Position numbers and translations under genes: made by a program. From a virus (lineage: Duplodnaviria > Caudoviricetes): a stretch of DNA of 35,183 bases. This document shows, in pieces, positions 1 through 35,183 of this stretch. The notes beneath the pieces were generated by a model, which saw only the letters and a program-made list of their open reading frames with translations, was not told the origin of the DNA and did not search any database. The stretch spans positions 1 to 35,183 of the IMG/VR virus record IMGVR_UViG_3300017785_006519. The stretch is one strand, 5' to 3'. How positions within the stretch are numbered: the stretch's first letter is position 1; every line of letters starts with the position of its first letter.

Positions 1-61
1 CCAGCCCCGAGGTTTTTTTAGGCACAGATTTTCAATCTCGGGTTTCCTACTCAACTAACTA

Positions 62-538
62 ATGATAACAAACGCTCAGGCAGCTAAGATTCTAGCCGTC
101 ACCCTTCGACGCATCACGCAGATGGTGGAAGAAGGAAAATTGAAGCGCCCTGAGCCTGGCCGGATCTCTTGCGAATCAATCGCCGAGTTTATCCGCGATG
201 AAAGGAAGGCGAGCGAGGATTCCCCAGCCGACTACGAGGCCGACAAGGCGCGAAAGATGAAAGCCGATGCCGACCTTGCGGAACTGCTCACCGCGAAGGA
301 GGGCAAGAAGCTAGTGGAGATCGCAAAGACGGAGCGGCGATGGGCGAACGCGCTCAGCGCCTTGCGCGGAAAGTGCATGGCCATGCCCGCACGCATCGGC
401 CCGATGGTGGTCATCGCCAAGAGCCAAGCCGACGCCACGCGCATTCTTGAGGATGAACTACGCCAAGCGTTTAACGACATCGCCGACGCAGGCCCAGAGG
501 ATGACGAAGCGCCCGCCACCGATGAGCAAAGCCATTGA
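62..538 (+). CDS. terS: Terminase small subunit (Nu1-like, N-terminal HTH)
   Basis: N-terminal HTH-like 'AQAAKILAVTLRRITQM', coiled coil; overlaps terL. Confidence 0.85.
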   Translation: MITNAQAAKILAVTLRRITQMVEEGKLKRPEPGRISCESIAEFIRDERKASEDSPADYEADKARKMKADADLAELLTAKEGKKLVEIAKTERRWANALSALRGKCMAMPARIGPMVVIAKSQADATRILEDELRQAFNDIADAGPEDDEAPATDEQSH

Positions 539-2519
539 TAAGTATTGCAAGGCCAACGACAAGGCGGCGCTAAAGCGCGCGTGGCAATTCCTGCGCTGGC
601 CGATCAAGATGACCGTTGCCGAGTGGGCGGAGAAATACCGCATCCTTTCGCGCGGTGCGTCGTCGGAGCCTGGTCGCTACCGTTGCGACCGCGTGCCGTA
701 CCAGCGGCAGATCATGGAGTCGTTCACCGCGCCTGATGTTCGGGAAACGGTGCTCTGCATCGCTTCACAGGTCGGGAAAACCGAGCTGATGAATAACCTG
801 ATCGGTTACATGATCCACGCCGACCCGTCGCCGATCCTCGTAAAATACCCGACGCTCGACGCCTCAAAGGGTTACTCGAAGGAGAAGCTCGACCCGATGA
901 TCCAAGACACGCCAGTGCTGGCGGCGCTGATCCGTGACGCCCGCGCCCGTGACTCGGGCAATACCATTTTGCAAAAGTCCTTTCCCGGTGGGTTTATCCG
1001 CATCGCCGGCGCCAACTCTCCCAGCGGCCTGCGCCGTGCTTCGTGCCGAGTAGTCCTACAGGATGAAATCGACTCTGACCCATTCTCAGCCGGTGAGGAG
1101 GGCGACCCGTGCGCGCTGGCAGATCGCCGCGCCTCGAACTTTAGCAACGCGGTGAAGGTCAAGATGTCCACGCCGACGATCAAAGGCCGGTCGAAGATTT
1201 GGCAACTCCTAGAGGATTCCGACTTCTGCACTTGGCGCGCCATTTGCCCGCATTGCGAGGTGGCGCAGGAGTTGGTTTGGGCGAACGTGCGATGGGATAA
1301 AGACACCGAGGGCAAGGCCATGCCGGAGACGGCCTACTACCAAGGCGAGTGCGGGTGCCGCTGGACTGACCTTGACCGGCAGCGGGCCATCGTACGCGGT
1401 CACTGGAAGGCGCGCCAACCGTTCAAAGGGCGGCGTGGCTATCACCTGAGCGGGCTTTACCGGCTCATGGGCCACAAGCCGCAGTTCGCTTCGATGCTGC
1501 ATGAGTTCGCCGTGGACTTCCTCGAATCAAAGGCGGGCGGTCCCGAGCGTATGAAACCATGGGTCAACACGTTCCTTGCCGAGCCATCGGAGGAGGAGTT
1601 TGAGAAACTCGACGAGAAGACGATCATCGCGCGCGCTGAAGACTACGACCCCGACGCGGTGATTCCCGAGGGCGTGCTGCGCATCGCAGCCGGTGCCGAC
1701 GTACAGGAAGACCGCATCGAGTGCGAGTTCATCGGCTACGGCGAGGGCGAGGAAACGTGGGGGCTTGGCTACCACGTTCTCCACGGCGACACCCAGGGCG
1801 ACAAGGTATGGGAGGAGCTCGACTTGCTCCTTGCGAAAACCTTCCGCCACCCCAGCGGGAAAACCATGGGCGCACACACGACGTTTATCGACTCGGGGGC
1901 TCGTCAGGATCGCGTGTTGCAGTTCACCGGCCCGCGGCGGTCGCGTGGTATCTTCGCCTCGAAGGGTTACAATTCACCCGGAAAGCCGATCCCGATCATG
2001 CCGCGCAAGCCGTCGATCAACAACAAGCGCAAGGTGCAGCAGTGGATCGTGGGCGTCACCGCCGCGAAGACCGTGCTTTATTCGCGCATCATGTTGCCGG
2101 TGCCGGGCGCGGGATCTATGCACTTCCCCAAAAACCACGGCTACGATGCGCGCTATTTCCGCCAGCTCACCAGCGAGAAGCGCATGACCCGTTACAGCCA
2201 CGGGCGTCCATATTACATTTACGAGGCGGGCGACCGGCGCAACGAGCCGCTGGACATACGCGTGTATGCGCTCGCCGCTCACCGCCGCGTCACGTTCGAC
2301 TCGGTTTCGATCAAGGCAGAACTTGCCGCGATGCCGAAGCTGGAACCAACTATCAAGGAATCCTTGACCGTTGAACCCGCGCCCGCCGTGGAGACCATCG
2401 TGGGCAACATCGTCGTGGAGCGCGCCCCGATCCACCAAGGCACGCGCCTTCCCGCCTACGTCCCCATGTCGCAACGCAACCGCGCGGGCGGGGAAGGTGA
2501 CACCATGTTCTCGCGCTGA
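522..2519 (+). CDS. terL: Terminase large subunit, lambda GpA family
   Basis: Motifs VPYQRQIM, SQVGKTE (Walker A), DEID, STPT, CPHC, ADVQEDR, NEPLD; start placed at ATG 522. Confidence 0.95.
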   Translation: MSKAIDKYCKANDKAALKRAWQFLRWPIKMTVAEWAEKYRILSRGASSEPGRYRCDRVPYQRQIMESFTAPDVRETVLCIASQVGKTELMNNLIGYMIHADPSPILVKYPTLDASKGYSKEKLDPMIQDTPVLAALIRDARARDSGNTILQKSFPGGFIRIAGANSPSGLRRASCRVVLQDEIDSDPFSAGEEGDPCALADRRASNFSNAVKVKMSTPTIKGRSKIWQLLEDSDFCTWRAICPHCEVAQELVWANVRWDKDTEGKAMPETAYYQGECGCRWTDLDRQRAIVRGHWKARQPFKGRRGYHLSGLYRLMGHKPQFASMLHEFAVDFLESKAGGPERMKPWVNTFLAEPSEEEFEKLDEKTIIARAEDYDPDAVIPEGVLRIAAGADVQEDRIECEFIGYGEGEETWGLGYHVLHGDTQGDKVWEELDLLLAKTFRHPSGKTMGAHTTFIDSGARQDRVLQFTGPRRSRGIFASKGYNSPGKPIPIMPRKPSINNKRKVQQWIVGVTAAKTVLYSRIMLPVPGAGSMHFPKNHGYDARYFRQLTSEKRMTRYSHGRPYYIYEAGDRRNEPLDIRVYALAAHRRVTFDSVSIKAELAAMPKLEPTIKESLTVEPAPAVETIVGNIVVERAPIHQGTRLPAYVPMSQRNRAGGEGDTMFSR

Positions 2520-2561
2520 CAGCTTGCGCATCTCGCAAAACCGTTTACCCGTTACACCTTT

Positions 2562-2819
2562 ATGGACTTCATCAATGCAATTCCCGGCATCTTCGTTATC
2601 ATCGGCGGCCTCGTTCTTCTAGGCGTCGGCATTATCTGGGCCATCTTCCCGTTCCTCGTTTGCGCGCGCCTCGACAAGATTCATCGTGAGTTGCAGTTGA
2701 TTGAGATCAGCACGAAAAAAGCAGCACCTGCAGCAGTCTCGCCCTATCGCTCGCCGGTTTCATCCATCAGCCAGTCCGAGCGCGATGCCGCTTGGCGCGC
2801 TGCACAGGCATCGGATTGA
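2562..2819 (+). CDS. Small membrane protein (moron-like)
   Basis: Hydrophobic N-terminal TM segment; inserted after terL. Confidence 0.6.
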   Translation: MDFINAIPGIFVIIGGLVLLGVGIIWAIFPFLVCARLDKIHRELQLIEISTKKAAPAAVSPYRSPVSSISQSERDAAWRAAQASD

Positions 2820-2841
2820 CCCGCGCCTTGACCGCGACCGC

Positions 2842-2860
2842 GTATCGGTTAAGCCGATAC
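2842..2860. promoter_or_regulatory. Late operator GTATC-N9-GATAC
   Basis: GTATCggttaagccGATAC directly before ATG 2863. Confidence 0.7.
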
Positions 2861-2862
2861 GC

Positions 2863-3714
2863 ATGAAGTTCACCGCCAAGCTCGACGCCACGCCGGTCAA
2901 AACCTACTTCGGCGAGCTGGCGATCATCCTCAAGCAGTCCCTTCCCGACACCATACGCGGCGAGGGCGCGGCCATCGTGCGCAAGGCCATGAGCTTTCAA
3001 GCGTACTCCAAGATTGCCGAGGTCAAGGAACGCGCACTGAAAAAAGGCGTGGCATCATTCCGCATCGCCGCAGGATTCGGCGGCACGACCAACGTTTCCA
3101 AGCGGCGCGGCGAGTTTGGCAGTCAATGGATGGTCGGGCGCAAGGGCGGAAAGCCGATGCCGATGGGAATGTGGGATGGTACGCTAGGCGCAATTCGCGA
3201 CGGTAAACGATCCAGCGGCACCACAGGAAAGAAATTACAGCGCAGTAAAAATGGAGTGAACAAGATCCGCACCAAGCGCCAGACGAACGGCTGGTACGCG
3301 CCCGCCGCCGATTGGGCGCGCTACAAGGCCGCATGGGCAGCCGACGCAGAAGACACCAAGAAGCGCATCGCCGACCGCTTAGCCGCGCGAGGACTCGCGG
3401 CCAAGTCATGGCTTGAGATCATAGACAAGATCAACGCGGGCAGCGACGACGCCGCCGCCTTCATCCGCCGCGCCCGCCCCATCTCCAACAAGTCCCGCAG
3501 CGTGGCGGGCGTGGTGCAAACCGGCGCAGGCACGGCAAATTACCAGCTCACGATCATCAACGCATCCGGCATCGCCATCGCCTCGGGCGGACAGCGCAAG
3601 CTCGCCACGGCCATCACCATTCGCCGCAAATTCTTCATGGACAAACTGCGCGCCGGGTTCTTCGACGACGCCAAGTTCGTCGCGCGAAATTACAAGTGGG
3701 CGCGGTTCGGCTAA
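2863..3714 (+). CDS. Basic virion morphogenesis/neck-like protein
   Basis: ATG 2863 follows an operator and TTGAC; K/R-rich; function inferred from composition only. Confidence 0.5.
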   Translation: MKFTAKLDATPVKTYFGELAIILKQSLPDTIRGEGAAIVRKAMSFQAYSKIAEVKERALKKGVASFRIAAGFGGTTNVSKRRGEFGSQWMVGRKGGKPMPMGMWDGTLGAIRDGKRSSGTTGKKLQRSKNGVNKIRTKRQTNGWYAPAADWARYKAAWAADAEDTKKRIADRLAARGLAAKSWLEIIDKINAGSDDAAAFIRRARPISNKSRSVAGVVQTGAGTANYQLTIINASGIAIASGGQRKLATAITIRRKFFMDKLRAGFFDDAKFVARNYKWARFG

Positions 3715-3715
3715 C

Positions 3716-3734
3716 GTATTGACAAACTGGATAC
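3716..3734. promoter_or_regulatory. Late operator overlapping TTGACA
   Basis: GTATTgacaaactgGATAC. Confidence 0.7.
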
Positions 3735-3753
3735 GCTTTGGCGTAGTGAGGGC

Positions 3754-4023
3754 ATGGCCCTTACTGCGCTCCAAACCCGAAGGCTGGCTGATATTGAACG
3801 CAGAATTTCCATGCATGAAAACGTGTTGGCGGTTTCATCTGGACTCGGCTCATCCCACTCAGCGCAGGGCGTTAGCGCTACTTTTTCAGATACGCAGATA
3901 CGCATGGCGGTTTCTCAGCTTCCAGTGCTTCAACGAATTAAGGAGCAGTACGAGGCCACCGCCACCGGCGGCGACATCCCCCCGCCCCCTGGCGTCAATT
4001 TAAGCTACTACCTCACCGAGTAA
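3754..4023 (+). CDS. Head completion protein (gpW-like position)
   Basis: 89 aa, immediately upstream of the portal. Confidence 0.5.
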   Translation: MALTALQTRRLADIERRISMHENVLAVSSGLGSSHSAQGVSATFSDTQIRMAVSQLPVLQRIKEQYEATATGGDIPPPPGVNLSYYLTE

Positions 4024-4024
4024 C

Positions 4025-5617
4025 ATGGCACGACCCGTCACCCCCGTTTTACTCGACCACAAGGGCGAGCCCTTCAAGTTTTTCGTCGGTGAGTACGACG
4101 CCAGCCGCAACACCCGCGAGCGCACGCTGCACGGATCCTTTGCCTACTCTACGCGCCCCGAGTCGGAAATGCTGCCCTTTTCCGACCGCCTGAAAGTCGT
4201 CTCCTACCTGCGCTCCTCCCTGCGCAATAACCCCGTGATTGCCGCGCTGTGCTTCCGCTACGCGCTGGCCATCGGTTCCCCCACGGTGCACGCCGTGACC
4301 CTTGACGGTGGGTTCAACGATGAGAAAGAACGCGCACTCGAAAAGCGCCTACGCTCCATCATGCACGGCACCGGCTGGAGCTGGCACCGCCTGCACAAAA
4401 TCATTTCAACCGAACTCCTCATTGCGGGCGAAGTGTTCGCCGTGGAGGTGGACGACAAGGTGCAGCTCATCCCGTCCGAACTTTGCGGCTCACCGGCCAA
4501 ACCAGACGAGAACGAGATCGACGGCATCACCTACGACGACACCGGCGCGCCCCTGTTTTACCGCTTCGGCGCACGCCGCCCATCAGCGCATGGCCGCACC
4601 GGCTCCGTTTCCTTCGAGGAAGCCGACGGCGCGCAGTTGGTCCCCGCCGAGTTCGTCCACCACCTCGGCACCCCGTCGCGCATCGAAGAACGCCGTTTTT
4701 CCCCGATGCTGTCCTCGGTCGTTGGGCAGATTCAAAACCTTGACGACATCATAAAGGCCAAGGTAACGACCGTGAAAAACCAAGCGGCCATGTCGCTATT
4801 CTTCACCAAGAACTTTGACCCCGCTCTGTTCGCCGAAGCCTCCGCGCTCTCCTCTGCCGTGGAGCAGAACAGCGGCACCTTGCTCGCGCAGTCCGTCGCC
4901 CGCTCAGCCTATCAAGACGTTAAAAACGGCACGATCATGTATGGCGAGGTTGGCGAGGACGTGAAGCTCATCGAGCCGAACCTCAACGCGCAGGATTTTT
5001 CGCAGTTCGCTCTAATGCTACTCGATCAGATTTGCGCTCCGATCGGACTCTTCCCCGAGGAAGTTTTGATCGGTTATCGCAACAGCAACTATTCCAGCGC
5101 GCGCGCCGACCGCATCCGCTTAACCGATGTGCTGCGCGACATCCGCAAAGAGCGCGAAGCCTTCTGCGACCGCGTGATCGAGCGCCAAACCGGCATCGCC
5201 ATTGACTCCGGCGAGATCCAAGACGCAGGCGACGGCACCGCCGATATTACCTACGGCTGGCCGGTAGTGCGCGAGATCGACGAAACTAAGCACGTTTTGG
5301 CGCAAGCCACCTCGCTTGCCAACGGGTCGAAGTCGCTTGACCAGATTTGCGCGGAGAACGGAACATTTGCCGATCAGGTGCAGTCGCAGATCGTGCGCGG
5401 CGCTGTGCGCATGGCCAAGACCGTAAAGGCATACGCCCAATTTAACGCGCCCACGAAAGCGCAGATCGAAGCGCAGACCGTGACGCAGCAAGAGATTCTG
5501 GCGCACATGCCCAACGCCACCGCAGCGAGCGAGGCGCTTAACGCCATGGCGAACGCCGACGCCGCCGCAGTCAACGCGCAAGCCAACGCCGACCGCGTAA
5601 CCCTCCCCACCGTCTAA
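4025..5617 (+). CDS. Portal protein, lambda family
   Basis: RNNP, GEVF, 'NYSSARAD' and 'WPVVREIDETK' motifs; 530 aa. Confidence 0.9.
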   Translation: MARPVTPVLLDHKGEPFKFFVGEYDASRNTRERTLHGSFAYSTRPESEMLPFSDRLKVVSYLRSSLRNNPVIAALCFRYALAIGSPTVHAVTLDGGFNDEKERALEKRLRSIMHGTGWSWHRLHKIISTELLIAGEVFAVEVDDKVQLIPSELCGSPAKPDENEIDGITYDDTGAPLFYRFGARRPSAHGRTGSVSFEEADGAQLVPAEFVHHLGTPSRIEERRFSPMLSSVVGQIQNLDDIIKAKVTTVKNQAAMSLFFTKNFDPALFAEASALSSAVEQNSGTLLAQSVARSAYQDVKNGTIMYGEVGEDVKLIEPNLNAQDFSQFALMLLDQICAPIGLFPEEVLIGYRNSNYSSARADRIRLTDVLRDIRKEREAFCDRVIERQTGIAIDSGEIQDAGDGTADITYGWPVVREIDETKHVLAQATSLANGSKSLDQICAENGTFADQVQSQIVRGAVRMAKTVKAYAQFNAPTKAQIEAQTVTQQEILAHMPNATAASEALNAMANADAAAVNAQANADRVTLPTV

Positions 5618-5620
5618 CCC

Positions 5621-5947
5621 ATGCCCACCGTCGCCCAGGGCTCAGCCCCCACCCAGACCCTCGTTATCGGCAACACCCTGCCAGCGCGCGCGTTCACCTA
5701 CTCGGTCAACGCCGCATCACCGACGATCAGCGCGGCGTTTTTCGCGGTTAAAACCCCCGCAGGCGTGCAACTCCTGCGCGTGGCCTGCACCATCGTCGGC
5801 GCAGTCGTTACCCGCCCCGTGGTACTGCCAGCCGTGACCGCGGTATGGCCCGCGGGGCGCCTCAATTGGGACATTGAAACCACCATCGGCGGCGTCGAGA
5901 AAACCTACATCAAGGGCGAGTTCGCCATTCTCGTTACCAGCCAATGA
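5621..5947 (+). CDS. Virion protein, BppU N-terminal-like
   Basis: C-terminal 'WDIETT...TYIKGEFAI' pattern. Confidence 0.5.
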   Translation: MPTVAQGSAPTQTLVIGNTLPARAFTYSVNAASPTISAAFFAVKTPAGVQLLRVACTIVGAVVTRPVVLPAVTAVWPAGRLNWDIETTIGGVEKTYIKGEFAILVTSQ

Positions 5948-6453
5948 GTGACGAGCTGATTACGATCAGCGCGATTGACCCGTCCGACCTCGTTACGGTT
6001 TCGATCACCGAGACGACCGACGCGGTGACGGTCACTGCCGTTGACGCCTCCGACCAGGTGACGGTGAGCGTGGCCGGTGACACCACCACCGTCGAAGTCA
6101 CCGCCGACAGCAGCTCGGACGCGGTGACGGTGACGAGCGTTGACCCCTCCGACGCCGTGACGGTGAGCGTCACCACCGCCGACGACGCGGTTACGGTGAG
6201 CGTATCGAATGACACCGGCCCAGCGGGCGCGGACTACGACCAGCGCACCGATTGGCTCGGGCTTGTCGTCGGCTTTAACGCCATCCCCACCGCCCCCACG
6301 GCAATCACGGGCGGCAGCGTTTACACCTACACCTACGCGGGCGGCACCCGCTACCGCTTCGTTTCAACGAGCGGGCTTACAGATTCCTTTTACACCACTT
6401 TCGACGGATCAAATTTAACCGGCCTCGTGGCAAGCAAGGGTTTGACCTTGTAA
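5944..6453 (+). CDS. Virion protein with 11-aa D-x-V-T-V repeats
   Basis: About 7 tandem repeats such as DPSDAVTVSVT; ATGA overlap with the upstream gene. Confidence 0.7.
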   Translation: MSDELITISAIDPSDLVTVSITETTDAVTVTAVDASDQVTVSVAGDTTTVEVTADSSSDAVTVTSVDPSDAVTVSVTTADDAVTVSVSNDTGPAGADYDQRTDWLGLVVGFNAIPTAPTAITGGSVYTYTYAGGTRYRFVSTSGLTDSFYTTFDGSNLTGLVASKGLTL

Positions 6454-6468
6454 CCACATTCTGAATAC
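6450..6468. promoter_or_regulatory. Late operator (degenerate)
   Basis: GTAACcacattctgAATAC next to TTGACC. Confidence 0.5.
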
Positions 6469-6477
6469 ACAATACCC

Positions 6478-6918
6478 ATGCCATTTTCCACCACTTTCTC
6501 CAACGCGCTTTTGCTCCACCTGCTCAACAACACCGCGATTGCGGGCCTAGGTGACGCCAGTGGCCCGCTCGCCTCCGCCGTTGCGGGTTCGGTTTACGTC
6601 GCCCTGCACACCGCATCGCCTGCCGTGGGTGGCACCCAGTCCACCAACGAGGTCGCTTACACGGGATACGCCCGCGTGGCCGTCGCCCGCTCCGGCGCAG
6701 GCTGGACGGTTACGACTAACACCTTCACCAACGCCGCGCAGATTCAGTTCCCCATCTGCACCGCAGGCACCGCGACCGCTACCCACTTCTCGATTGGCTA
6801 CGCCAGCACGGGCGGCAACACCGTCGTGGAGTTCGGCACGCTCAACACGGCACTCGCCATTTCGGTTAACATCACCCCGCAGTTTGCGGCCAGCCAGCTC
6901 ACCGCCACGCTGACCTAA
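6478..6918 (+). CDS. Phage fibre-associated structural protein
   Basis: 'VYVALHTASP...NEVAYTGYARVAV' motif, which I recognise as common in phage virion proteins. Confidence 0.7.
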   Translation: MPFSTTFSNALLLHLLNNTAIAGLGDASGPLASAVAGSVYVALHTASPAVGGTQSTNEVAYTGYARVAVARSGAGWTVTTNTFTNAAQIQFPICTAGTATATHFSIGYASTGGNTVVEFGTLNTALAISVNITPQFAASQLTATLT

Positions 6919-6922
6919 GCCC

Positions 6923-7039
6923 ATGCGTTACGCCTGCGCACATTGCGGATTTGACCTTGGCCCGTTCCTCGAAGACGGGCTTGAGGTGGAGCCTGCCTGC
7001 GCAGATCACCCAAATGGCATAGTCTGTATCCGCGTTTAA
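6923..7039 (+). CDS. 38-aa CxxC/CxxH peptide
   Basis: MRYACAHCGFDLGPFLEDGLEVEPACADHPNGIVCIRV; fills the gap between two genes. Confidence 0.45.
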   Translation: MRYACAHCGFDLGPFLEDGLEVEPACADHPNGIVCIRV

Positions 7040-7040
7040 G

Positions 7041-7907
7041 ATGCCCAACCTTAATCGCGGCCTCGCATCGGTAAATGCCGCCTTCGATGAAGGGCGCTTC
7101 CATACGCAGCGGTTTATCAAGGTCAACACGACGCAGCCACCCACCTCTTCCTTTTCCGACTGGGGTGCAACCGTTGGCCAGCCCACGGCCCATGCACGGG
7201 TAGGCACCCCACTGGTCTTTGTCCCGCTGACTGGCGCAGGCAATAACGCCATTTATTTCCCTCCCATCCCCAGCGGCTCGAAGCGTTACCTCGCATCTGG
7301 CACTTTTAGGAGCGATGGAACCGCAGCTACATCCATCATAATTGGCGACCTACTTGGATATTACCCGCTGCTGGACGGTGACTCAATAGCCACGCAGACG
7401 CTCGACAACACGCTCACGCTTCCACGCTACGCCGACGGCGTTGGTGTGATTGCGTCGCTGGTGGGAAACGTATCACCAACGGCCAACACCGGAGCGGCCA
7501 TGGTCACGTATATCGACTCGAACGACGTCACCTGCGTCACCTCATTTCGCACAATCAATTCGACCATTCAAGGATCAATCATAAACGCTGCGAGCACCTT
7601 AACCGCCACTACTGGGTGTCTAGGTATGCCCGCCGCCACAAATTCAGTAGGCAAGGGAGTGAAGCGCGTTGTTGACATCACCTATACCACCTCGCCGGGC
7701 GGCATCCAAGCCATTTACCTCTGGAAGCCGCTGGCCACGGTTGTTTTCAATGGCGACACACTGCTTTCCCGTGAGAAGGATTTTTTCATCCATAACGGTA
7801 TGGCGGCCCCAATCATTTTGGATGGGGCTTACCTCAATTTTTTTGCGCAAGGAACCAATGCTAACGGGCAGCGGTACTACGGCGATTTAACCTTCATCTG
7901 GACTTAA
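7041..7907 (+). CDS. Virion structural protein (paralog of the next gene)
   Basis: T/G/S-rich; shares GY(Y/W)P, (K/R)PLA, EKDF and DGA(Y/C)L motifs with 7913..8797. Confidence 0.7.
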   Translation: MPNLNRGLASVNAAFDEGRFHTQRFIKVNTTQPPTSSFSDWGATVGQPTAHARVGTPLVFVPLTGAGNNAIYFPPIPSGSKRYLASGTFRSDGTAATSIIIGDLLGYYPLLDGDSIATQTLDNTLTLPRYADGVGVIASLVGNVSPTANTGAAMVTYIDSNDVTCVTSFRTINSTIQGSIINAASTLTATTGCLGMPAATNSVGKGVKRVVDITYTTSPGGIQAIYLWKPLATVVFNGDTLLSREKDFFIHNGMAAPIILDGAYLNFFAQGTNANGQRYYGDLTFIWT

Positions 7908-7912
7908 CTTTT

Positions 7913-8797
7913 ATGGCTATTCAATCTGTTGACAATTTAATCACCGCCCTGAGCGCGGGCCAGTCCAACCGCTACGATTGGAATAAGATCACTGGATCAG
8001 CATCATACGCGTCGGGGCGAAACTATGACCTGAGCCAGCTCTCCGGCTTACCCGTCGCCAACTCCTACGCAGGCACCGCGCTGGATTGGCGCACCTGCGA
8101 CGAGGCCACGGGCAACGGCACCGACATCTTTGGTCTCCCCCACGGCGGCAACGTCTCGGCCAGCATTAAGCATTTGCTCAATGGCTCCGCATGGAGCACC
8201 GCCGCAACGGGTGTACCCGCCACACTAATCCTTGTTGATATGCAGGGCTACTGGCCCGGCATTAATATGAACAGCAGCTCGGCTCAGACGCTCACTGGAA
8301 CGCCGACCTTGCGGTACACCAATGGCGCGGGTTGCCGCCTCTACCTCGTCGCTCGTGCTACGACCGGAGCCGTGGCGCATAACATTGCGATTTCGTATAG
8401 TAACCAGACCCCGACCTCGGGCCGTTCGCTCCCCGTAACGGTTGCGGCAACAGCCTCGGCAATCGTTCCCCACATCGTGCATTCGGGCACAGCAGCAAAT
8501 AACTACGGCCCATTCCTGCCGCTCGCCTCCGGTGACACAGGAGTTTCCACCGTTGCCTCGGTCACGCTGTCCGCCGCTTCGGGTACGGCTTCCACCGCCG
8601 CGCTCTGCTTGGTACGTCCCTTGGCTCAAATCACCATCAGCGTGACTGGCCTCATGACCGAGAAGGATTTCATGAACCAACTCCCCAGCCTGCCCATCGT
8701 CAAAGACGGCGCGTGCCTCGTCTGGCTCTTATCGGCTGGCGCAGCCGTGGCTACGCTCACCACGTTCTCGGGCTCCACTGAGGTTGTCTGGGGTTAA
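7913..8797 (+). CDS. Virion structural protein
   Basis: T/S/A-rich, beta-type composition; paralogous motifs with the previous gene. Confidence 0.7.
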   Translation: MAIQSVDNLITALSAGQSNRYDWNKITGSASYASGRNYDLSQLSGLPVANSYAGTALDWRTCDEATGNGTDIFGLPHGGNVSASIKHLLNGSAWSTAATGVPATLILVDMQGYWPGINMNSSSAQTLTGTPTLRYTNGAGCRLYLVARATTGAVAHNIAISYSNQTPTSGRSLPVTVAATASAIVPHIVHSGTAANNYGPFLPLASGDTGVSTVASVTLSAASGTASTAALCLVRPLAQITISVTGLMTEKDFMNQLPSLPIVKDGACLVWLLSAGAAVATLTTFSGSTEVVWG

Positions 8798-8818
8798 TCG
8801 CTCCCAGCTCGCCCCGCC

Positions 8819-9475
8819 ATGCAATACCCCAACGGACGCTATTTTAACGCCAGCCCTGGGCGTTTCTTCGGCGGAACCACGGAGGGGTTTCTGCCGTACA
8901 GCCGCATGCGTGGCGACCGGCTCAACCGCTTCATCAACGCCAACTGGTCGCGCATTCACGGCGGCCTGCCCTCGGGCTACGGCGTGCGCGGCATTGTGCC
9001 TGCGATCCGTGCGGGAGGTGTTTCGGCCTTCGACTCCGATTCGCTCACTCTCACCACCGCAGCCACGGTGAACATCGGTGCGCAGATCAGCGGCTCGGCC
9101 ACGCTGAGCATTTCGGAAACGGCCAACCTGACGCTATTGGCAAACATGCTCGCCGCCGACGCCCTCGCGCTGGCCGTGGCCAATGCCACCTTGGGCGGAC
9201 TCATCGCCTTGGTGGCGAGCGATACCCTCACCAGCACGCTCACCGGCACGATCACCGCGACCGGCGATGTGGCAGGCACCGACACCCTGGCGCTCATCGA
9301 ATCCGTAACCCTCACCGCATCGGGCAACATGGTCGGCGTGATTAGCGCCTACACCGAACTCTCGCCTGAGAACTTGGCCCTCGCCGCCTACAATCTGATG
9401 CAGCCCGACCTTTCTGTCATAAATACAGGCGTACAGAAGGCATCCGTTTTAATTCCCCACACCACCAATTTATAA
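8819..9475 (+). CDS. Virion structural protein
   Basis: A/T/L-rich ORF within the late operon. Confidence 0.6.
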   Translation: MQYPNGRYFNASPGRFFGGTTEGFLPYSRMRGDRLNRFINANWSRIHGGLPSGYGVRGIVPAIRAGGVSAFDSDSLTLTTAATVNIGAQISGSATLSISETANLTLLANMLAADALALAVANATLGGLIALVASDTLTSTLTGTITATGDVAGTDTLALIESVTLTASGNMVGVISAYTELSPENLALAAYNLMQPDLSVINTGVQKASVLIPHTTNL

Positions 9476-9479
9476 TCCC

Positions 9480-10544
9480 ATGCAGCCCATCCGCCACTAC
9501 ACCGCCGCCCCGCTTGAATTGACCAATGTTGACCCCGAGGCGGGCATCATGCGCAACGTCGCGCTGATGTCCATCGGCGAGGCGCTTGGGCACAACTGCC
9601 GCGTGGATCTCGCCAGCTTGCAGGGGCTGTTCAAGCTCAGCACCGGCAAGAGCATCAAAGCCTTCCTTAACCACTCCTACAACCCCGCCCCCACGGAGGT
9701 CGTCGGCGTGTTTACCGGCATCTACATTGACGCGAAAAACGGCGTGCTGCGCGCCTCGCAGTTCAAGGCGCTCGACGCCTTCAAGACGCACAACCCGCAA
9801 GCCTACGACACCCTGTTTGAGTTAGCCGCCACCGCGCCCGATTCCTTCGGCGTGTCGGTGTCCATTTACCAAGAACTAGAGGACGCCGAAGACGGCGGCG
9901 CGGCCTACATCCGCCCCACGTCAATCGAGAGCGCCGACTTCGTTTCGACGCCCGCCGCCAACAAGGCGCTGTTCAGCCAAGAGAATCCGGTTGACGTATC
10001 CAGAAATCCGATACAGGAATCAGAGCAAGAACCTGCGCCGCAAGTCGTGGCGGAGGAAGTTCCGATTTTACAACCCACTCCCCTCCCCTCACTTCTTATG
10101 TCCAAGAAAATTTACGCCGCCTTTAAGGCTCGCCCCGACGCACTCATTCAAGCCATCGCCTACGCCGCCGAAGCCCCCGAGGGCACGACCGAAGACAAGG
10201 TGGTAGAGGTCATCCAGGAACAACTCGATGCCGCCGATCAAAAAGCGATCATCGACGAGAACGCCGGACTCAAATCCAAGGTTGCCGAGCTTGAGGCCAA
10301 GATTGCCGAGCTGTCCCCCGAGGCCGCCAAGGTCGAAGGGCTCAGCGCCAAGATCGCCGAGCAAGACGTTCAGCTTGCCGAGTTCTCCAAGCGCACCGCC
10401 CGTTTCGGCGTCCGCGCCCTGAGCGTCGGTAAGCCCGAAGCCGCCGCAGTAAGTTTCGCCACCTGCTCACCCGCCGAGTTCTCCGCCAAAGCACCCAGCG
10501 AGAAAATGAAGTTTTCCCGCGAAGGTGGCCGCATCGTCGAGTAA
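9480..10544 (+). CDS. Prohead protease/scaffold fusion
   Basis: Protease-like N-domain (NH, FGVSVS, SADFVSTPAAN), Pro/Glu linker, coiled-coil C-domain; directly upstream of the capsid gene. Confidence 0.8.
   Translation: MQPIRHYTAAPLELTNVDPEAGIMRNVALMSIGEALGHNCRVDLASLQGLFKLSTGKSIKAFLNHSYNPAPTEVVGVFTGIYIDAKNGVLRASQFKALDAFKTHNPQAYDTLFELAATAPDSFGVSVSIYQELEDAEDGGAAYIRPTSIESADFVSTPAANKALFSQENPVDVSRNPIQESEQEPAPQVVAEEVPILQPTPLPSLLMSKKIYAAFKARPDALIQAIAYAAEAPEGTTEDKVVEVIQEQLDAADQKAIIDENAGLKSKVAELEAKIAELSPEAAKVEGLSAKIAEQDVQLAEFSKRTARFGVRALSVGKPEAAAVSFATCSPAEFSAKAPSEKMKFSREGGRIVE
9996..10014. promoter_or_regulatory. Late operator inside the protease gene
   Basis: ttgacGTATCcagaaatccGATAC. Confidence 0.65.
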
Positions 10545-10565
10545 GCCCCTTTTTTTACCCATCTT

Positions 10566-10584
10566 GTATCCAAAAACTGGATAC
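10566..10584. promoter_or_regulatory. Late operator upstream of the capsid gene
   Basis: GTATCcaaaaactgGATAC. Confidence 0.7.
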
Positions 10585-10626
10585 GAATTTCACCGTTAAT
10601 CCACCCAATCCGATCCCCGTTTCTTT

Positions 10627-11763
10627 ATGGCTAATACACTTACCAATCTCATCCCCGACGCTTATGCCGCTCTCGACATCGTGAGCCGCGAACTGTCCGG
10701 TTTCATCCCCTCCGTTCTCCGCGACTCCAGCGCCGACCAGATCGGCATCAGCCAGACCCTGCGTGTGCCCATCGTGCCCACCGCCACCGTCTCCACCATA
10801 ACCCCGGCGATGTCCCTGCCTGCTGCGGTTGACCAGACTATTTCGAGCGTCTCGGTTACCATGAGCAAACAGCGCGAGGCCAAGTTCTCCTGGACCGGCT
10901 CCGAGCAAAAGAGCATCAACACCGGCGTCGGCTACGCCACCATCAAGCAACTCCAGATTGCCCAGGCGATCCGCGCGCTGGTCAACGAAATGGAAACCGA
11001 CCTCGCAGCCGCCGCCATCCTCGGTGCTTCCCGCGCCTACGGCACCGCCGCAACGACCCCGTTCGGCACCGCCAACGACTACACCGACGCCGCCAACTTG
11101 GGCCGCATCCTCACCGATAACGGTTCCCCGCTGGATCGCCAGTTGGTCATATCTACCGCTGCAGGCGTGAATCTTCGCGGCAAGCAGGCCACCAGCCAGA
11201 ACGCCACCACCGACGACGTACTCCGCCAAGGCGTGCTGCTCGACATCAACGGCTTCAAGATCCGTGAGTCCTACGCTCTCGGCGCTTCGTTCACCAAGGG
11301 CACCGGCGCATCCTACGTCCTCAACGGTGCGCACGCCGTCGGTGCCACCAGTATCGTCGTGAAGACCGGCACCGGCACGGTTCTCGTTGGCGACGTGGTT
11401 ACCATCAACAGCCGCAACTACGTTGTGAGCGCCAACGCCATCGCCGCCGCAGGCACCTTCACGATCAACTCCCCCGGCCTCGTTGACGCCGGTTCCGATG
11501 GCAACACCGTTACGCTCATCGGCAACAATAGCCGCGCTGGCGTGGCCTTCGACCGCTCCTCGCTCCTGCTCGCCACCCGCCTGCCCGACTTCCCCGTAGA
11601 AGGCGACATCGCCCTGATGCGCGAAACCATCACCGACCCCCGCACCGGCCTGTCCTTCGAGATCAGCGCCGTTGGTGGTGACCGCATGGTGACCTTCCGC
11701 GTCGGTGCAGTCTGGGGCGTTGCGGCCATCAAGCCCGCCCACGCCGCGCTGCTGATTGGCTAA
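10627..11763 (+). CDS. Major capsid protein (P22 gp5 coat-like)
   Basis: MANTLTNLIP start; TDPRTGLSF and 'VWGVAAIKP' end; 378 aa. Confidence 0.85.
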   Translation: MANTLTNLIPDAYAALDIVSRELSGFIPSVLRDSSADQIGISQTLRVPIVPTATVSTITPAMSLPAAVDQTISSVSVTMSKQREAKFSWTGSEQKSINTGVGYATIKQLQIAQAIRALVNEMETDLAAAAILGASRAYGTAATTPFGTANDYTDAANLGRILTDNGSPLDRQLVISTAAGVNLRGKQATSQNATTDDVLRQGVLLDINGFKIRESYALGASFTKGTGASYVLNGAHAVGATSIVVKTGTGTVLVGDVVTINSRNYVVSANAIAAAGTFTINSPGLVDAGSDGNTVTLIGNNSRAGVAFDRSSLLLATRLPDFPVEGDIALMRETITDPRTGLSFEISAVGGDRMVTFRVGAVWGVAAIKPAHAALLIG

Positions 11764-11781
11764 GTCTGACGACTGACGCAA

Positions 11782-12156
11782 ATGGCCTACGACCCCTCGA
11801 CGATTCCGGCAATAGACGGTCGGCTCCGTCGAGGGGTTTTTTGTGCCACCATTTACCGCAAGCCCACGCTCATCGCCTTTCGCGGCGAAGAGTATCAGGC
11901 CCGCGTTTCCGAGCCCTCGTTTCAGCGAAAAATCGGCATGGCCGGTTACACCGAGCAGACCGCCGACTTGGAAGTGATGCTCGCTCTGCCCTCGGGCATG
12001 GCGAAACCCGAACCGCAATCGACCGACTCCATCACGATTTACGAAACCGACGACAACGGCCTGCGCACGACGACCACCGTTTACCGCATCACCGACGTTC
12101 GCACCGACATGGCCCGCGATTGTTACCAGCTCACCCTATCCAAACGCCGCACCTGA
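11782..12156 (+). CDS. Head-tail adaptor/closure protein
   Basis: Position after the capsid gene; 'YRITDV...YQLTL' C-terminus. Confidence 0.6.
   Translation: MAYDPSTIPAIDGRLRRGVFCATIYRKPTLIAFRGEEYQARVSEPSFQRKIGMAGYTEQTADLEVMLALPSGMAKPEPQSTDSITIYETDDNGLRTTTTVYRITDVRTDMARDCYQLTLSKRRT
11792..11842 (+). terminator. Terminator-like hairpin after the capsid gene
   Basis: ACCCCTCGACG...CGTCGAGGGGT followed by a T-run. Confidence 0.55.
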
Positions 12157-12671
12157 TGCCCGCCCCCAGCCTAGAGCACCTTTTCGACACGCGGGCCAAT
12201 ATCGAGGCAGGATTCACCGCGTACTTGACCGCCAACGGACTCGCCGCCTTTGGCACCAGCTACACCGGCGACATTGCCGACAAGCGGGTTTTGCTCATGT
12301 ACACCCCCGGCGCATCGACCGGCCATTGCGCTACCTCTACGACCACCCTCACCGGCGAAAAGGAAAACGATTGGTTTAACGGCGAGATCCGCTTCATCGT
12401 GCAGACCGAGCGCGCCCTTGCCGACGCCGCCGAGGTGTCCGGCTTCGCCTCGCTCCATGATTACCGCGTGGCCCAGCTCAAGGTGCTCATGCTGCGCGGC
12501 TCACTCAACGGAACGATCACGGGCAAGACCGCCCTCGCGCTCGATTACCACCGCATCGCCGTACTGAGCGAAGGCGCGGAAGACAGCGGCATCGAAGGCG
12601 ATTCCTTCGACGTGACCAGCCTCTCCTACGCCGTGCAAATCCAGATAAAAGCCGACGCTTGGCCCACCTAA
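12156..12671 (+). CDS. Tail terminator-like protein
   Basis: TGATG coupling at 12154-12158; lies before the tail tube gene. Confidence 0.55.
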   Translation: MPAPSLEHLFDTRANIEAGFTAYLTANGLAAFGTSYTGDIADKRVLLMYTPGASTGHCATSTTTLTGEKENDWFNGEIRFIVQTERALADAAEVSGFASLHDYRVAQLKVLMLRGSLNGTITGKTALALDYHRIAVLSEGAEDSGIEGDSFDVTSLSYAVQIQIKADAWPT

Positions 12672-12696
12672 TTTCCGCCCTTTTTTTGTCCTCACT

Positions 12697-12715
12697 GTAT
12701 CCAAAAACTGAATAC
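12697..12715. promoter_or_regulatory. Late operator upstream of the tail tube gene
   Basis: GTATCcaaaaactgAATAC. Confidence 0.7.
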
Positions 12716-12720
12716 CATTT

Positions 12721-13053
12721 ATGCCCTCCTACGATTCACTTACCTCCCTCGTCACCACTGATGTCACCATCGGCGCCGTCGTTTACATCGTTACCGATTT
12801 TTCTGACAACGGCGCGTCCGCTGTTGGCCCTGACTTCCAAAATTCTGACGGCTCCTATCGCGGCACGCGCAAGGTTTCCGGCCCACGCGAGGCCAGCATG
12901 ACCATCGAACTGCAAGACGCCGCCGAGGCTATCCCCGCGCAGCTGGCCACGTTCACCTACCAAAGCAGCACCTGGTTGATCCTCACCGTTGGGAAAAAGA
13001 CCAGCAGCACCAGCGCCGCCTCGCTCTCCCTGTCGCTTCGCTGGACTGCCTAA
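12721..13053 (+). CDS. Putative major tail tube protein
   Basis: Position, own upstream operator, beta-rich 110 aa. Confidence 0.5.
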   Translation: MPSYDSLTSLVTTDVTIGAVVYIVTDFSDNGASAVGPDFQNSDGSYRGTRKVSGPREASMTIELQDAAEAIPAQLATFTYQSSTWLILTVGKKTSSTSAASLSLSLRWTA

Positions 13054-13056
13054 TCT

Positions 13057-13734
13057 GTGATTCCGCGCAGCTTCACGCATGTTGAGGGCTGGGCCGAAGA
13101 TTTCGCGCAGGCTGCCAAAACCCTGCGCGAGATCCGCGTCTCTGCCCTCTTTCCCCGCTCCGAGGAACTTCTCGGCGTGCGGGTGCATGCGCTCACGCTG
13201 CGCACCTGGACGATCCTTGACTTGACTGGAAACAGCCTCGTCACGGGCGGCGAAGTTAAAACGGCGGACTGCCTGCGCGCCCTGTGGATTCTACGGGCCG
13301 ATTGGCTCGGACTAGGGGAAACATCCAAGCTGGCGAAGTTTTTGCGTTATTGGCGCAGCGCGCGTGTACTGGCGCGCGTTGGCTATGACGAGGCCAAGGT
13401 GCAGGACTTGCTTGAGGCGCATATTGACTACGGCTTTGCCGACATGCCGGGGCGCTTCAACACCGGCCCCAGTGCGCCGCCCAACCCCGTGCATCACCCG
13501 CGCATGAGCTTGGAAATCCAGTTGGCAAGCGAAGGCATGGCGGCATTCCCGTCGATGAGCTTTGACGAGCTGCGCAACATGCCTTTGGCGCAGTTTTGGC
13601 AATGGCTGCACCGCGCCCGCAAGATGGAAGACCCCGAGTATAGAAACGACCAGCTAACCGACCAAGTAAACCGCCGCTATGTCGGCAAGTTAAACGCCAT
13701 GATTAGGGCTGACCGAGCTTTCAAAAATGTCTGA
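13057..13734 (+). CDS. Tail assembly chaperone-like protein
   Basis: Lies before the tape measure gene; 'ELRNMPLAQFWQW' motif. Confidence 0.55.
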   Translation: MIPRSFTHVEGWAEDFAQAAKTLREIRVSALFPRSEELLGVRVHALTLRTWTILDLTGNSLVTGGEVKTADCLRALWILRADWLGLGETSKLAKFLRYWRSARVLARVGYDEAKVQDLLEAHIDYGFADMPGRFNTGPSAPPNPVHHPRMSLEIQLASEGMAAFPSMSFDELRNMPLAQFWQWLHRARKMEDPEYRNDQLTDQVNRRYVGKLNAMIRADRAFKNV

Positions 13735-15025
13735 CAAAATCACAGCCACATTCGGGGCCGATGTTTCCGAGGTAGAAGCCAAAATGCTGCAAGCCACGCG
13801 GGCTACGGCGGCGTATGAACGCGCCGTGAAGGGCATAGATGCCGCCAACGGTAAAAGCGCGGCGAGTGGGGGCGATTTAACCAAGTCGCTTTCGCAATCA
13901 AATGAGCAGTTGGCGAAAGGATTAAACCTACTTAAAGGCGGCGCTGCGGCTGTTGGTATCGCAACGGTTATCGGTAAAATGCAAGAGTTCTCCAACTATG
14001 CAAAAGAGCTAGGAAAGAGCGCGAGCGAGGCGCAGAAGTCCGCCGCGAAATGGGGTGAGGAATTTGCCGTTTTCGGTAACACGATTAAAGGCGCAGGCGC
14101 TTCGGTGCTTGGTACGCTGGCAGGCTGGGGGCGAGACATTGGGGATAAATTCCGCGATCCCATGGATGTCGCCTACGATGACGTAGCTAAATCAAGCGAG
14201 GAAATGGCGGTGCGCCAAGAAGCGGCACTCGCCAAGTCAAAGGCAGCGCATGAAAGAGCGGCGGCAGAAATTCCCGCACTAATAGCGAAGCTCGATGCAG
14301 CTAAATACAAAACCGAGAACGTAGGGCGAGACGAAGAAGCCATCGCGCAGGATGAAAAACTCCAAATCGAAAAGCAGCTCGATGCACTCGCCAAGTCAGG
14401 CAAAAATGGATCAGTTGCCGAGGCCGAACGCATAAAACTTGAAATCCAGCTTGAGGAAAAAAAGTCGAAAATTAAAGAGCTTGAGGCAGAGCACCAAAAA
14501 AAGCGCGAAGCCGACGCCGCCAACGTCGCGAAAAAGAATTCGGATGCCGTAATTGCACAGGCTAAGGTAATCTCCGAACTCAAGAAAAAGCATATCGACG
14601 AAGAGGCCAAGGCGAAGGAGGAAGCCGACAAGATGGAGTACGACCGCAAGTGGGAGTCCGCCACGAAAGAGCAGAAGATGGCGCAGGCGCTCAAGGAGGG
14701 GCAGGCGGCCCATGCGGAAAACATGTTTGAGCGATCCGAGGCCAGCCGACTTAAACTTGAACAAGCGCGGGCCAAGTACCTCGCATTGCTTGAAGGCAAA
14801 GACGCGCCAGCAGGCGGCGGCAAAGGCGGCATGTCAGGCGAGCCCGGACGCGAGCGCGGGGCAGATGGCAAGCTGCGCAAAAACGGCGTGGTTATCAGCG
14901 AAGAAGACGCCGCCCGAACCGATAAGACCAAGGCAATGAATCAGATCACATCGGAAAATAAGGGAGTCGAACCAGTAGATATTTTGAAGCGCATCGAGGA
15001 ACTGCTGAAGCCGAAAGGCGAATAA
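13727..15025 (+). CDS. Tape measure-like protein (short)
   Basis: 'ITATFGAD' N-terminus; A/K/E-rich helical coiled coil. Confidence 0.7.
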   Translation: MSDKITATFGADVSEVEAKMLQATRATAAYERAVKGIDAANGKSAASGGDLTKSLSQSNEQLAKGLNLLKGGAAAVGIATVIGKMQEFSNYAKELGKSASEAQKSAAKWGEEFAVFGNTIKGAGASVLGTLAGWGRDIGDKFRDPMDVAYDDVAKSSEEMAVRQEAALAKSKAAHERAAAEIPALIAKLDAAKYKTENVGRDEEAIAQDEKLQIEKQLDALAKSGKNGSVAEAERIKLEIQLEEKKSKIKELEAEHQKKREADAANVAKKNSDAVIAQAKVISELKKKHIDEEAKAKEEADKMEYDRKWESATKEQKMAQALKEGQAAHAENMFERSEASRLKLEQARAKYLALLEGKDAPAGGGKGGMSGEPGRERGADGKLRKNGVVISEEDAARTDKTKAMNQITSENKGVEPVDILKRIEELLKPKGE

Positions 15026-15029
15026 ACAC

Positions 15030-15926
15030 ATGCCCACCTACGAATCCCACGTCACCACGTCGCCCGTTTTCGACAAGCCCGCCAAGATCGTTTATCCGTT
15101 CGCCAAGCTGGGAGACTACACGACAAAGGAAGTCTGGCAGCCGCTGCTTCAGCTCGCCGACCGCTACGCGCCGCCAACGATTGGCGCGGTTTTTGTGGGG
15201 GCAACTGATGCCAATTTCTCAGGCTCTCCGGTTACGATTGGCAGCGCCTATTGCATCGGCGACACCGAGCCGCAAGAAACAGAGTCGGGGCTTGTTTCGT
15301 TTACTCGCAAGTGGTCGAACATTCCAGCTTCTAATACCGACCAAATCGGCACGACCACATTCACTTATCCTGGCGTTTTGACGGCCACGGCAGGCACGCC
15401 AAAGACGATCACGGCAGTGGGCTCAATCTCTGGCCTGACTGCCAGCTACACCATCGCCGCGCATGGGTACTCGAACGGCGACCAGGTGACACTCACGCTG
15501 AAAACCACCATCGGGAATTTGTACATTTGCTCGACCATCATTTCTGGCGTGGCGACGAACACCTTCACGGCGTCATACCTGATCCCAACGGGGCAGACGT
15601 TCACGACTGGCACGGCGATTAACTCGACCTACTTTGGCGCATCTACACGCACGCGAGCGGTCAACGCCACGATGGTGAGTGAGTACTGCCTGCCGGGAGT
15701 GACGAGCGGTTACGCCACGGCGGAATCATTCCAGCCCTACCAGATTTTCAACGCGGTTGATGCCTACGGCAATTCCGTCTCTCAAATCGACGCGAGCACG
15801 GCCCCGAGCGCGATTGAGTACAGCGCGATGGTAGCGGGCGGGCTGTCGCTGATTGCGGCGTCGGCAATCAAGGCTTACAAGGGCAATATCCTCGTGCGTG
15901 AAACCACCTACGTTAAGGCGCTCTAA
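15030..15926 (+). CDS. Tail/baseplate protein
   Basis: Follows the tape measure gene; T-rich with an 'AAHGYSNGDQV' module. Confidence 0.6.
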   Translation: MPTYESHVTTSPVFDKPAKIVYPFAKLGDYTTKEVWQPLLQLADRYAPPTIGAVFVGATDANFSGSPVTIGSAYCIGDTEPQETESGLVSFTRKWSNIPASNTDQIGTTTFTYPGVLTATAGTPKTITAVGSISGLTASYTIAAHGYSNGDQVTLTLKTTIGNLYICSTIISGVATNTFTASYLIPTGQTFTTGTAINSTYFGASTRTRAVNATMVSEYCLPGVTSGYATAESFQPYQIFNAVDAYGNSVSQIDASTAPSAIEYSAMVAGGLSLIAASAIKAYKGNILVRETTYVKAL

Positions 15927-15932
15927 CCCATC

Positions 15933-16208
15933 ATGGAACCGCTCAAACAATGGCCCGCCGCGTTCGATGCTCAGGCGCAGAAGATCAATGAGATTGTGGA
16001 GGCGCTGCGTCCGCTGCTTGCGCTTAAAAGCGCGGACGGGGTAAAGCTCACCTTTTCTGACAACGACATCACCATCGGATATAACGACGGAGGCAGCGCC
16101 GGTGGAACGGGCGGCGCACTGCCGAGCGGCTACGGCCCCGAGGAGTGGACGGTGTACGACGGCGGCGTAGTGACCACGCGCAACTTCCTGACGGACAATC
16201 CAGATTAA
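15933..16208 (+). CDS. Hypothetical tail protein
   Basis: ORF continuous with the operon. Confidence 0.55.
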   Translation: MEPLKQWPAAFDAQAQKINEIVEALRPLLALKSADGVKLTFSDNDITIGYNDGGSAGGTGGALPSGYGPEEWTVYDGGVVTTRNFLTDNPD

Positions 16209-16210
16209 CC

Positions 16211-16843
16211 GTGAGCACTTCGCCCACATTTAAATACCGCGGGCCGGACAAGCGCTGCCCGTTTCCGTTTGGTCGGGACGCGGCGTTTGATCAGGGTGGT
16301 GATTATGTAACGCTAACCGCATCGGGTGGCGATGAGGGGTTGGCCGAGGCGTGCCGCATCTGGTGGCTACTTGAGTCCGTCACCCTTACCCCAACCGGAT
16401 CGGTCACGTTCACGCAAATCTTCAGCCCTTATACTGCAATAACTACGACATTTGCAGGCGACTTGGCTTTTGTGTCTTATGGTGCACCTGTTGAGAGGAT
16501 TTCATCCGCAAATGTCATTGCTTATGACGGTGCGCCAATCACAGGAACAGCAACAAATGGATACTCTGAAGGTCAGATATATCTGACATTGGGATACGTT
16601 GGCGGGTCGTGGCGGCTTTATTACATCATTTACATAACTCTTTTTAATGGTTCGCCGGGTACTGAAACTGCATTTGGCGGCATAACTGATCCATTCAATG
16701 GTGGAGGTGGAACAACGGGGACTTTCAGCCTTTTGGGATACACGCTTAGTTATTTGCAGTTTCTTGGGTCGCAAGATGGTTACAATGTGACGACTTCCGG
16801 TCTCGGATTAAGCGCAACATCCACCTCTTACACGCTGGTCTGA
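16211..16843 (+). CDS. Hypothetical tail protein
   Basis: GTG start just after the upstream stop; G/T/Y-rich. Confidence 0.55.
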   Translation: MSTSPTFKYRGPDKRCPFPFGRDAAFDQGGDYVTLTASGGDEGLAEACRIWWLLESVTLTPTGSVTFTQIFSPYTAITTTFAGDLAFVSYGAPVERISSANVIAYDGAPITGTATNGYSEGQIYLTLGYVGGSWRLYYIIYITLFNGSPGTETAFGGITDPFNGGGGTTGTFSLLGYTLSYLQFLGSQDGYNVTTSGLGLSATSTSYTLV

Positions 16844-16930
16844 GCCAACGCCGTGAGGTAATCGTGGCAGGCTTCGGCGGGTGCAAGGCCCGCCAAGCGG
16901 CGCTTAACGCGGCTATTCCGTTCAAGTGAC

Positions 16931-16949
16931 GTATTGACAAAGCCGATAC
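16931..16949. promoter_or_regulatory. Late operator overlapping TTGACA
   Basis: GTATTgacaaagccGATAC. Confidence 0.7.
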
Positions 16950-16968
16950 GCTTTGCACGCTCGGCGGC

Positions 16969-17337
16969 ATGAGTTGCGCGCCCGATCTTCTCCTTTGTTT
17001 GCCGGTCGGAACCGCCCCCAGTTGGCCGGTTAAAATCGTCTTGCCCGAAGCCGCGAATCAAGCCGTTGACCTCACCAGCGCCGCCTTGGTTTTCATCGTC
17101 AAAGCCGCCGAAGCCGATGCTGACGCCGATGCTCTTTTGTCGCTCACCAGTGCCGCCGGTGAAATCGTCATAACCGACGCCGTGACGGGCGCGGCGCAGA
17201 TCGACATGACCGCGGTCAAATCCGCCCTGCTCACGCCCGCCACGTCCTATTTTTGGCAGCTGCGCGTGACCCTTTCGAGCGGTGAAATTCGCATCGTCCG
17301 CAAAGGCAAAGTCGCCAGCGAATACGGCATCGCATGA
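16969..17337 (+). CDS. BppU N-terminal-like baseplate/fibre attachment protein
   Basis: 'AVDLTSA...ITDAVTG...YFWQLRVT' pattern. Confidence 0.6.
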   Translation: MSCAPDLLLCLPVGTAPSWPVKIVLPEAANQAVDLTSAALVFIVKAAEADADADALLSLTSAAGEIVITDAVTGAAQIDMTAVKSALLTPATSYFWQLRVTLSSGEIRIVRKGKVASEYGIA

Positions 17338-17495
17338 ACGCCATTTTCACCCGCCTGAGCAAATGGGCCGTACTCACGCGGCTGGATCTGCTGGGCATTT
17401 TCACGGCCAAAGCGCCGCTTTCCCGCGCCCGCTACCGCACGCTCCCCAACGGCACGCTGCGCACGCTCCCCAACGGCACCATCCGCCACGTTTAA
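17334..17495 (+). CDS. 53-aa protein with an RTLPNGT tandem repeat
   Basis: ATGA overlap; 20-bp tandem repeat cgcacgctccccaacggcac. Confidence 0.5.
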   Translation: MNAIFTRLSKWAVLTRLDLLGIFTAKAPLSRARYRTLPNGTLRTLPNGTIRHV

Positions 17496-17501
17496 ACGAT
17501 C

Positions 17502-19886
17502 ATGGACATTCTCTCACTCTCCCTCACGGCAACCCCTGGCAGCGCAACATCGATTGAACTGAGCGACGGCACACGCGCCACGCTCGGCACGCTCCCCGTG
17601 TCCAGCGCGCAAGCCACCGCCGACGCCGTGGTGTTGGCAGCGGCAGCTGCAGACGCTACGAGCAAGGCCAACGCCGCACAGGCCGCCAGCCAGCCGCTCG
17701 ATTCGGATCTCACCGCAATCGCCGCGCTCACCACGACCAGCTACGGGCGGTCATTCTTGCCCCTTGCCGATGCCTCGGCGGGCCGCACGCTGCTCGGCCT
17801 CGGCACCTTGGCCACGCAGTCTGGCACTTTCTCAGGCACCAGCTCGGGCACCAACACCGGCGACCAGACGGCGACGACGGTCGCCAACACGCCCGCCGGA
17901 AACATCGCGGCGACGACCGTGCAAGCGGCGTTAAACGAGCTGGACAGCGAGAAAGCCAACCTCGCCAGCCCCACCTTTACGGGCAACCCGCTCGCGCCAA
18001 CGCCAGCCACGACCGACAGCGACACATCGGTTGCAACCACGGCCATGGTGCAGGCGGTGAGCCAAGCCGAGAACACCTTCGCCACGCTCTCAATCTCCGC
18101 AGCGGGCGACAACTTGGTGGCGGCGACGACGGCGCAAAACCGCGTCAAGACGACCTCGGTCACGGTCACGGCGGGCACCTACACGGCGACGGTGACGCTG
18201 CAAACGACGAACGCGATTGCGGGCGACATGCGCGTGCTGCGCGTGGCGATGCCTGCTGGTCTTCTCAACGTGATCGACGTGCGCAACGCGACGAGCGGCG
18301 GCACGGCTCTCGGCAACGTGCCGATGGACGGGGCGATTGCTCGCGTGTGGGTGGGTCGCACCTCGTACACGGGCAGCGCGTGGGGCGAGATCAACTGGGT
18401 TCCGGTATCCGTTGCCGAATACACGGCGCTGGCGGTGATGAACTCCACCTTTTCGCGGCAGTCCGCGGGCTACCTGCAAAGCGACGGCGCAACGCCGAAC
18501 CGAGCTGCGGGCATCCAAGGCCCGTTCGACGCGACGAACAACCCGCGAGGCTGGGTGGCGGGCGCGGCGGTCATGGAGTGGTGCGGGTGGGTGGAGGCGA
18601 GTAGTTCGACAACGGGTTACATTGCATCCCTTGGATCAACCCCATCGGCGGAACCGGGCAACCTATACTCTGCGATTTGGGTGCGTGTTTTAACCGGTTC
18701 CTTAATCGTTCGTAATTCAGACGTAGCATCTACCGCCAATTACCGAAATTTCGCTTATAGCGGCTTCGGCACGGCTTATGCGGGAACACGGGTTTGGCTG
18801 CGTGTTATCCTCACGAATGGAACATCTAATCCCGAAGTGTGGGCCAACGGTGTAAACATTAGCGCGAGCTTCACCCTCACGACAAATGCGCCACCCGACT
18901 GGCTTAATTCGAGCCTGTTGCCGAATTACCATGTCACGGGTTGGGGGTGGCCCGCAGGCCGCGCACCGCTGGGGCAGTGGATTCTCGGCAGTCTGACCGC
19001 CGCCGAGTCGCTCGCGTGGATGATTACAGGCCAGCCGCCCGCTTGGGTCGCGGCGGGTGGGAGTGCGGTCAACGCTATCACCAGTGTTACACGCAATTCT
19101 GATTTCTCCGCAGGTGCCACGGACTGGTCAACGCAGTTCACGGCAACCGCCTCGGTTGTTTCGTCGGCACTTAACTGTACCACTTCGGCCAGCAATGACA
19201 ACGTGCGTCTGACGCAGGGGTTTTTCTCTCGTACCGTGCTGCCTGGGCTGCGCATTCGCTTTACTGCAACCATATCCAATTTTGCAACAACCGGAGGTGT
19301 TCTTAAAGCGGTGATGGCAACTGCTTCGGGTCAAGACGTGTTTGTGATAACTGGTAATGGGACGTATTCGGGAGAAATTGAGAGTAACACGACGATCGGT
19401 TATTCTTTCCCGATATTCACTCAAACTAGCGCGGGGTCTTTTACCTTTACGGTTGACAACCTAAAGCTGGAGTTCCTCGGTGCCCTCAGTTTGCCCGTAG
19501 TGCAGCCCATCGCATGTTTGGACGACGCGACCACCCTCGGCGGCAATCAGGCTCGGCTCTTGGGCATGATTCCGGTGACGGATAAACGCGATTGGCGCAT
19601 CAGTGCCGACACTTGGCTGGCAAGCAATCAGCGCATCCTCGAAGGCGCGCTCATCGACTCGACTGCCGATATTATCGACTCGATCGAGCAGACCACGACC
19701 GGAACCCCCACTGTCACCATCGGCAGCGCGTCGGCTGGTGTGCAATACAAGGCATCTGGCGCGTTAGCCGCAGGTATTAACCCCACGACCTTAGTTACCC
19801 GTAAAGCCGCTTCAAACGAGTTCTGGGTAGGCTCAGGCACCGCAGTCACCGTCCGCACCACCATCAAAGGCCACCGCGCAATATAA
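17502..19886 (+). CDS. Tail fibre/receptor-binding protein
   Basis: QPLDSDLTAIA, SGTNTGDQ, VQAALNELD and LASPTFTG fibre motifs; beta-rich C-terminal domains. Confidence 0.85.
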   Translation: MDILSLSLTATPGSATSIELSDGTRATLGTLPVSSAQATADAVVLAAAAADATSKANAAQAASQPLDSDLTAIAALTTTSYGRSFLPLADASAGRTLLGLGTLATQSGTFSGTSSGTNTGDQTATTVANTPAGNIAATTVQAALNELDSEKANLASPTFTGNPLAPTPATTDSDTSVATTAMVQAVSQAENTFATLSISAAGDNLVAATTAQNRVKTTSVTVTAGTYTATVTLQTTNAIAGDMRVLRVAMPAGLLNVIDVRNATSGGTALGNVPMDGAIARVWVGRTSYTGSAWGEINWVPVSVAEYTALAVMNSTFSRQSAGYLQSDGATPNRAAGIQGPFDATNNPRGWVAGAAVMEWCGWVEASSSTTGYIASLGSTPSAEPGNLYSAIWVRVLTGSLIVRNSDVASTANYRNFAYSGFGTAYAGTRVWLRVILTNGTSNPEVWANGVNISASFTLTTNAPPDWLNSSLLPNYHVTGWGWPAGRAPLGQWILGSLTAAESLAWMITGQPPAWVAAGGSAVNAITSVTRNSDFSAGATDWSTQFTATASVVSSALNCTTSASNDNVRLTQGFFSRTVLPGLRIRFTATISNFATTGGVLKAVMATASGQDVFVITGNGTYSGEIESNTTIGYSFPIFTQTSAGSFTFTVDNLKLEFLGALSLPVVQPIACLDDATTLGGNQARLLGMIPVTDKRDWRISADTWLASNQRILEGALIDSTADIIDSIEQTTTGTPTVTIGSASAGVQYKASGALAAGINPTTLVTRKAASNEFWVGSGTAVTVRTTIKGHRAI

Positions 19887-19888
19887 CC

Positions 19889-20089
19889 ATGATCGAAGAA
19901 ATCATCTCCCCTTGGCCCATGACCGTCACGGTCGCGCCCGATGTTTTTGTGAACGTCACAGGCATCTCGGCAAACTCCTACGTCATCGACAACCGCATCG
20001 GACTCGAATCCCCGACCGCCGCCAACGAGGCTAACGTCGAAGCCGAGCTTCCAGCGCTCTGGGCTGCCTTCAAACTGACCAACCCGTGA
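19889..20089 (+). CDS. Hypothetical protein
   Basis: Coupled ORF after the tail fibre. Confidence 0.55.
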   Translation: MIEEIISPWPMTVTVAPDVFVNVTGISANSYVIDNRIGLESPTAANEANVEAELPALWAAFKLTNP

Positions 20090-20532
20090 AGCTCATGATC
20101 CTCACCCTCGTCGCCTGCATCGGTGCTGCCGTCATGGCCGTGATCGTTGCCGAGGAAATCCAACGCCACCGCTCCATGATTAAAGCCCTGCCACCCTCAC
20201 AAACCGTCGCTCCGCACGAAATCGACGGCATGTTGCGCGAGGGCTACCCGCTCGTCGCCGTCCTCGGCACCGGCTCCATGCAACCCTACATCCCCGCAGG
20301 CGATGGCCTCGTGGCGTGGGTCATGGTAGAGCGCTGTGATTTCAGCCTTTTGGGCAAAGGCGACCTGGTGGTTTTCCGCACTTCGCACGGCAACATCCTG
20401 CACCAACTCGCCCAGCTCACCGCAGCCGGCTGGATCACCTCGGGACTCCATAATTCCAGCTACGACAACACCCGCGTTTACCCCGAGACCTTCGTCGGGC
20501 GCGTGGCAAAAACTTACATCATCAAAAAATGA
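20086..20532 (+). CDS. S26/S24-like serine peptidase with N-terminal TM
   Basis: GTGSMQP, GDLVVF and ILHQL motifs. Confidence 0.6.
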   Translation: MKLMILTLVACIGAAVMAVIVAEEIQRHRSMIKALPPSQTVAPHEIDGMLREGYPLVAVLGTGSMQPYIPAGDGLVAWVMVERCDFSLLGKGDLVVFRTSHGNILHQLAQLTAAGWITSGLHNSSYDNTRVYPETFVGRVAKTYIIKK

Positions 20533-20963
20533 GCTTAATCGACATCCTATTTAACGCAGCGGGCGGCGGCGTCGTCGGCTCCGTCCTCCATCTTGGCACC
20601 TCGTTTTTCGAGACGTGGCAGAAGAAGAAGAACGCTGAGGTCGAGATCCTGCTGATGAACGCCAAGGTCGCTGCCGCTGAGAAGCAGTCCGCATGGGACG
20701 CCTTCACCGCTTCGCAGAAGACCAACGACGCAATCCCGATCCCTGAGGGCGCGGCGTCGTGGGTGGCCTCGCTGCTGGGCATTGTTGAGGCTTTGCGGGC
20801 CTTTACCCGCCCAGGCCTTACGTGGGCCTTACTCGGCGTCCTTTCGCTCGCCTATTTCAAAGCGCCCGAGGAGGTGCAGGCTGGCATGATCTCCGAACTC
20901 CAATTCGCCGCATTTACCGCAATCTTCTGGTGGCTGGGCAGCCGCTACACTTCCAAAAAATGA
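20529..20963 (+). CDS. Holin-like membrane protein
   Basis: TM segments; 'RAFTRPGLT...WWLGSR' resembles 3TM holins. Confidence 0.65.
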   Translation: MSLIDILFNAAGGGVVGSVLHLGTSFFETWQKKKNAEVEILLMNAKVAAAEKQSAWDAFTASQKTNDAIPIPEGAASWVASLLGIVEALRAFTRPGLTWALLGVLSLAYFKAPEEVQAGMISELQFAAFTAIFWWLGSRYTSKK

Positions 20964-21184
20964 ACCCCTCCGCAATCGCCGCAGACCTACTCCAAGACCG
21001 CACGATCACCGTCGGGGGCATGTTCTCCTTCCCCACGTTCTTCGGCGGCATCACGCTTGCCGAGGCCAATCAATGGGTAGGCTTTTACGCCGTATGCGTT
21101 GGTGCTATCGGATCGACCTTGGTCGTGATTTATACGGCGCTTAAAATAGTCCGCATGGCTGGCGACAAGAACGCCAAGGAGTGA
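20960..21184 (+). CDS. Small membrane protein (holin-like)
   Basis: ATGA overlap; hydrophobic segments; basic tail. Confidence 0.55.
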   Translation: MNPSAIAADLLQDRTITVGGMFSFPTFFGGITLAEANQWVGFYAVCVGAIGSTLVVIYTALKIVRMAGDKNAKE

Positions 21185-21189
21185 GCACG

Positions 21190-21227
21190 AAAAAGCCCCG
21201 CTTTTTACGGTGGGGCTTCTGGTTTTT
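21190..21227. terminator. Probable bidirectional intrinsic terminator
   Basis: AAGCCCCGC / GTGGGGCTT stem with A-run and T-rich flanks, between convergent operons. Confidence 0.75.
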
Positions 21228-21362
21228 ACAAGGCTTATGGGGTCTTGTGCTGATGGAAAGCTTTCCAGTTTAGCAGGCGTTAAGCGCGCCTAACTAGATC
21301 CGCGCAAAACCTACTTTTTTACGGTTTCCAAGTGGTGTGGCCCGCCTACATGGAAAATCTTC

Positions 21363-21381
21363 CGACTACACAACGTTCGGC
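21363..21381 (+). promoter_or_regulatory. attI-like entry site (core G|TTCGGC)
   Basis: GTTCGGC 21375-21381 complements R'' GCCGAAC of attC1; no attC hairpin upstream. Confidence 0.55.
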
Positions 21382-21635
21382 AGAAGCTGGCAGCGGGCTT
21401 TCCCCTGCATCGTTGCTTCATCCCGCCATTCCGTGACTCGGTAGCCACAGCGGATCAAATCGGCACGGGCTTCCTTCCATTGCCGCTCAAACTCGCGAGG
21501 CGACACGCCAGAGCGCATCACAGCGTAGTCCGAGACCTCAATCGTAAAGTCGTCAGGCAACTGAGCCGAACCAAGCGCTGGACTCAATGACCACGATTGG
21601 CCCGCTAATTGTTTGCTATCAGGTAGAGTGGTCAT
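21366..21635 (-). CDS. Cassette 1 hypothetical protein
   Basis: Start inside attC1 (alternative ATG 21518); ends LPNVV beyond the core. Confidence 0.6.
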   Translation of the reverse strand: MTTLPDSKQLAGQSWSLSPALGSAQLPDDFTIEVSDYAVMRSGVSPREFERQWKEARADLIRCGYRVTEWRDEATMQGKARCQLLPNVV

Positions 21636-21655
21636 GAGTCAGCTTTACGTTAGGC
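21565..21655 (+). repeat. attC 1
   Basis: GCCGAAC-caagc-GCTGGACT...AGTCAGC-tttac-GTTAGGC. Confidence 0.9.
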
Positions 21656-21671
21656 AATGCGGACACCGGAA

Positions 21672-21935
21672 TTAGCGTGGCCCTTCGAAAAGGTATTCTT
21701 CGGTTTCAAGTGTTTCTTTATGCTCGGCTTGGTTGCTCGCTAATAGATCGTCGTGGAGATTAGCCCATCCAAGTACCCAAAAAGGGACGTGCTCGCTCAT
21801 GTGGTTTGGGCACTTATTTGCGAACTGGAGTTGATTAGCAGTAAGCTCTAGTATTAGGCCCCACTTTGATTTAATCCTAGTGCCAATCGGTAGCGGTTTA
21901 TTATCCGCATACAGTTTATAGATTTCGGGTGTCAT
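21672..21935 (-). CDS. Cassette 2 hypothetical protein (87 aa)
   Basis: MTPEIYK start after the AT-rich leader. Confidence 0.75.
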   Translation of the reverse strand: MTPEIYKLYADNKPLPIGTRIKSKWGLILELTANQLQFANKCPNHMSEHVPFWVLGWANLHDDLLASNQAEHKETLETEEYLFEGPR

Positions 21936-21973
21936 GCTATTTATGGTTATATCGGAATTACGGAAGTTACAGA

Positions 21974-22063
21974 GCCTAACCACGCGCTACAGCGAATAGC
22001 CCGCAGACGTCGCAAATTGTTCGTGTAGGTGCAGTGGGCTATCGCTGAGCTTAAACGTTGGGC
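21974..22063 (+). repeat. attC 2
   Basis: GCCTAAC-cacgc-GCTACAGC...GCTGAGC-ttaaac-GTTGGGC. Confidence 0.95.
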
Positions 22064-22233
22064 AATGAAGCATCCCGAACCAGCCGCTCAAATGCGCGGG
22101 CTTGGCTGAGCTTCGTGATGTGGCAGTAAAGGCGGAATCGGGATGACGTATATTGATCCACCTTCACCGTCACCGCGACCCGAGCGGGGCCAGCCTTACG
22201 GCCTGCTCCTTTGCGTTTGCCTCCGGCGCTCAT
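22051..22233 (-). CDS. Cassette 3 small DNA-binding protein (GGKRKGAGRK motif, RHH-like), copy 1
   Basis: Differs by one residue from 24882..25064. Confidence 0.8.
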   Translation of the reverse strand: MSAGGKRKGAGRKAGPARVAVTVKVDQYTSSRFRLYCHITKLSQARAFERLVRDASLPNV

Positions 22234-22406
22234 GCGCGGCGCACGCTGTTTTTCTTTACTTTGCCGGTTTTCGTGAGGCGGCAGTCATATTCCGTTCCAC
22301 CAACGAAAAACATAAGAACGTCCTCCACTTGGCGAATCTGACTGATGACTTCATTGGAGACGTTGAGGGCGGCGGCGATGTCGTAGCGGTGTTGGGTTAA
22401 GTTCAT
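22230..22406 (-). CDS. Cassette 3 first gene (58 aa)
   Basis: MNLTQHRYDIAAALNV...SVRRA; ATGA overlap with the next gene. Confidence 0.7.
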   Translation of the reverse strand: MNLTQHRYDIAAALNVSNEVISQIRQVEDVLMFFVGGTEYDCRLTKTGKVKKNSVRRA

Positions 22407-22413
22407 GAGTTAG

Positions 22414-22441
22414 ACCCTGATAGTATTTTTATTGTTTGCAA
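22414..22441 (-). promoter_or_regulatory. Putative cassette-internal promoter
   Basis: TTGCAA-16 bp-CAGGGT, 7 nt before the ATG; homologous to 25269-25296. Confidence 0.45.
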
Positions 22442-22496
22442 GCACTATTTCAAAATAAATCAAAAAAAGATTTCGGAGACGGAAACGGGCATCAGA

Positions 22497-22589
22497 GCCC
22501 ATCAAGGCGCTAGAGCCAAGATGCGCATTGGCCCGCTGATGGTTTAGCGTCAGGGGTGTTGCGCATCTGGCTCAGCTTTAACGTTGGGC
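22497..22589 (+). repeat. attC 3 (R'' AAC changed to ATC)
   Basis: GCCCATC-aaggc-GCTAGAGC...GCTCAGC-tttaac-GTTGGGC. Confidence 0.9.
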
Positions 22590-22798
22590 AGAGGCGGAAC
22601 CAATCGTAGCCAATGCGTAGGAATCTCGTAAGATTCTAGTCGGCACCAATCCATCCGGCCGAAGCCATTTATGCTATACTCCTTCCAGCATCCGTTTACC
22701 CATCTACAGCCCATGAGCATTTGCTTGGATGTTTCACACCAAAGCACCAGATCGCTTCCGTCTTTGGGTGCTGTATCTATACTTTTCCAGTCATTCAT
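22550..22798 (-). CDS. Cassette 4 DUF551-like phage protein
   Basis: WKSIDTAPKDG...PTHW motifs. Confidence 0.8.
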   Translation of the reverse strand: MNDWKSIDTAPKDGSDLVLWCETSKQMLMGCRWVNGCWKEYSINGFGRMDWCRLESYEIPTHWLRLVPPLPNVKAEPDAQHP

Positions 22799-22843
22799 AG
22801 TTTATATTATTCAAGGGTTATTCGTAAATTAAAAGGCATCAGA

Positions 22844-22935
22844 GCCCAACCAGGCGCTAGAGCCAAGATGCGCATTGGGCCGCTGATTGTTTACTGTCAG
22901 GGGTGTTGCGCATCTGGCTCAGCTAGACGTTAGGC
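22844..22935 (+). repeat. attC 4
   Basis: GCCCAAC-caggc-GCTAGAGC...GCTCAGC-tagac-GTTAGGC. Confidence 0.95.
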
Positions 22936-23106
22936 AGATTTTAAGACAAAGTATGCGTGCTCAATATTGCATTCGTCCCATTCGCCGTGAAAGCATTTAG
23001 CCAGTGGTGTATATGCCTCATGAATGATCTTACTTAGCCGTGCGTTCTCGGCTTTGAGTTCGTCGTTTTCAGAAAGGACGGCTTTAAGTTGTTCGGTGGT
23101 TGTCAT
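22930..23106 (-). CDS. Cassette 5 hypothetical protein (58 aa)
   Basis: MTTTEQLKAV...FVLKSA; stop codon inside the core site. Confidence 0.75.
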   Translation of the reverse strand: MTTTEQLKAVLSENDELKAENARLSKIIHEAYTPLAKCFHGEWDECNIEHAYFVLKSA

Positions 23107-23140
23107 GTTATCTATTAGTTATCAGAATTAAAGACGCAGA

Positions 23141-23234
23141 GCCTAACCAAGCGCTACAGAGAACGACCACGCTATTGACTCAAATGGTTCGAGTGTCGGG
23201 TAGATGTGGTCGTCTCTGAGCTTAAACGTTGGGC
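23141..23234 (+). repeat. attC 5
   Basis: GCCTAAC-caagc-GCTACAGA...TCTGAGC-ttaaac-GTTGGGC. Confidence 0.95.
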
Positions 23235-23539
23235 AACTCGGAATTAAGGCCGAGCGCTTCAGCTGCGTTCCTAAATGCAGACACGTTTATCGCTTGGTTC
23301 CCGACTACCCTAACCTTTTTCATTGGGTCAAGCCCGTCCAGCGCGGAGGCAAATAACCCAAACGGAGCGAGTGCGTCTTGCAGCTTTTCGAGCTCATTGA
23401 TTAGTTTCCTGTATTCGGCCCGATTTACGCGAGCGTCATGAACTTCTAAAAGCGATGCCAGCTCAGGAATCGCATCGTGATTCCACTCCATGCGTTCGCA
23501 GTATTTTCCAGCAAGTGTGATATATTCGTCGGGTGTCAT
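23222..23539 (-). CDS. Cassette 6 hypothetical protein (105 aa)
   Basis: MTPDEYITL start after the conserved leader; ends LPNV. Confidence 0.75.
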   Translation of the reverse strand: MTPDEYITLAGKYCERMEWNHDAIPELASLLEVHDARVNRAEYRKLINELEKLQDALAPFGLFASALDGLDPMKKVRVVGNQAINVSAFRNAAEALGLNSELPNV

Positions 23540-23570
23540 TTGATTAGTTATTTCGGAAGCGGGCATTCGA

Positions 23571-23660
23571 GCCCAACCACGCGCTACAGCGAATAGCCCA
23601 ATAACGCCGCTGATGGTTCGTGTATTTGTTTGTGGGCTATCGCTGAGCTTTACGTTAGGC
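23571..23660 (+). repeat. attC 6
   Basis: GCCCAAC-cacgc-GCTACAGC...GCTGAGC-tttac-GTTAGGC. Confidence 0.95.
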
Positions 23661-23837
23661 AGAGTTGACCTTACGGACAAGTTCGCGGGCTGCTTTGAGC
23701 ACCCTATCGTGGTCAACGTCGTCGTAATCCACAAACATCCTTAGTGCCTGTTCAACCTGTAGGCTTTCGGATTCTTCAGTTATCAAGAGGCGTTTATCAC
23801 CGGGCTGCGGGTCGTGGAGTTTAAGTTTCATATTCAT
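23655..23837 (-). CDS. Cassette 7 hypothetical protein
   Basis: 60 aa; stop codon inside the core site. Confidence 0.75.
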   Translation of the reverse strand: MNMKLKLHDPQPGDKRLLITEESESLQVEQALRMFVDYDDVDHDRVLKAARELVRKVNSA

Positions 23838-23870
23838 TGTTGTTTAGTTATTCGGAATTAAAGACACGGA

Positions 23871-23959
23871 GCCTAACCAGGCGCTACAGCGAATAGCCCG
23901 CAACGCCGCTGATGGTTCGGCTAGTTTCAGTGGGCTATCGCTGAGCTTGAACGTTAGGC
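23871..23959 (+). repeat. attC 7
   Basis: GCCTAAC-caggc-GCTACAGC...GCTGAGC-ttgaac-GTTAGGC. Confidence 0.95.
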
Positions 23960-24265
23960 AGAGAATGAATCCAATTCAGCCTGATACTTCGCAATCTTAC
24001 CCTTTAGCCACTTAATCCGTTTTCCGTTAATCACAGTTTTTTCTGCGGATGTTTTTCGACGCCCATCGGTATGAATCATATCCTCCGTAAGAATAGCACC
24101 GCACTCATATGCCTTCATTACTAGTTTTTTGGTGAGCGTTCGGCGGGATGGTATTATTAGTGCACCAGTCACAGGATGGACTGCATCGACCTTTAGTTTT
24201 CTTCCTGCATATGCCGTGTCGCAGAATTTCATTTTTTCGCTAAGCTCTGTTTTCTTATTAGTCAT
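23954..24265 (-). CDS. Cassette 8 basic hypothetical protein
   Basis: 103 aa; stop codon inside the core site. Confidence 0.75.
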   Translation of the reverse strand: MTNKKTELSEKMKFCDTAYAGRKLKVDAVHPVTGALIIPSRRTLTKKLVMKAYECGAILTEDMIHTDGRRKTSAEKTVINGKRIKWLKGKIAKYQAELDSFSA

Positions 24266-24324
24266 AGTCTTTCGTTTAGTTTCAGTGTTCGTTTACATTA
24301 CCCAATCATCGGAAAAACCATACA

Positions 24325-24418
24325 GCCTAACCAGTCGCTACAGCGAATGAGCACACTAGGCACGCTAATGGATCGTGTATCGAGTAGAAGTGCTCATCGC
24401 TGAGCTTGAACGTTGGGC
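24325..24418 (+). repeat. attC 8
   Basis: GCCTAAC-cagtc-GCTACAGC...GCTGAGC-ttgaac-GTTGGGC. Confidence 0.95.
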
Positions 24419-24765
24419 AATGCAGAAAGTTCGGACTCTGCTTTTTTAATGGCGACATGTGATCTTTCAATTACCCGCCTAAGTTGGTTTATCTTTTTCT
24501 CTCGCTTCTCCGCGTCCTTCTGCGCCTGCGTAAGTTTTCTGTGAATTTCCTTTTTTCTCATGTTGGGCTTCATCCACCCAACCTCACGCATGCGATTAAC
24601 GAATCCATCCCCGCACCCCTTAAAGGATCGCCAGTAGTTTTCCGTTTTTTCACTGAATAAGTGTTGCGGTATTTTATCGACATTTAAGGCGTGTCTTATC
24701 GCGGCCTGTTCCAGCGGCCTAAATACTGACATACGCACCTCGTTCTTTATTTTTTCGGTTATCAT
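24394..24765 (-). CDS. Cassette 9 hypothetical protein (123 aa, C-terminal coiled coil)
   Basis: MITEKIKNE start after the conserved leader; ends LPNVQAQR. Confidence 0.75.
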   Translation of the reverse strand: MITEKIKNEVRMSVFRPLEQAAIRHALNVDKIPQHLFSEKTENYWRSFKGCGDGFVNRMREVGWMKPNMRKKEIHRKLTQAQKDAEKREKKINQLRRVIERSHVAIKKAESELSALPNVQAQR

Positions 24766-24802
24766 AAATTCGTTTAGTTTTATTCGGAAGGGATACAAAG
24801 AC

Positions 24803-24894
24803 GCCCAACCAAGCGCTACAGAGAACGACCACGCTTGGCACTCTAATGGTTCGGGAGTCAGGGAGAGTGGTCGTCTCTGAGCTAGACGTTGGGC
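24803..24894 (+). repeat. attC 9
   Basis: GCCCAAC-caagc-GCTACAGA...TCTGAGC-tagac-GTTGGGC. Confidence 0.95.
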
Positions 24895-25064
24895 AATGAA
24901 GCATCCCGAACCAGTCGCTCGAATGCGCGGGCTTGGCTGAGCTTCGTGATGTGGCAGTAAAGGCGGAAGCGGGATGACGTGTATTCGTCCACCTTCACCG
25001 TCACAGCGACCCGAGCGGGGCCAGCCTTGCGGCCTGCACCTTTGCGTTTTCCTCCTGCGCTCAT
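24882..25064 (-). CDS. Cassette 10 small DNA-binding protein, copy 2
   Basis: Near-identical to 22051..22233. Confidence 0.8.
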   Translation of the reverse strand: MSAGGKRKGAGRKAGPARVAVTVKVDEYTSSRFRLYCHITKLSQARAFERLVRDASLPNV

Positions 25065-25261
25065 GCGGCCATTGCTGCGTTGATGGATGGAGCAGCAACC
25101 CGAGCGATCTGCGTGAATTTATCGCCCATGTAGTTATATGCAATCTGCGCATCAGCATATCCTAAGCTCTGCGCGACCTTGAAGAAATGGTCGGCGCGCT
25201 TCTGCGCGGCGCTAGCAATGCGGGCGTTTTTAATGCGGTCGGATGTGTTAAGTAGGTTCAT
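25061..25261 (-). CDS. Cassette 10 first gene (66 aa)
   Basis: ATGA overlap; unrelated to the cassette 3 first gene beyond MNL. Confidence 0.7.
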   Translation of the reverse strand: MNLLNTSDRIKNARIASAAQKRADHFFKVAQSLGYADAQIAYNYMGDKFTQIARVAAPSINAAMAA

Positions 25262-25268
25262 GAGTTAG

Positions 25269-25296
25269 ACCGTAAGAGCGTTTTGATTGATTGCAA
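25269..25296 (-). promoter_or_regulatory. Putative cassette-internal promoter
   Basis: TTGCAA-16 bp-TACGGT, 7 nt before the ATG; flanked by ATCAAAA repeats. Confidence 0.55.
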
Positions 25297-25350
25297 GCAC
25301 TAAATCAAAATAAATCAAAATAGATTTAGGAGACGGAAACGAGCATCCGA

Positions 25351-25445
25351 GCCCAACCAAGCGCTGGAGCCAACGACCCTGCTTGTCACTCTAATGGTTC
25401 GATTATCGCAGGTGTTAGGGTCGCGGCTCAGCTTTAACGTTGGGC
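25351..25445 (+). repeat. attC 10
   Basis: GCCCAAC-caagc-GCTGGAGC...GCTCAGC-tttaac-GTTGGGC. Confidence 0.95.
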
Positions 25446-25447
25446 AA

Positions 25448-25657
25448 TCAATGACCGGATTCATCGGTCTGCCAGTAATAGCAGGCTACGCGAAAAGCGT
25501 ATGTGGCGTCCACCCATCGCTTTTCTTTTATATACCGCTCGCCGATTTCTTCGCATTTTCCGGCAATTATTGCGGGCCGTAAATTACGCGACGGCATCGG
25601 CTGGCGTTCGGTGCAAGCCTCGTATGCAATGTTTTTAGCTTCTTGGTCTTCGTTCAT
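25448..25657 (-). CDS. Cassette 11 hypothetical protein
   Basis: 69 aa after the conserved leader. Confidence 0.7.
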   Translation of the reverse strand: MNEDQEAKNIAYEACTERQPMPSRNLRPAIIAGKCEEIGERYIKEKRWVDATYAFRVACYYWQTDESGH

Positions 25658-25698
25658 TTCAGTAATTTATTTAGTTATTCGGAAGGGATACAACGACC

Positions 25699-25745
25699 GC
25701 CCAACTATCAGGTAGAGTGGTCATGAGTCAGCTTGAGCGTTGGGC
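25699..25745 (+). repeat. attC 11, internally deleted (left arm lost)
   Basis: GCCCAAC joined directly to TATCAGGTAGAGTGGTCATGAGTCAGCTT, which is identical to the right arm of attC1, then GTTGGGC. Confidence 0.85.
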
Positions 25746-25747
25746 AA

Positions 25748-26335
25748 TCAGGAATCGGAAAGAGGCAGCTTGATCTCGGTGTAAATGCTAAGCGGTCCCG
25801 CCTTATCCAGCCAGTCACTCTGCCCTTGGCTCTCGGTTGACCGCTTATCGACCCCGTCTAGCACAGCCAAAGCGGCCGCATGGTCTCGATTGTATTCATC
25901 CACTTGTTCTTTCGAGCACACGTCCGGCAAGCAGTCCGGCCCCCACGATGCTAGTTTGGTTAAAGCTTTCCTGATCCGTCCGTTTTCCGCCTCAATCTCA
26001 GCGTATAATTTATATCGCATGCAATTGGTGGTCCACTCATCAGGACGACTTTCATTGGGCAATGGAGACACCAAGGCATCCCATGCGTCTATCTCTCGCG
26101 GCGCGTCGCCGATTTTGTGGCACTCAAAAGCGAGCGCGTCACGCAGAGCTTTTCCGCACTCCCGCAGCTTGGTGTTCTCGGCCCGCACTTGACGCAGCTC
26201 CTCGGCGTTGCAGCTCGCATCTAGCTCCATTTGTAGCCGTGCGTTCTCCCGCTCTAGGTTTTCGATTCGTTTACGCGCTGGAGAGCATTGCGCCTCCACC
26301 ATTTCCGCGAATTGTTCGTCAGTTAAATTGTCCAT
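25748..26335 (-). CDS. Coiled-coil hypothetical protein, probable fusion of two former cassette ORFs
   Basis: MDNLTD start; internal LPN encoded by a relic core ATTGGGC at 26054-26060. Confidence 0.65.
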   Translation of the reverse strand: MDNLTDEQFAEMVEAQCSPARKRIENLERENARLQMELDASCNAEELRQVRAENTKLRECGKALRDALAFECHKIGDAPREIDAWDALVSPLPNESRPDEWTTNCMRYKLYAEIEAENGRIRKALTKLASWGPDCLPDVCSKEQVDEYNRDHAAALAVLDGVDKRSTESQGQSDWLDKAGPLSIYTEIKLPLSDS

Positions 26336-26348
26336 ATTGTTTTTCGTT

Positions 26349-26759
26349 TTAGTTATCAGTTGAGCCAAAACCGCCCGCGCCGCGCTCGCTCGAATCCAGC
26401 TCGGCAACGACTGGCAGCGCCGCAAGCATGATGCGCGCTACCACGGCTTGCGCCACCCGTTGTCCCGACTCAATCGTTATCGGGTAATGCGTGAGGTTGG
26501 TCACTATTGCCGCCACTTCGCCGCGATAACCGGAATCCACCGTTCCGATGTGGCAGAGTAGGCCGCGCGCCGATAGGGACGAACGGCCACGGATCTGCAT
26601 TTCAAAGCCGTCTGGCAGTTGCACCGCGAAGCCGAGCGGGATTTTCACCGTGTAACCTGCGCCAATCACGGCGGGTTCACGGGCGCAGCAGTCAAGGCCG
26701 GCGTCGTTGGCGTGGGCGCGCGTTGGCGCTTGGCCGTTTTCAATCAGTTTTATTTTCAT
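26349..26759 (-). CDS. dut: dUTPase (trimeric family)
   Basis: AGLD, GRSS, GTVDSGYRG, RVAQ and RGAGGFGST motifs; alternative start at 26867. Confidence 0.95.
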   Translation of the reverse strand: MKIKLIENGQAPTRAHANDAGLDCCAREPAVIGAGYTVKIPLGFAVQLPDGFEMQIRGRSSLSARGLLCHIGTVDSGYRGEVAAIVTNLTHYPITIESGQRVAQAVVARIMLAALPVVAELDSSERGAGGFGSTDN

Positions 26760-26863
26760 TGGAGGGATTAAGCGTTGGGTTGAAGTGAGTCGGCGCTCTC
26801 GGGCGGCGCGTAGTGAGCGCGCCCAGTCGCTGCCGGTTATTGTTGTGAATTTTGCGGGCTCGC

Positions 26864-27592
26864 TCATGGCGTGGCTCGCGTGAATTTAACCACCGTGCAG
26901 AGGTCAAGTAGGCGCTGAATCATAGGGTCGCTGCGCTGCGCCCGCTTGTCGGTGGTGCCGCTCATCTGGTCGGGCGTGAGGTTGGTCGAAACAATCAGCG
27001 GCAGTCCGCGCTCGCGGCGCATGTCCAGAAATCGGAAAAACCAGCTCTGCGCCCAATCTTCCTGCGAGCGTTGCAGCGCCTCTTGCCCTAGGTCGTCGAG
27101 AATGAAGATCGGCTTCTTCGCCATTTCCACGACCCACCCCTGCGCATCGTCGCGCCCGAACTTGATCTGCTGGCCAAGGGTAAAGAAGAAATCGGCGGCG
27201 GAAAAGTAGCGCACCTCGCGGGCCTCATCCAGCGCCAGCTTGCGGTAAAGCGCCGTGATTGCGCGGGTCTTCCCCGTGCCCGTCGGCCCCGATGCGAGCA
27301 GGCCGCGAGCGCCAGGTGTCCAGCTTAGGACGGTTTTAATCTGCGCCGCGTTGGGCTGCATCGCCGGGTGATTCCAGTCGCTCACTTGGTACTCGCTGCC
27401 GATGTCACGGGCAAAACGGTTTGCGGCGTCTTTGGCGCGTGCTTCGGCCACAAGTCGGGTCGATACCGCTTCGTGGTCTGTAATCGCCCCAGACCGCAGG
27501 GAATCCACATCAACGCCCCACGCTTGCGCGAAGGTGGCGGCAATGTCGCCCAGCGCGGCGCTTGCGGTGGTCGTTTGGGTATCACCACGCAT
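26864..27592 (-). CDS. DnaC/IstB-like AAA+ helicase loader
   Basis: GPTGTGKT, ILDDLG and STN motifs. Confidence 0.9.
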   Translation of the reverse strand: MRGDTQTTTASAALGDIAATFAQAWGVDVDSLRSGAITDHEAVSTRLVAEARAKDAANRFARDIGSEYQVSDWNHPAMQPNAAQIKTVLSWTPGARGLLASGPTGTGKTRAITALYRKLALDEAREVRYFSAADFFFTLGQQIKFGRDDAQGWVVEMAKKPIFILDDLGQEALQRSQEDWAQSWFFRFLDMRRERGLPLIVSTNLTPDQMSGTTDKRAQRSDPMIQRLLDLCTVVKFTRATP

Positions 27593-28277
27593 TGGAGTGG
27601 ATGGCTAATGGTTTTGAGTTGGTGCTGCTCATCGGCTTTTCAGCGCGGTTCAGCCAGTTGATGAAAAAAGCGCGGGAAAGATTGCGGCGCTTGGTTTCGC
27701 ACCACATCGCCGCTTTCGCGTGCTCGCGCTCGATGTCGATTCCAGTGTAGGCGGGCGAAGTCTTGAGCGATGCCAGCCACTCGGCGTCGGTGGCCTTTGG
27801 GGGCTTGGGCGCTTTCGGCTCTTTGACGACATCGCCCGCCGCCTTCTTCTTCCCTTCCTCTTCCCTTCCTCTTCCCTTCCCTTCCGCATCAGCGAAACCG
27901 ATGCCGACCGCATTGCCAACCGGATGGCAGGTGGCATCGGCTTCGCGCTTTTCCCAACGGGCCGCAGCTCCGGCGATAGCGTTCACGCGGTTGGCTTGCA
28001 CCTGCTTCTCCTTGGCGAGTGGGTAGAAGTTCACCTCGATGGAGTCGCCCGCCGACTTCCGCCAAAGCAGGCAGCGGTCTACAAGTTCGGATCGGGTAAT
28101 GCGCAAAAGCTGCTGCAGCTTGCGGTCTGACCACTCGAAGCCGCCCTCGATAACTCCGCCGTTTTCCTGCCCTGCGCAGTAGCGTAGCAGGCACAGCCAC
28201 GTTGCGCGCTGGTTCGGATCGGCACCGATGAACTCGGGCGAGTCCAGCGTGCTGGTGTGTATGTTGAGCCATTCCAT
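27582..28277 (-). CDS. Phage replication initiator
   Basis: Upstream of the DnaC-like gene; purine-rich linker; C-terminal 'FINWLNRA'. Confidence 0.75.
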   Translation of the reverse strand: MEWLNIHTSTLDSPEFIGADPNQRATWLCLLRYCAGQENGGVIEGGFEWSDRKLQQLLRITRSELVDRCLLWRKSAGDSIEVNFYPLAKEKQVQANRVNAIAGAAARWEKREADATCHPVGNAVGIGFADAEGKGRGREEEGKKKAAGDVVKEPKAPKPPKATDAEWLASLKTSPAYTGIDIEREHAKAAMWCETKRRNLSRAFFINWLNRAEKPMSSTNSKPLAIHSNAW

Positions 28278-28281
28278 GTTT

Positions 28282-28737
28282 TTAAAGGTCGATGACGTTG
28301 ACCGTGATGAGCACGCCCGGCCCGCGCTCGGCGTCCGCGTAGAACTTGGAGATTAAAAGCGGGGTCACTTGGCAGTCGTCCTTCCACCAGCCCGCGTCGG
28401 TCAGAGCGTCGAGCACGGCCTTGGCCAGATTGTCGGCGTCGGGTTTGATCGTGTGCCGAGTGGGGGCGAGGTCGCGCAGGTCGGCGGCACGCGCTCCGGT
28501 GAAAAAATGCGTGCGCGGGCGGGCAAAATAAAACGACAGGAATACTTTGACTGCGCCGGTGAGCGGTGCGTCGGGGCGGTGGCGGGTGCCTGCTTTGACG
28601 ACTGCCGCCTTCCATTCGTCAGACGTGCCCGCGTCGTACATGCGCGCCGTGTATTTACCGCCGACCCGAAAGGCGCAGGCGCGGGGGCGCGGCTGGCCTT
28701 TGGGATCTCCTGCGGCGTAAAATTCAAATGTTTCCAT
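28282..28737 (-). CDS. rusA: RusA-family Holliday junction resolvase
   Basis: KPDADNLAKAVLDAL...DDCQV. Confidence 0.93.
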   Translation of the reverse strand: METFEFYAAGDPKGQPRPRACAFRVGGKYTARMYDAGTSDEWKAAVVKAGTRHRPDAPLTGAVKVFLSFYFARPRTHFFTGARAADLRDLAPTRHTIKPDADNLAKAVLDALTDAGWWKDDCQVTPLLISKFYADAERGPGVLITVNVIDL

Positions 28738-28766
28738 GTGGTGTCCGTGTTGCGCCGTGTTACGGC

Positions 28767-28919
28767 TTAGCGTTTACGCGCAAACAGTTTGCGGAGTTCG
28801 GCGCGCTCGGCCTTGGGCATTTTGAGGAATCGCCCTGGCCCGCATACGCGGTTTCCGTGCACCCAGCCGGAGGCGAGGGCGCGTTCAATGGTACGTTGTC
28901 CTGTCGTGGAAATGGTCAT
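28767..28919 (-). CDS. Hypothetical protein (50 aa)
   Basis: ATGA-coupled small ORF MTISTTGQRT... Confidence 0.5.
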   Translation of the reverse strand: MTISTTGQRTIERALASGWVHGNRVCGPGRFLKMPKAERAELRKLFARKR

Positions 28920-29119
28920 GCTGTTTTGGTCTTGGTTTTCTTGGTGGTCTTAAACTTCCCGTCCGGCTCGCGGCGGGCTTTGTCTTTGTCGATCTGATCG
29001 AAGTGGTAATCACACCACCCCAGGGCGCGGCCCTTGCAGGTGCCACGCGCTTTGCCCACTTGGTAGGCCGTAAACACCGCGCTCACGACGAGCGCGGCGG
29101 TGAGGATTTCGGCGATCAT
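28916..29119 (-). CDS. Small membrane-anchored protein
   Basis: MIAEILTAALVVS start coupled to the upstream stop. Confidence 0.6.
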   Translation of the reverse strand: MIAEILTAALVVSAVFTAYQVGKARGTCKGRALGWCDYHFDQIDKDKARREPDGKFKTTKKTKTKTA

Positions 29120-29376
29120 TAGTAGGCTTCGATTTCGGTTTTCACGGTAGCCAGTAGGCAATCGGCAATCGCCAGCTCGGGGGTTTCGCCGAAGCCCATT
29201 CGCTGCTTGCATGTTTTAATGTAATGCCCCGCTGGGCGGTAATCTAAAGTGACGAAAGTTTCGATGGCCCGCCACTCGATGCCGCTACTCCATGCGCTGC
29301 CGTGCAGCGCCATGCCGGGGTGCATCGCAATCAGGGCGCTAAGGTGGTCGTTGATCATGGTGTTAAAACGGGACAT
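29119..29376 (-). CDS. Hypothetical protein
   Basis: ORF in the operon; start MSRFN. Confidence 0.6.
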   Translation of the reverse strand: MSRFNTMINDHLSALIAMHPGMALHGSAWSSGIEWRAIETFVTLDYRPAGHYIKTCKQRMGFGETPELAIADCLLATVKTEIEAY

Positions 29377-29839
29377 CAGAATCAATTTCGCCTTGGCTGG
29401 TGTTGGCGGAAGGCGCGGCAGGCGTGGCCACCGGCGCAGCACCAACGAGCGTTCCTTTATTCATGTGCCACAGCGTGCGAGCGGCGTTCTTGAGCATGAT
29501 CTCAGCTGGGCGCGGCGGGAACGGCTCGCCTTGGTTGTTGAGGCGCGGCTCTTGGTCGGTGGCGTACCAGCGCAGCGAGTTTGCGGGAAGCTGCGAAATC
29601 GGCTCGCCGTTGCGCTTGCCAAAATGAATCAGCACGTCGCCCGCGTTGGCGATAATCTCGGAGGGCTGCGGGATTTCGTCGTTGTTAAAAGACTTTGTGG
29701 GCAGGGCTTTCGGCGGCAAGTAGGACTGTGCCGGTGTAGGCCGGTTGACCGATGCCTTCACGGCTTCGGTGAGTTCGCGGATCGTCAGATCCAGCGACTT
29801 GATTGCGCTGATCAGTTGGGTGTTTTGTTCTTCGGTCAT
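29363..29839 (-). CDS. Hypothetical protein with an SSB-like acidic tail
   Basis: FGKRNG...LRWY motif; ends DSDVPF. Confidence 0.65.
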   Translation of the reverse strand: MTEEQNTQLISAIKSLDLTIRELTEAVKASVNRPTPAQSYLPPKALPTKSFNNDEIPQPSEIIANAGDVLIHFGKRNGEPISQLPANSLRWYATDQEPRLNNQGEPFPPRPAEIMLKNAARTLWHMNKGTLVGAAPVATPAAPSANTSQGEIDSDVPF

Positions 29840-29842
29840 AAA

Positions 29843-30481
29843 TTAGGCTTTGTCGATTTGGAGTAATGGGAGGGCGAGGTAGCGGGCTGCTTTGTAATCG
29901 GCCACGAACGCATCAAGTGAGGCGGCGAGCTTTTCCGTGTAGTCATCCCAGTGAACGATGACGTGGTGCGGCTTCATGCCCGGGAAGTAGCTCCAGAAGT
30001 GCCACTCGGTGAGGCCGGTAACGGCCATGCTGCCGTGCACCTGCTGCTTGTAATCGTCGGGCAAACCGCCGTCTAAAACGTAGCCGATGTGCACCTTGGG
30101 CGACGGGCATTTGATTTCGAGCCCCGCCATGTATTCGCCAGCGGCGTCGGTGATGAGTCCATCGGGCGAGCATCCCGTGATGCCGTCGTCACGGATACAA
30201 AACCCGACCTGCGCCACGGTCAGCCCGGTAGCTTTGGCAAACGACTCCCGCGCTTCGGGCTCAAGGTCGTTGCCGCGCTGCATGTCGGCGCTCTTAAAAA
30301 TGTAGCTCCACTCAGGGCAGAAGGTTTGGCCGATCAGTTCGCGGATGTAACCCTTGGCCGACTTGCTCAAATCGCCCTTGGCGGCGGTGATGATGTCGGA
30401 AAAGCGCGAGGCCGTGGGGCGACCGCAGCGGGCTTGCAACCATTCCGGCGTGCCCTGTTCAAGCTCTAGGATGACTCTCAT
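29843..30481 (-). CDS. YqaJ/lambda exonuclease family protein
   Basis: QGTPEWLQAR, TASRF, GCSPDG and LEIKCP motifs. Confidence 0.93.
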   Translation of the reverse strand: MRVILELEQGTPEWLQARCGRPTASRFSDIITAAKGDLSKSAKGYIRELIGQTFCPEWSYIFKSADMQRGNDLEPEARESFAKATGLTVAQVGFCIRDDGITGCSPDGLITDAAGEYMAGLEIKCPSPKVHIGYVLDGGLPDDYKQQVHGSMAVTGLTEWHFWSYFPGMKPHHVIVHWDDYTEKLAASLDAFVADYKAARYLALPLLQIDKA

Positions 30482-31164
30482 TGTGCGCCCTCCTCGGTGC
30501 TGGCGATGTCGGAGGCGAACGGGTTAATCGGGGTTTCGAGCGCCACCGTTTCGGCTTTCGACGGAGTGACGTTGCGGGGTAAATCCGCTGCGATGTGGCC
30601 CAGCTCCTCGGTGGTTTTTAATCCCTTGAGCACGTCGCCGAAATTGTCGCGCAGGTTAAAACCACGGGCGCGGAAAAGCAGCATGCGTTCGGGGTACTGC
30701 GTCCACGGGCCGGCCTTGCCCCAAAGACCGGCGAGCTTGGCGTCGGCCACGCTGAAGCGGGATTCAAGCGGCTCGGAGTCCACGCGCTTGCTCGTCACGA
30801 TGACCGTGAGCTTGTCGCCCGTGCCCTCGGTTTTTTGGACGTAGCTTTGGCACAGCCCCGAGGCGCGAACCAGGGCGAGGGCGGCGTCACCGTAGATGCC
30901 GGGGCGTCCGTTGATGACGCCGATGTTTTGCAGCGCGGCCATCGGGGTGAGCCCCAACTCCATGCCGAGCTGAATGGCGATCAGGATGGACTCAGGTTTT
31001 TCCATGCCCTTGGGGGCGAAGCCGCTTGTGGCAACGGCCTTGGCGAAGCGGAAGGCTTCTTCGAGCGATTGGAGTTGAACGCCGGTCTTGCCCATCGCCA
31101 TGCGAGGCGGAACGGGCGCGAGTGCGGTTGTCGTGGGGACGGTGATTTGTGTGGTTTCGCTCAT
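30478..31164 (-). CDS. RecT-like single-strand annealing protein
   Basis: GMELGLTPM, INGRP and WTQYPERML motifs; adjacent to the exonuclease. Confidence 0.8.
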   Translation of the reverse strand: MSETTQITVPTTTALAPVPPRMAMGKTGVQLQSLEEAFRFAKAVATSGFAPKGMEKPESILIAIQLGMELGLTPMAALQNIGVINGRPGIYGDAALALVRASGLCQSYVQKTEGTGDKLTVIVTSKRVDSEPLESRFSVADAKLAGLWGKAGPWTQYPERMLLFRARGFNLRDNFGDVLKGLKTTEELGHIAADLPRNVTPSKAETVALETPINPFASDIASTEEGAQ

Positions 31165-31165
31165 G

Positions 31166-31570
31166 TTATTGTGTGATGGTTTTGCTGGCGGAAATTTGGC
31201 TAACGATGTTCTTGTAAAGCTCTGAGCCCTTGCGCTTTTGCGGTGCTTTCGGGCGCTTGGTGGTGAGTCCTGCTTCGGCTAGGACGCGGCTCGCCGTGGT
31301 GGAGCTGGAATTGGCAAGGCGCGCCGCCTCTAGGATGCTGCCCACCTGCTTGTAAGCCTCGATGATCTCGGCGTCCCGCTTGGCCCGTGCCTCGGGGCTG
31401 CGCTGCATGAGCCGCGTCCGCTCGCTCATGCGGTAGGACGCATCTCTGAACTTTTTCGGCTGGTTGGCATCCTTAGGAATTAGCGCCAAGAGCTTTGCGT
31501 GACGCTCGCCTAGTCGCTCAAAGTAGCGAACCACGGTGCTGACCTGTTCGGAGCTGGCGGAGTAGCTCAC
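31166..31570 (-). CDS. HTH-containing protein
   Basis: 'SILEAARLANSSSTTASRVL'. Confidence 0.65.
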   Translation of the reverse strand: MSYSASSEQVSTVVRYFERLGERHAKLLALIPKDANQPKKFRDASYRMSERTRLMQRSPEARAKRDAEIIEAYKQVGSILEAARLANSSSTTASRVLAEAGLTTKRPKAPQKRKGSELYKNIVSQISASKTITQ

Positions 31571-31680
31571 GCGCTACCCTCCAACGTGGTCGGCGAGCCG
31601 TCCGCCTTGGCGGTGTAGGTGCTGGAGCGGTTGACCGCGTAACCGGCCTTTAGGTGGGTGGTTCGTATGTCGTCTTGCAT
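31567..31680 (-). CDS. Hypothetical 37-aa peptide
   Basis: GTGA overlap with the downstream gene. Confidence 0.35.
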   Translation of the reverse strand: MQDDIRTTHLKAGYAVNRSSTYTAKADGSPTTLEGSA

Positions 31681-31883
31681 GGTGGTTTGTGGTTTCGCTG
31701 AAAATTTTCGCTGGCCTTATTTCGCGGCCCGCCAGCTAGGTCGGTGGCTTTTTTGGTTCGGTAGAGGGTATGCGTCCCCCAATTGGCACCCCGTGCCGCC
31801 TCCGCTTGTCCTTGTCTTTATCGCGTTTCCACAGGCAAAACGGCCAAGGGGCGGCGATCAGCCGGGGAAAGTGTTGCGGTGGC

Positions 31884-32153
31884 TCAGGCCGCTTTTGAGG
31901 TGAATTTCACCCGAGCCTCTTTCGCTAAGCCTTGGTCAAGGCGGTGTATCGGGTAGCGGTCGGAGCCGCTGCGCTCGACGCCGAAAGTTTTGGCCCATGC
32001 GTAAAAACCCGACTTACTATCTTTTTTCACATAGCTGATGGCCTCGGCGGTCGTGAGGATCAGGCCGGTGGGCTGGGGCTTCTGGCTTTCGCGGATCGCG
32101 GCTACAATCTGCTGAATCGCGGAGGGGCTCAGGTCGGAGAGGGTCGCGCTCAC
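31884..32153 (-). CDS. Excisionase-like HTH protein
   Basis: 'LILTTAEAISYV...FYAW...RYPIHRLD'. Confidence 0.65.
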   Translation of the reverse strand: MSATLSDLSPSAIQQIVAAIRESQKPQPTGLILTTAEAISYVKKDSKSGFYAWAKTFGVERSGSDRYPIHRLDQGLAKEARVKFTSKAA

Positions 32154-32272
32154 TTGGCGTCCTCCTTCTGGATCTCGTCGAGGGCGTCCTTGGCGGGCTT
32201 TCCGGCGCAGGTGCAGAGGACCATGACGGTCACGAGGAAGGCGGCGCTGGCCAAGGCGATGATCGGGATCAT
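32150..32272 (-). CDS. Small membrane peptide (40 aa)
   Basis: 4-bp overlaps at both ends; hydrophobic N-terminus. Confidence 0.5.
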   Translation of the reverse strand: MIPIIALASAAFLVTVMVLCTCAGKPAKDALDEIQKEDAK

Positions 32273-32436
32273 TTGGCCCCTTTCATCGTGCCCCGCCGTG
32301 TTACGGCCAAGGCCAAAAGATAACGGATCTGACCGCTCAAGCTGCGGCCATCCTGCTTTGCGGATTTCTGCAATTGGGCGAGCACCCCGTCCGCAAGGGT
32401 GAAGCTGACGTTTTTTGGTTTCTGCATGGGTTGCAT
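32269..32436 (-). CDS. Arc/CopG-like ribbon-helix-helix regulator (Cro position)
   Basis: VSFTL...AKQDGRSLSGQIRYLL; alternative start at 32427. Confidence 0.8.
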   Translation of the reverse strand: MQPMQKPKNVSFTLADGVLAQLQKSAKQDGRSLSGQIRYLLALAVTRRGTMKGAK

Positions 32437-32525
32437 ACCCCATGTCGTGCCTGTCCGTGTTACGTCTGGCAAACTATTTCATTAAAAAAGTTGAAAATAA
32501 GTTAAAATGGGTTGGGTTTACCTAG

Positions 32526-32783
32526 ATGAAACACAACAAATCGCACGACCGAGCGGCGGATAAAATGGGCTTTTCGATTGCGCTGGAGCGAAGTCTGGTG
32601 GCGGAAATCAACCGCTACGCCGAGGCGGAAGGCCGTAACCGCAACCAGCAGATTCGATGGATGCTGCTTGAGTCGCTGGGAGAGCGGGCGAAGGCGCGGG
32701 CGGTTACGCCCAGCGCCCGCGCCATAGCACCGCGCCACCTCAATCACGACGCCCCGCCCCAGCAGGATCAGCGCAGCGCCTAG
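32526..32783 (+). CDS. Ribbon-helix-helix regulator (CI position)
   Basis: FSIAL...AEAEGRNRNQQIRWML; divergent from the early operon. Confidence 0.75.
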   Translation: MKHNKSHDRAADKMGFSIALERSLVAEINRYAEAEGRNRNQQIRWMLLESLGERAKARAVTPSARAIAPRHLNHDAPPQQDQRSA

Positions 32784-32989
32784 GGCTCTTGCCCCCACCC
32801 CTTGGCCTCCGCCTCGCTGGGGTGGATGTGGGTTTTTGGCGGCCTTAACCCCTGCGCTCTTACCCACTCCTTGAGCGTTTCCAGCTCAAGGATCACGACC
32901 ATTCCGACCTCAACCGCCTCCTCTTTTGTGGCTGCTTCACGCAGCGATTTGCGGAAAAAATAGGCGCTCGGCTGGTATGAGGTCGGCAT
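32780..32989 (-). CDS. Hypothetical protein
   Basis: 69-aa ORF with globular composition. Confidence 0.6.
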   Translation of the reverse strand: MPTSYQPSAYFFRKSLREAATKEEAVEVGMVVILELETLKEWVRAQGLRPPKTHIHPSEAEAKGWGQEP

Positions 32990-33198
32990 GACTTCAATTC
33001 ATTGGCACATTTAGGCTTAAACTTGAATTCATTATGTAAGTGCCTGCAAAAGTCATTGCGTATGTAATTTATTACGCGGTTTTGGCGGTTTTCGGCTGTG
33101 AATTGGCGGATTCGTGCGTTCTGGAATTACGTAAACCATTGCAAAGATGATTACTCTACGTAATTTAATCGCGGGCTTTTGCCGTTTTTGGGCGTTTT

Positions 33199-33381
33199 CA
33201 CCCTAAAAAGACATATTTACCCTAAAATATGGCGATTTTAGGGGTGTTTACCCCTAAACATATTTTACCCTAAAAAATGCTCTTTATAGGGCTTACCCCT
33301 ATAAACATATTTTCCCCCCTATATACATAGGGGGTGGAATATGTTTGGGGAGTAGGGTTGGATTTACCCTAAACCCTAAAC
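33199..33381. repeat. Iteron-like CCCTAAA / ACATATTT repeat cluster
   Basis: Multiple direct and inverted copies in an AT-rich intergenic region. Confidence 0.75.
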
Positions 33382-34584
33382 CGGATTCGGCGGCATGACC
33401 TCAAAGAACTCATCGGCCGCCCCTTCTTCGGGCAGGACCAGGTAATGCCCAAACGCCGTGGCCGATGAGTTGCCCGCCTGCCGCGTCGTGTCGGCAATAT
33501 CCTGCCCGCGCTGAAAATGGTACGACAGCCCCGTGTGCCGCAAAATATTTTCCTGCCAAACATCCGACACGATCCCGCGCTTCTTGTTTTTGACCGGCCC
33601 GCGCTTGGCGAGCCCCGCCGCCTCCCTCACCCCATCCCAACTCACACGCTTGCAGCTCGCCACCGGCTCACCCGTCGCCAGCGCCCTAGCCTTGGCTGCG
33701 ATGAGCACCGGCAACACGCAGGCCGGTACGGTCACGGTGCGATAACTCACCGTGCCACGTTTTCGCGGTCTGACCTCGATTGTCGGGGTTTTTGCGTCAA
33801 GGCGCATGTCGGCAGGCAAAACCCGCAGCGCTTCGGCGTGGCGCATGAAACACCAGCACGCGAGGGCCACATAAGCAGCCATTCCTTGCGATTTGGCGCG
33901 CTTTGCGGCACCCATTAGGGCGTGGGTATGGGCAGGGGTCAGAATGCGCGGCAAATCGACCGCGCGGGCACGTTCACTTAAATCCTTAAAATCGACCTCG
34001 AAAGGAATTTCCTTCACCCACCGCCGCTTCTTCCAGTGATTCGCCCACGCTTGCAGCACAGCGGCGTCGTTTTTCCGCGTGAAATCCGCCCGCTTCCCAC
34101 GATAAACGAACTCCTCGTAATGCTCCGGCGTCACCTCGCCCACGTTCGACACCCCAATCTCAGCCAGCCAAACCGTAAACGCCCGACACCGGCTAAGGTT
34201 ATTCGACCTCGTTGCATCCTGCCGCCCACGCTCAGCCTGATGCGCGAGCCAATCGGCCAGCGCTTGGGTGAGCGGCACGGGGTCGCCCTTGACCATGACG
34301 CGGTCGGAGGCGATCACGCAGGCCAGAAGCGAGCGCCCCCCTGCCCGCTCCACTGCGGCCTCGGCATCGCGGAGCTGGGCCTCGGTGAGCCTAGTCATGC
34401 GCGGAGCCATGATGTTCTCGGTCGCCTGCGTGAGCACGGCCTGCATTTCCTGCATCTTTGCACGCAGCGCGGCGACGTCGCGCCCCTGCTTGCGGATACG
34501 CTTGCCCAGATGGAATCCATCGAGGAGCCATGAACCGCCGGGAAGCGGAATGAGTCGGAGCAGATTCTCGCGGTGTCGGGCCAT
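33376..34584 (-). CDS. int: Phage tyrosine integrase
   Basis: MRHAEAL (R), NILRHT, AGNS...HY; adjacent to attP. Confidence 0.92.
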   Translation of the reverse strand: MARHRENLLRLIPLPGGSWLLDGFHLGKRIRKQGRDVAALRAKMQEMQAVLTQATENIMAPRMTRLTEAQLRDAEAAVERAGGRSLLACVIASDRVMVKGDPVPLTQALADWLAHQAERGRQDATRSNNLSRCRAFTVWLAEIGVSNVGEVTPEHYEEFVYRGKRADFTRKNDAAVLQAWANHWKKRRWVKEIPFEVDFKDLSERARAVDLPRILTPAHTHALMGAAKRAKSQGMAAYVALACWCFMRHAEALRVLPADMRLDAKTPTIEVRPRKRGTVSYRTVTVPACVLPVLIAAKARALATGEPVASCKRVSWDGVREAAGLAKRGPVKNKKRGIVSDVWQENILRHTGLSYHFQRGQDIADTTRQAGNSSATAFGHYLVLPEEGAADEFFEVMPPNPV

Positions 34585-34592
34585 GCCGTACA

Positions 34593-34812
34593 GTTGGCGT
34601 TAATCTTGGCGAGAATCAAGAAAAGCGGCGAAAATCAGCGAATTATCGCCAACTCTGCCAGAATTAAGGAGGGGCCCAAAACCCCACTTTCTCCTCTGAG
34701 AGAGTGGAGCCGATGGTCGGGATTGAACCGACGACCTGCGGTTTACGATACCGAGGGCGCTACCTCTCAAGAGCTGGAATGTTGGCGTTAATTGTTGGCC
34801 ATTCTCGCCAAC
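34593..34812. repeat. Integrase arm-type sites TTGGCG(A/T)(G/T)AAT
   Basis: Copies at 34593, 34606 and 34781 (+) and at 34642 and 34801 (-), flanking the core. Confidence 0.7.
34705..34748 (-). other. attP core: 3' half of tRNA-Thr(CGT)
   Basis: TCGTAAACCGCAGGTCGTCGGTTCAATCCCGACCATCGGCTCCA contains the anticodon loop, T-arm, acceptor strand and CCA; no 5' half. Confidence 0.88.
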
Positions 34813-34944
34813 ATCGGGATTGCGCGTTCAGCCCGTCTGCCCCATTCGTCGACCAACCGGAACAGGGCGGCGTCTTTCATGCGTCGTTAGGTTAACCGGT
34901 GCCGGTGGTAGCCCTGTAGATGCCACCGCAACTAAACCAATCCA

Positions 34945-35127
34945 ATGAAGACTGACCTATATATCGCCACGCTGCCCGATTCAATCGCCACGCTTTACCG
35001 CGTCCACCCTCACCGGCGCAACGAGATCCACGCCATGCTTCGCGCCTGCATCCGCAAGGCCGATGCCAACGCCGCCAAGGACGCCGCGCCTAAGAAAACC
35101 CGAGTTTTGGCCTCAAAAGCTGCGTAA
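34945..35127 (+). CDS. Hypothetical protein
   Basis: 60-aa ORF with an A/C-rich leader. Confidence 0.5.
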   Translation: MKTDLYIATLPDSIATLYRVHPHRRNEIHAMLRACIRKADANAAKDAAPKKTRVLASKAA

Positions 35128-35183
35128 ATGACGGGTGGGGCAAAATTTTCCCGTAGGTACTCCCGAGGCCCGGCTATGCCGGA

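Follow-up and report, generated by a model that had tools for sequence, protein, structure and literature searches.

The window analysed here, all 35,183 nucleotides of one viral record (IMGVR_UViG_3300017785_006519), raises the question of how a phage can carry an array of integron recombination sites without an integron integrase, and of which enzyme could work on them. The record is that of a temperate phage whose accessory early genes sit in cassettes. An initial annotation had described eleven attC-type palindromes, ten full ones of 89-95 bp and one deleted to 47 bp, and all eleven were recovered, every one on the plus strand. They are listed here together with a decayed R' box.

21565 to 21655, plus strand: attC1, 46.4 bits
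21974 to 22063, plus strand: attC2, 54.9 bits
22497 to 22589, plus strand: attC3, 46.0 bits
22844 to 22935, plus strand: attC4, 50.0 bits
23141 to 23234, plus strand: attC5, 53.0 bits
23571 to 23660, plus strand: attC6, 48.1 bits
23871 to 23959, plus strand: attC7, 57.6 bits
24325 to 24418, plus strand: attC8, 57.6 bits
24803 to 24894, plus strand: attC9, 52.3 bits
25351 to 25445, plus strand: attC10, 67.3 bits, the most host-like of the sites
25699 to 25745, plus strand: attC11, 22.5 bits, with a deletion from just after R'' to mid-stem
26054 to 26060, plus strand: decayed R' (ATTGGGC) whose attC is lost; contig joints end at 26055 in runs X2 and X4

The sites consist of R'' (GCC(T/C/G)A(A/T)C), a 5-nt spacer, an 8-nt L'' with one extra base, a stem, a 7-nt L', a 5-6-nt spacer and R' (GTT(A/G)GGC). 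The inverted R''/R' boxes of attC sites (RYYYAAC ... GTTRRRY) are thus present, with two exceptions at R'' (one GCCCATC and one GCCGAAC), and L''/L' boxes with an extrahelical base and unpaired spacers of 5 and 5-6 nt occur in 10 of the 11 sites. The remaining one, attC11, has no L'' and is likely to be inactive. A strict pattern scan returned 9 sites on the plus strand and, on the minus strand, a single weaker reading of the same site at 24803, against a mean of 0.03 and a maximum of 1 match in 100 approximate dinucleotide shuffles. A covariance model, the check that the initial annotation had proposed, scored the ten full sites at 46-67 bits and the deleted site at 22.5 bits, all on the plus strand, with the next best match at 13.7 bits on the minus strand; this model was built from 27 bacterial attC, most of them found with a pattern taken from the window. 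The bottom strands fold with extrahelical bases, with z at or below -2.3 in 8 of the 10 full sites and at -1.78 and -0.66 in the other two. A search of the array against Rfam matched no family. The minus strand was also considered as the attC top strand, and was ruled out by the covariance model and by the cassette-end tests described below. With 11 attC within 4.2 kb and intI absent from the 35-kb record, the region fits the definition of a CALIN.

Just to the left of the first cassette are two further features.

21193 to 21230, no strand assigned: terminator-like hairpin where the late and early operons converge, immediately to the left of the attI-like site, with a 10-bp stem and a T tail on the plus strand
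21222 to 21382, plus strand: attI-like docking site, crossover G/TT at 21375/21376

The attI-like site is kept in 12 related loci, ending at GTT with different DNA after it in each, and the hairpin is present in most relatives. Positions 21360-21382 are identical (23/23) to the site upstream of intI in G116, a genome of G002's family, which is the family of an Opitutaceae MAG (E 1e-4 over the whole genome). A profile of the phage sites, from which L107 was left out as near-identical to L106, matched the site upstream of intI in the chromosomal integron L243 (E 1.7e-4) and also that in L242, and the core common to phage and host integrons is TTTCC(G/T)..CTA.ACAAC-G/TT. By this homology, 21375 is the predicted attI of the array and a docking site of host type. 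As for a complete integron, homology and variable insertions at its G/TT place an attI at the head of the array, and the intI gene is missing. A promoter scan at the site gave no sigma-70-like match above chance level, with a conserved TTTACA present and a consensus that may not be that of the host. In G063, a candidate prophage between tRNA-Thr and an attI match contained no window protein; the site there is a host attI with normal cassettes.

What the cassettes encode is listed below, with the first gene to the right of the array.

21366 to 21635, minus strand: cassette 1 gene, 89 aa, the sole ATG-started reading, starting inside attC1 and ending across the attI crossover (LLPNVV and stop); no family
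21672 to 21935, minus strand: cassette 2 gene, 87 aa, no family
22051 to 22406, minus strand: cassette 3, a variable 58-aa gene, then a 60-aa ribbon-helix-helix (RHH)-like gene; homologues in L104 and L108
22550 to 22798, minus strand: cassette 4 gene, 82 aa, DUF551-like phage protein, running through R' into attC3
22930 to 23106, minus strand: cassette 5 gene, 58 aa, its stop the TAA of the R box; 93% homologue in L109/L125
23222 to 23539, minus strand: cassette 6 gene, 105 aa, 99% identity in L108, with 4 synonymous changes and 1 non-synonymous
23655 to 23837, minus strand: cassette 7 gene, 60 aa, no named function
23954 to 24265, minus strand: cassette 8 gene, 103 aa, no named function
24394 to 24765, minus strand: cassette 9 gene, 123 aa, no named function, running through R' into attC8
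24882 to 25261, minus strand: cassette 10, a variable 66-aa gene, then a second copy of the 60-aa RHH-like gene
25448 to 25657, minus strand: cassette 11 gene, 69 aa, no named function
25748 to 26335, minus strand: 195-aa ORF; DNA from 26055 on matches cassette starts of L118, L163 and L106
26349 to 26867, minus strand: dUTPase; with it the fixed part of the leftward early operon ends, and the operon reads on into the array

The dUTPase is where the initial annotation had placed it; on the left the array is bordered by a 144-aa protein with no named family in profile searches and a weak signal-peptidase-like match below the cut-off. The cassette genes lie on the bottom strand of attC, the reverse of bacterial cassettes, and the usual top-strand gene ending at R'' was not encountered. 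Among bacterial segments, 71 of 79 have their longest ORF on the top strand; among phage segments, 29 of 39 have it on the bottom strand. PHROG matches were obtained for 13 of 72 bottom-strand ORFs against 2 of 52 top-strand ORFs. The best synonymous frame was on the bottom strand in 20 of 25 compared pairs; judged by these substitutions, the bottom-strand frames are under purifying selection. A 112-aa top-strand ORF of L104/L106 was rejected as a canonical cassette gene, since the bottom-strand frame has the higher synonymous share. The GC content of the array is 0.49 against 0.60 in the rest of the window, and the predicted cassette genes are of phage type. The claim that the array captures accessory genes stands in part: cassette content varies between relatives, but most cassettes hold phage genes and not captured host genes.

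Pfam and PHROGs gave no name to any cassette protein of the window. The RHH-like call in cassette 3 comes from a feature score of 0.95 to viral clusters, one of them 66% RHH_1; its copy in cassette 10 is 94% identical, with a match that begins at G/TT and contains 10 synonymous changes and 1 non-synonymous on the minus strand. The 82-aa protein of cassette 4 scored 0.92 by features and gave a TM of 0.62-0.67 to a DUF551 model, with no Pfam match and with itself as the sole return of a large protein search. The 195-aa ORF is likely to be an in-frame fusion of two former cassette genes. INPHARED held no cultured relative of the array, just 35-nt dUTPase matches, and none for L001 either.

When relatives were compared at the same locus, their cassettes differed and the borders fell at G/TT, so that the two outcomes that would have spoken against the initial annotation, invariant relatives or breakpoints elsewhere, were not seen. 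In 11/11 cassettes of the window, position 4 of R'' can pair with the R' that opens the same cassette; with the adjacent R' it does so in 5/11. Over all loci the counts of this circular-partner test are 62/74 for the own start and 38/87 for the adjacent R' (permutation mean 32.4, maximum 46), with 12 of the 74 cassettes failing it; the pairs and cassettes are related and these counts not independent, and L157 and L159 (same length and sites as the window) and overlapping loci of one contig were dropped from the comparison. By this measure the cassette ends carry the signature of a circular intermediate. The L'-R' spacer tracks the attC body (z 3.5) and not the right flank (z 0.6), whereas R' position 4 tracks the right flank (z 3.0) and not the body (z 1.5); together the two patterns bracket the crossover at G/TT.

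One cassette is identical in L109 and L124, including its attC up to the G, with both neighbours different, and such identical cassettes in new contexts suggest recent turnover. The relatives' arrays also contain normally oriented cassettes with host-type attC, among them a Phd/YefM and ParE pair in L143. In L104 a 137-aa gene sits at attI, while in L109 it follows an attC; its 103-nt attC shares a stem core with the host attC beside intI. A second attC family has the same inverted layout in dozens of viral contigs. Contigs of five runs contained no circle junction. The one contig joint that goes back, from 22064 to 21619, is not of the kind that a cassette circle would give; those from 21371 to 22054 (X2, X4) and from 21372 to 24886 (X2) are weak evidence of a different first cassette at attI, as they have 30-33-nt sides at lowered likeness and probably stem from co-occurring relatives.

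Which integrase could act on these sites depends on what the phage and its host encode. At the right end of the window are the phage's own integration functions.

33376 to 34584, minus strand: ordinary phage tyrosine integrase, not IntI (phrog_1)
34705 to 34753, plus strand: attP core, the 3' end of tRNA-Thr(CGT), 49/49 identical to the G142 tRNA

That no IntI is encoded here, as previously noted, was borne out: the single tyrosine recombinase matches phrog_1 and, weakly, XerC/D, and does not match TIGR02249. IntI was found in 0/10 related phages, 7 of whose records are less than 90% complete, and no trace of intI lies beside the attI-like site in 10 relatives. A search of the window for tRNA genes found none. 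In G002's family, IntI was above the cut-off in 66 of 151 genomes. Looking for intI in a host identified through attP led, in a search of this one family, to G142, which gave the best attP match and has IntI; G142 yielded no attI match (best E 0.56) and no match to the strict attC pattern. Opitutaceae are the likely host family. A host call from the terminase was set aside as too weak, with one Verrucomicrobia label among the 120 matches listed.

From these comparisons, we consider it probable that this is an integrase-less phage integron, made up of an attI-like site and eleven attC cassettes with bottom-strand genes, on which host IntI acts in trans and which the early operon reads. Host IntI in trans with variable content had been proposed in the initial annotation, and it gains comparative support from the G/TT borders, the host-type attI and cassettes, and the occurrence of IntI in the host family and in none of 10 relatives; that account was incomplete, missing the inverted genes and the attI. 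When the phage infects an Opitutaceae host or resides in it as a lysogen, host IntI would recombine the folded bottom strands of attC sites, both among themselves and with the phage attI; cassettes would be excised as circles and reinserted, dropping out, changing order or entering at 21375 or at an attC. As the genes face the leftward early operon, each cassette could be read from the phage's own upstream promoters, with a hairpin at the 5' end of the gene, a short A-rich leader and a stop codon that comes from the R box or the following cassette. Host cassettes in normal orientation may enter by the same reaction, and would lie antisense and so be silent unless self-promoted.

We regard it as unlikely that the enzyme comes instead from a helper phage whose early operon ends with an intI of its own, or that the lineage has lost intI and its array is slowly freezing. 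In four phage loci (L316, L322, L323 and L324) an attI-like GTT, with a different gene running into it in each, is indeed followed directly by an IntI relative (45% identity across the whole query), and L322 has an attC of the same family, so that a co-resident phage is a possible source. However, the attI of these loci differs from that of the window (profile E 0.6-7.8, not significant), which the host attI matches closely. In IntI-bearing viral loci the upstream attC is always opposite to intI, and gene direction is split 7 against 8 by a crude coverage measure, the intI ORF having escaped the search pattern in many of these loci. Scanning viral sequences with one host IntI turned up 1 locus. 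The deleted attC11 and the attC lost at 26054 are signs of decay as expected of a freezing array, but the identical cassettes in new contexts point the other way, as does the lack of any intI trace beside the site in 10 relatives.

Phages exchange modules by Red/RecET-type recombination at conserved intergenic repeats, and the window encodes the means to do so.

29843 to 31164, minus strand: YqaJ exonuclease and RecT-like annealing protein

An integron-derived array might now be shuffled mainly by these proteins between leader-plus-attC repeats, its hairpins kept as translation or transcription modules. As in such exchange, small accessory early genes lie between repeated leaders, which unrelated genes share, and the reading frame is fixed across the crossover in 45 of 74 cassettes. 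Read by eye, the attC body differs in 8 of 12 pairs that share the DNA left of R'', and 3 of 87 attC are chimeras of two types, which point to homologous recombination. The attC body and leader are weakly linked (z 2.0), which counts against pure bottom-strand IntI action, as that predicts tight linkage. We still give this explanation little chance, as it leaves unaccounted for an attI identical to the host's over 23 nt, different cassettes inserted exactly at the attI G/TT, a place that lacks any attC repeat, host-type cassettes carrying an attC of their own, and the one-strand extrahelical bases in all sites with matched stem halves in most attC; the repeats, unlike those of Red/RecET exchange, are full attC with a host-type attI and a single-base crossover signature. 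Within the phage integron served by host IntI, a second exchange route that swaps attC bodies near R'' is nevertheless likely. Either top-strand action of IntI at R'' or RecT-type recombination within the leader and attC ends that cassettes share could account for this route, which may turn phage genes into cassettes as it moves attC bodies between genes.

That a host integron block was captured once by transduction and is inert has a parallel in Vibrio prophages described as holding pieces of host chromosomal integron (Qi et al. 2023, PMC9892861), and attC and attI are host-like, but this is very improbable given phage-type genes on the strand opposite to host cassettes, content that differs in every relative with borders at G/TT, and bottom-strand frames under apparent purifying selection.

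That phages can carry attC clusters without intI is known from published work: Qi et al. (PMC9892861) report 17 CALINs among 10,705 phage genomes, recombination of 5/6 phage attC by IntI1, and a Shewanella prophage CALIN that begins with attI. The window shares with these the attC cluster without intI; outside captured chromosomal pieces theirs have 2-4 attC, whereas the window has 11 and an attI, and the parts of their text consulted make no mention of inverted genes, of a conserved attI at which a phage family turns over its cassettes, or of mixed phage-type and host cassettes. When their examples were rescanned, the one attC found in TJE1 was in canonical orientation and MW202573 was inverted (by eye). 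Our literature search did not find inverted cassette genes and attI in phage arrays in print. Chromosomal integrons of Opitutaceae/Verrucomicrobia (L062, L080, L235, L242, L243, L367-L369) have the same attC family, attI core and array direction from attI as the phage, but intI lies upstream of their attI, where the phage has the terminator-like hairpin, and their genes are on the top strand. Class 1 and Vibrio integrons, as far as described in the portions of Bouvier 2009 (PMC2727003) and Loot 2017 (PMC5371416) consulted, likewise share the R''/L''/L'/R' boxes, extrahelical L'' base, unpaired spacer and G/TT crossover; there strand selectivity sets genes in the direction of Pc, whereas the phage genes oppose that direction, and the phage operon would read them starting at the far end.

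Integrons are usually viewed as bacterial devices in which strand selectivity serves Pc; this phage family keeps the docking site, drops the enzyme and appears to reverse the genes for its own operon. It is possible, if doubtful, that such phages run a cassette economy of their own on host integron machinery, with a host-compatible attI, inverted cassettes built by hairpin swaps onto shared leaders, and two-way trade with host integrons. Were this true, phage arrays would be a birthplace of new cassettes, whose origin integron biology has yet to explain. The layout itself is widespread among environmental phages, and the same gene with different attC bodies offers a testable setting for how genes gain attC sites. 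If host IntI acts on the array, the turnover of phage accessory genes would be tied to a host enzyme, and cassettes, including those for toxin-antitoxin pairs, could move between phage and chromosome.

The attI-headed array of 11 cassettes is real; its phage genes are inverted, it lacks an integrase, and its units are IntI-type cassettes, placed as follows relative to the flanking features of the window.

21222..21382, candidate attI, crossover G|TT at 21375/21376
25699..25745, + strand, attC11, the shortened site
26349..26867, - strand, dUTPase
34705-34753, attP core, 3' end of tRNA-Thr(CGT), 49/49 identity in G142, a genome of the likely-host family

All 11 attC of the initial annotation (ten of 89-95 bp, one cut to 47 bp) were borne out on the + strand; shuffled sequence gave 0.03 pattern matches on average. 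A covariance model trained on 27 bacterial attC recovered 11/11 on the + strand, with 46-67 bits, 22.5 for the shortened site and 13.7 for the next best match, a likeness in sequence that is partly built in because the training sites were mostly gathered with a window-derived pattern; their polarity is independently supported by the direction of the bacterial genes. The bottom strands fold with extrahelical bases (z <= -2.3 in 8/10 full sites). There is partial decay within the array, attC11 having no L'' and an attC having been lost at 26054, with two genes likely fused there. Right ends of arrays often carry half an attC, made up of R'' and L'' alone, beside fixed phage genes, as in L138/L145 and L118/L124.

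We analysed 22 loci, the window among them; the others were drawn from viral and metagenome contigs by means of the attC pattern and of a gene in the flank. Position 4 of R'' is complementary to the R' at the start of its own cassette in 11/11 cases in the window, compared with 5/11 for the adjacent R', and across all loci in 62/74 versus 38/87 (permutation maximum 46), the pairing that passage through a circle predicts. No circle was found in the contigs of five runs. The L'-R' spacer varies with the attC body, and position 4 of R' with the DNA downstream; the crossover is thereby bracketed at G|TT, where breakpoints had been expected; the spacer is unlike in 16/18 pairs with common DNA right of R' (judged by eye, in pairs that are not independent). 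One cassette is identical in L109 and L124, its attC included up to the G, with different neighbours on both sides.

The left end of the array is a conserved non-coding site of ∼156 nt that ends in GTT (21375-21377) and occurs in 12 of the 35 loci searched. Cassette content differs at this same locus among relatives, the variation that the initial annotation had proposed looking for: 13 aligned attI-like rows each continue differently after GTT, and L106 and L107 have identical sites with unlike DNA beyond. Against 32 host intI loci, the attI profile matched best immediately upstream of intI, on the strand opposite to it (E 1.7e-4 in L243 and 0.18 in L242; shuffles 2.0 at best). Only 4/32 carry the core motif, which thus characterises a single subset of these integrons. 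The phage site of 151 nt is best matched in the 5.2-Mb genome G116 at that position, with 23/23 identity, ∼90 nt from the intI start; in G143 and G063, too, the matches lie at attI, heading arrays of normal cassettes. In two host genomes a second attI leads a cassette array whose neighbouring intI is truncated or missing (L367:4182-5150; L369:10014). A 148-aa protein (20086-20532) with a weak signal-peptidase-I-like match (TIGR02228, below cut-off) is kept left of the array in relatives.

The attC top strand is the + strand, yet all plausible cassette genes lie on the - strand. By a crude measure, the longest ORF is on the attC top strand in 71/79 segments of bacterial arrays with the same pattern and on the bottom strand in 29/39 segments of phage arrays. 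PHROG families matched 13/72 bottom-strand ORFs versus 2/52 top-strand ORFs, the former being RNA ligase, DNA methyltransferase and families of unknown function, with none among the window ORFs. In 20/25 homologous pairs the open frame whose changes are synonymous in the largest proportion is a bottom-strand one, and the duplicated 60-aa gene of the window has 10 synonymous versus 1 non-synonymous change; two window proteins resemble viral clusters, one RHH-like and one DUF551. Genes start 31-90 nt past their own attC after an A-rich leader, or within the hairpin (cassette 1), and finish at the R box that follows: of 74, 45 pass through it in a Pro-Asn frame, 19 are in frame with a stop from GTTAGGC, 7 are in the third frame and 3 are without a long ORF. 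The loop of the attC carries the ATG and opening codons of the gene downstream in attC1 of the window and in L118 (115- and 132-nt attC), L163 (128-nt), L134, L138 and L322, so that the hairpin also serves as the 5' end of the gene. A two-gene cassette recurs in the window (22051-22496, 24882-25350), L104 and L108: behind an AT-rich leader that resembles a promoter stand a variable gene of 55-72 aa and then a conserved RHH-like one of 60 aa. The variable gene, in the middle, is replaced between constant flanks, and the cassette is possibly a self-regulated module.

The window, which is the entire record, is a temperate phage of 35 kb. Terminase, portal and capsid genes lie on its + strand, and an early operon (RecT, YqaJ, RusA, replication initiator, DnaC-like loader, dUTPase) runs leftward on the - strand. 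The phage's sole integrase is of the ordinary phage type, in agreement with the claim that it encodes no IntI, and IntI was not found in the 10 related phage records searched, 3 of them complete. In the family that includes the Opitutaceae MAG G002, the one family searched for the attP tRNA, a 44-base tRNA-Thr pattern matched with <=2 mismatches in 3/201 genomes, and IntI scored above cut-off in 66/151, G142 and G063 among them; the top attP and top attI matches fall in separate genomes.

That a host IntI acts on the array in trans, as first proposed, we regard as probable: variable content, G|TT borders and the host-type attI support it, whereas the swapping of attC bodies near R'' does not. 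Host IntI would cut cassettes out at G|TT and put them back at attI or an attC. The leftward operon, entering from dUTPase, would read the inverted genes, its transcript ending at the hairpin 21193-21230; because it reads toward attI, a cassette newly placed there would come last in the transcript, the opposite of the Pc gradient. In lambdoid phages the origin lies within the initiator gene, and with such an origin here replication would use the bottom strand as its lagging-strand template, the genes remaining co-directional with the fork. That role of the strand favours attC recombination, according to Loot 2017 (PMC5371416).

Against purely IntI action count the attC bodies, unlike in 8/12 pairs with common DNA left of R'', the weak linkage of body to leader (z 2.0) and 3/87 attC that are halves of two types joined. 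One candidate for these swaps is top-strand recombination at R'', a known outcome with altered sites (Bouvier 2009, PMC2727003); RecT-type recombination is the other.

Qi et al. 2023 (PMC9892861) describe phage CALINs and prophage integrons and report that IntI1 recombined 5/6 phage attC. No paper on inverted cassettes in phages, or on a phage attI array lacking an integrase, was found in a literature that mostly excluded subscription papers, and the figures and Dryad annotations of Qi 2023 could show orientation. In one CALIN published there (MW202573; L239:2281-2340, 3671-3730) genes lie on the attC bottom strand, as judged by eye; its methyltransferase has the C-terminus -KPNV. A second pattern, made for a different family of short attC, matched 65 viral loci, with flanking ORFs on the bottom strand upstream in 47/56 and downstream in 37/55, and at least 2 attC in that direction in 28/61 non-duplicate loci.

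Some phages encode their own putative IntI relative directly after an attI-like site. In L316, L322, L323 and L324 unlike genes lead into the site, followed by the relative, and L322 holds an attC of the window's family; these four are likely complete phage integrons. Within the early operon the relative comes as the gene right after the site (L316:5940-6987, L322:4040-5091, L323, L324), and the upstream genes share the ending -NKNYPD, read through the site. A few top-strand cassettes occur in the arrays of relatives, none in the window. These include a Phd/YefM and ParE toxin-antitoxin cassette antisense to the phage genes (L143:5447-5988) and a 137-aa gene that follows an attC in L109 and occupies the attI position in L104. 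The attC of these cassettes measure 103 nt and have a stem core in common with attC beside host intI genes, a resemblance suggesting that host cassettes enter phage arrays.

What the first reader, a model, noticed from the sequence alone, without database searches (positions are those of the whole stretch)
21375..25745. Core-site complementarity records real G|TT cassette recombination
Each cassette's left core complements its own R'' at the diagnostic position in 11 of 11 cases: GTTCGGC/GCCGAAC (cassette 1), GTTAGGC/GCCTAAC (2, 5, 7, 8) and GTTGGGC/GCCCAAC (4, 6, 9, 10, 11, and 3 with ATC). In the linear array, R'' and R' of the same attC mismatch in 6 of 11 (attC1, 2, 4, 5, 6, 8). This is what insertion of circular cassettes by crossover at G|TT would leave. 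It fixes the + strand as the attC top strand and argues against simple repeats or terminators.
Basis: seen in the sequence. Interest (0 to 1): 0.85.

Follow-up and report, generated by a model that had tools for sequence, protein, structure and literature searches.

The report
Phage integron with backward-facing gene cassettes
A freshwater phage carries a gene-docking site matching that of its likely bacterial host, followed by eleven gene cassettes whose genes all face backwards; near-identical phages hold different cassettes at that same site, so it likely borrows the host's integron enzyme to reshuffle its own accessory genes.

Summary
In detail: left core and own R'' pair in 11/11 cassettes (p=1/2310), against 5/11 within linear attCs; 47/63 in eleven related phages. 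This is the expected integron signature, but it is strand-symmetric and cannot fix orientation. Orientation (+ is top strand) comes from extrahelical bases (10/10 sites), host arrays and an attI site. The window is a temperate phage, probably of freshwater Opitutaceae (49-bp match to their tRNA-Thr). It has no intI, but the site at 21375 matches the attI upstream of intI in three Opitutaceae genomes. Two pairs of near-identical phages diverge exactly at this core. The unusual part is that all 11 cassette ORFs lie antisense to attC. Host cassettes face forward. Related phages mostly face backward; their annotatable reversed genes are phage-type (RNA ligase, methyltransferases), show third-position-biased substitutions, and some start inside their own attC. 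Reversed cassettes also occur in phages with canonical, proteobacterial-looking attCs. Best reading: a phage-borne, integrase-less integron serviced by host IntI in trans and read by the phage early transcript, with homologous recombination making chimeric cassettes. Recombination and expression were not tested. New variant of a known kind.

The parts
21193..21218 (.). Hairpin with A-run before and T-run after, between the late/lysis arm and the array; likely bidirectional terminator
   Evidence: consensus match only; conserved in relatives
21225..21377 (+). attI region; simple site ends CTACACAACG|TT, crossover after G 21375; about 100 nt collinear with the host attI
21376..21649 (+). Cassette 1 with attC1 (21565-21655); reversed ORF 21366-21635 (89 aa) whose longest ATG-started frame begins inside attC1 and stops inside attI
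21650..22057 (+). Cassette 2 with attC2 (21974-22063); reversed ORF 21672-21935 (87 aa)
22058..22583 (+). Cassette 3 with attC3 (22497-22589, R'' GCCCATC); reversed ORFs 22230-22406 and 22051-22233 (weak ribbon-helix-helix match, below cut-off); promoter-like site 22453-22425 on the minus strand
   Evidence: relatives in L006 and L009
22584..22929 (+). Cassette 4 with attC4 (22844-22935); reversed ORF 22550-22798 (82 aa)
22930..23228 (+). Cassette 5 with attC5 (23141-23234); reversed ORF 22930-23106 (58 aa), stop codon is the TAA in the core
   Evidence: C-terminal 43 codons shared with the last array gene of L002
23229..23654 (+). Cassette 6 with attC6 (23571-23660); reversed ORF 23222-23539 (105 aa); 98% identical to cassette 8 of L006, with other neighbours
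23655..23953 (+). Cassette 7 with attC7 (23871-23959); reversed ORF 23655-23837 (60 aa)
23954..24412 (+). Cassette 8 with attC8 (24325-24418); reversed ORF 23954-24265 (103 aa)
24413..24888 (+). Cassette 9 with attC9 (24803-24894); reversed ORF 24394-24765 (123 aa)
24889..25439 (+). Cassette 10 with attC10 (25351-25445); paralogue of cassette 3 with a different upstream ORF (25061-25261) and the same small ORF (24882-25064)
25440..25739 (+). Cassette 11 with internally deleted attC11 (25699-25745, 47 nt); reversed ORF 25448-25657 (69 aa)
25740..26359 (+). Distal remnant: core plus reversed ORF 25748-26335 (195 aa) with the cassette-type leader but no attC, abutting the dUTPase stop codon
   Evidence: middle of the protein occurs in cassettes of L010 and L044
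26349..31164 (-). Early/replication genes pointing into the array (dUTPase, DnaC-like loader, initiator, RusA, exonuclease 29843-30481, RecT-like 30478-31164)
33376..34584 (-). Phage tyrosine integrase, not an IntI
34705..34753 (.). Likely attP core, 49 bp identical to tRNA-Thr(cgt) of Opitutaceae genomes

Best explanation
This temperate phage carries an attI site matching that of Opitutaceae integrons and eleven attC-bounded cassettes but no integron integrase, and the host's IntI likely inserts and excises the cassettes at G|TT in trans. The cassette genes lie antisense to attC (shown). They therefore point the same way as the early/replication genes on the far side of the array and are likely read by that transcript or by cassette-internal promoters, ending at the terminator beside attI (inferred). 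Selection for expression from that side would explain why phage-type cassettes are reversed while host-type cassettes picked up by the same arrays face forward. New cassettes enter at attI and old ones erode at the dUTPase end (inferred from paired genomes and half-sites). A second process, probably RecT/exonuclease-type homologous recombination between cassettes, makes chimeric interiors and swaps attC bodies (mosaicism shown, enzyme inferred).
For: attC anatomy: R''-5 nt-L''(8)-stem-L'(7)-5/6 nt-R' with two extra bases on the left arm in 10 of 10 intact window sites. Over window plus relatives, all 57 of 69 sites that aligned have at least two extra bases on the left arm and 5 of the 57 also have one on the right. 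attI: the best matches to window 21215-21385 in host genomes lie upstream of and opposite to an intI over the TIGR02249 cut-off in G001, G002 and G004. Host link: 49 of 49 bp identical to tRNA-Thr(cgt) in G002-G004; all 22 genome loci with this attC arm pattern are Verrucomicrobiota. Exchange at attI: L010/L011 agree at 4999 of 5000 upstream bases and diverge at core position 6; L005/L007 agree at 999 of 1000 and diverge at position 4. Contigs in runs X2 and X4 join attI directly to a cassette-3-type core (21371 to 22054). No intI in the window or in 10 relatives, 4 of them scored 100% complete. Reversal: minus-strand ORF cover exceeds plus-strand cover in 11 of 11 window cassettes and 53 of 63 in relatives; in 27 host intervals the forward ORF is never the shorter (one tie, three lack an ORF of 40 aa). 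Seven pairs of reversed ORFs carry 45/25/152 substitutions at codon positions 1/2/3. All 5 host-type 103-nt attCs follow cassettes I judged forward by eye (one, L009 cassette 4, scores reversed by the cover measure); none of the 57 judged reversed has one. Mosaics: partial shared blocks and swapped attC bodies.
Against: No recombination or expression was tested. The first extra base is T or C on the bottom strand, not the conserved G (Bouvier 2009), although host sites share this. 16 of 63 relative cassettes do not match their own core, mostly in L009 and L002. Cassettes with near-identical content often carry different attC bodies (0.62-0.92 identity, background 0.66), so the cassette-plus-attC unit is not stable. 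None of the 14 window array ORFs has a Pfam match over cut-off, and PHROG matches are weak (best E about 0.001). The window record is scored 45% complete and linear. The PF00589 search found nothing in 5 relatives but Pfam also misses the window's own integrase, so a diverged recombinase elsewhere is not excluded. attI is quite variable: 5 of 13 phage sites lack the exact host ACACAAC before the core.
Confidence: 0.72

Rival explanations
1. The attCs act mainly as repeats for homologous (RecT-type) shuffling, like T4 PeSL elements; IntI built the units long ago and no longer acts.
For: RecT-like and exonuclease genes in the phage; chimeric interiors and attC bodies swapped about 12-20 nt before R''; core match survives any crossover in the attC body.
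Against: attI has no homology to attC bodies, yet near-identical phages switch first cassette at the core; shared blocks start at the first bases after the core in most pairs; extrahelical bases and stems are kept over 20 different inner stem sequences.
Confidence: 0.11
2. Same platform, but the recombinase comes from a phage (the resident integrase, a diverged small tyrosine recombinase, or a co-infecting phage with intI), not from the host chromosome.
For: One other phage record holds the N-terminal part of an intI next to a reversed array (G017). Unchecked earlier notes report short Xer-like recombinases beside other reversed arrays.
Against: The window's integrase lacks the IntI-specific insertion, sits beside a tRNA attP, and has a weak match in only 1 of 5 array-bearing relatives. 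The phage attI matches the attI of a full-length host intI.
Confidence: 0.1
3. A piece of a host integron was captured once and is a frozen, decaying CALIN.
For: attI and attC arms are of host type; distal sites are eroded; a few forward host-type cassettes, one a ParE/Phd pair, are present in relatives.
Against: Arrays differ between near-identical phages; genes are reversed, phage-type and show third-position-biased substitutions; the short phage-type attC was seen in no host chromosomal array among 22 loci, only in L033, which is a copy of a phage region.
Confidence: 0.04
4. The minus strand is the real top strand and the genes are in the ordinary direction.
For: Three window ORFs stop on the TAA inside the core and six read through it into the neighbouring site, as ordinary cassette genes do at R''.
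Against: Extra bases are on the left arm; attI and the crossover are on the plus strand; the same attC arms precede forward genes in host arrays.
Confidence: 0.02

Closest known systems
Bacterial integrons (intI, attI, Pc, attC cassettes); here the chromosomal integron of freshwater Opitutaceae (G001, G002, G004)
   Same: attI core and about 100 nt of flank, attC arms and extrahelical bases, G|TT crossover, core/R'' complementarity, newest cassette at attI.
   Different: No intI; cassette genes antisense to attC; shorter attC (87-96 nt against 103 nt) with its own loop motif; phage-type cargo; some genes start inside their own attC.
Phage-borne integrons and CALINs (Qi et al. 2023, PMC9892861; parts 2-4 of 7 read, supplement searched by term)
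   Same: attC arrays without intI in phages; one prophage CALIN has its own attI; phage attCs recombine with attI1 in their assay; cargo includes DNA methyltransferases.
   Different: In the parts read they describe scattered cases and host capture, not a fixed locus shared by related phages, turnover at attI between near-identical phages, or systematically reversed genes. No Verrucomicrobiota entry in the supplement.
CALIN elements (Cury et al. 2016, PMC4889954; passages read)
   Same: At least two attC without a nearby intI; may be mobilised by an integrase encoded elsewhere.
   Different: Here an attI is identified and in use, the replicon is a phage, and the genes are reversed.
Treponema atypical ('reverse') integrons (PMC3607928; passages read)
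   Same: Inverted layout relative to the textbook integron.
   Different: There intI is transcribed toward attI; the passages read do not describe genes reversed against attC. Here there is no intI and the genes are reversed.
T4-type PeSL regulatory cassettes (Arbiol et al. 2010, PMC2839356; abstract read)
   Same: Repeated hairpin elements between small non-essential phage genes; modular shuffling and mini-circles.
   Different: PeSLs are promoter plus terminator units; these elements have attC anatomy, a directional attI and a core-site crossover.

Membership tests
attC site | R''/R' cores, L''/L' boxes, 5 and 5-6 nt spacers, stem-loop | tested here: met
   10 of 11 window sites intact, attC11 deleted. 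Single-site folding z-scores are modest, -0.7 to -3.2 for five intact sites.
attC site | Two or three extrahelical bases on the R''-L'' arm | tested here: met
   10 of 10 window sites; 57 of 57 aligned sites, 12 more not aligned
attC site | First extrahelical base is a G on the bottom strand | tested here: not met
   Top-strand A (43) or G (14) of 57, so T or C on the bottom strand; host sites share the A
attC site | Bottom strand recombined by an IntI | not testable with these tools
   needs an assay
Complete integron | intI next to the array | tested here: not met
   no TIGR02249 match in the window or 10 relatives
Complete integron | attI at the head of the array, used for insertion | tested here: met
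Complete integron | Pc upstream of attI expressing forward cassette genes | tested here: not met
   genes are antisense in 11 of 11; no sigma-70-like site upstream of attI in the scan, which is weak for this phylum
CALIN | At least two attC, no nearby intI | tested here: met
PeSL-type shuffling elements | Each repeat holds a strong sigma-70 promoter and a terminator stem-loop | tested here: not met
   3 promoter-like sites against 4.7 expected, 8 terminator-like against 7.2; none tracks the repeats
Temperate tailed phage | Terminase, portal, capsid, integrase and attP | tested here: met

The most novel reading that the evidence does not exclude
Phages are cassette factories. They build their own integron cassettes from phage genes at the DNA level, trimming a gene and fusing it antisense between a core and an attC that can itself supply the start codon and first 20-35 residues, and run a mirror-image cassette pool on the host's IntI across at least two host phyla. 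This would make the unknown mechanism of cassette creation observable and would show that it is not bound to the gene's sense strand.
Probability: 0.35. Interest if true: 0.9.

Novelty: new variant of a known kind. Interest (0 to 1): 0.7.

Why it matters
The core match itself is ordinary integron biology. What matters is the setting. Integrons are known as bacterial tools, lately as stores of anti-phage genes; here related phages appear to keep the host's attI and use it to rotate their own accessory genes, with a reversed layout that suits phage early transcription. Phage, likely host, host intI, attI and attC sequences are all in hand, so the claim is directly testable in a standard E. coli assay. 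Cury et al. 2016 state that the mechanism creating new cassettes is unknown. Cassettes made of recognisable phage genes, whose relatives mostly sit in phages with no attC nearby (68 of 80 RNA ligase loci), give before-and-after pairs for that question.

Tried and rejected
Orientation from core matching: rejected, strand-symmetric. Simple repeats or terminators: rejected, stems vary while pairing and extra bases persist, terminator scan at chance level. The span 21288-21381 as a twelfth attC: rejected, no L boxes and no attC fold; it is the attI region. Tracking which attC body travels with a shared cassette was inconclusive: own-body identity 0.62-0.92, previous-body 0.65-0.78 in seven pairs. 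Metagenome scan with the phage-type pattern gave 4 loci of other length, not examined further. Homologue search for the cassette 4 protein returned only itself. Run search: no RNA holder listed, so expression is untested; only assembled contigs could be laid, which show no circles or strand. The RNA ligase tree is a quick tree, the careful search did not finish; it needs 2 changes for the cassette label, so one origin of ligase cassettes is not supported. PF00589 search of relatives is uninformative. Distant holin relatives L013-L017 show no attC of this type in the fetched DNA. Literature: ten searches of the held library returned no paper whose title, abstract or read passages describe reversed cassette genes in phages; subscription journals are largely missing, most hits were seen only as listings, and bioRxiv supplements were closed.
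Full report
THE OBSERVATION. Position 4 of each cassette's left core complements its own R'' in 11 of 11 cases, against 5 of 11 within the linear attCs; the exact permutation probability is 1/2310. It replicates in 11 related phage arrays: 47 of 63 own-core matches at positions 4-7, 24 of 59 linear, shuffle mean 27.0, 0 of 20000 shuffles as high. Host arrays give 23 of 27. That circular cassettes have better-paired cores than linear arrays is established integron biology (recalled; Cury et al. 2016, PMC4889954, passages read, describe the array as chimeric attC sites).

WHAT THE WINDOW IS. A tailed temperate phage: terminase, portal and capsid on the plus strand; dUTPase, DnaC-like loader, RusA, exonuclease, RecT-like protein and a tyrosine integrase on the minus strand. 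The record is the whole G000 contig, scored linear and 45% complete; two relatives with terminal repeats are 35.1 and 38.9 kb. The array (49% GC against 60% elsewhere) lies where the two arms converge. Beside the integrase, 34705-34753 is identical over 49 bp to tRNA-Thr(cgt) in G002, G003 and G004. These genomes are labelled Rariglobus, Opitutus and Opitutaceae. All 22 genome loci with this attC arm pattern are Verrucomicrobiota, and the 7 runs holding the stretch are freshwater or lake metagenomes, 4 of them with most of it. The host is therefore likely a freshwater Opitutaceae bacterium (inference).

ORIENTATION AND CROSSOVER. All 10 intact window sites read R'', 5 nt, an 8-nt L'', stem, loop, a 7-nt L', 5-6 nt, R' on the plus strand, with extra bases at L'' position 4 and at position 10 and none on the right arm. 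Over window and relatives, 57 of 69 sites aligned; all 57 have at least two extra bases on the left arm and 5 also have one on the right. Bouvier et al. 2009 (PMC2727003, passages read) place extrahelical bases on the R''-L'' arm and show they select the strand, so plus is the top strand. The first extra base is T or C on the bottom strand rather than the conserved G; host sites share this. The site at 21375 is an attI. Three of five host genomes hold an intI over the TIGR02249 cut-off. In all three, a match to the last 20-28 nt of window 21215-21385 lies upstream of intI on the opposite strand, ending CTACACAACG|TTCGGC, and the alignment extends over about 100 nt. L010 and L011 agree at 4999 of 5000 bases upstream of this site and first differ at core position 6; L005 and L007 agree at 999 of 1000 and differ at position 4; beyond the core they are unrelated (25 and 22 of 92). 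Contigs in runs X2 and X4 join attI directly to a cassette-3-type core; these may be other strains in the same samples. Because spacers and attI share the bases before GTT, the crossover is placed to within a few bases, consistent with G|TT.

NO INTEGRASE OF ITS OWN. TIGR02249 finds nothing in the window or in 10 relatives, four scored 100% complete. The phage integrase aligns only weakly to the host IntI and lacks its insertion; it has a weak match in 1 of 5 array-bearing relatives. A diverged recombinase is not excluded, because Pfam misses even the window's integrase.

THE GENES FACE BACKWARDS. Minus-strand ORFs cover more of the cassette than plus-strand ORFs in 11 of 11 window cassettes and 53 of 63 in relatives. 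By eye I judged 6 of the 63 forward. In 27 host intervals the forward ORF is never the shorter one (one tie; three have no ORF of 40 aa). The reversed frames are real genes: seven pairs carry 45, 25 and 152 substitutions at codon positions 1, 2 and 3. The window's own ORFs have no firm annotation. Of 63 ORFs from relatives, 10 match PHROGs; the 7 reversed ones include an RNA ligase, two DNA methyltransferases, a PAPS-reductase-like protein and DUF1391, and the 3 forward ones include a ParE/Phd pair. Phage-type attCs are mostly 87-96 nt; the 103-nt host type occurs 5 times, each to the right of a cassette judged forward, and never with the 57 judged reversed. This also supports the plus-strand unit. 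Some reversed genes begin inside their own attC: the same attC-encoded N-terminus is fused to different proteins in L002 and L006, and in L004 and L005, where a GAGGTG precedes the ATG within L'. Window cassette 1 has this layout. Six window ORFs read through the core and take their stop codon from the neighbouring site, and three stop on the TAA in the core.

TURNOVER AND MOSAICISM. Related phages carry arrays at the same place, between the lysis region and the replication arm, where flanks could be matched (L002, L006, L009, L010, L012, L044). Window cassette 6 is 98% identical to L006 cassette 8; cassettes 3 and 10 have relatives in L006 and L009; one forward cassette is first in L009 and fourth in L002. 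Distal ends are eroded: attC11 is deleted, the last window gene has a core but no attC, and L005, L006 and L007 end in half-sites. Many interiors are chimeric and near-identical cassettes carry different attC bodies. That points to a second, homologous process, plausibly the phage RecT and exonuclease (inference), and it weakens the idea of a stable cassette-plus-attC unit.

HOW WIDE. Of 80 viral loci with relatives of the cassette RNA ligase, 12 have attCs opposite to the gene, none in the same direction, 68 none detected; the finder recovered 10 of 10 intact window sites and gave no hit in 10 kb outside the array on either strand. Nine of the 12 have a different attC type, mostly with the canonical top-strand C; I call these proteobacterial-looking from recall, their hosts were not determined. 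A quick tree needs two changes for the cassette label. A scan for such canonical attCs gave 36 viral loci; of their flanking ORFs of 70 aa or more, 17 of 48 reversed candidates and 1 of 27 forward ones match PHROGs at E 1e-5. PHROGs favours phage genes, four hits are one family, and several loci look like forward host-type cassettes. After this reading was formed, a word search of earlier scan notes showed 14 findings of reversed phage cassettes in other genomes; they are unchecked and are not counted as support. Searches by place and by sequence showed nothing.

MECHANISM. Shown: attC anatomy and polarity, attI identity with the host site, absence of intI, exchange at attI between near-identical phages, reversed and constrained genes, mosaic interiors. 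Inferred: host IntI acts in trans, during infection or lysogeny; reversed genes are read from the early side and end at the hairpin at 21193-21218; selection for expression explains the direction; RecT-type recombination makes chimeras. Confidence 0.72. How a phage gene first becomes a cassette is not shown.

COMPARISON AND VERDICT. It works like an integron without its integrase and meets the CALIN definition; it is not a complete integron. Qi et al. 2023 (PMC9892861, parts 2-4 of 7 read, supplement searched) report integrons and CALINs in 21 of 10,705 phages, one prophage CALIN with an attI, and recombination of phage attCs by IntI1. I found no description of systematic reversal or attI turnover among related phages there or in ten searches. 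Treponema integrons invert intI (PMC3607928, passages); PeSLs shuffle T4 genes through promoter-terminator repeats (PMC2839356, abstract); attG insertion (bioRxiv 10.1101/2022.09.11.507474, abstract) explains isolated cassettes, not an attI-headed array. Two reviews and one metagenome paper were searched by term and added nothing on this point (PMC8618304, PMC8946536, PMC13323075). The finding as written is ordinary and its orientation argument is invalid, but the locus is a new variant of a known kind with a direct test available. Interest 0.7.

Noticed in passing
L164 5117-5560 (G017): Another phage holds the N-terminal part of an intI, truncated, at the distal end of a reversed array and on the same strand as the attC top strand; a possible attI lies near 8710. 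This is not the usual intI-attI layout.
   Followed up: partly
L019 614-934 and 1698-2042, L035 6086-6440, L073: Host arrays hold a recurring family of gene-less cassettes rich in CGGAA, also in first position at attI; phage cassette leaders share a TCGGAA/TCAGAA box 12-25 nt before R''.
   Followed up: partly
window attC loops, e.g. 22531-22545 and 23609-23620: Phage-type attCs share a loop motif RATKGTT although their stems differ; host-type 103-nt attCs lack it. Function unexplained.
   Followed up: partly
L008 6546-6677, L044 8324-8438 and 8782-8913, L050 305-431 (oriented coordinates): Long attCs (115-132 nt) whose loop holds an A/T-rich leader and ATG; in L008, L050 and the first L044 site this opens the reversed gene, so the attC arm is translated in frame.
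   Followed up: partly
L009 11559-12146: A chimeric cassette: the left 228 nt match the forward host-type cassette 4 of L010, the right part is a reversed phage-type gene with a phage-type attC.
   Followed up: partly
L012 5669-5759 and 6460-6550: Two successive attCs are identical while the cassette between them has a different attC in L010; suggests gene conversion.
   Followed up: no
L033 / L069 (G001:C66) and L054: A Rariglobus-labelled genome that has a full intI also holds a copy of the L054 phage region with attI and array, including a forward ParE/Phd cassette; possibly a prophage with host IntI in the same cell, or a binned phage contig.
   Followed up: partly
window 21262-21360: The phage attI flank holds two imperfect copies of a palindrome that occurs once in the host attI; possible extra IntI or host-factor binding sites.
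   Followed up: no
window 33185-33360: Repeated ACCC(C)TAAA-like boxes in an A/T-rich stretch downstream of the integrase gene; perhaps integrase arm sites or an origin.
   Followed up: no
window 26349-26359: The dUTPase ends STDN-stop within the cassette-type leader of the last array gene, whereas the L044 dUTPase ends STGV-stop; the stop codon may have come from the leader.
   Followed up: partly
L038 137-520: One Verrucomicrobia chromosomal cassette has equal forward and reversed ORFs, the reversed one reading through the core as in phage cassettes.
   Followed up: no
window 20086-20532: Conserved gene before the holin-like gene with a weak peptidase S26 match (E 0.044), present in the close relatives.
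   Followed up: no

Follow-up and report, generated by a model that had tools for sequence, protein, structure and literature searches.

Integrons have been viewed as devices of bacteria and, more recently, as repositories of anti-phage genes, and many of the integron cassettes in other bacteria are anti-phage. Cassette ORFs in bacterial integrons usually lie on the attC top strand and run away from attI and Pc.

Arrays of attC that likewise lack an integrase have been described in phage genomes as phage CALINs (Qi et al. 2023, PMC9892861), and their attC recombine with IntI1, the bottom strand being preferred. The available text of that paper does not give ORF polarity relative to attC, which its figures or Dryad data may show, and a description of flipped cargo was not found in the accessible part of the literature. 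The PeSL of T4-type phages are presented in their available text as units of a promoter and a terminator (Arbiol et al. 2010, PMC2839356); like the repeats analysed here, they are repeats between small non-essential phage genes, leading to modular shuffling and circles. Insertion at attG, as far as the preprint text available to us goes (bioRxiv 10.1101/2022.09.11.507474), is a way by which attC or attI could enter a phage, inserted cassettes then being domesticated by attC loss.

Results

The window is the whole record IMGVR_UViG_3300017785_006519 (1-35,183; 35,183 nt; G000), a 35-kb temperate phage from freshwater. CheckV rates it as linear and 45% complete; a related record with terminal repeats (G009, 35,129 nt) is collinear across both window ends. 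Its integrase gene (33376..34584, −, phrog_1) encodes a phage tyrosine integrase and not IntI, with no match to TIGR02249 and no significant alignment to an IntI. A profile search of the record found no intI beside the array; since CheckV rates the record 45% complete, a missing IntI gene may still exist. The 49-nt attP core (34705..34753, +) is 49/49 identical to the 3′ part of tRNA-Thr(CGT) in the Rariglobus MAG G001, and within the single family whose genomes were searched this match occurs in 2 of 151, G001 among them. The host is thus likely a Rariglobus-like member of the Opitutaceae.

Late (+) and early (−) genes are separated by a hairpin with an A-tract 5′ and a T-tract 3′ (21190..21227), likely a bidirectional terminator. 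The terminator scan gave a + strand match inside it (21193-21218), and it is kept in 3 of the 4 relatives aligned. Next comes an attI-like module of ~165 nt (21218..21381, +), with its crossover between G21375 and T21376. By nhmmer the module matches nine other phage-like contigs, every one ending at the same core. An attI-like left end had been proposed by the first-pass annotation, and comparison with hosts agrees: the module's final 20-40 nt correspond to attI sites flanking IntI genes in Opitutaceae genomes, with 20/20 nt at the site upstream of IntI in G001. The module was matched in 7 of 301 Opitutaceae-family genomes, where 2 of the 8 places directly adjoin IntI genes. This homology, together with turnover at the core, points to an attI at the top-strand 5′ end of the array. 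No Pc was found: the promoter scan of the module gave no top-strand match, and the ORFs lie on the bottom strand.

Ten intact attC of 89-95 nt and a truncated one follow, all with + as top strand; the R″ of the intact sites start at 21565, 21974, 22497, 22844, 23141, 23571, 23871, 24325, 24803 and 25351 (+). Each of the ten reads, on the + strand, R″, 5 nt, L″ (8 nt), then L′ (7 nt), 5 or 6 nt and R′, so that box anatomy is complete in 10/11; the eleventh (attC11, 25699-25744, +) has lost its left arm. With at least two attC and no nearby IntI, the array is a CALIN. Once one extra base is removed, the L boxes pair 7/7 in all ten, the first extra base being T or C (G in class 1 attC). Scanning both strands of the entire window returned these ten on + and, on −, one weaker (6/7) reading at the 24803 site; the Rfam scan of the window gave no match at E 1. 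Each of the 11 cassettes runs from G|TT to the next G|TT, and its opening core base is complementary to its own R″ (11/11, p about 4e-4 by permutation count, against 4/11 for linear neighbours; 58/59 in host-class cassettes).

When the DNA is folded, both extrahelical bases sit on the 3′ arm of the − strand in 10/10 attC, which makes − the bottom strand. The attC boxes are near-palindromic and the top and bottom strands have similar DNA folding energies, so a misread polarity has to be weighed, with the + strand recombining and the ORFs canonical, or with the real genes on +. Against this stand the extrahelical bases, the attI core, which faces the same way, and members of this attC family in MAGs of Opitutaceae, Rariglobus and Chthoniobacteraceae, where the ORFs are canonical beside host IntI. 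Coding evidence also opposes it: with 15 core phage genes as the training set for an amino-acid log-odds score, 10 of the 14 ORFs on − exceed 0.2 per residue, compared with 0 of 13 plus-strand ORFs of at least 50 aa (best 0.13), which look non-coding by this measure. We regard a misreading as highly improbable. ORF length is insufficient for polarity at cassettes 3 and 11, where the longest ORF would call the top strand (85 vs 60 and 70 vs 69 codons).

The earlier claim of 14 inverted cassette ORFs needs adjustment: all 14 listed ORFs are on −, but only 13 lie in the 11 cassettes, and the last (25748-26335) is past the last R′ without its own attC. An assembly artefact is ruled out by contigs from four runs, one of which may be the source, which bridge most array junctions with 0-1 differences (for example X3, 22773-23941, and X4, 23623-24843). 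No RNA run was among the 8 runs listed. Runs X2 and X4 also contain short contigs in which a start of the cassette-3/10 type adjoins the attI core; these may come from other phages and were left uncounted.

All cassettes are given here on + and their ORFs on −. Cassette 1 (21376..21649; attC1 21565-21655) holds the least certain ORF (21366..21635, 89 aa), whose start is within attC1 and which continues across the attI core. An internal ATG alternative gives 50 aa, seven others in the loci compared likewise start inside attC, and its Atlas matches are without names and have low shared-feature counts. Cassette 2 (21650..22057; attC2 21974-22063) has an 87-aa ORF (21672-21935). Cassette 4 (22584..22929; attC4 22844-22935) carries the DUF551-like ORF (22550-22798), reading into attC3. 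A stop codon within R′ ends the ORFs of cassettes 5 (22930..23228; attC5 23141-23234; ORF 22930-23106), 7 (23655..23953; attC7 23871-23959; ORF 23655-23837) and 8 (23954..24412; attC8 24325-24418; ORF 23954-24265). Cassettes 6 (23229..23654; attC6 23571-23660) and 9 (24413..24888; attC9 24803-24894) hold ORFs of 105 aa (23222-23539) and 123 aa (24394-24765), and cassette 11 (25440..25738), with the truncated attC11, holds ORF 25448-25657. The terminal unit (25739..26348, +) begins with an R′ core, encodes 195 aa, has no attC and abuts the dUTPase stop; it is possibly an old cassette whose attC has since been lost.

Cassettes 3 (22058..22583; attC3 22497-22589) and 10 (24889..25439; attC10 25351-25445) are paralogs. 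The former has an ORF of 58 aa (22230-22406) and a small probable ribbon-helix-helix gene of 60 aa (22051-22233), for which Pfam matches of that type fall below cut-off and occur in 3 of 16 homologs; the latter has an ORF of 66 aa (25061-25261) and a similar gene (24882-25064). In both, a conserved promoter-like element faces left (22414-22466 and 25269-25321, −), with a 16-17 nt spacer and a weaker box 7 nt before the ATG. The sigma-70 scanner did not list these elements; the internal promoters are candidates predicted from conservation.

No cassette protein was named by Pfam, NCBIfam, PHROGs or PADLOC, and weak PHROGs of unknown function matched 3 of 14. The look-alikes of the DUF551-like ORF are 67-93% viral, in keeping with the phage-type cargo first suggested; it had no Pfam match at E 0.05, tblastn against 50,697 cultured phage records gave nothing, and the protein search returned only the ORF itself. 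Homologs of the window ORFs in the loci compared lie in inverted cassettes or where no attC was detected, none in canonical cassettes, contrary to what a mostly bacterial, canonically oriented source would give.

Polarity was surveyed in 104 closed cassettes outside the window (four copies of its own record and duplicate contigs being left out), and 85 were called. Cassettes with short, weakly folding attC (phage-class) have their ORF on the bottom strand in 32 cases, on top in 3 and uncalled in 4; those with long attC (host-class) count 4 bottom, 46 top and 10 uncalled, and 5 further cassettes are of other type (Fisher p 1e-15, the cassettes not being independent). A phage-specific cassette pool had been postulated, and a distinct attC class fits it. 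Mean length and folding energy are 93 nt and −16.5 kcal/mol for phage-class versus 102 nt and −36.9 for host-class (70 vs 103 sites); given this much weaker folding, phage-class attC may be poor substrates. Inversion, predicted to mark phage arrays, thus holds for 32 of 35 called phage-class cassettes but not for every phage: some phage arrays mix both classes, with canonical host cassettes in arrays related to ours, and of three phages of PMC9892861 re-examined, the cultured TJE1 is canonical. Annotated ORFs of MW202573 and H101 are on the bottom strand, H101 having unannotated + frames too. Flipping is therefore not required in phages.

Polarity rules from AT skew and longest ORF proved noisy (bottom in 18/27 short and 11/57 long), and the composition score was used instead. 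By a loose pattern for a leader motif close to R″ the two classes could not be told apart (36/69 vs 38/100), nor are phage-class attC clearly more open to bottom-strand translation (0.39 vs 0.23 open frames). An attC-free, core-like gene end in L012/L015 is one base out of register and is not proof of capture.

Module-bearing relatives carry different cassettes after the same crossover, and five related phages diverge directly past the attI core. Loci L004 and L006 have both flanks 97-99.8% identical, yet different cassettes after the same core; a host-class canonical cassette is at rank 1 in G008 and rank 3 in G009, and a cassette 92% identical to cassette 6 is at another position in G010. 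These comparisons indicate mobility of whole units.

Such shuffling of host-derived attC repeats could be mainly the work of phage homologous recombination, PeSL-like, with a minor role for IntI. The phage encodes RecE-like and RecT-like genes, attC3 and attC4 are 93% identical, terminal structures of phage-class attC are degraded, and chimeric leader/attC combinations exist. Of the 85 called cassettes, 7 break the class rule; one of them pairs a host-type gene with a phage-class attC and so suggests that homologous recombination is also at work. We nevertheless think it unlikely to be the main route: all ten intact sites keep the L boxes and the two extrahelical bases while the loop drifts, own-core complementarity is complete, and exchange occurs at the attI core with only about 8 nt of homology to incoming cassettes.

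As to the enzyme, IntI over cut-off was found in 3 of 5 MAGs with the array's attC family, in 0 of 5 related phage records and not in the phage's own; none of the 6 phage records with the module or an array that were tested has it. The enzyme could instead be a phage-borne IntI from other (pro)phages, perhaps preferring sites of its own, in place of the chromosomal one: a prophage-like region of the Rariglobus MAG G002 encodes a 320-aa IntI (273 bits, cut-off 265) next to a flipped mini-cassette whose site has decayed. With only one distant viral relative of that IntI found (31% identity) and a module core nearly identical to chromosomal attI sites, this source seems quite unlikely.

Discussion

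We consider it probable that the locus is an integrase-less phage integron, in which a host-type attI and eleven flipped cassettes are served by host IntI in trans and expressed by leftward phage transcription, not Pc. IntI from the lysogen, or from a co-resident IntI-bearing prophage, would bind the folded bottom strand and cut at G|TT, and new cassettes would join at attI, while attI-distal old cassettes would turn into ordinary early genes through loss of their attC. From these comparisons, the phage likely swaps accessory genes with a borrowed host integron integrase.

Transcription would come from the early operon and from the promoter-like elements of cassettes 3 and 10, and would end at the terminator. 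The proposal that Pc is replaced by the early transcript holds only in part, because these predicted leftward elements mean that this transcript need not be the sole source; similarly, the newest cassette was held to be promoter-distal, but a candidate internal promoter is about 1 kb from it.

Two mutually compatible reasons may explain the flipping. An attI oriented against transcription would make the recombining bottom strand the non-template strand and, if the fork is co-directional with the early genes, also the lagging-strand template, favouring attC folding as described in the available text of PMC8946536. In addition, captured promoterless host cassettes would be antisense and silent, and flipped phage cassettes expressed.

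More tentatively, and as a reading less likely than not, we suggest a mirror-image integron branch in Opitutaceae phages, with a mobile attI module against transcription, a phage attC class, flipped genes, a host integrase and each side's cassettes silent in the other's array; ordinary phage genes would give rise to new cassettes, and a single small gene family would have switched between free and cassette forms at least four times. If true, a phage that combines the host attI with a flipped cassette pool of its own would turn integron machinery into a phage gene-swapping system. The bearing on cassette origin, raised in the first-pass annotation, is suggestive, and paired free and cassette forms of one gene would make that question testable. 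Substrates are defined for direct assay: the attI module, phage-class and host-class attC, and host IntI.

Compared with PeSL (PMC2839356, as available), the phage repeats here are built like attC, with attI as the entry site and relatives in host integrons. No leftward promoter match was found inside the repeats, where PeSL have a strong sigma-70 promoter and a terminator, and the terminator scan gave one terminator-like match, overlapping attC9. In contrast to attG insertion (10.1101/2022.09.11.507474, same limitation), cassettes enter here at a homolog of attI that is conserved, and the flipped phage genes form entire arrays. Phage CALINs (PMC9892861, available text) differ in that our array combines an attI module of host type with a phage attC class of its own and uniformly flipped cargo, with mixed arrays in relatives. 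The sedentary chromosomal integrons of Opitutaceae (IntI, attI and 97-103-nt attC) have the attI core, L boxes, extrahelical bases, crossover and cassettes in common with the phage array, whereas the latter has no intI and no evident Pc, bears its ORFs on the bottom strand, often has start or stop codons within attC, and carries attC about 10 nt shorter that have lost the terminal hairpin.

Results

The inverted layout of the array is real. By box pattern and folding, + is the top strand in all attC sites (10 full and one truncated), and all 14 array ORFs lie on the − strand; a coding-composition score above 0.2 was reached by 10 of these 14 and by none of 13 plus-strand ORFs. These are the observations that bear on a misreading of the attC strand, one of the rival explanations, and the first-pass annotation was right that the array ORFs run opposite to the canonical orientation. 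It had also counted 14 cassette ORFs: the strand holds for all 14, but the 11 cassettes contain 13, and the terminal ORF has no attC. Stop codons of three ORFs fall within R′, five ORFs extend into the adjacent attC, and one begins within attC1; seven ORFs elsewhere among the compared loci likewise begin within an attC. At six loci (L117, L119, L046, L048, L050 and L114) an ORF starts within the attC bottom strand, the site supplying 25 N-terminal residues to proteins of methylase-like, PAPS-reductase-like or unknown type.

A less likely reading is that the array is shuffled by RecT-driven recombination, and the phage encodes RecT. All 11 cassettes have an opening core complementary to the R″ of the same cassette; for the linear neighbour this holds in 4 of 11. 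Such a result is expected if the cassettes were formerly circles. Most array junctions are spanned by contigs from four sequencing runs. The far end is decayed, attC11 lacking one arm and the last unit lacking attC, a state that fits addition at attI followed by loss with age.

Five related phages share the 165-nt stretch to the left of cassette 1 and diverge directly after the core at 21375, and the last 20 nt of this module are fully identical to a site upstream of IntI in a Rariglobus MAG (G001); both observations bear out the earlier proposal of an attI-like left end. A profile search placed the module in nine other phage-like contigs, a contig of G001 being a further carrier, and it is also present in an unrelated low-GC phage represented by two loci (L004 and L006), whose flanks are 97–99.8% identical, yet different cassettes follow the same core. 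At 8 of 11 module loci the best ORF immediately following the module is a bottom-strand one; captured host cassettes account for two of the remaining three, and the last is ambiguous. Positions 21266–21381 hold a pair of similar short palindromes, spaced about 55 nt from each other and kept in relatives, which are possible accessory IntI binding sites. A CRISPR spacer of an Opitutaceae-family genome (L136:1501–1535, G308) matches the 5′ part of the module, at 30 of 35 nt in the window and two other carriers.

Module matches occur at eight places in 7 of 301 Opitutaceae-family genomes; two of the eight directly adjoin IntI genes and the remaining ones resemble these two. IntI was above the cut-off in three of the five MAGs bearing the window's attC family and was found in none of the six phage records examined. 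The simplest reading is that a host IntI works in trans on the phage attI, and we regard it as quite probable. A much less likely source of the enzyme is a prophage-borne IntI: a prophage-like region of another Rariglobus MAG encodes a 320-aa IntI among head genes (L044:4102–5409, G002:C128), in the same orientation as a flipped mini-cassette with a decayed attC. This region also encodes a reverse transcriptase (L115:14550–15539, RVT_1), possibly a diversity-generating retroelement.

The attC pattern search matched six viral loci, 14 genome stretches and 71 metagenome stretches. In alignments, host-class attC sites are 97–103 nt long with a terminal hairpin, whereas phage-class sites are 89–96 nt and have lost it (folding, −36.9 versus −16.5 kcal/mol). 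Arrays of Rariglobus, Opitutaceae and Chthoniobacteraceae have their ORFs on the top strand. Beyond the window, 104 closed cassettes were compared, which are not independent samples and include five of another type: ORFs are on the bottom strand in 32 of 39 phage-class cassettes (3 top, 4 uncalled) and on the top strand in 46 of 60 host-class cassettes (4 bottom, 10 uncalled), so that seven called cassettes break the rule. Certain phage arrays hold both classes: one and the same canonical host-class cassette ranks first in G008 and third in G009, and a phage-like contig of G001 has a canonical Phd/ParE cassette flanked by flipped genes. The ends of several host-type cassettes (L023, L014, L029) share a 40-nt element upstream of R″ that includes a second, partial R″-like box ahead of the true attC.

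No cargo protein received a name from any family library searched. The 82-aa cassette protein is DUF551-like and its clusters are 67–93% viral among members with a record, in agreement with the phage-type cargo first suggested. Homologs of 7 of the 14 ORFs were found among the compared loci, all in flipped cassettes or without detected attC (some of the latter being sites missed or decayed) and none in canonical cassettes. A variable small ORF and a gene for a probable RHH protein of 60 aa are found in both cassette 3 and cassette 10, each time with an A/T tract, a −35-like box and a weak −10-like box 7 nt ahead of the start codon; the same type of unit occurs without attC at L011, L012, L015 and L016. 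Among 17 RHH-like homologs, an R′-box-type tail is present in 6 and absent in 11, DNA context having been examined for four of the 17. Their tree requires at least four changes and rejects a single clade; repeated capture, repeated loss and gene swap via homologous recombination all fit.

By PHROGs, terminase, portal and capsid genes are on the + strand, and integrase, RecT, RecE, RusA, replication initiator, DnaC and dUTPase on the − strand; the array occupies the space between these two arms, to the left of dUTPase, and a terminator scan and the sequence place a terminator-like hairpin at its end (21190–21227). The window spans the full 35,183 nt of the virus record. CheckV rates this linear record 45% complete, but it likely misses little, since a related phage of 35,129 nt with terminal repeats (G009) brings homologs of both ends within about 1.3 kb. 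The 49-nt attP core equals tRNA-Thr(CGT) at full identity in 2 of 151 genomes, in a search confined to Opitutaceae, G001 being one of them. The phage integrase was rejected as an IntI by family profile and alignment comparisons. Immediately downstream of it (33196–33381) are at least four copies of an A/T-rich 12-nt repeat and a 20-nt inverted repeat, possibly an origin or operator region. In the late arm, a 169-aa ORF without family match contains repeats of 33-nt period (5953–6203).

Discussion

The cassette ORFs would be expressed from the left-running early operon and two putative internal promoters. Folding of attC is described as favoured with the bottom strand as lagging-strand template, an arrangement that chromosomal arrays mostly avoid (PMC8946536, in part). 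We hypothesize that flipped cargo may put the bottom strand in that role, provided that replication proceeds in the direction of the early genes. The abstract of bioRxiv 10.1101/2024.07.02.601686 describes many cassettes of chromosomal arrays as anti-phage; an attI set against transcription could keep those that lack a promoter silent.

Phage attC sites were shown to be active in PMC9892861, the one paper on phage attC arrays returned by literature searches in which subscription journals were largely outside the coverage; its accessible text held no discussion of ORF polarity relative to attC. Re-examination of its phages found TJE1 canonical, and annotated ORFs on the attC bottom strand in the CALINs of MW202573 (MW202573.1:2000–4100, L125) and H101 (KR534323.1:75900–78000, L130). 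H101 is cultured and its attC sites were assayed, which makes it a ready test system. The nearest mechanisms to the window array are attG insertion (bioRxiv 10.1101/2022.09.11.507474) and PeSL cassettes (PMC2839356). To these the window contributes an attI homologous to that of the likely host, a division of attC into two classes for which mixed arrays provide an internal control, and genes that occur in both free and cassette form.
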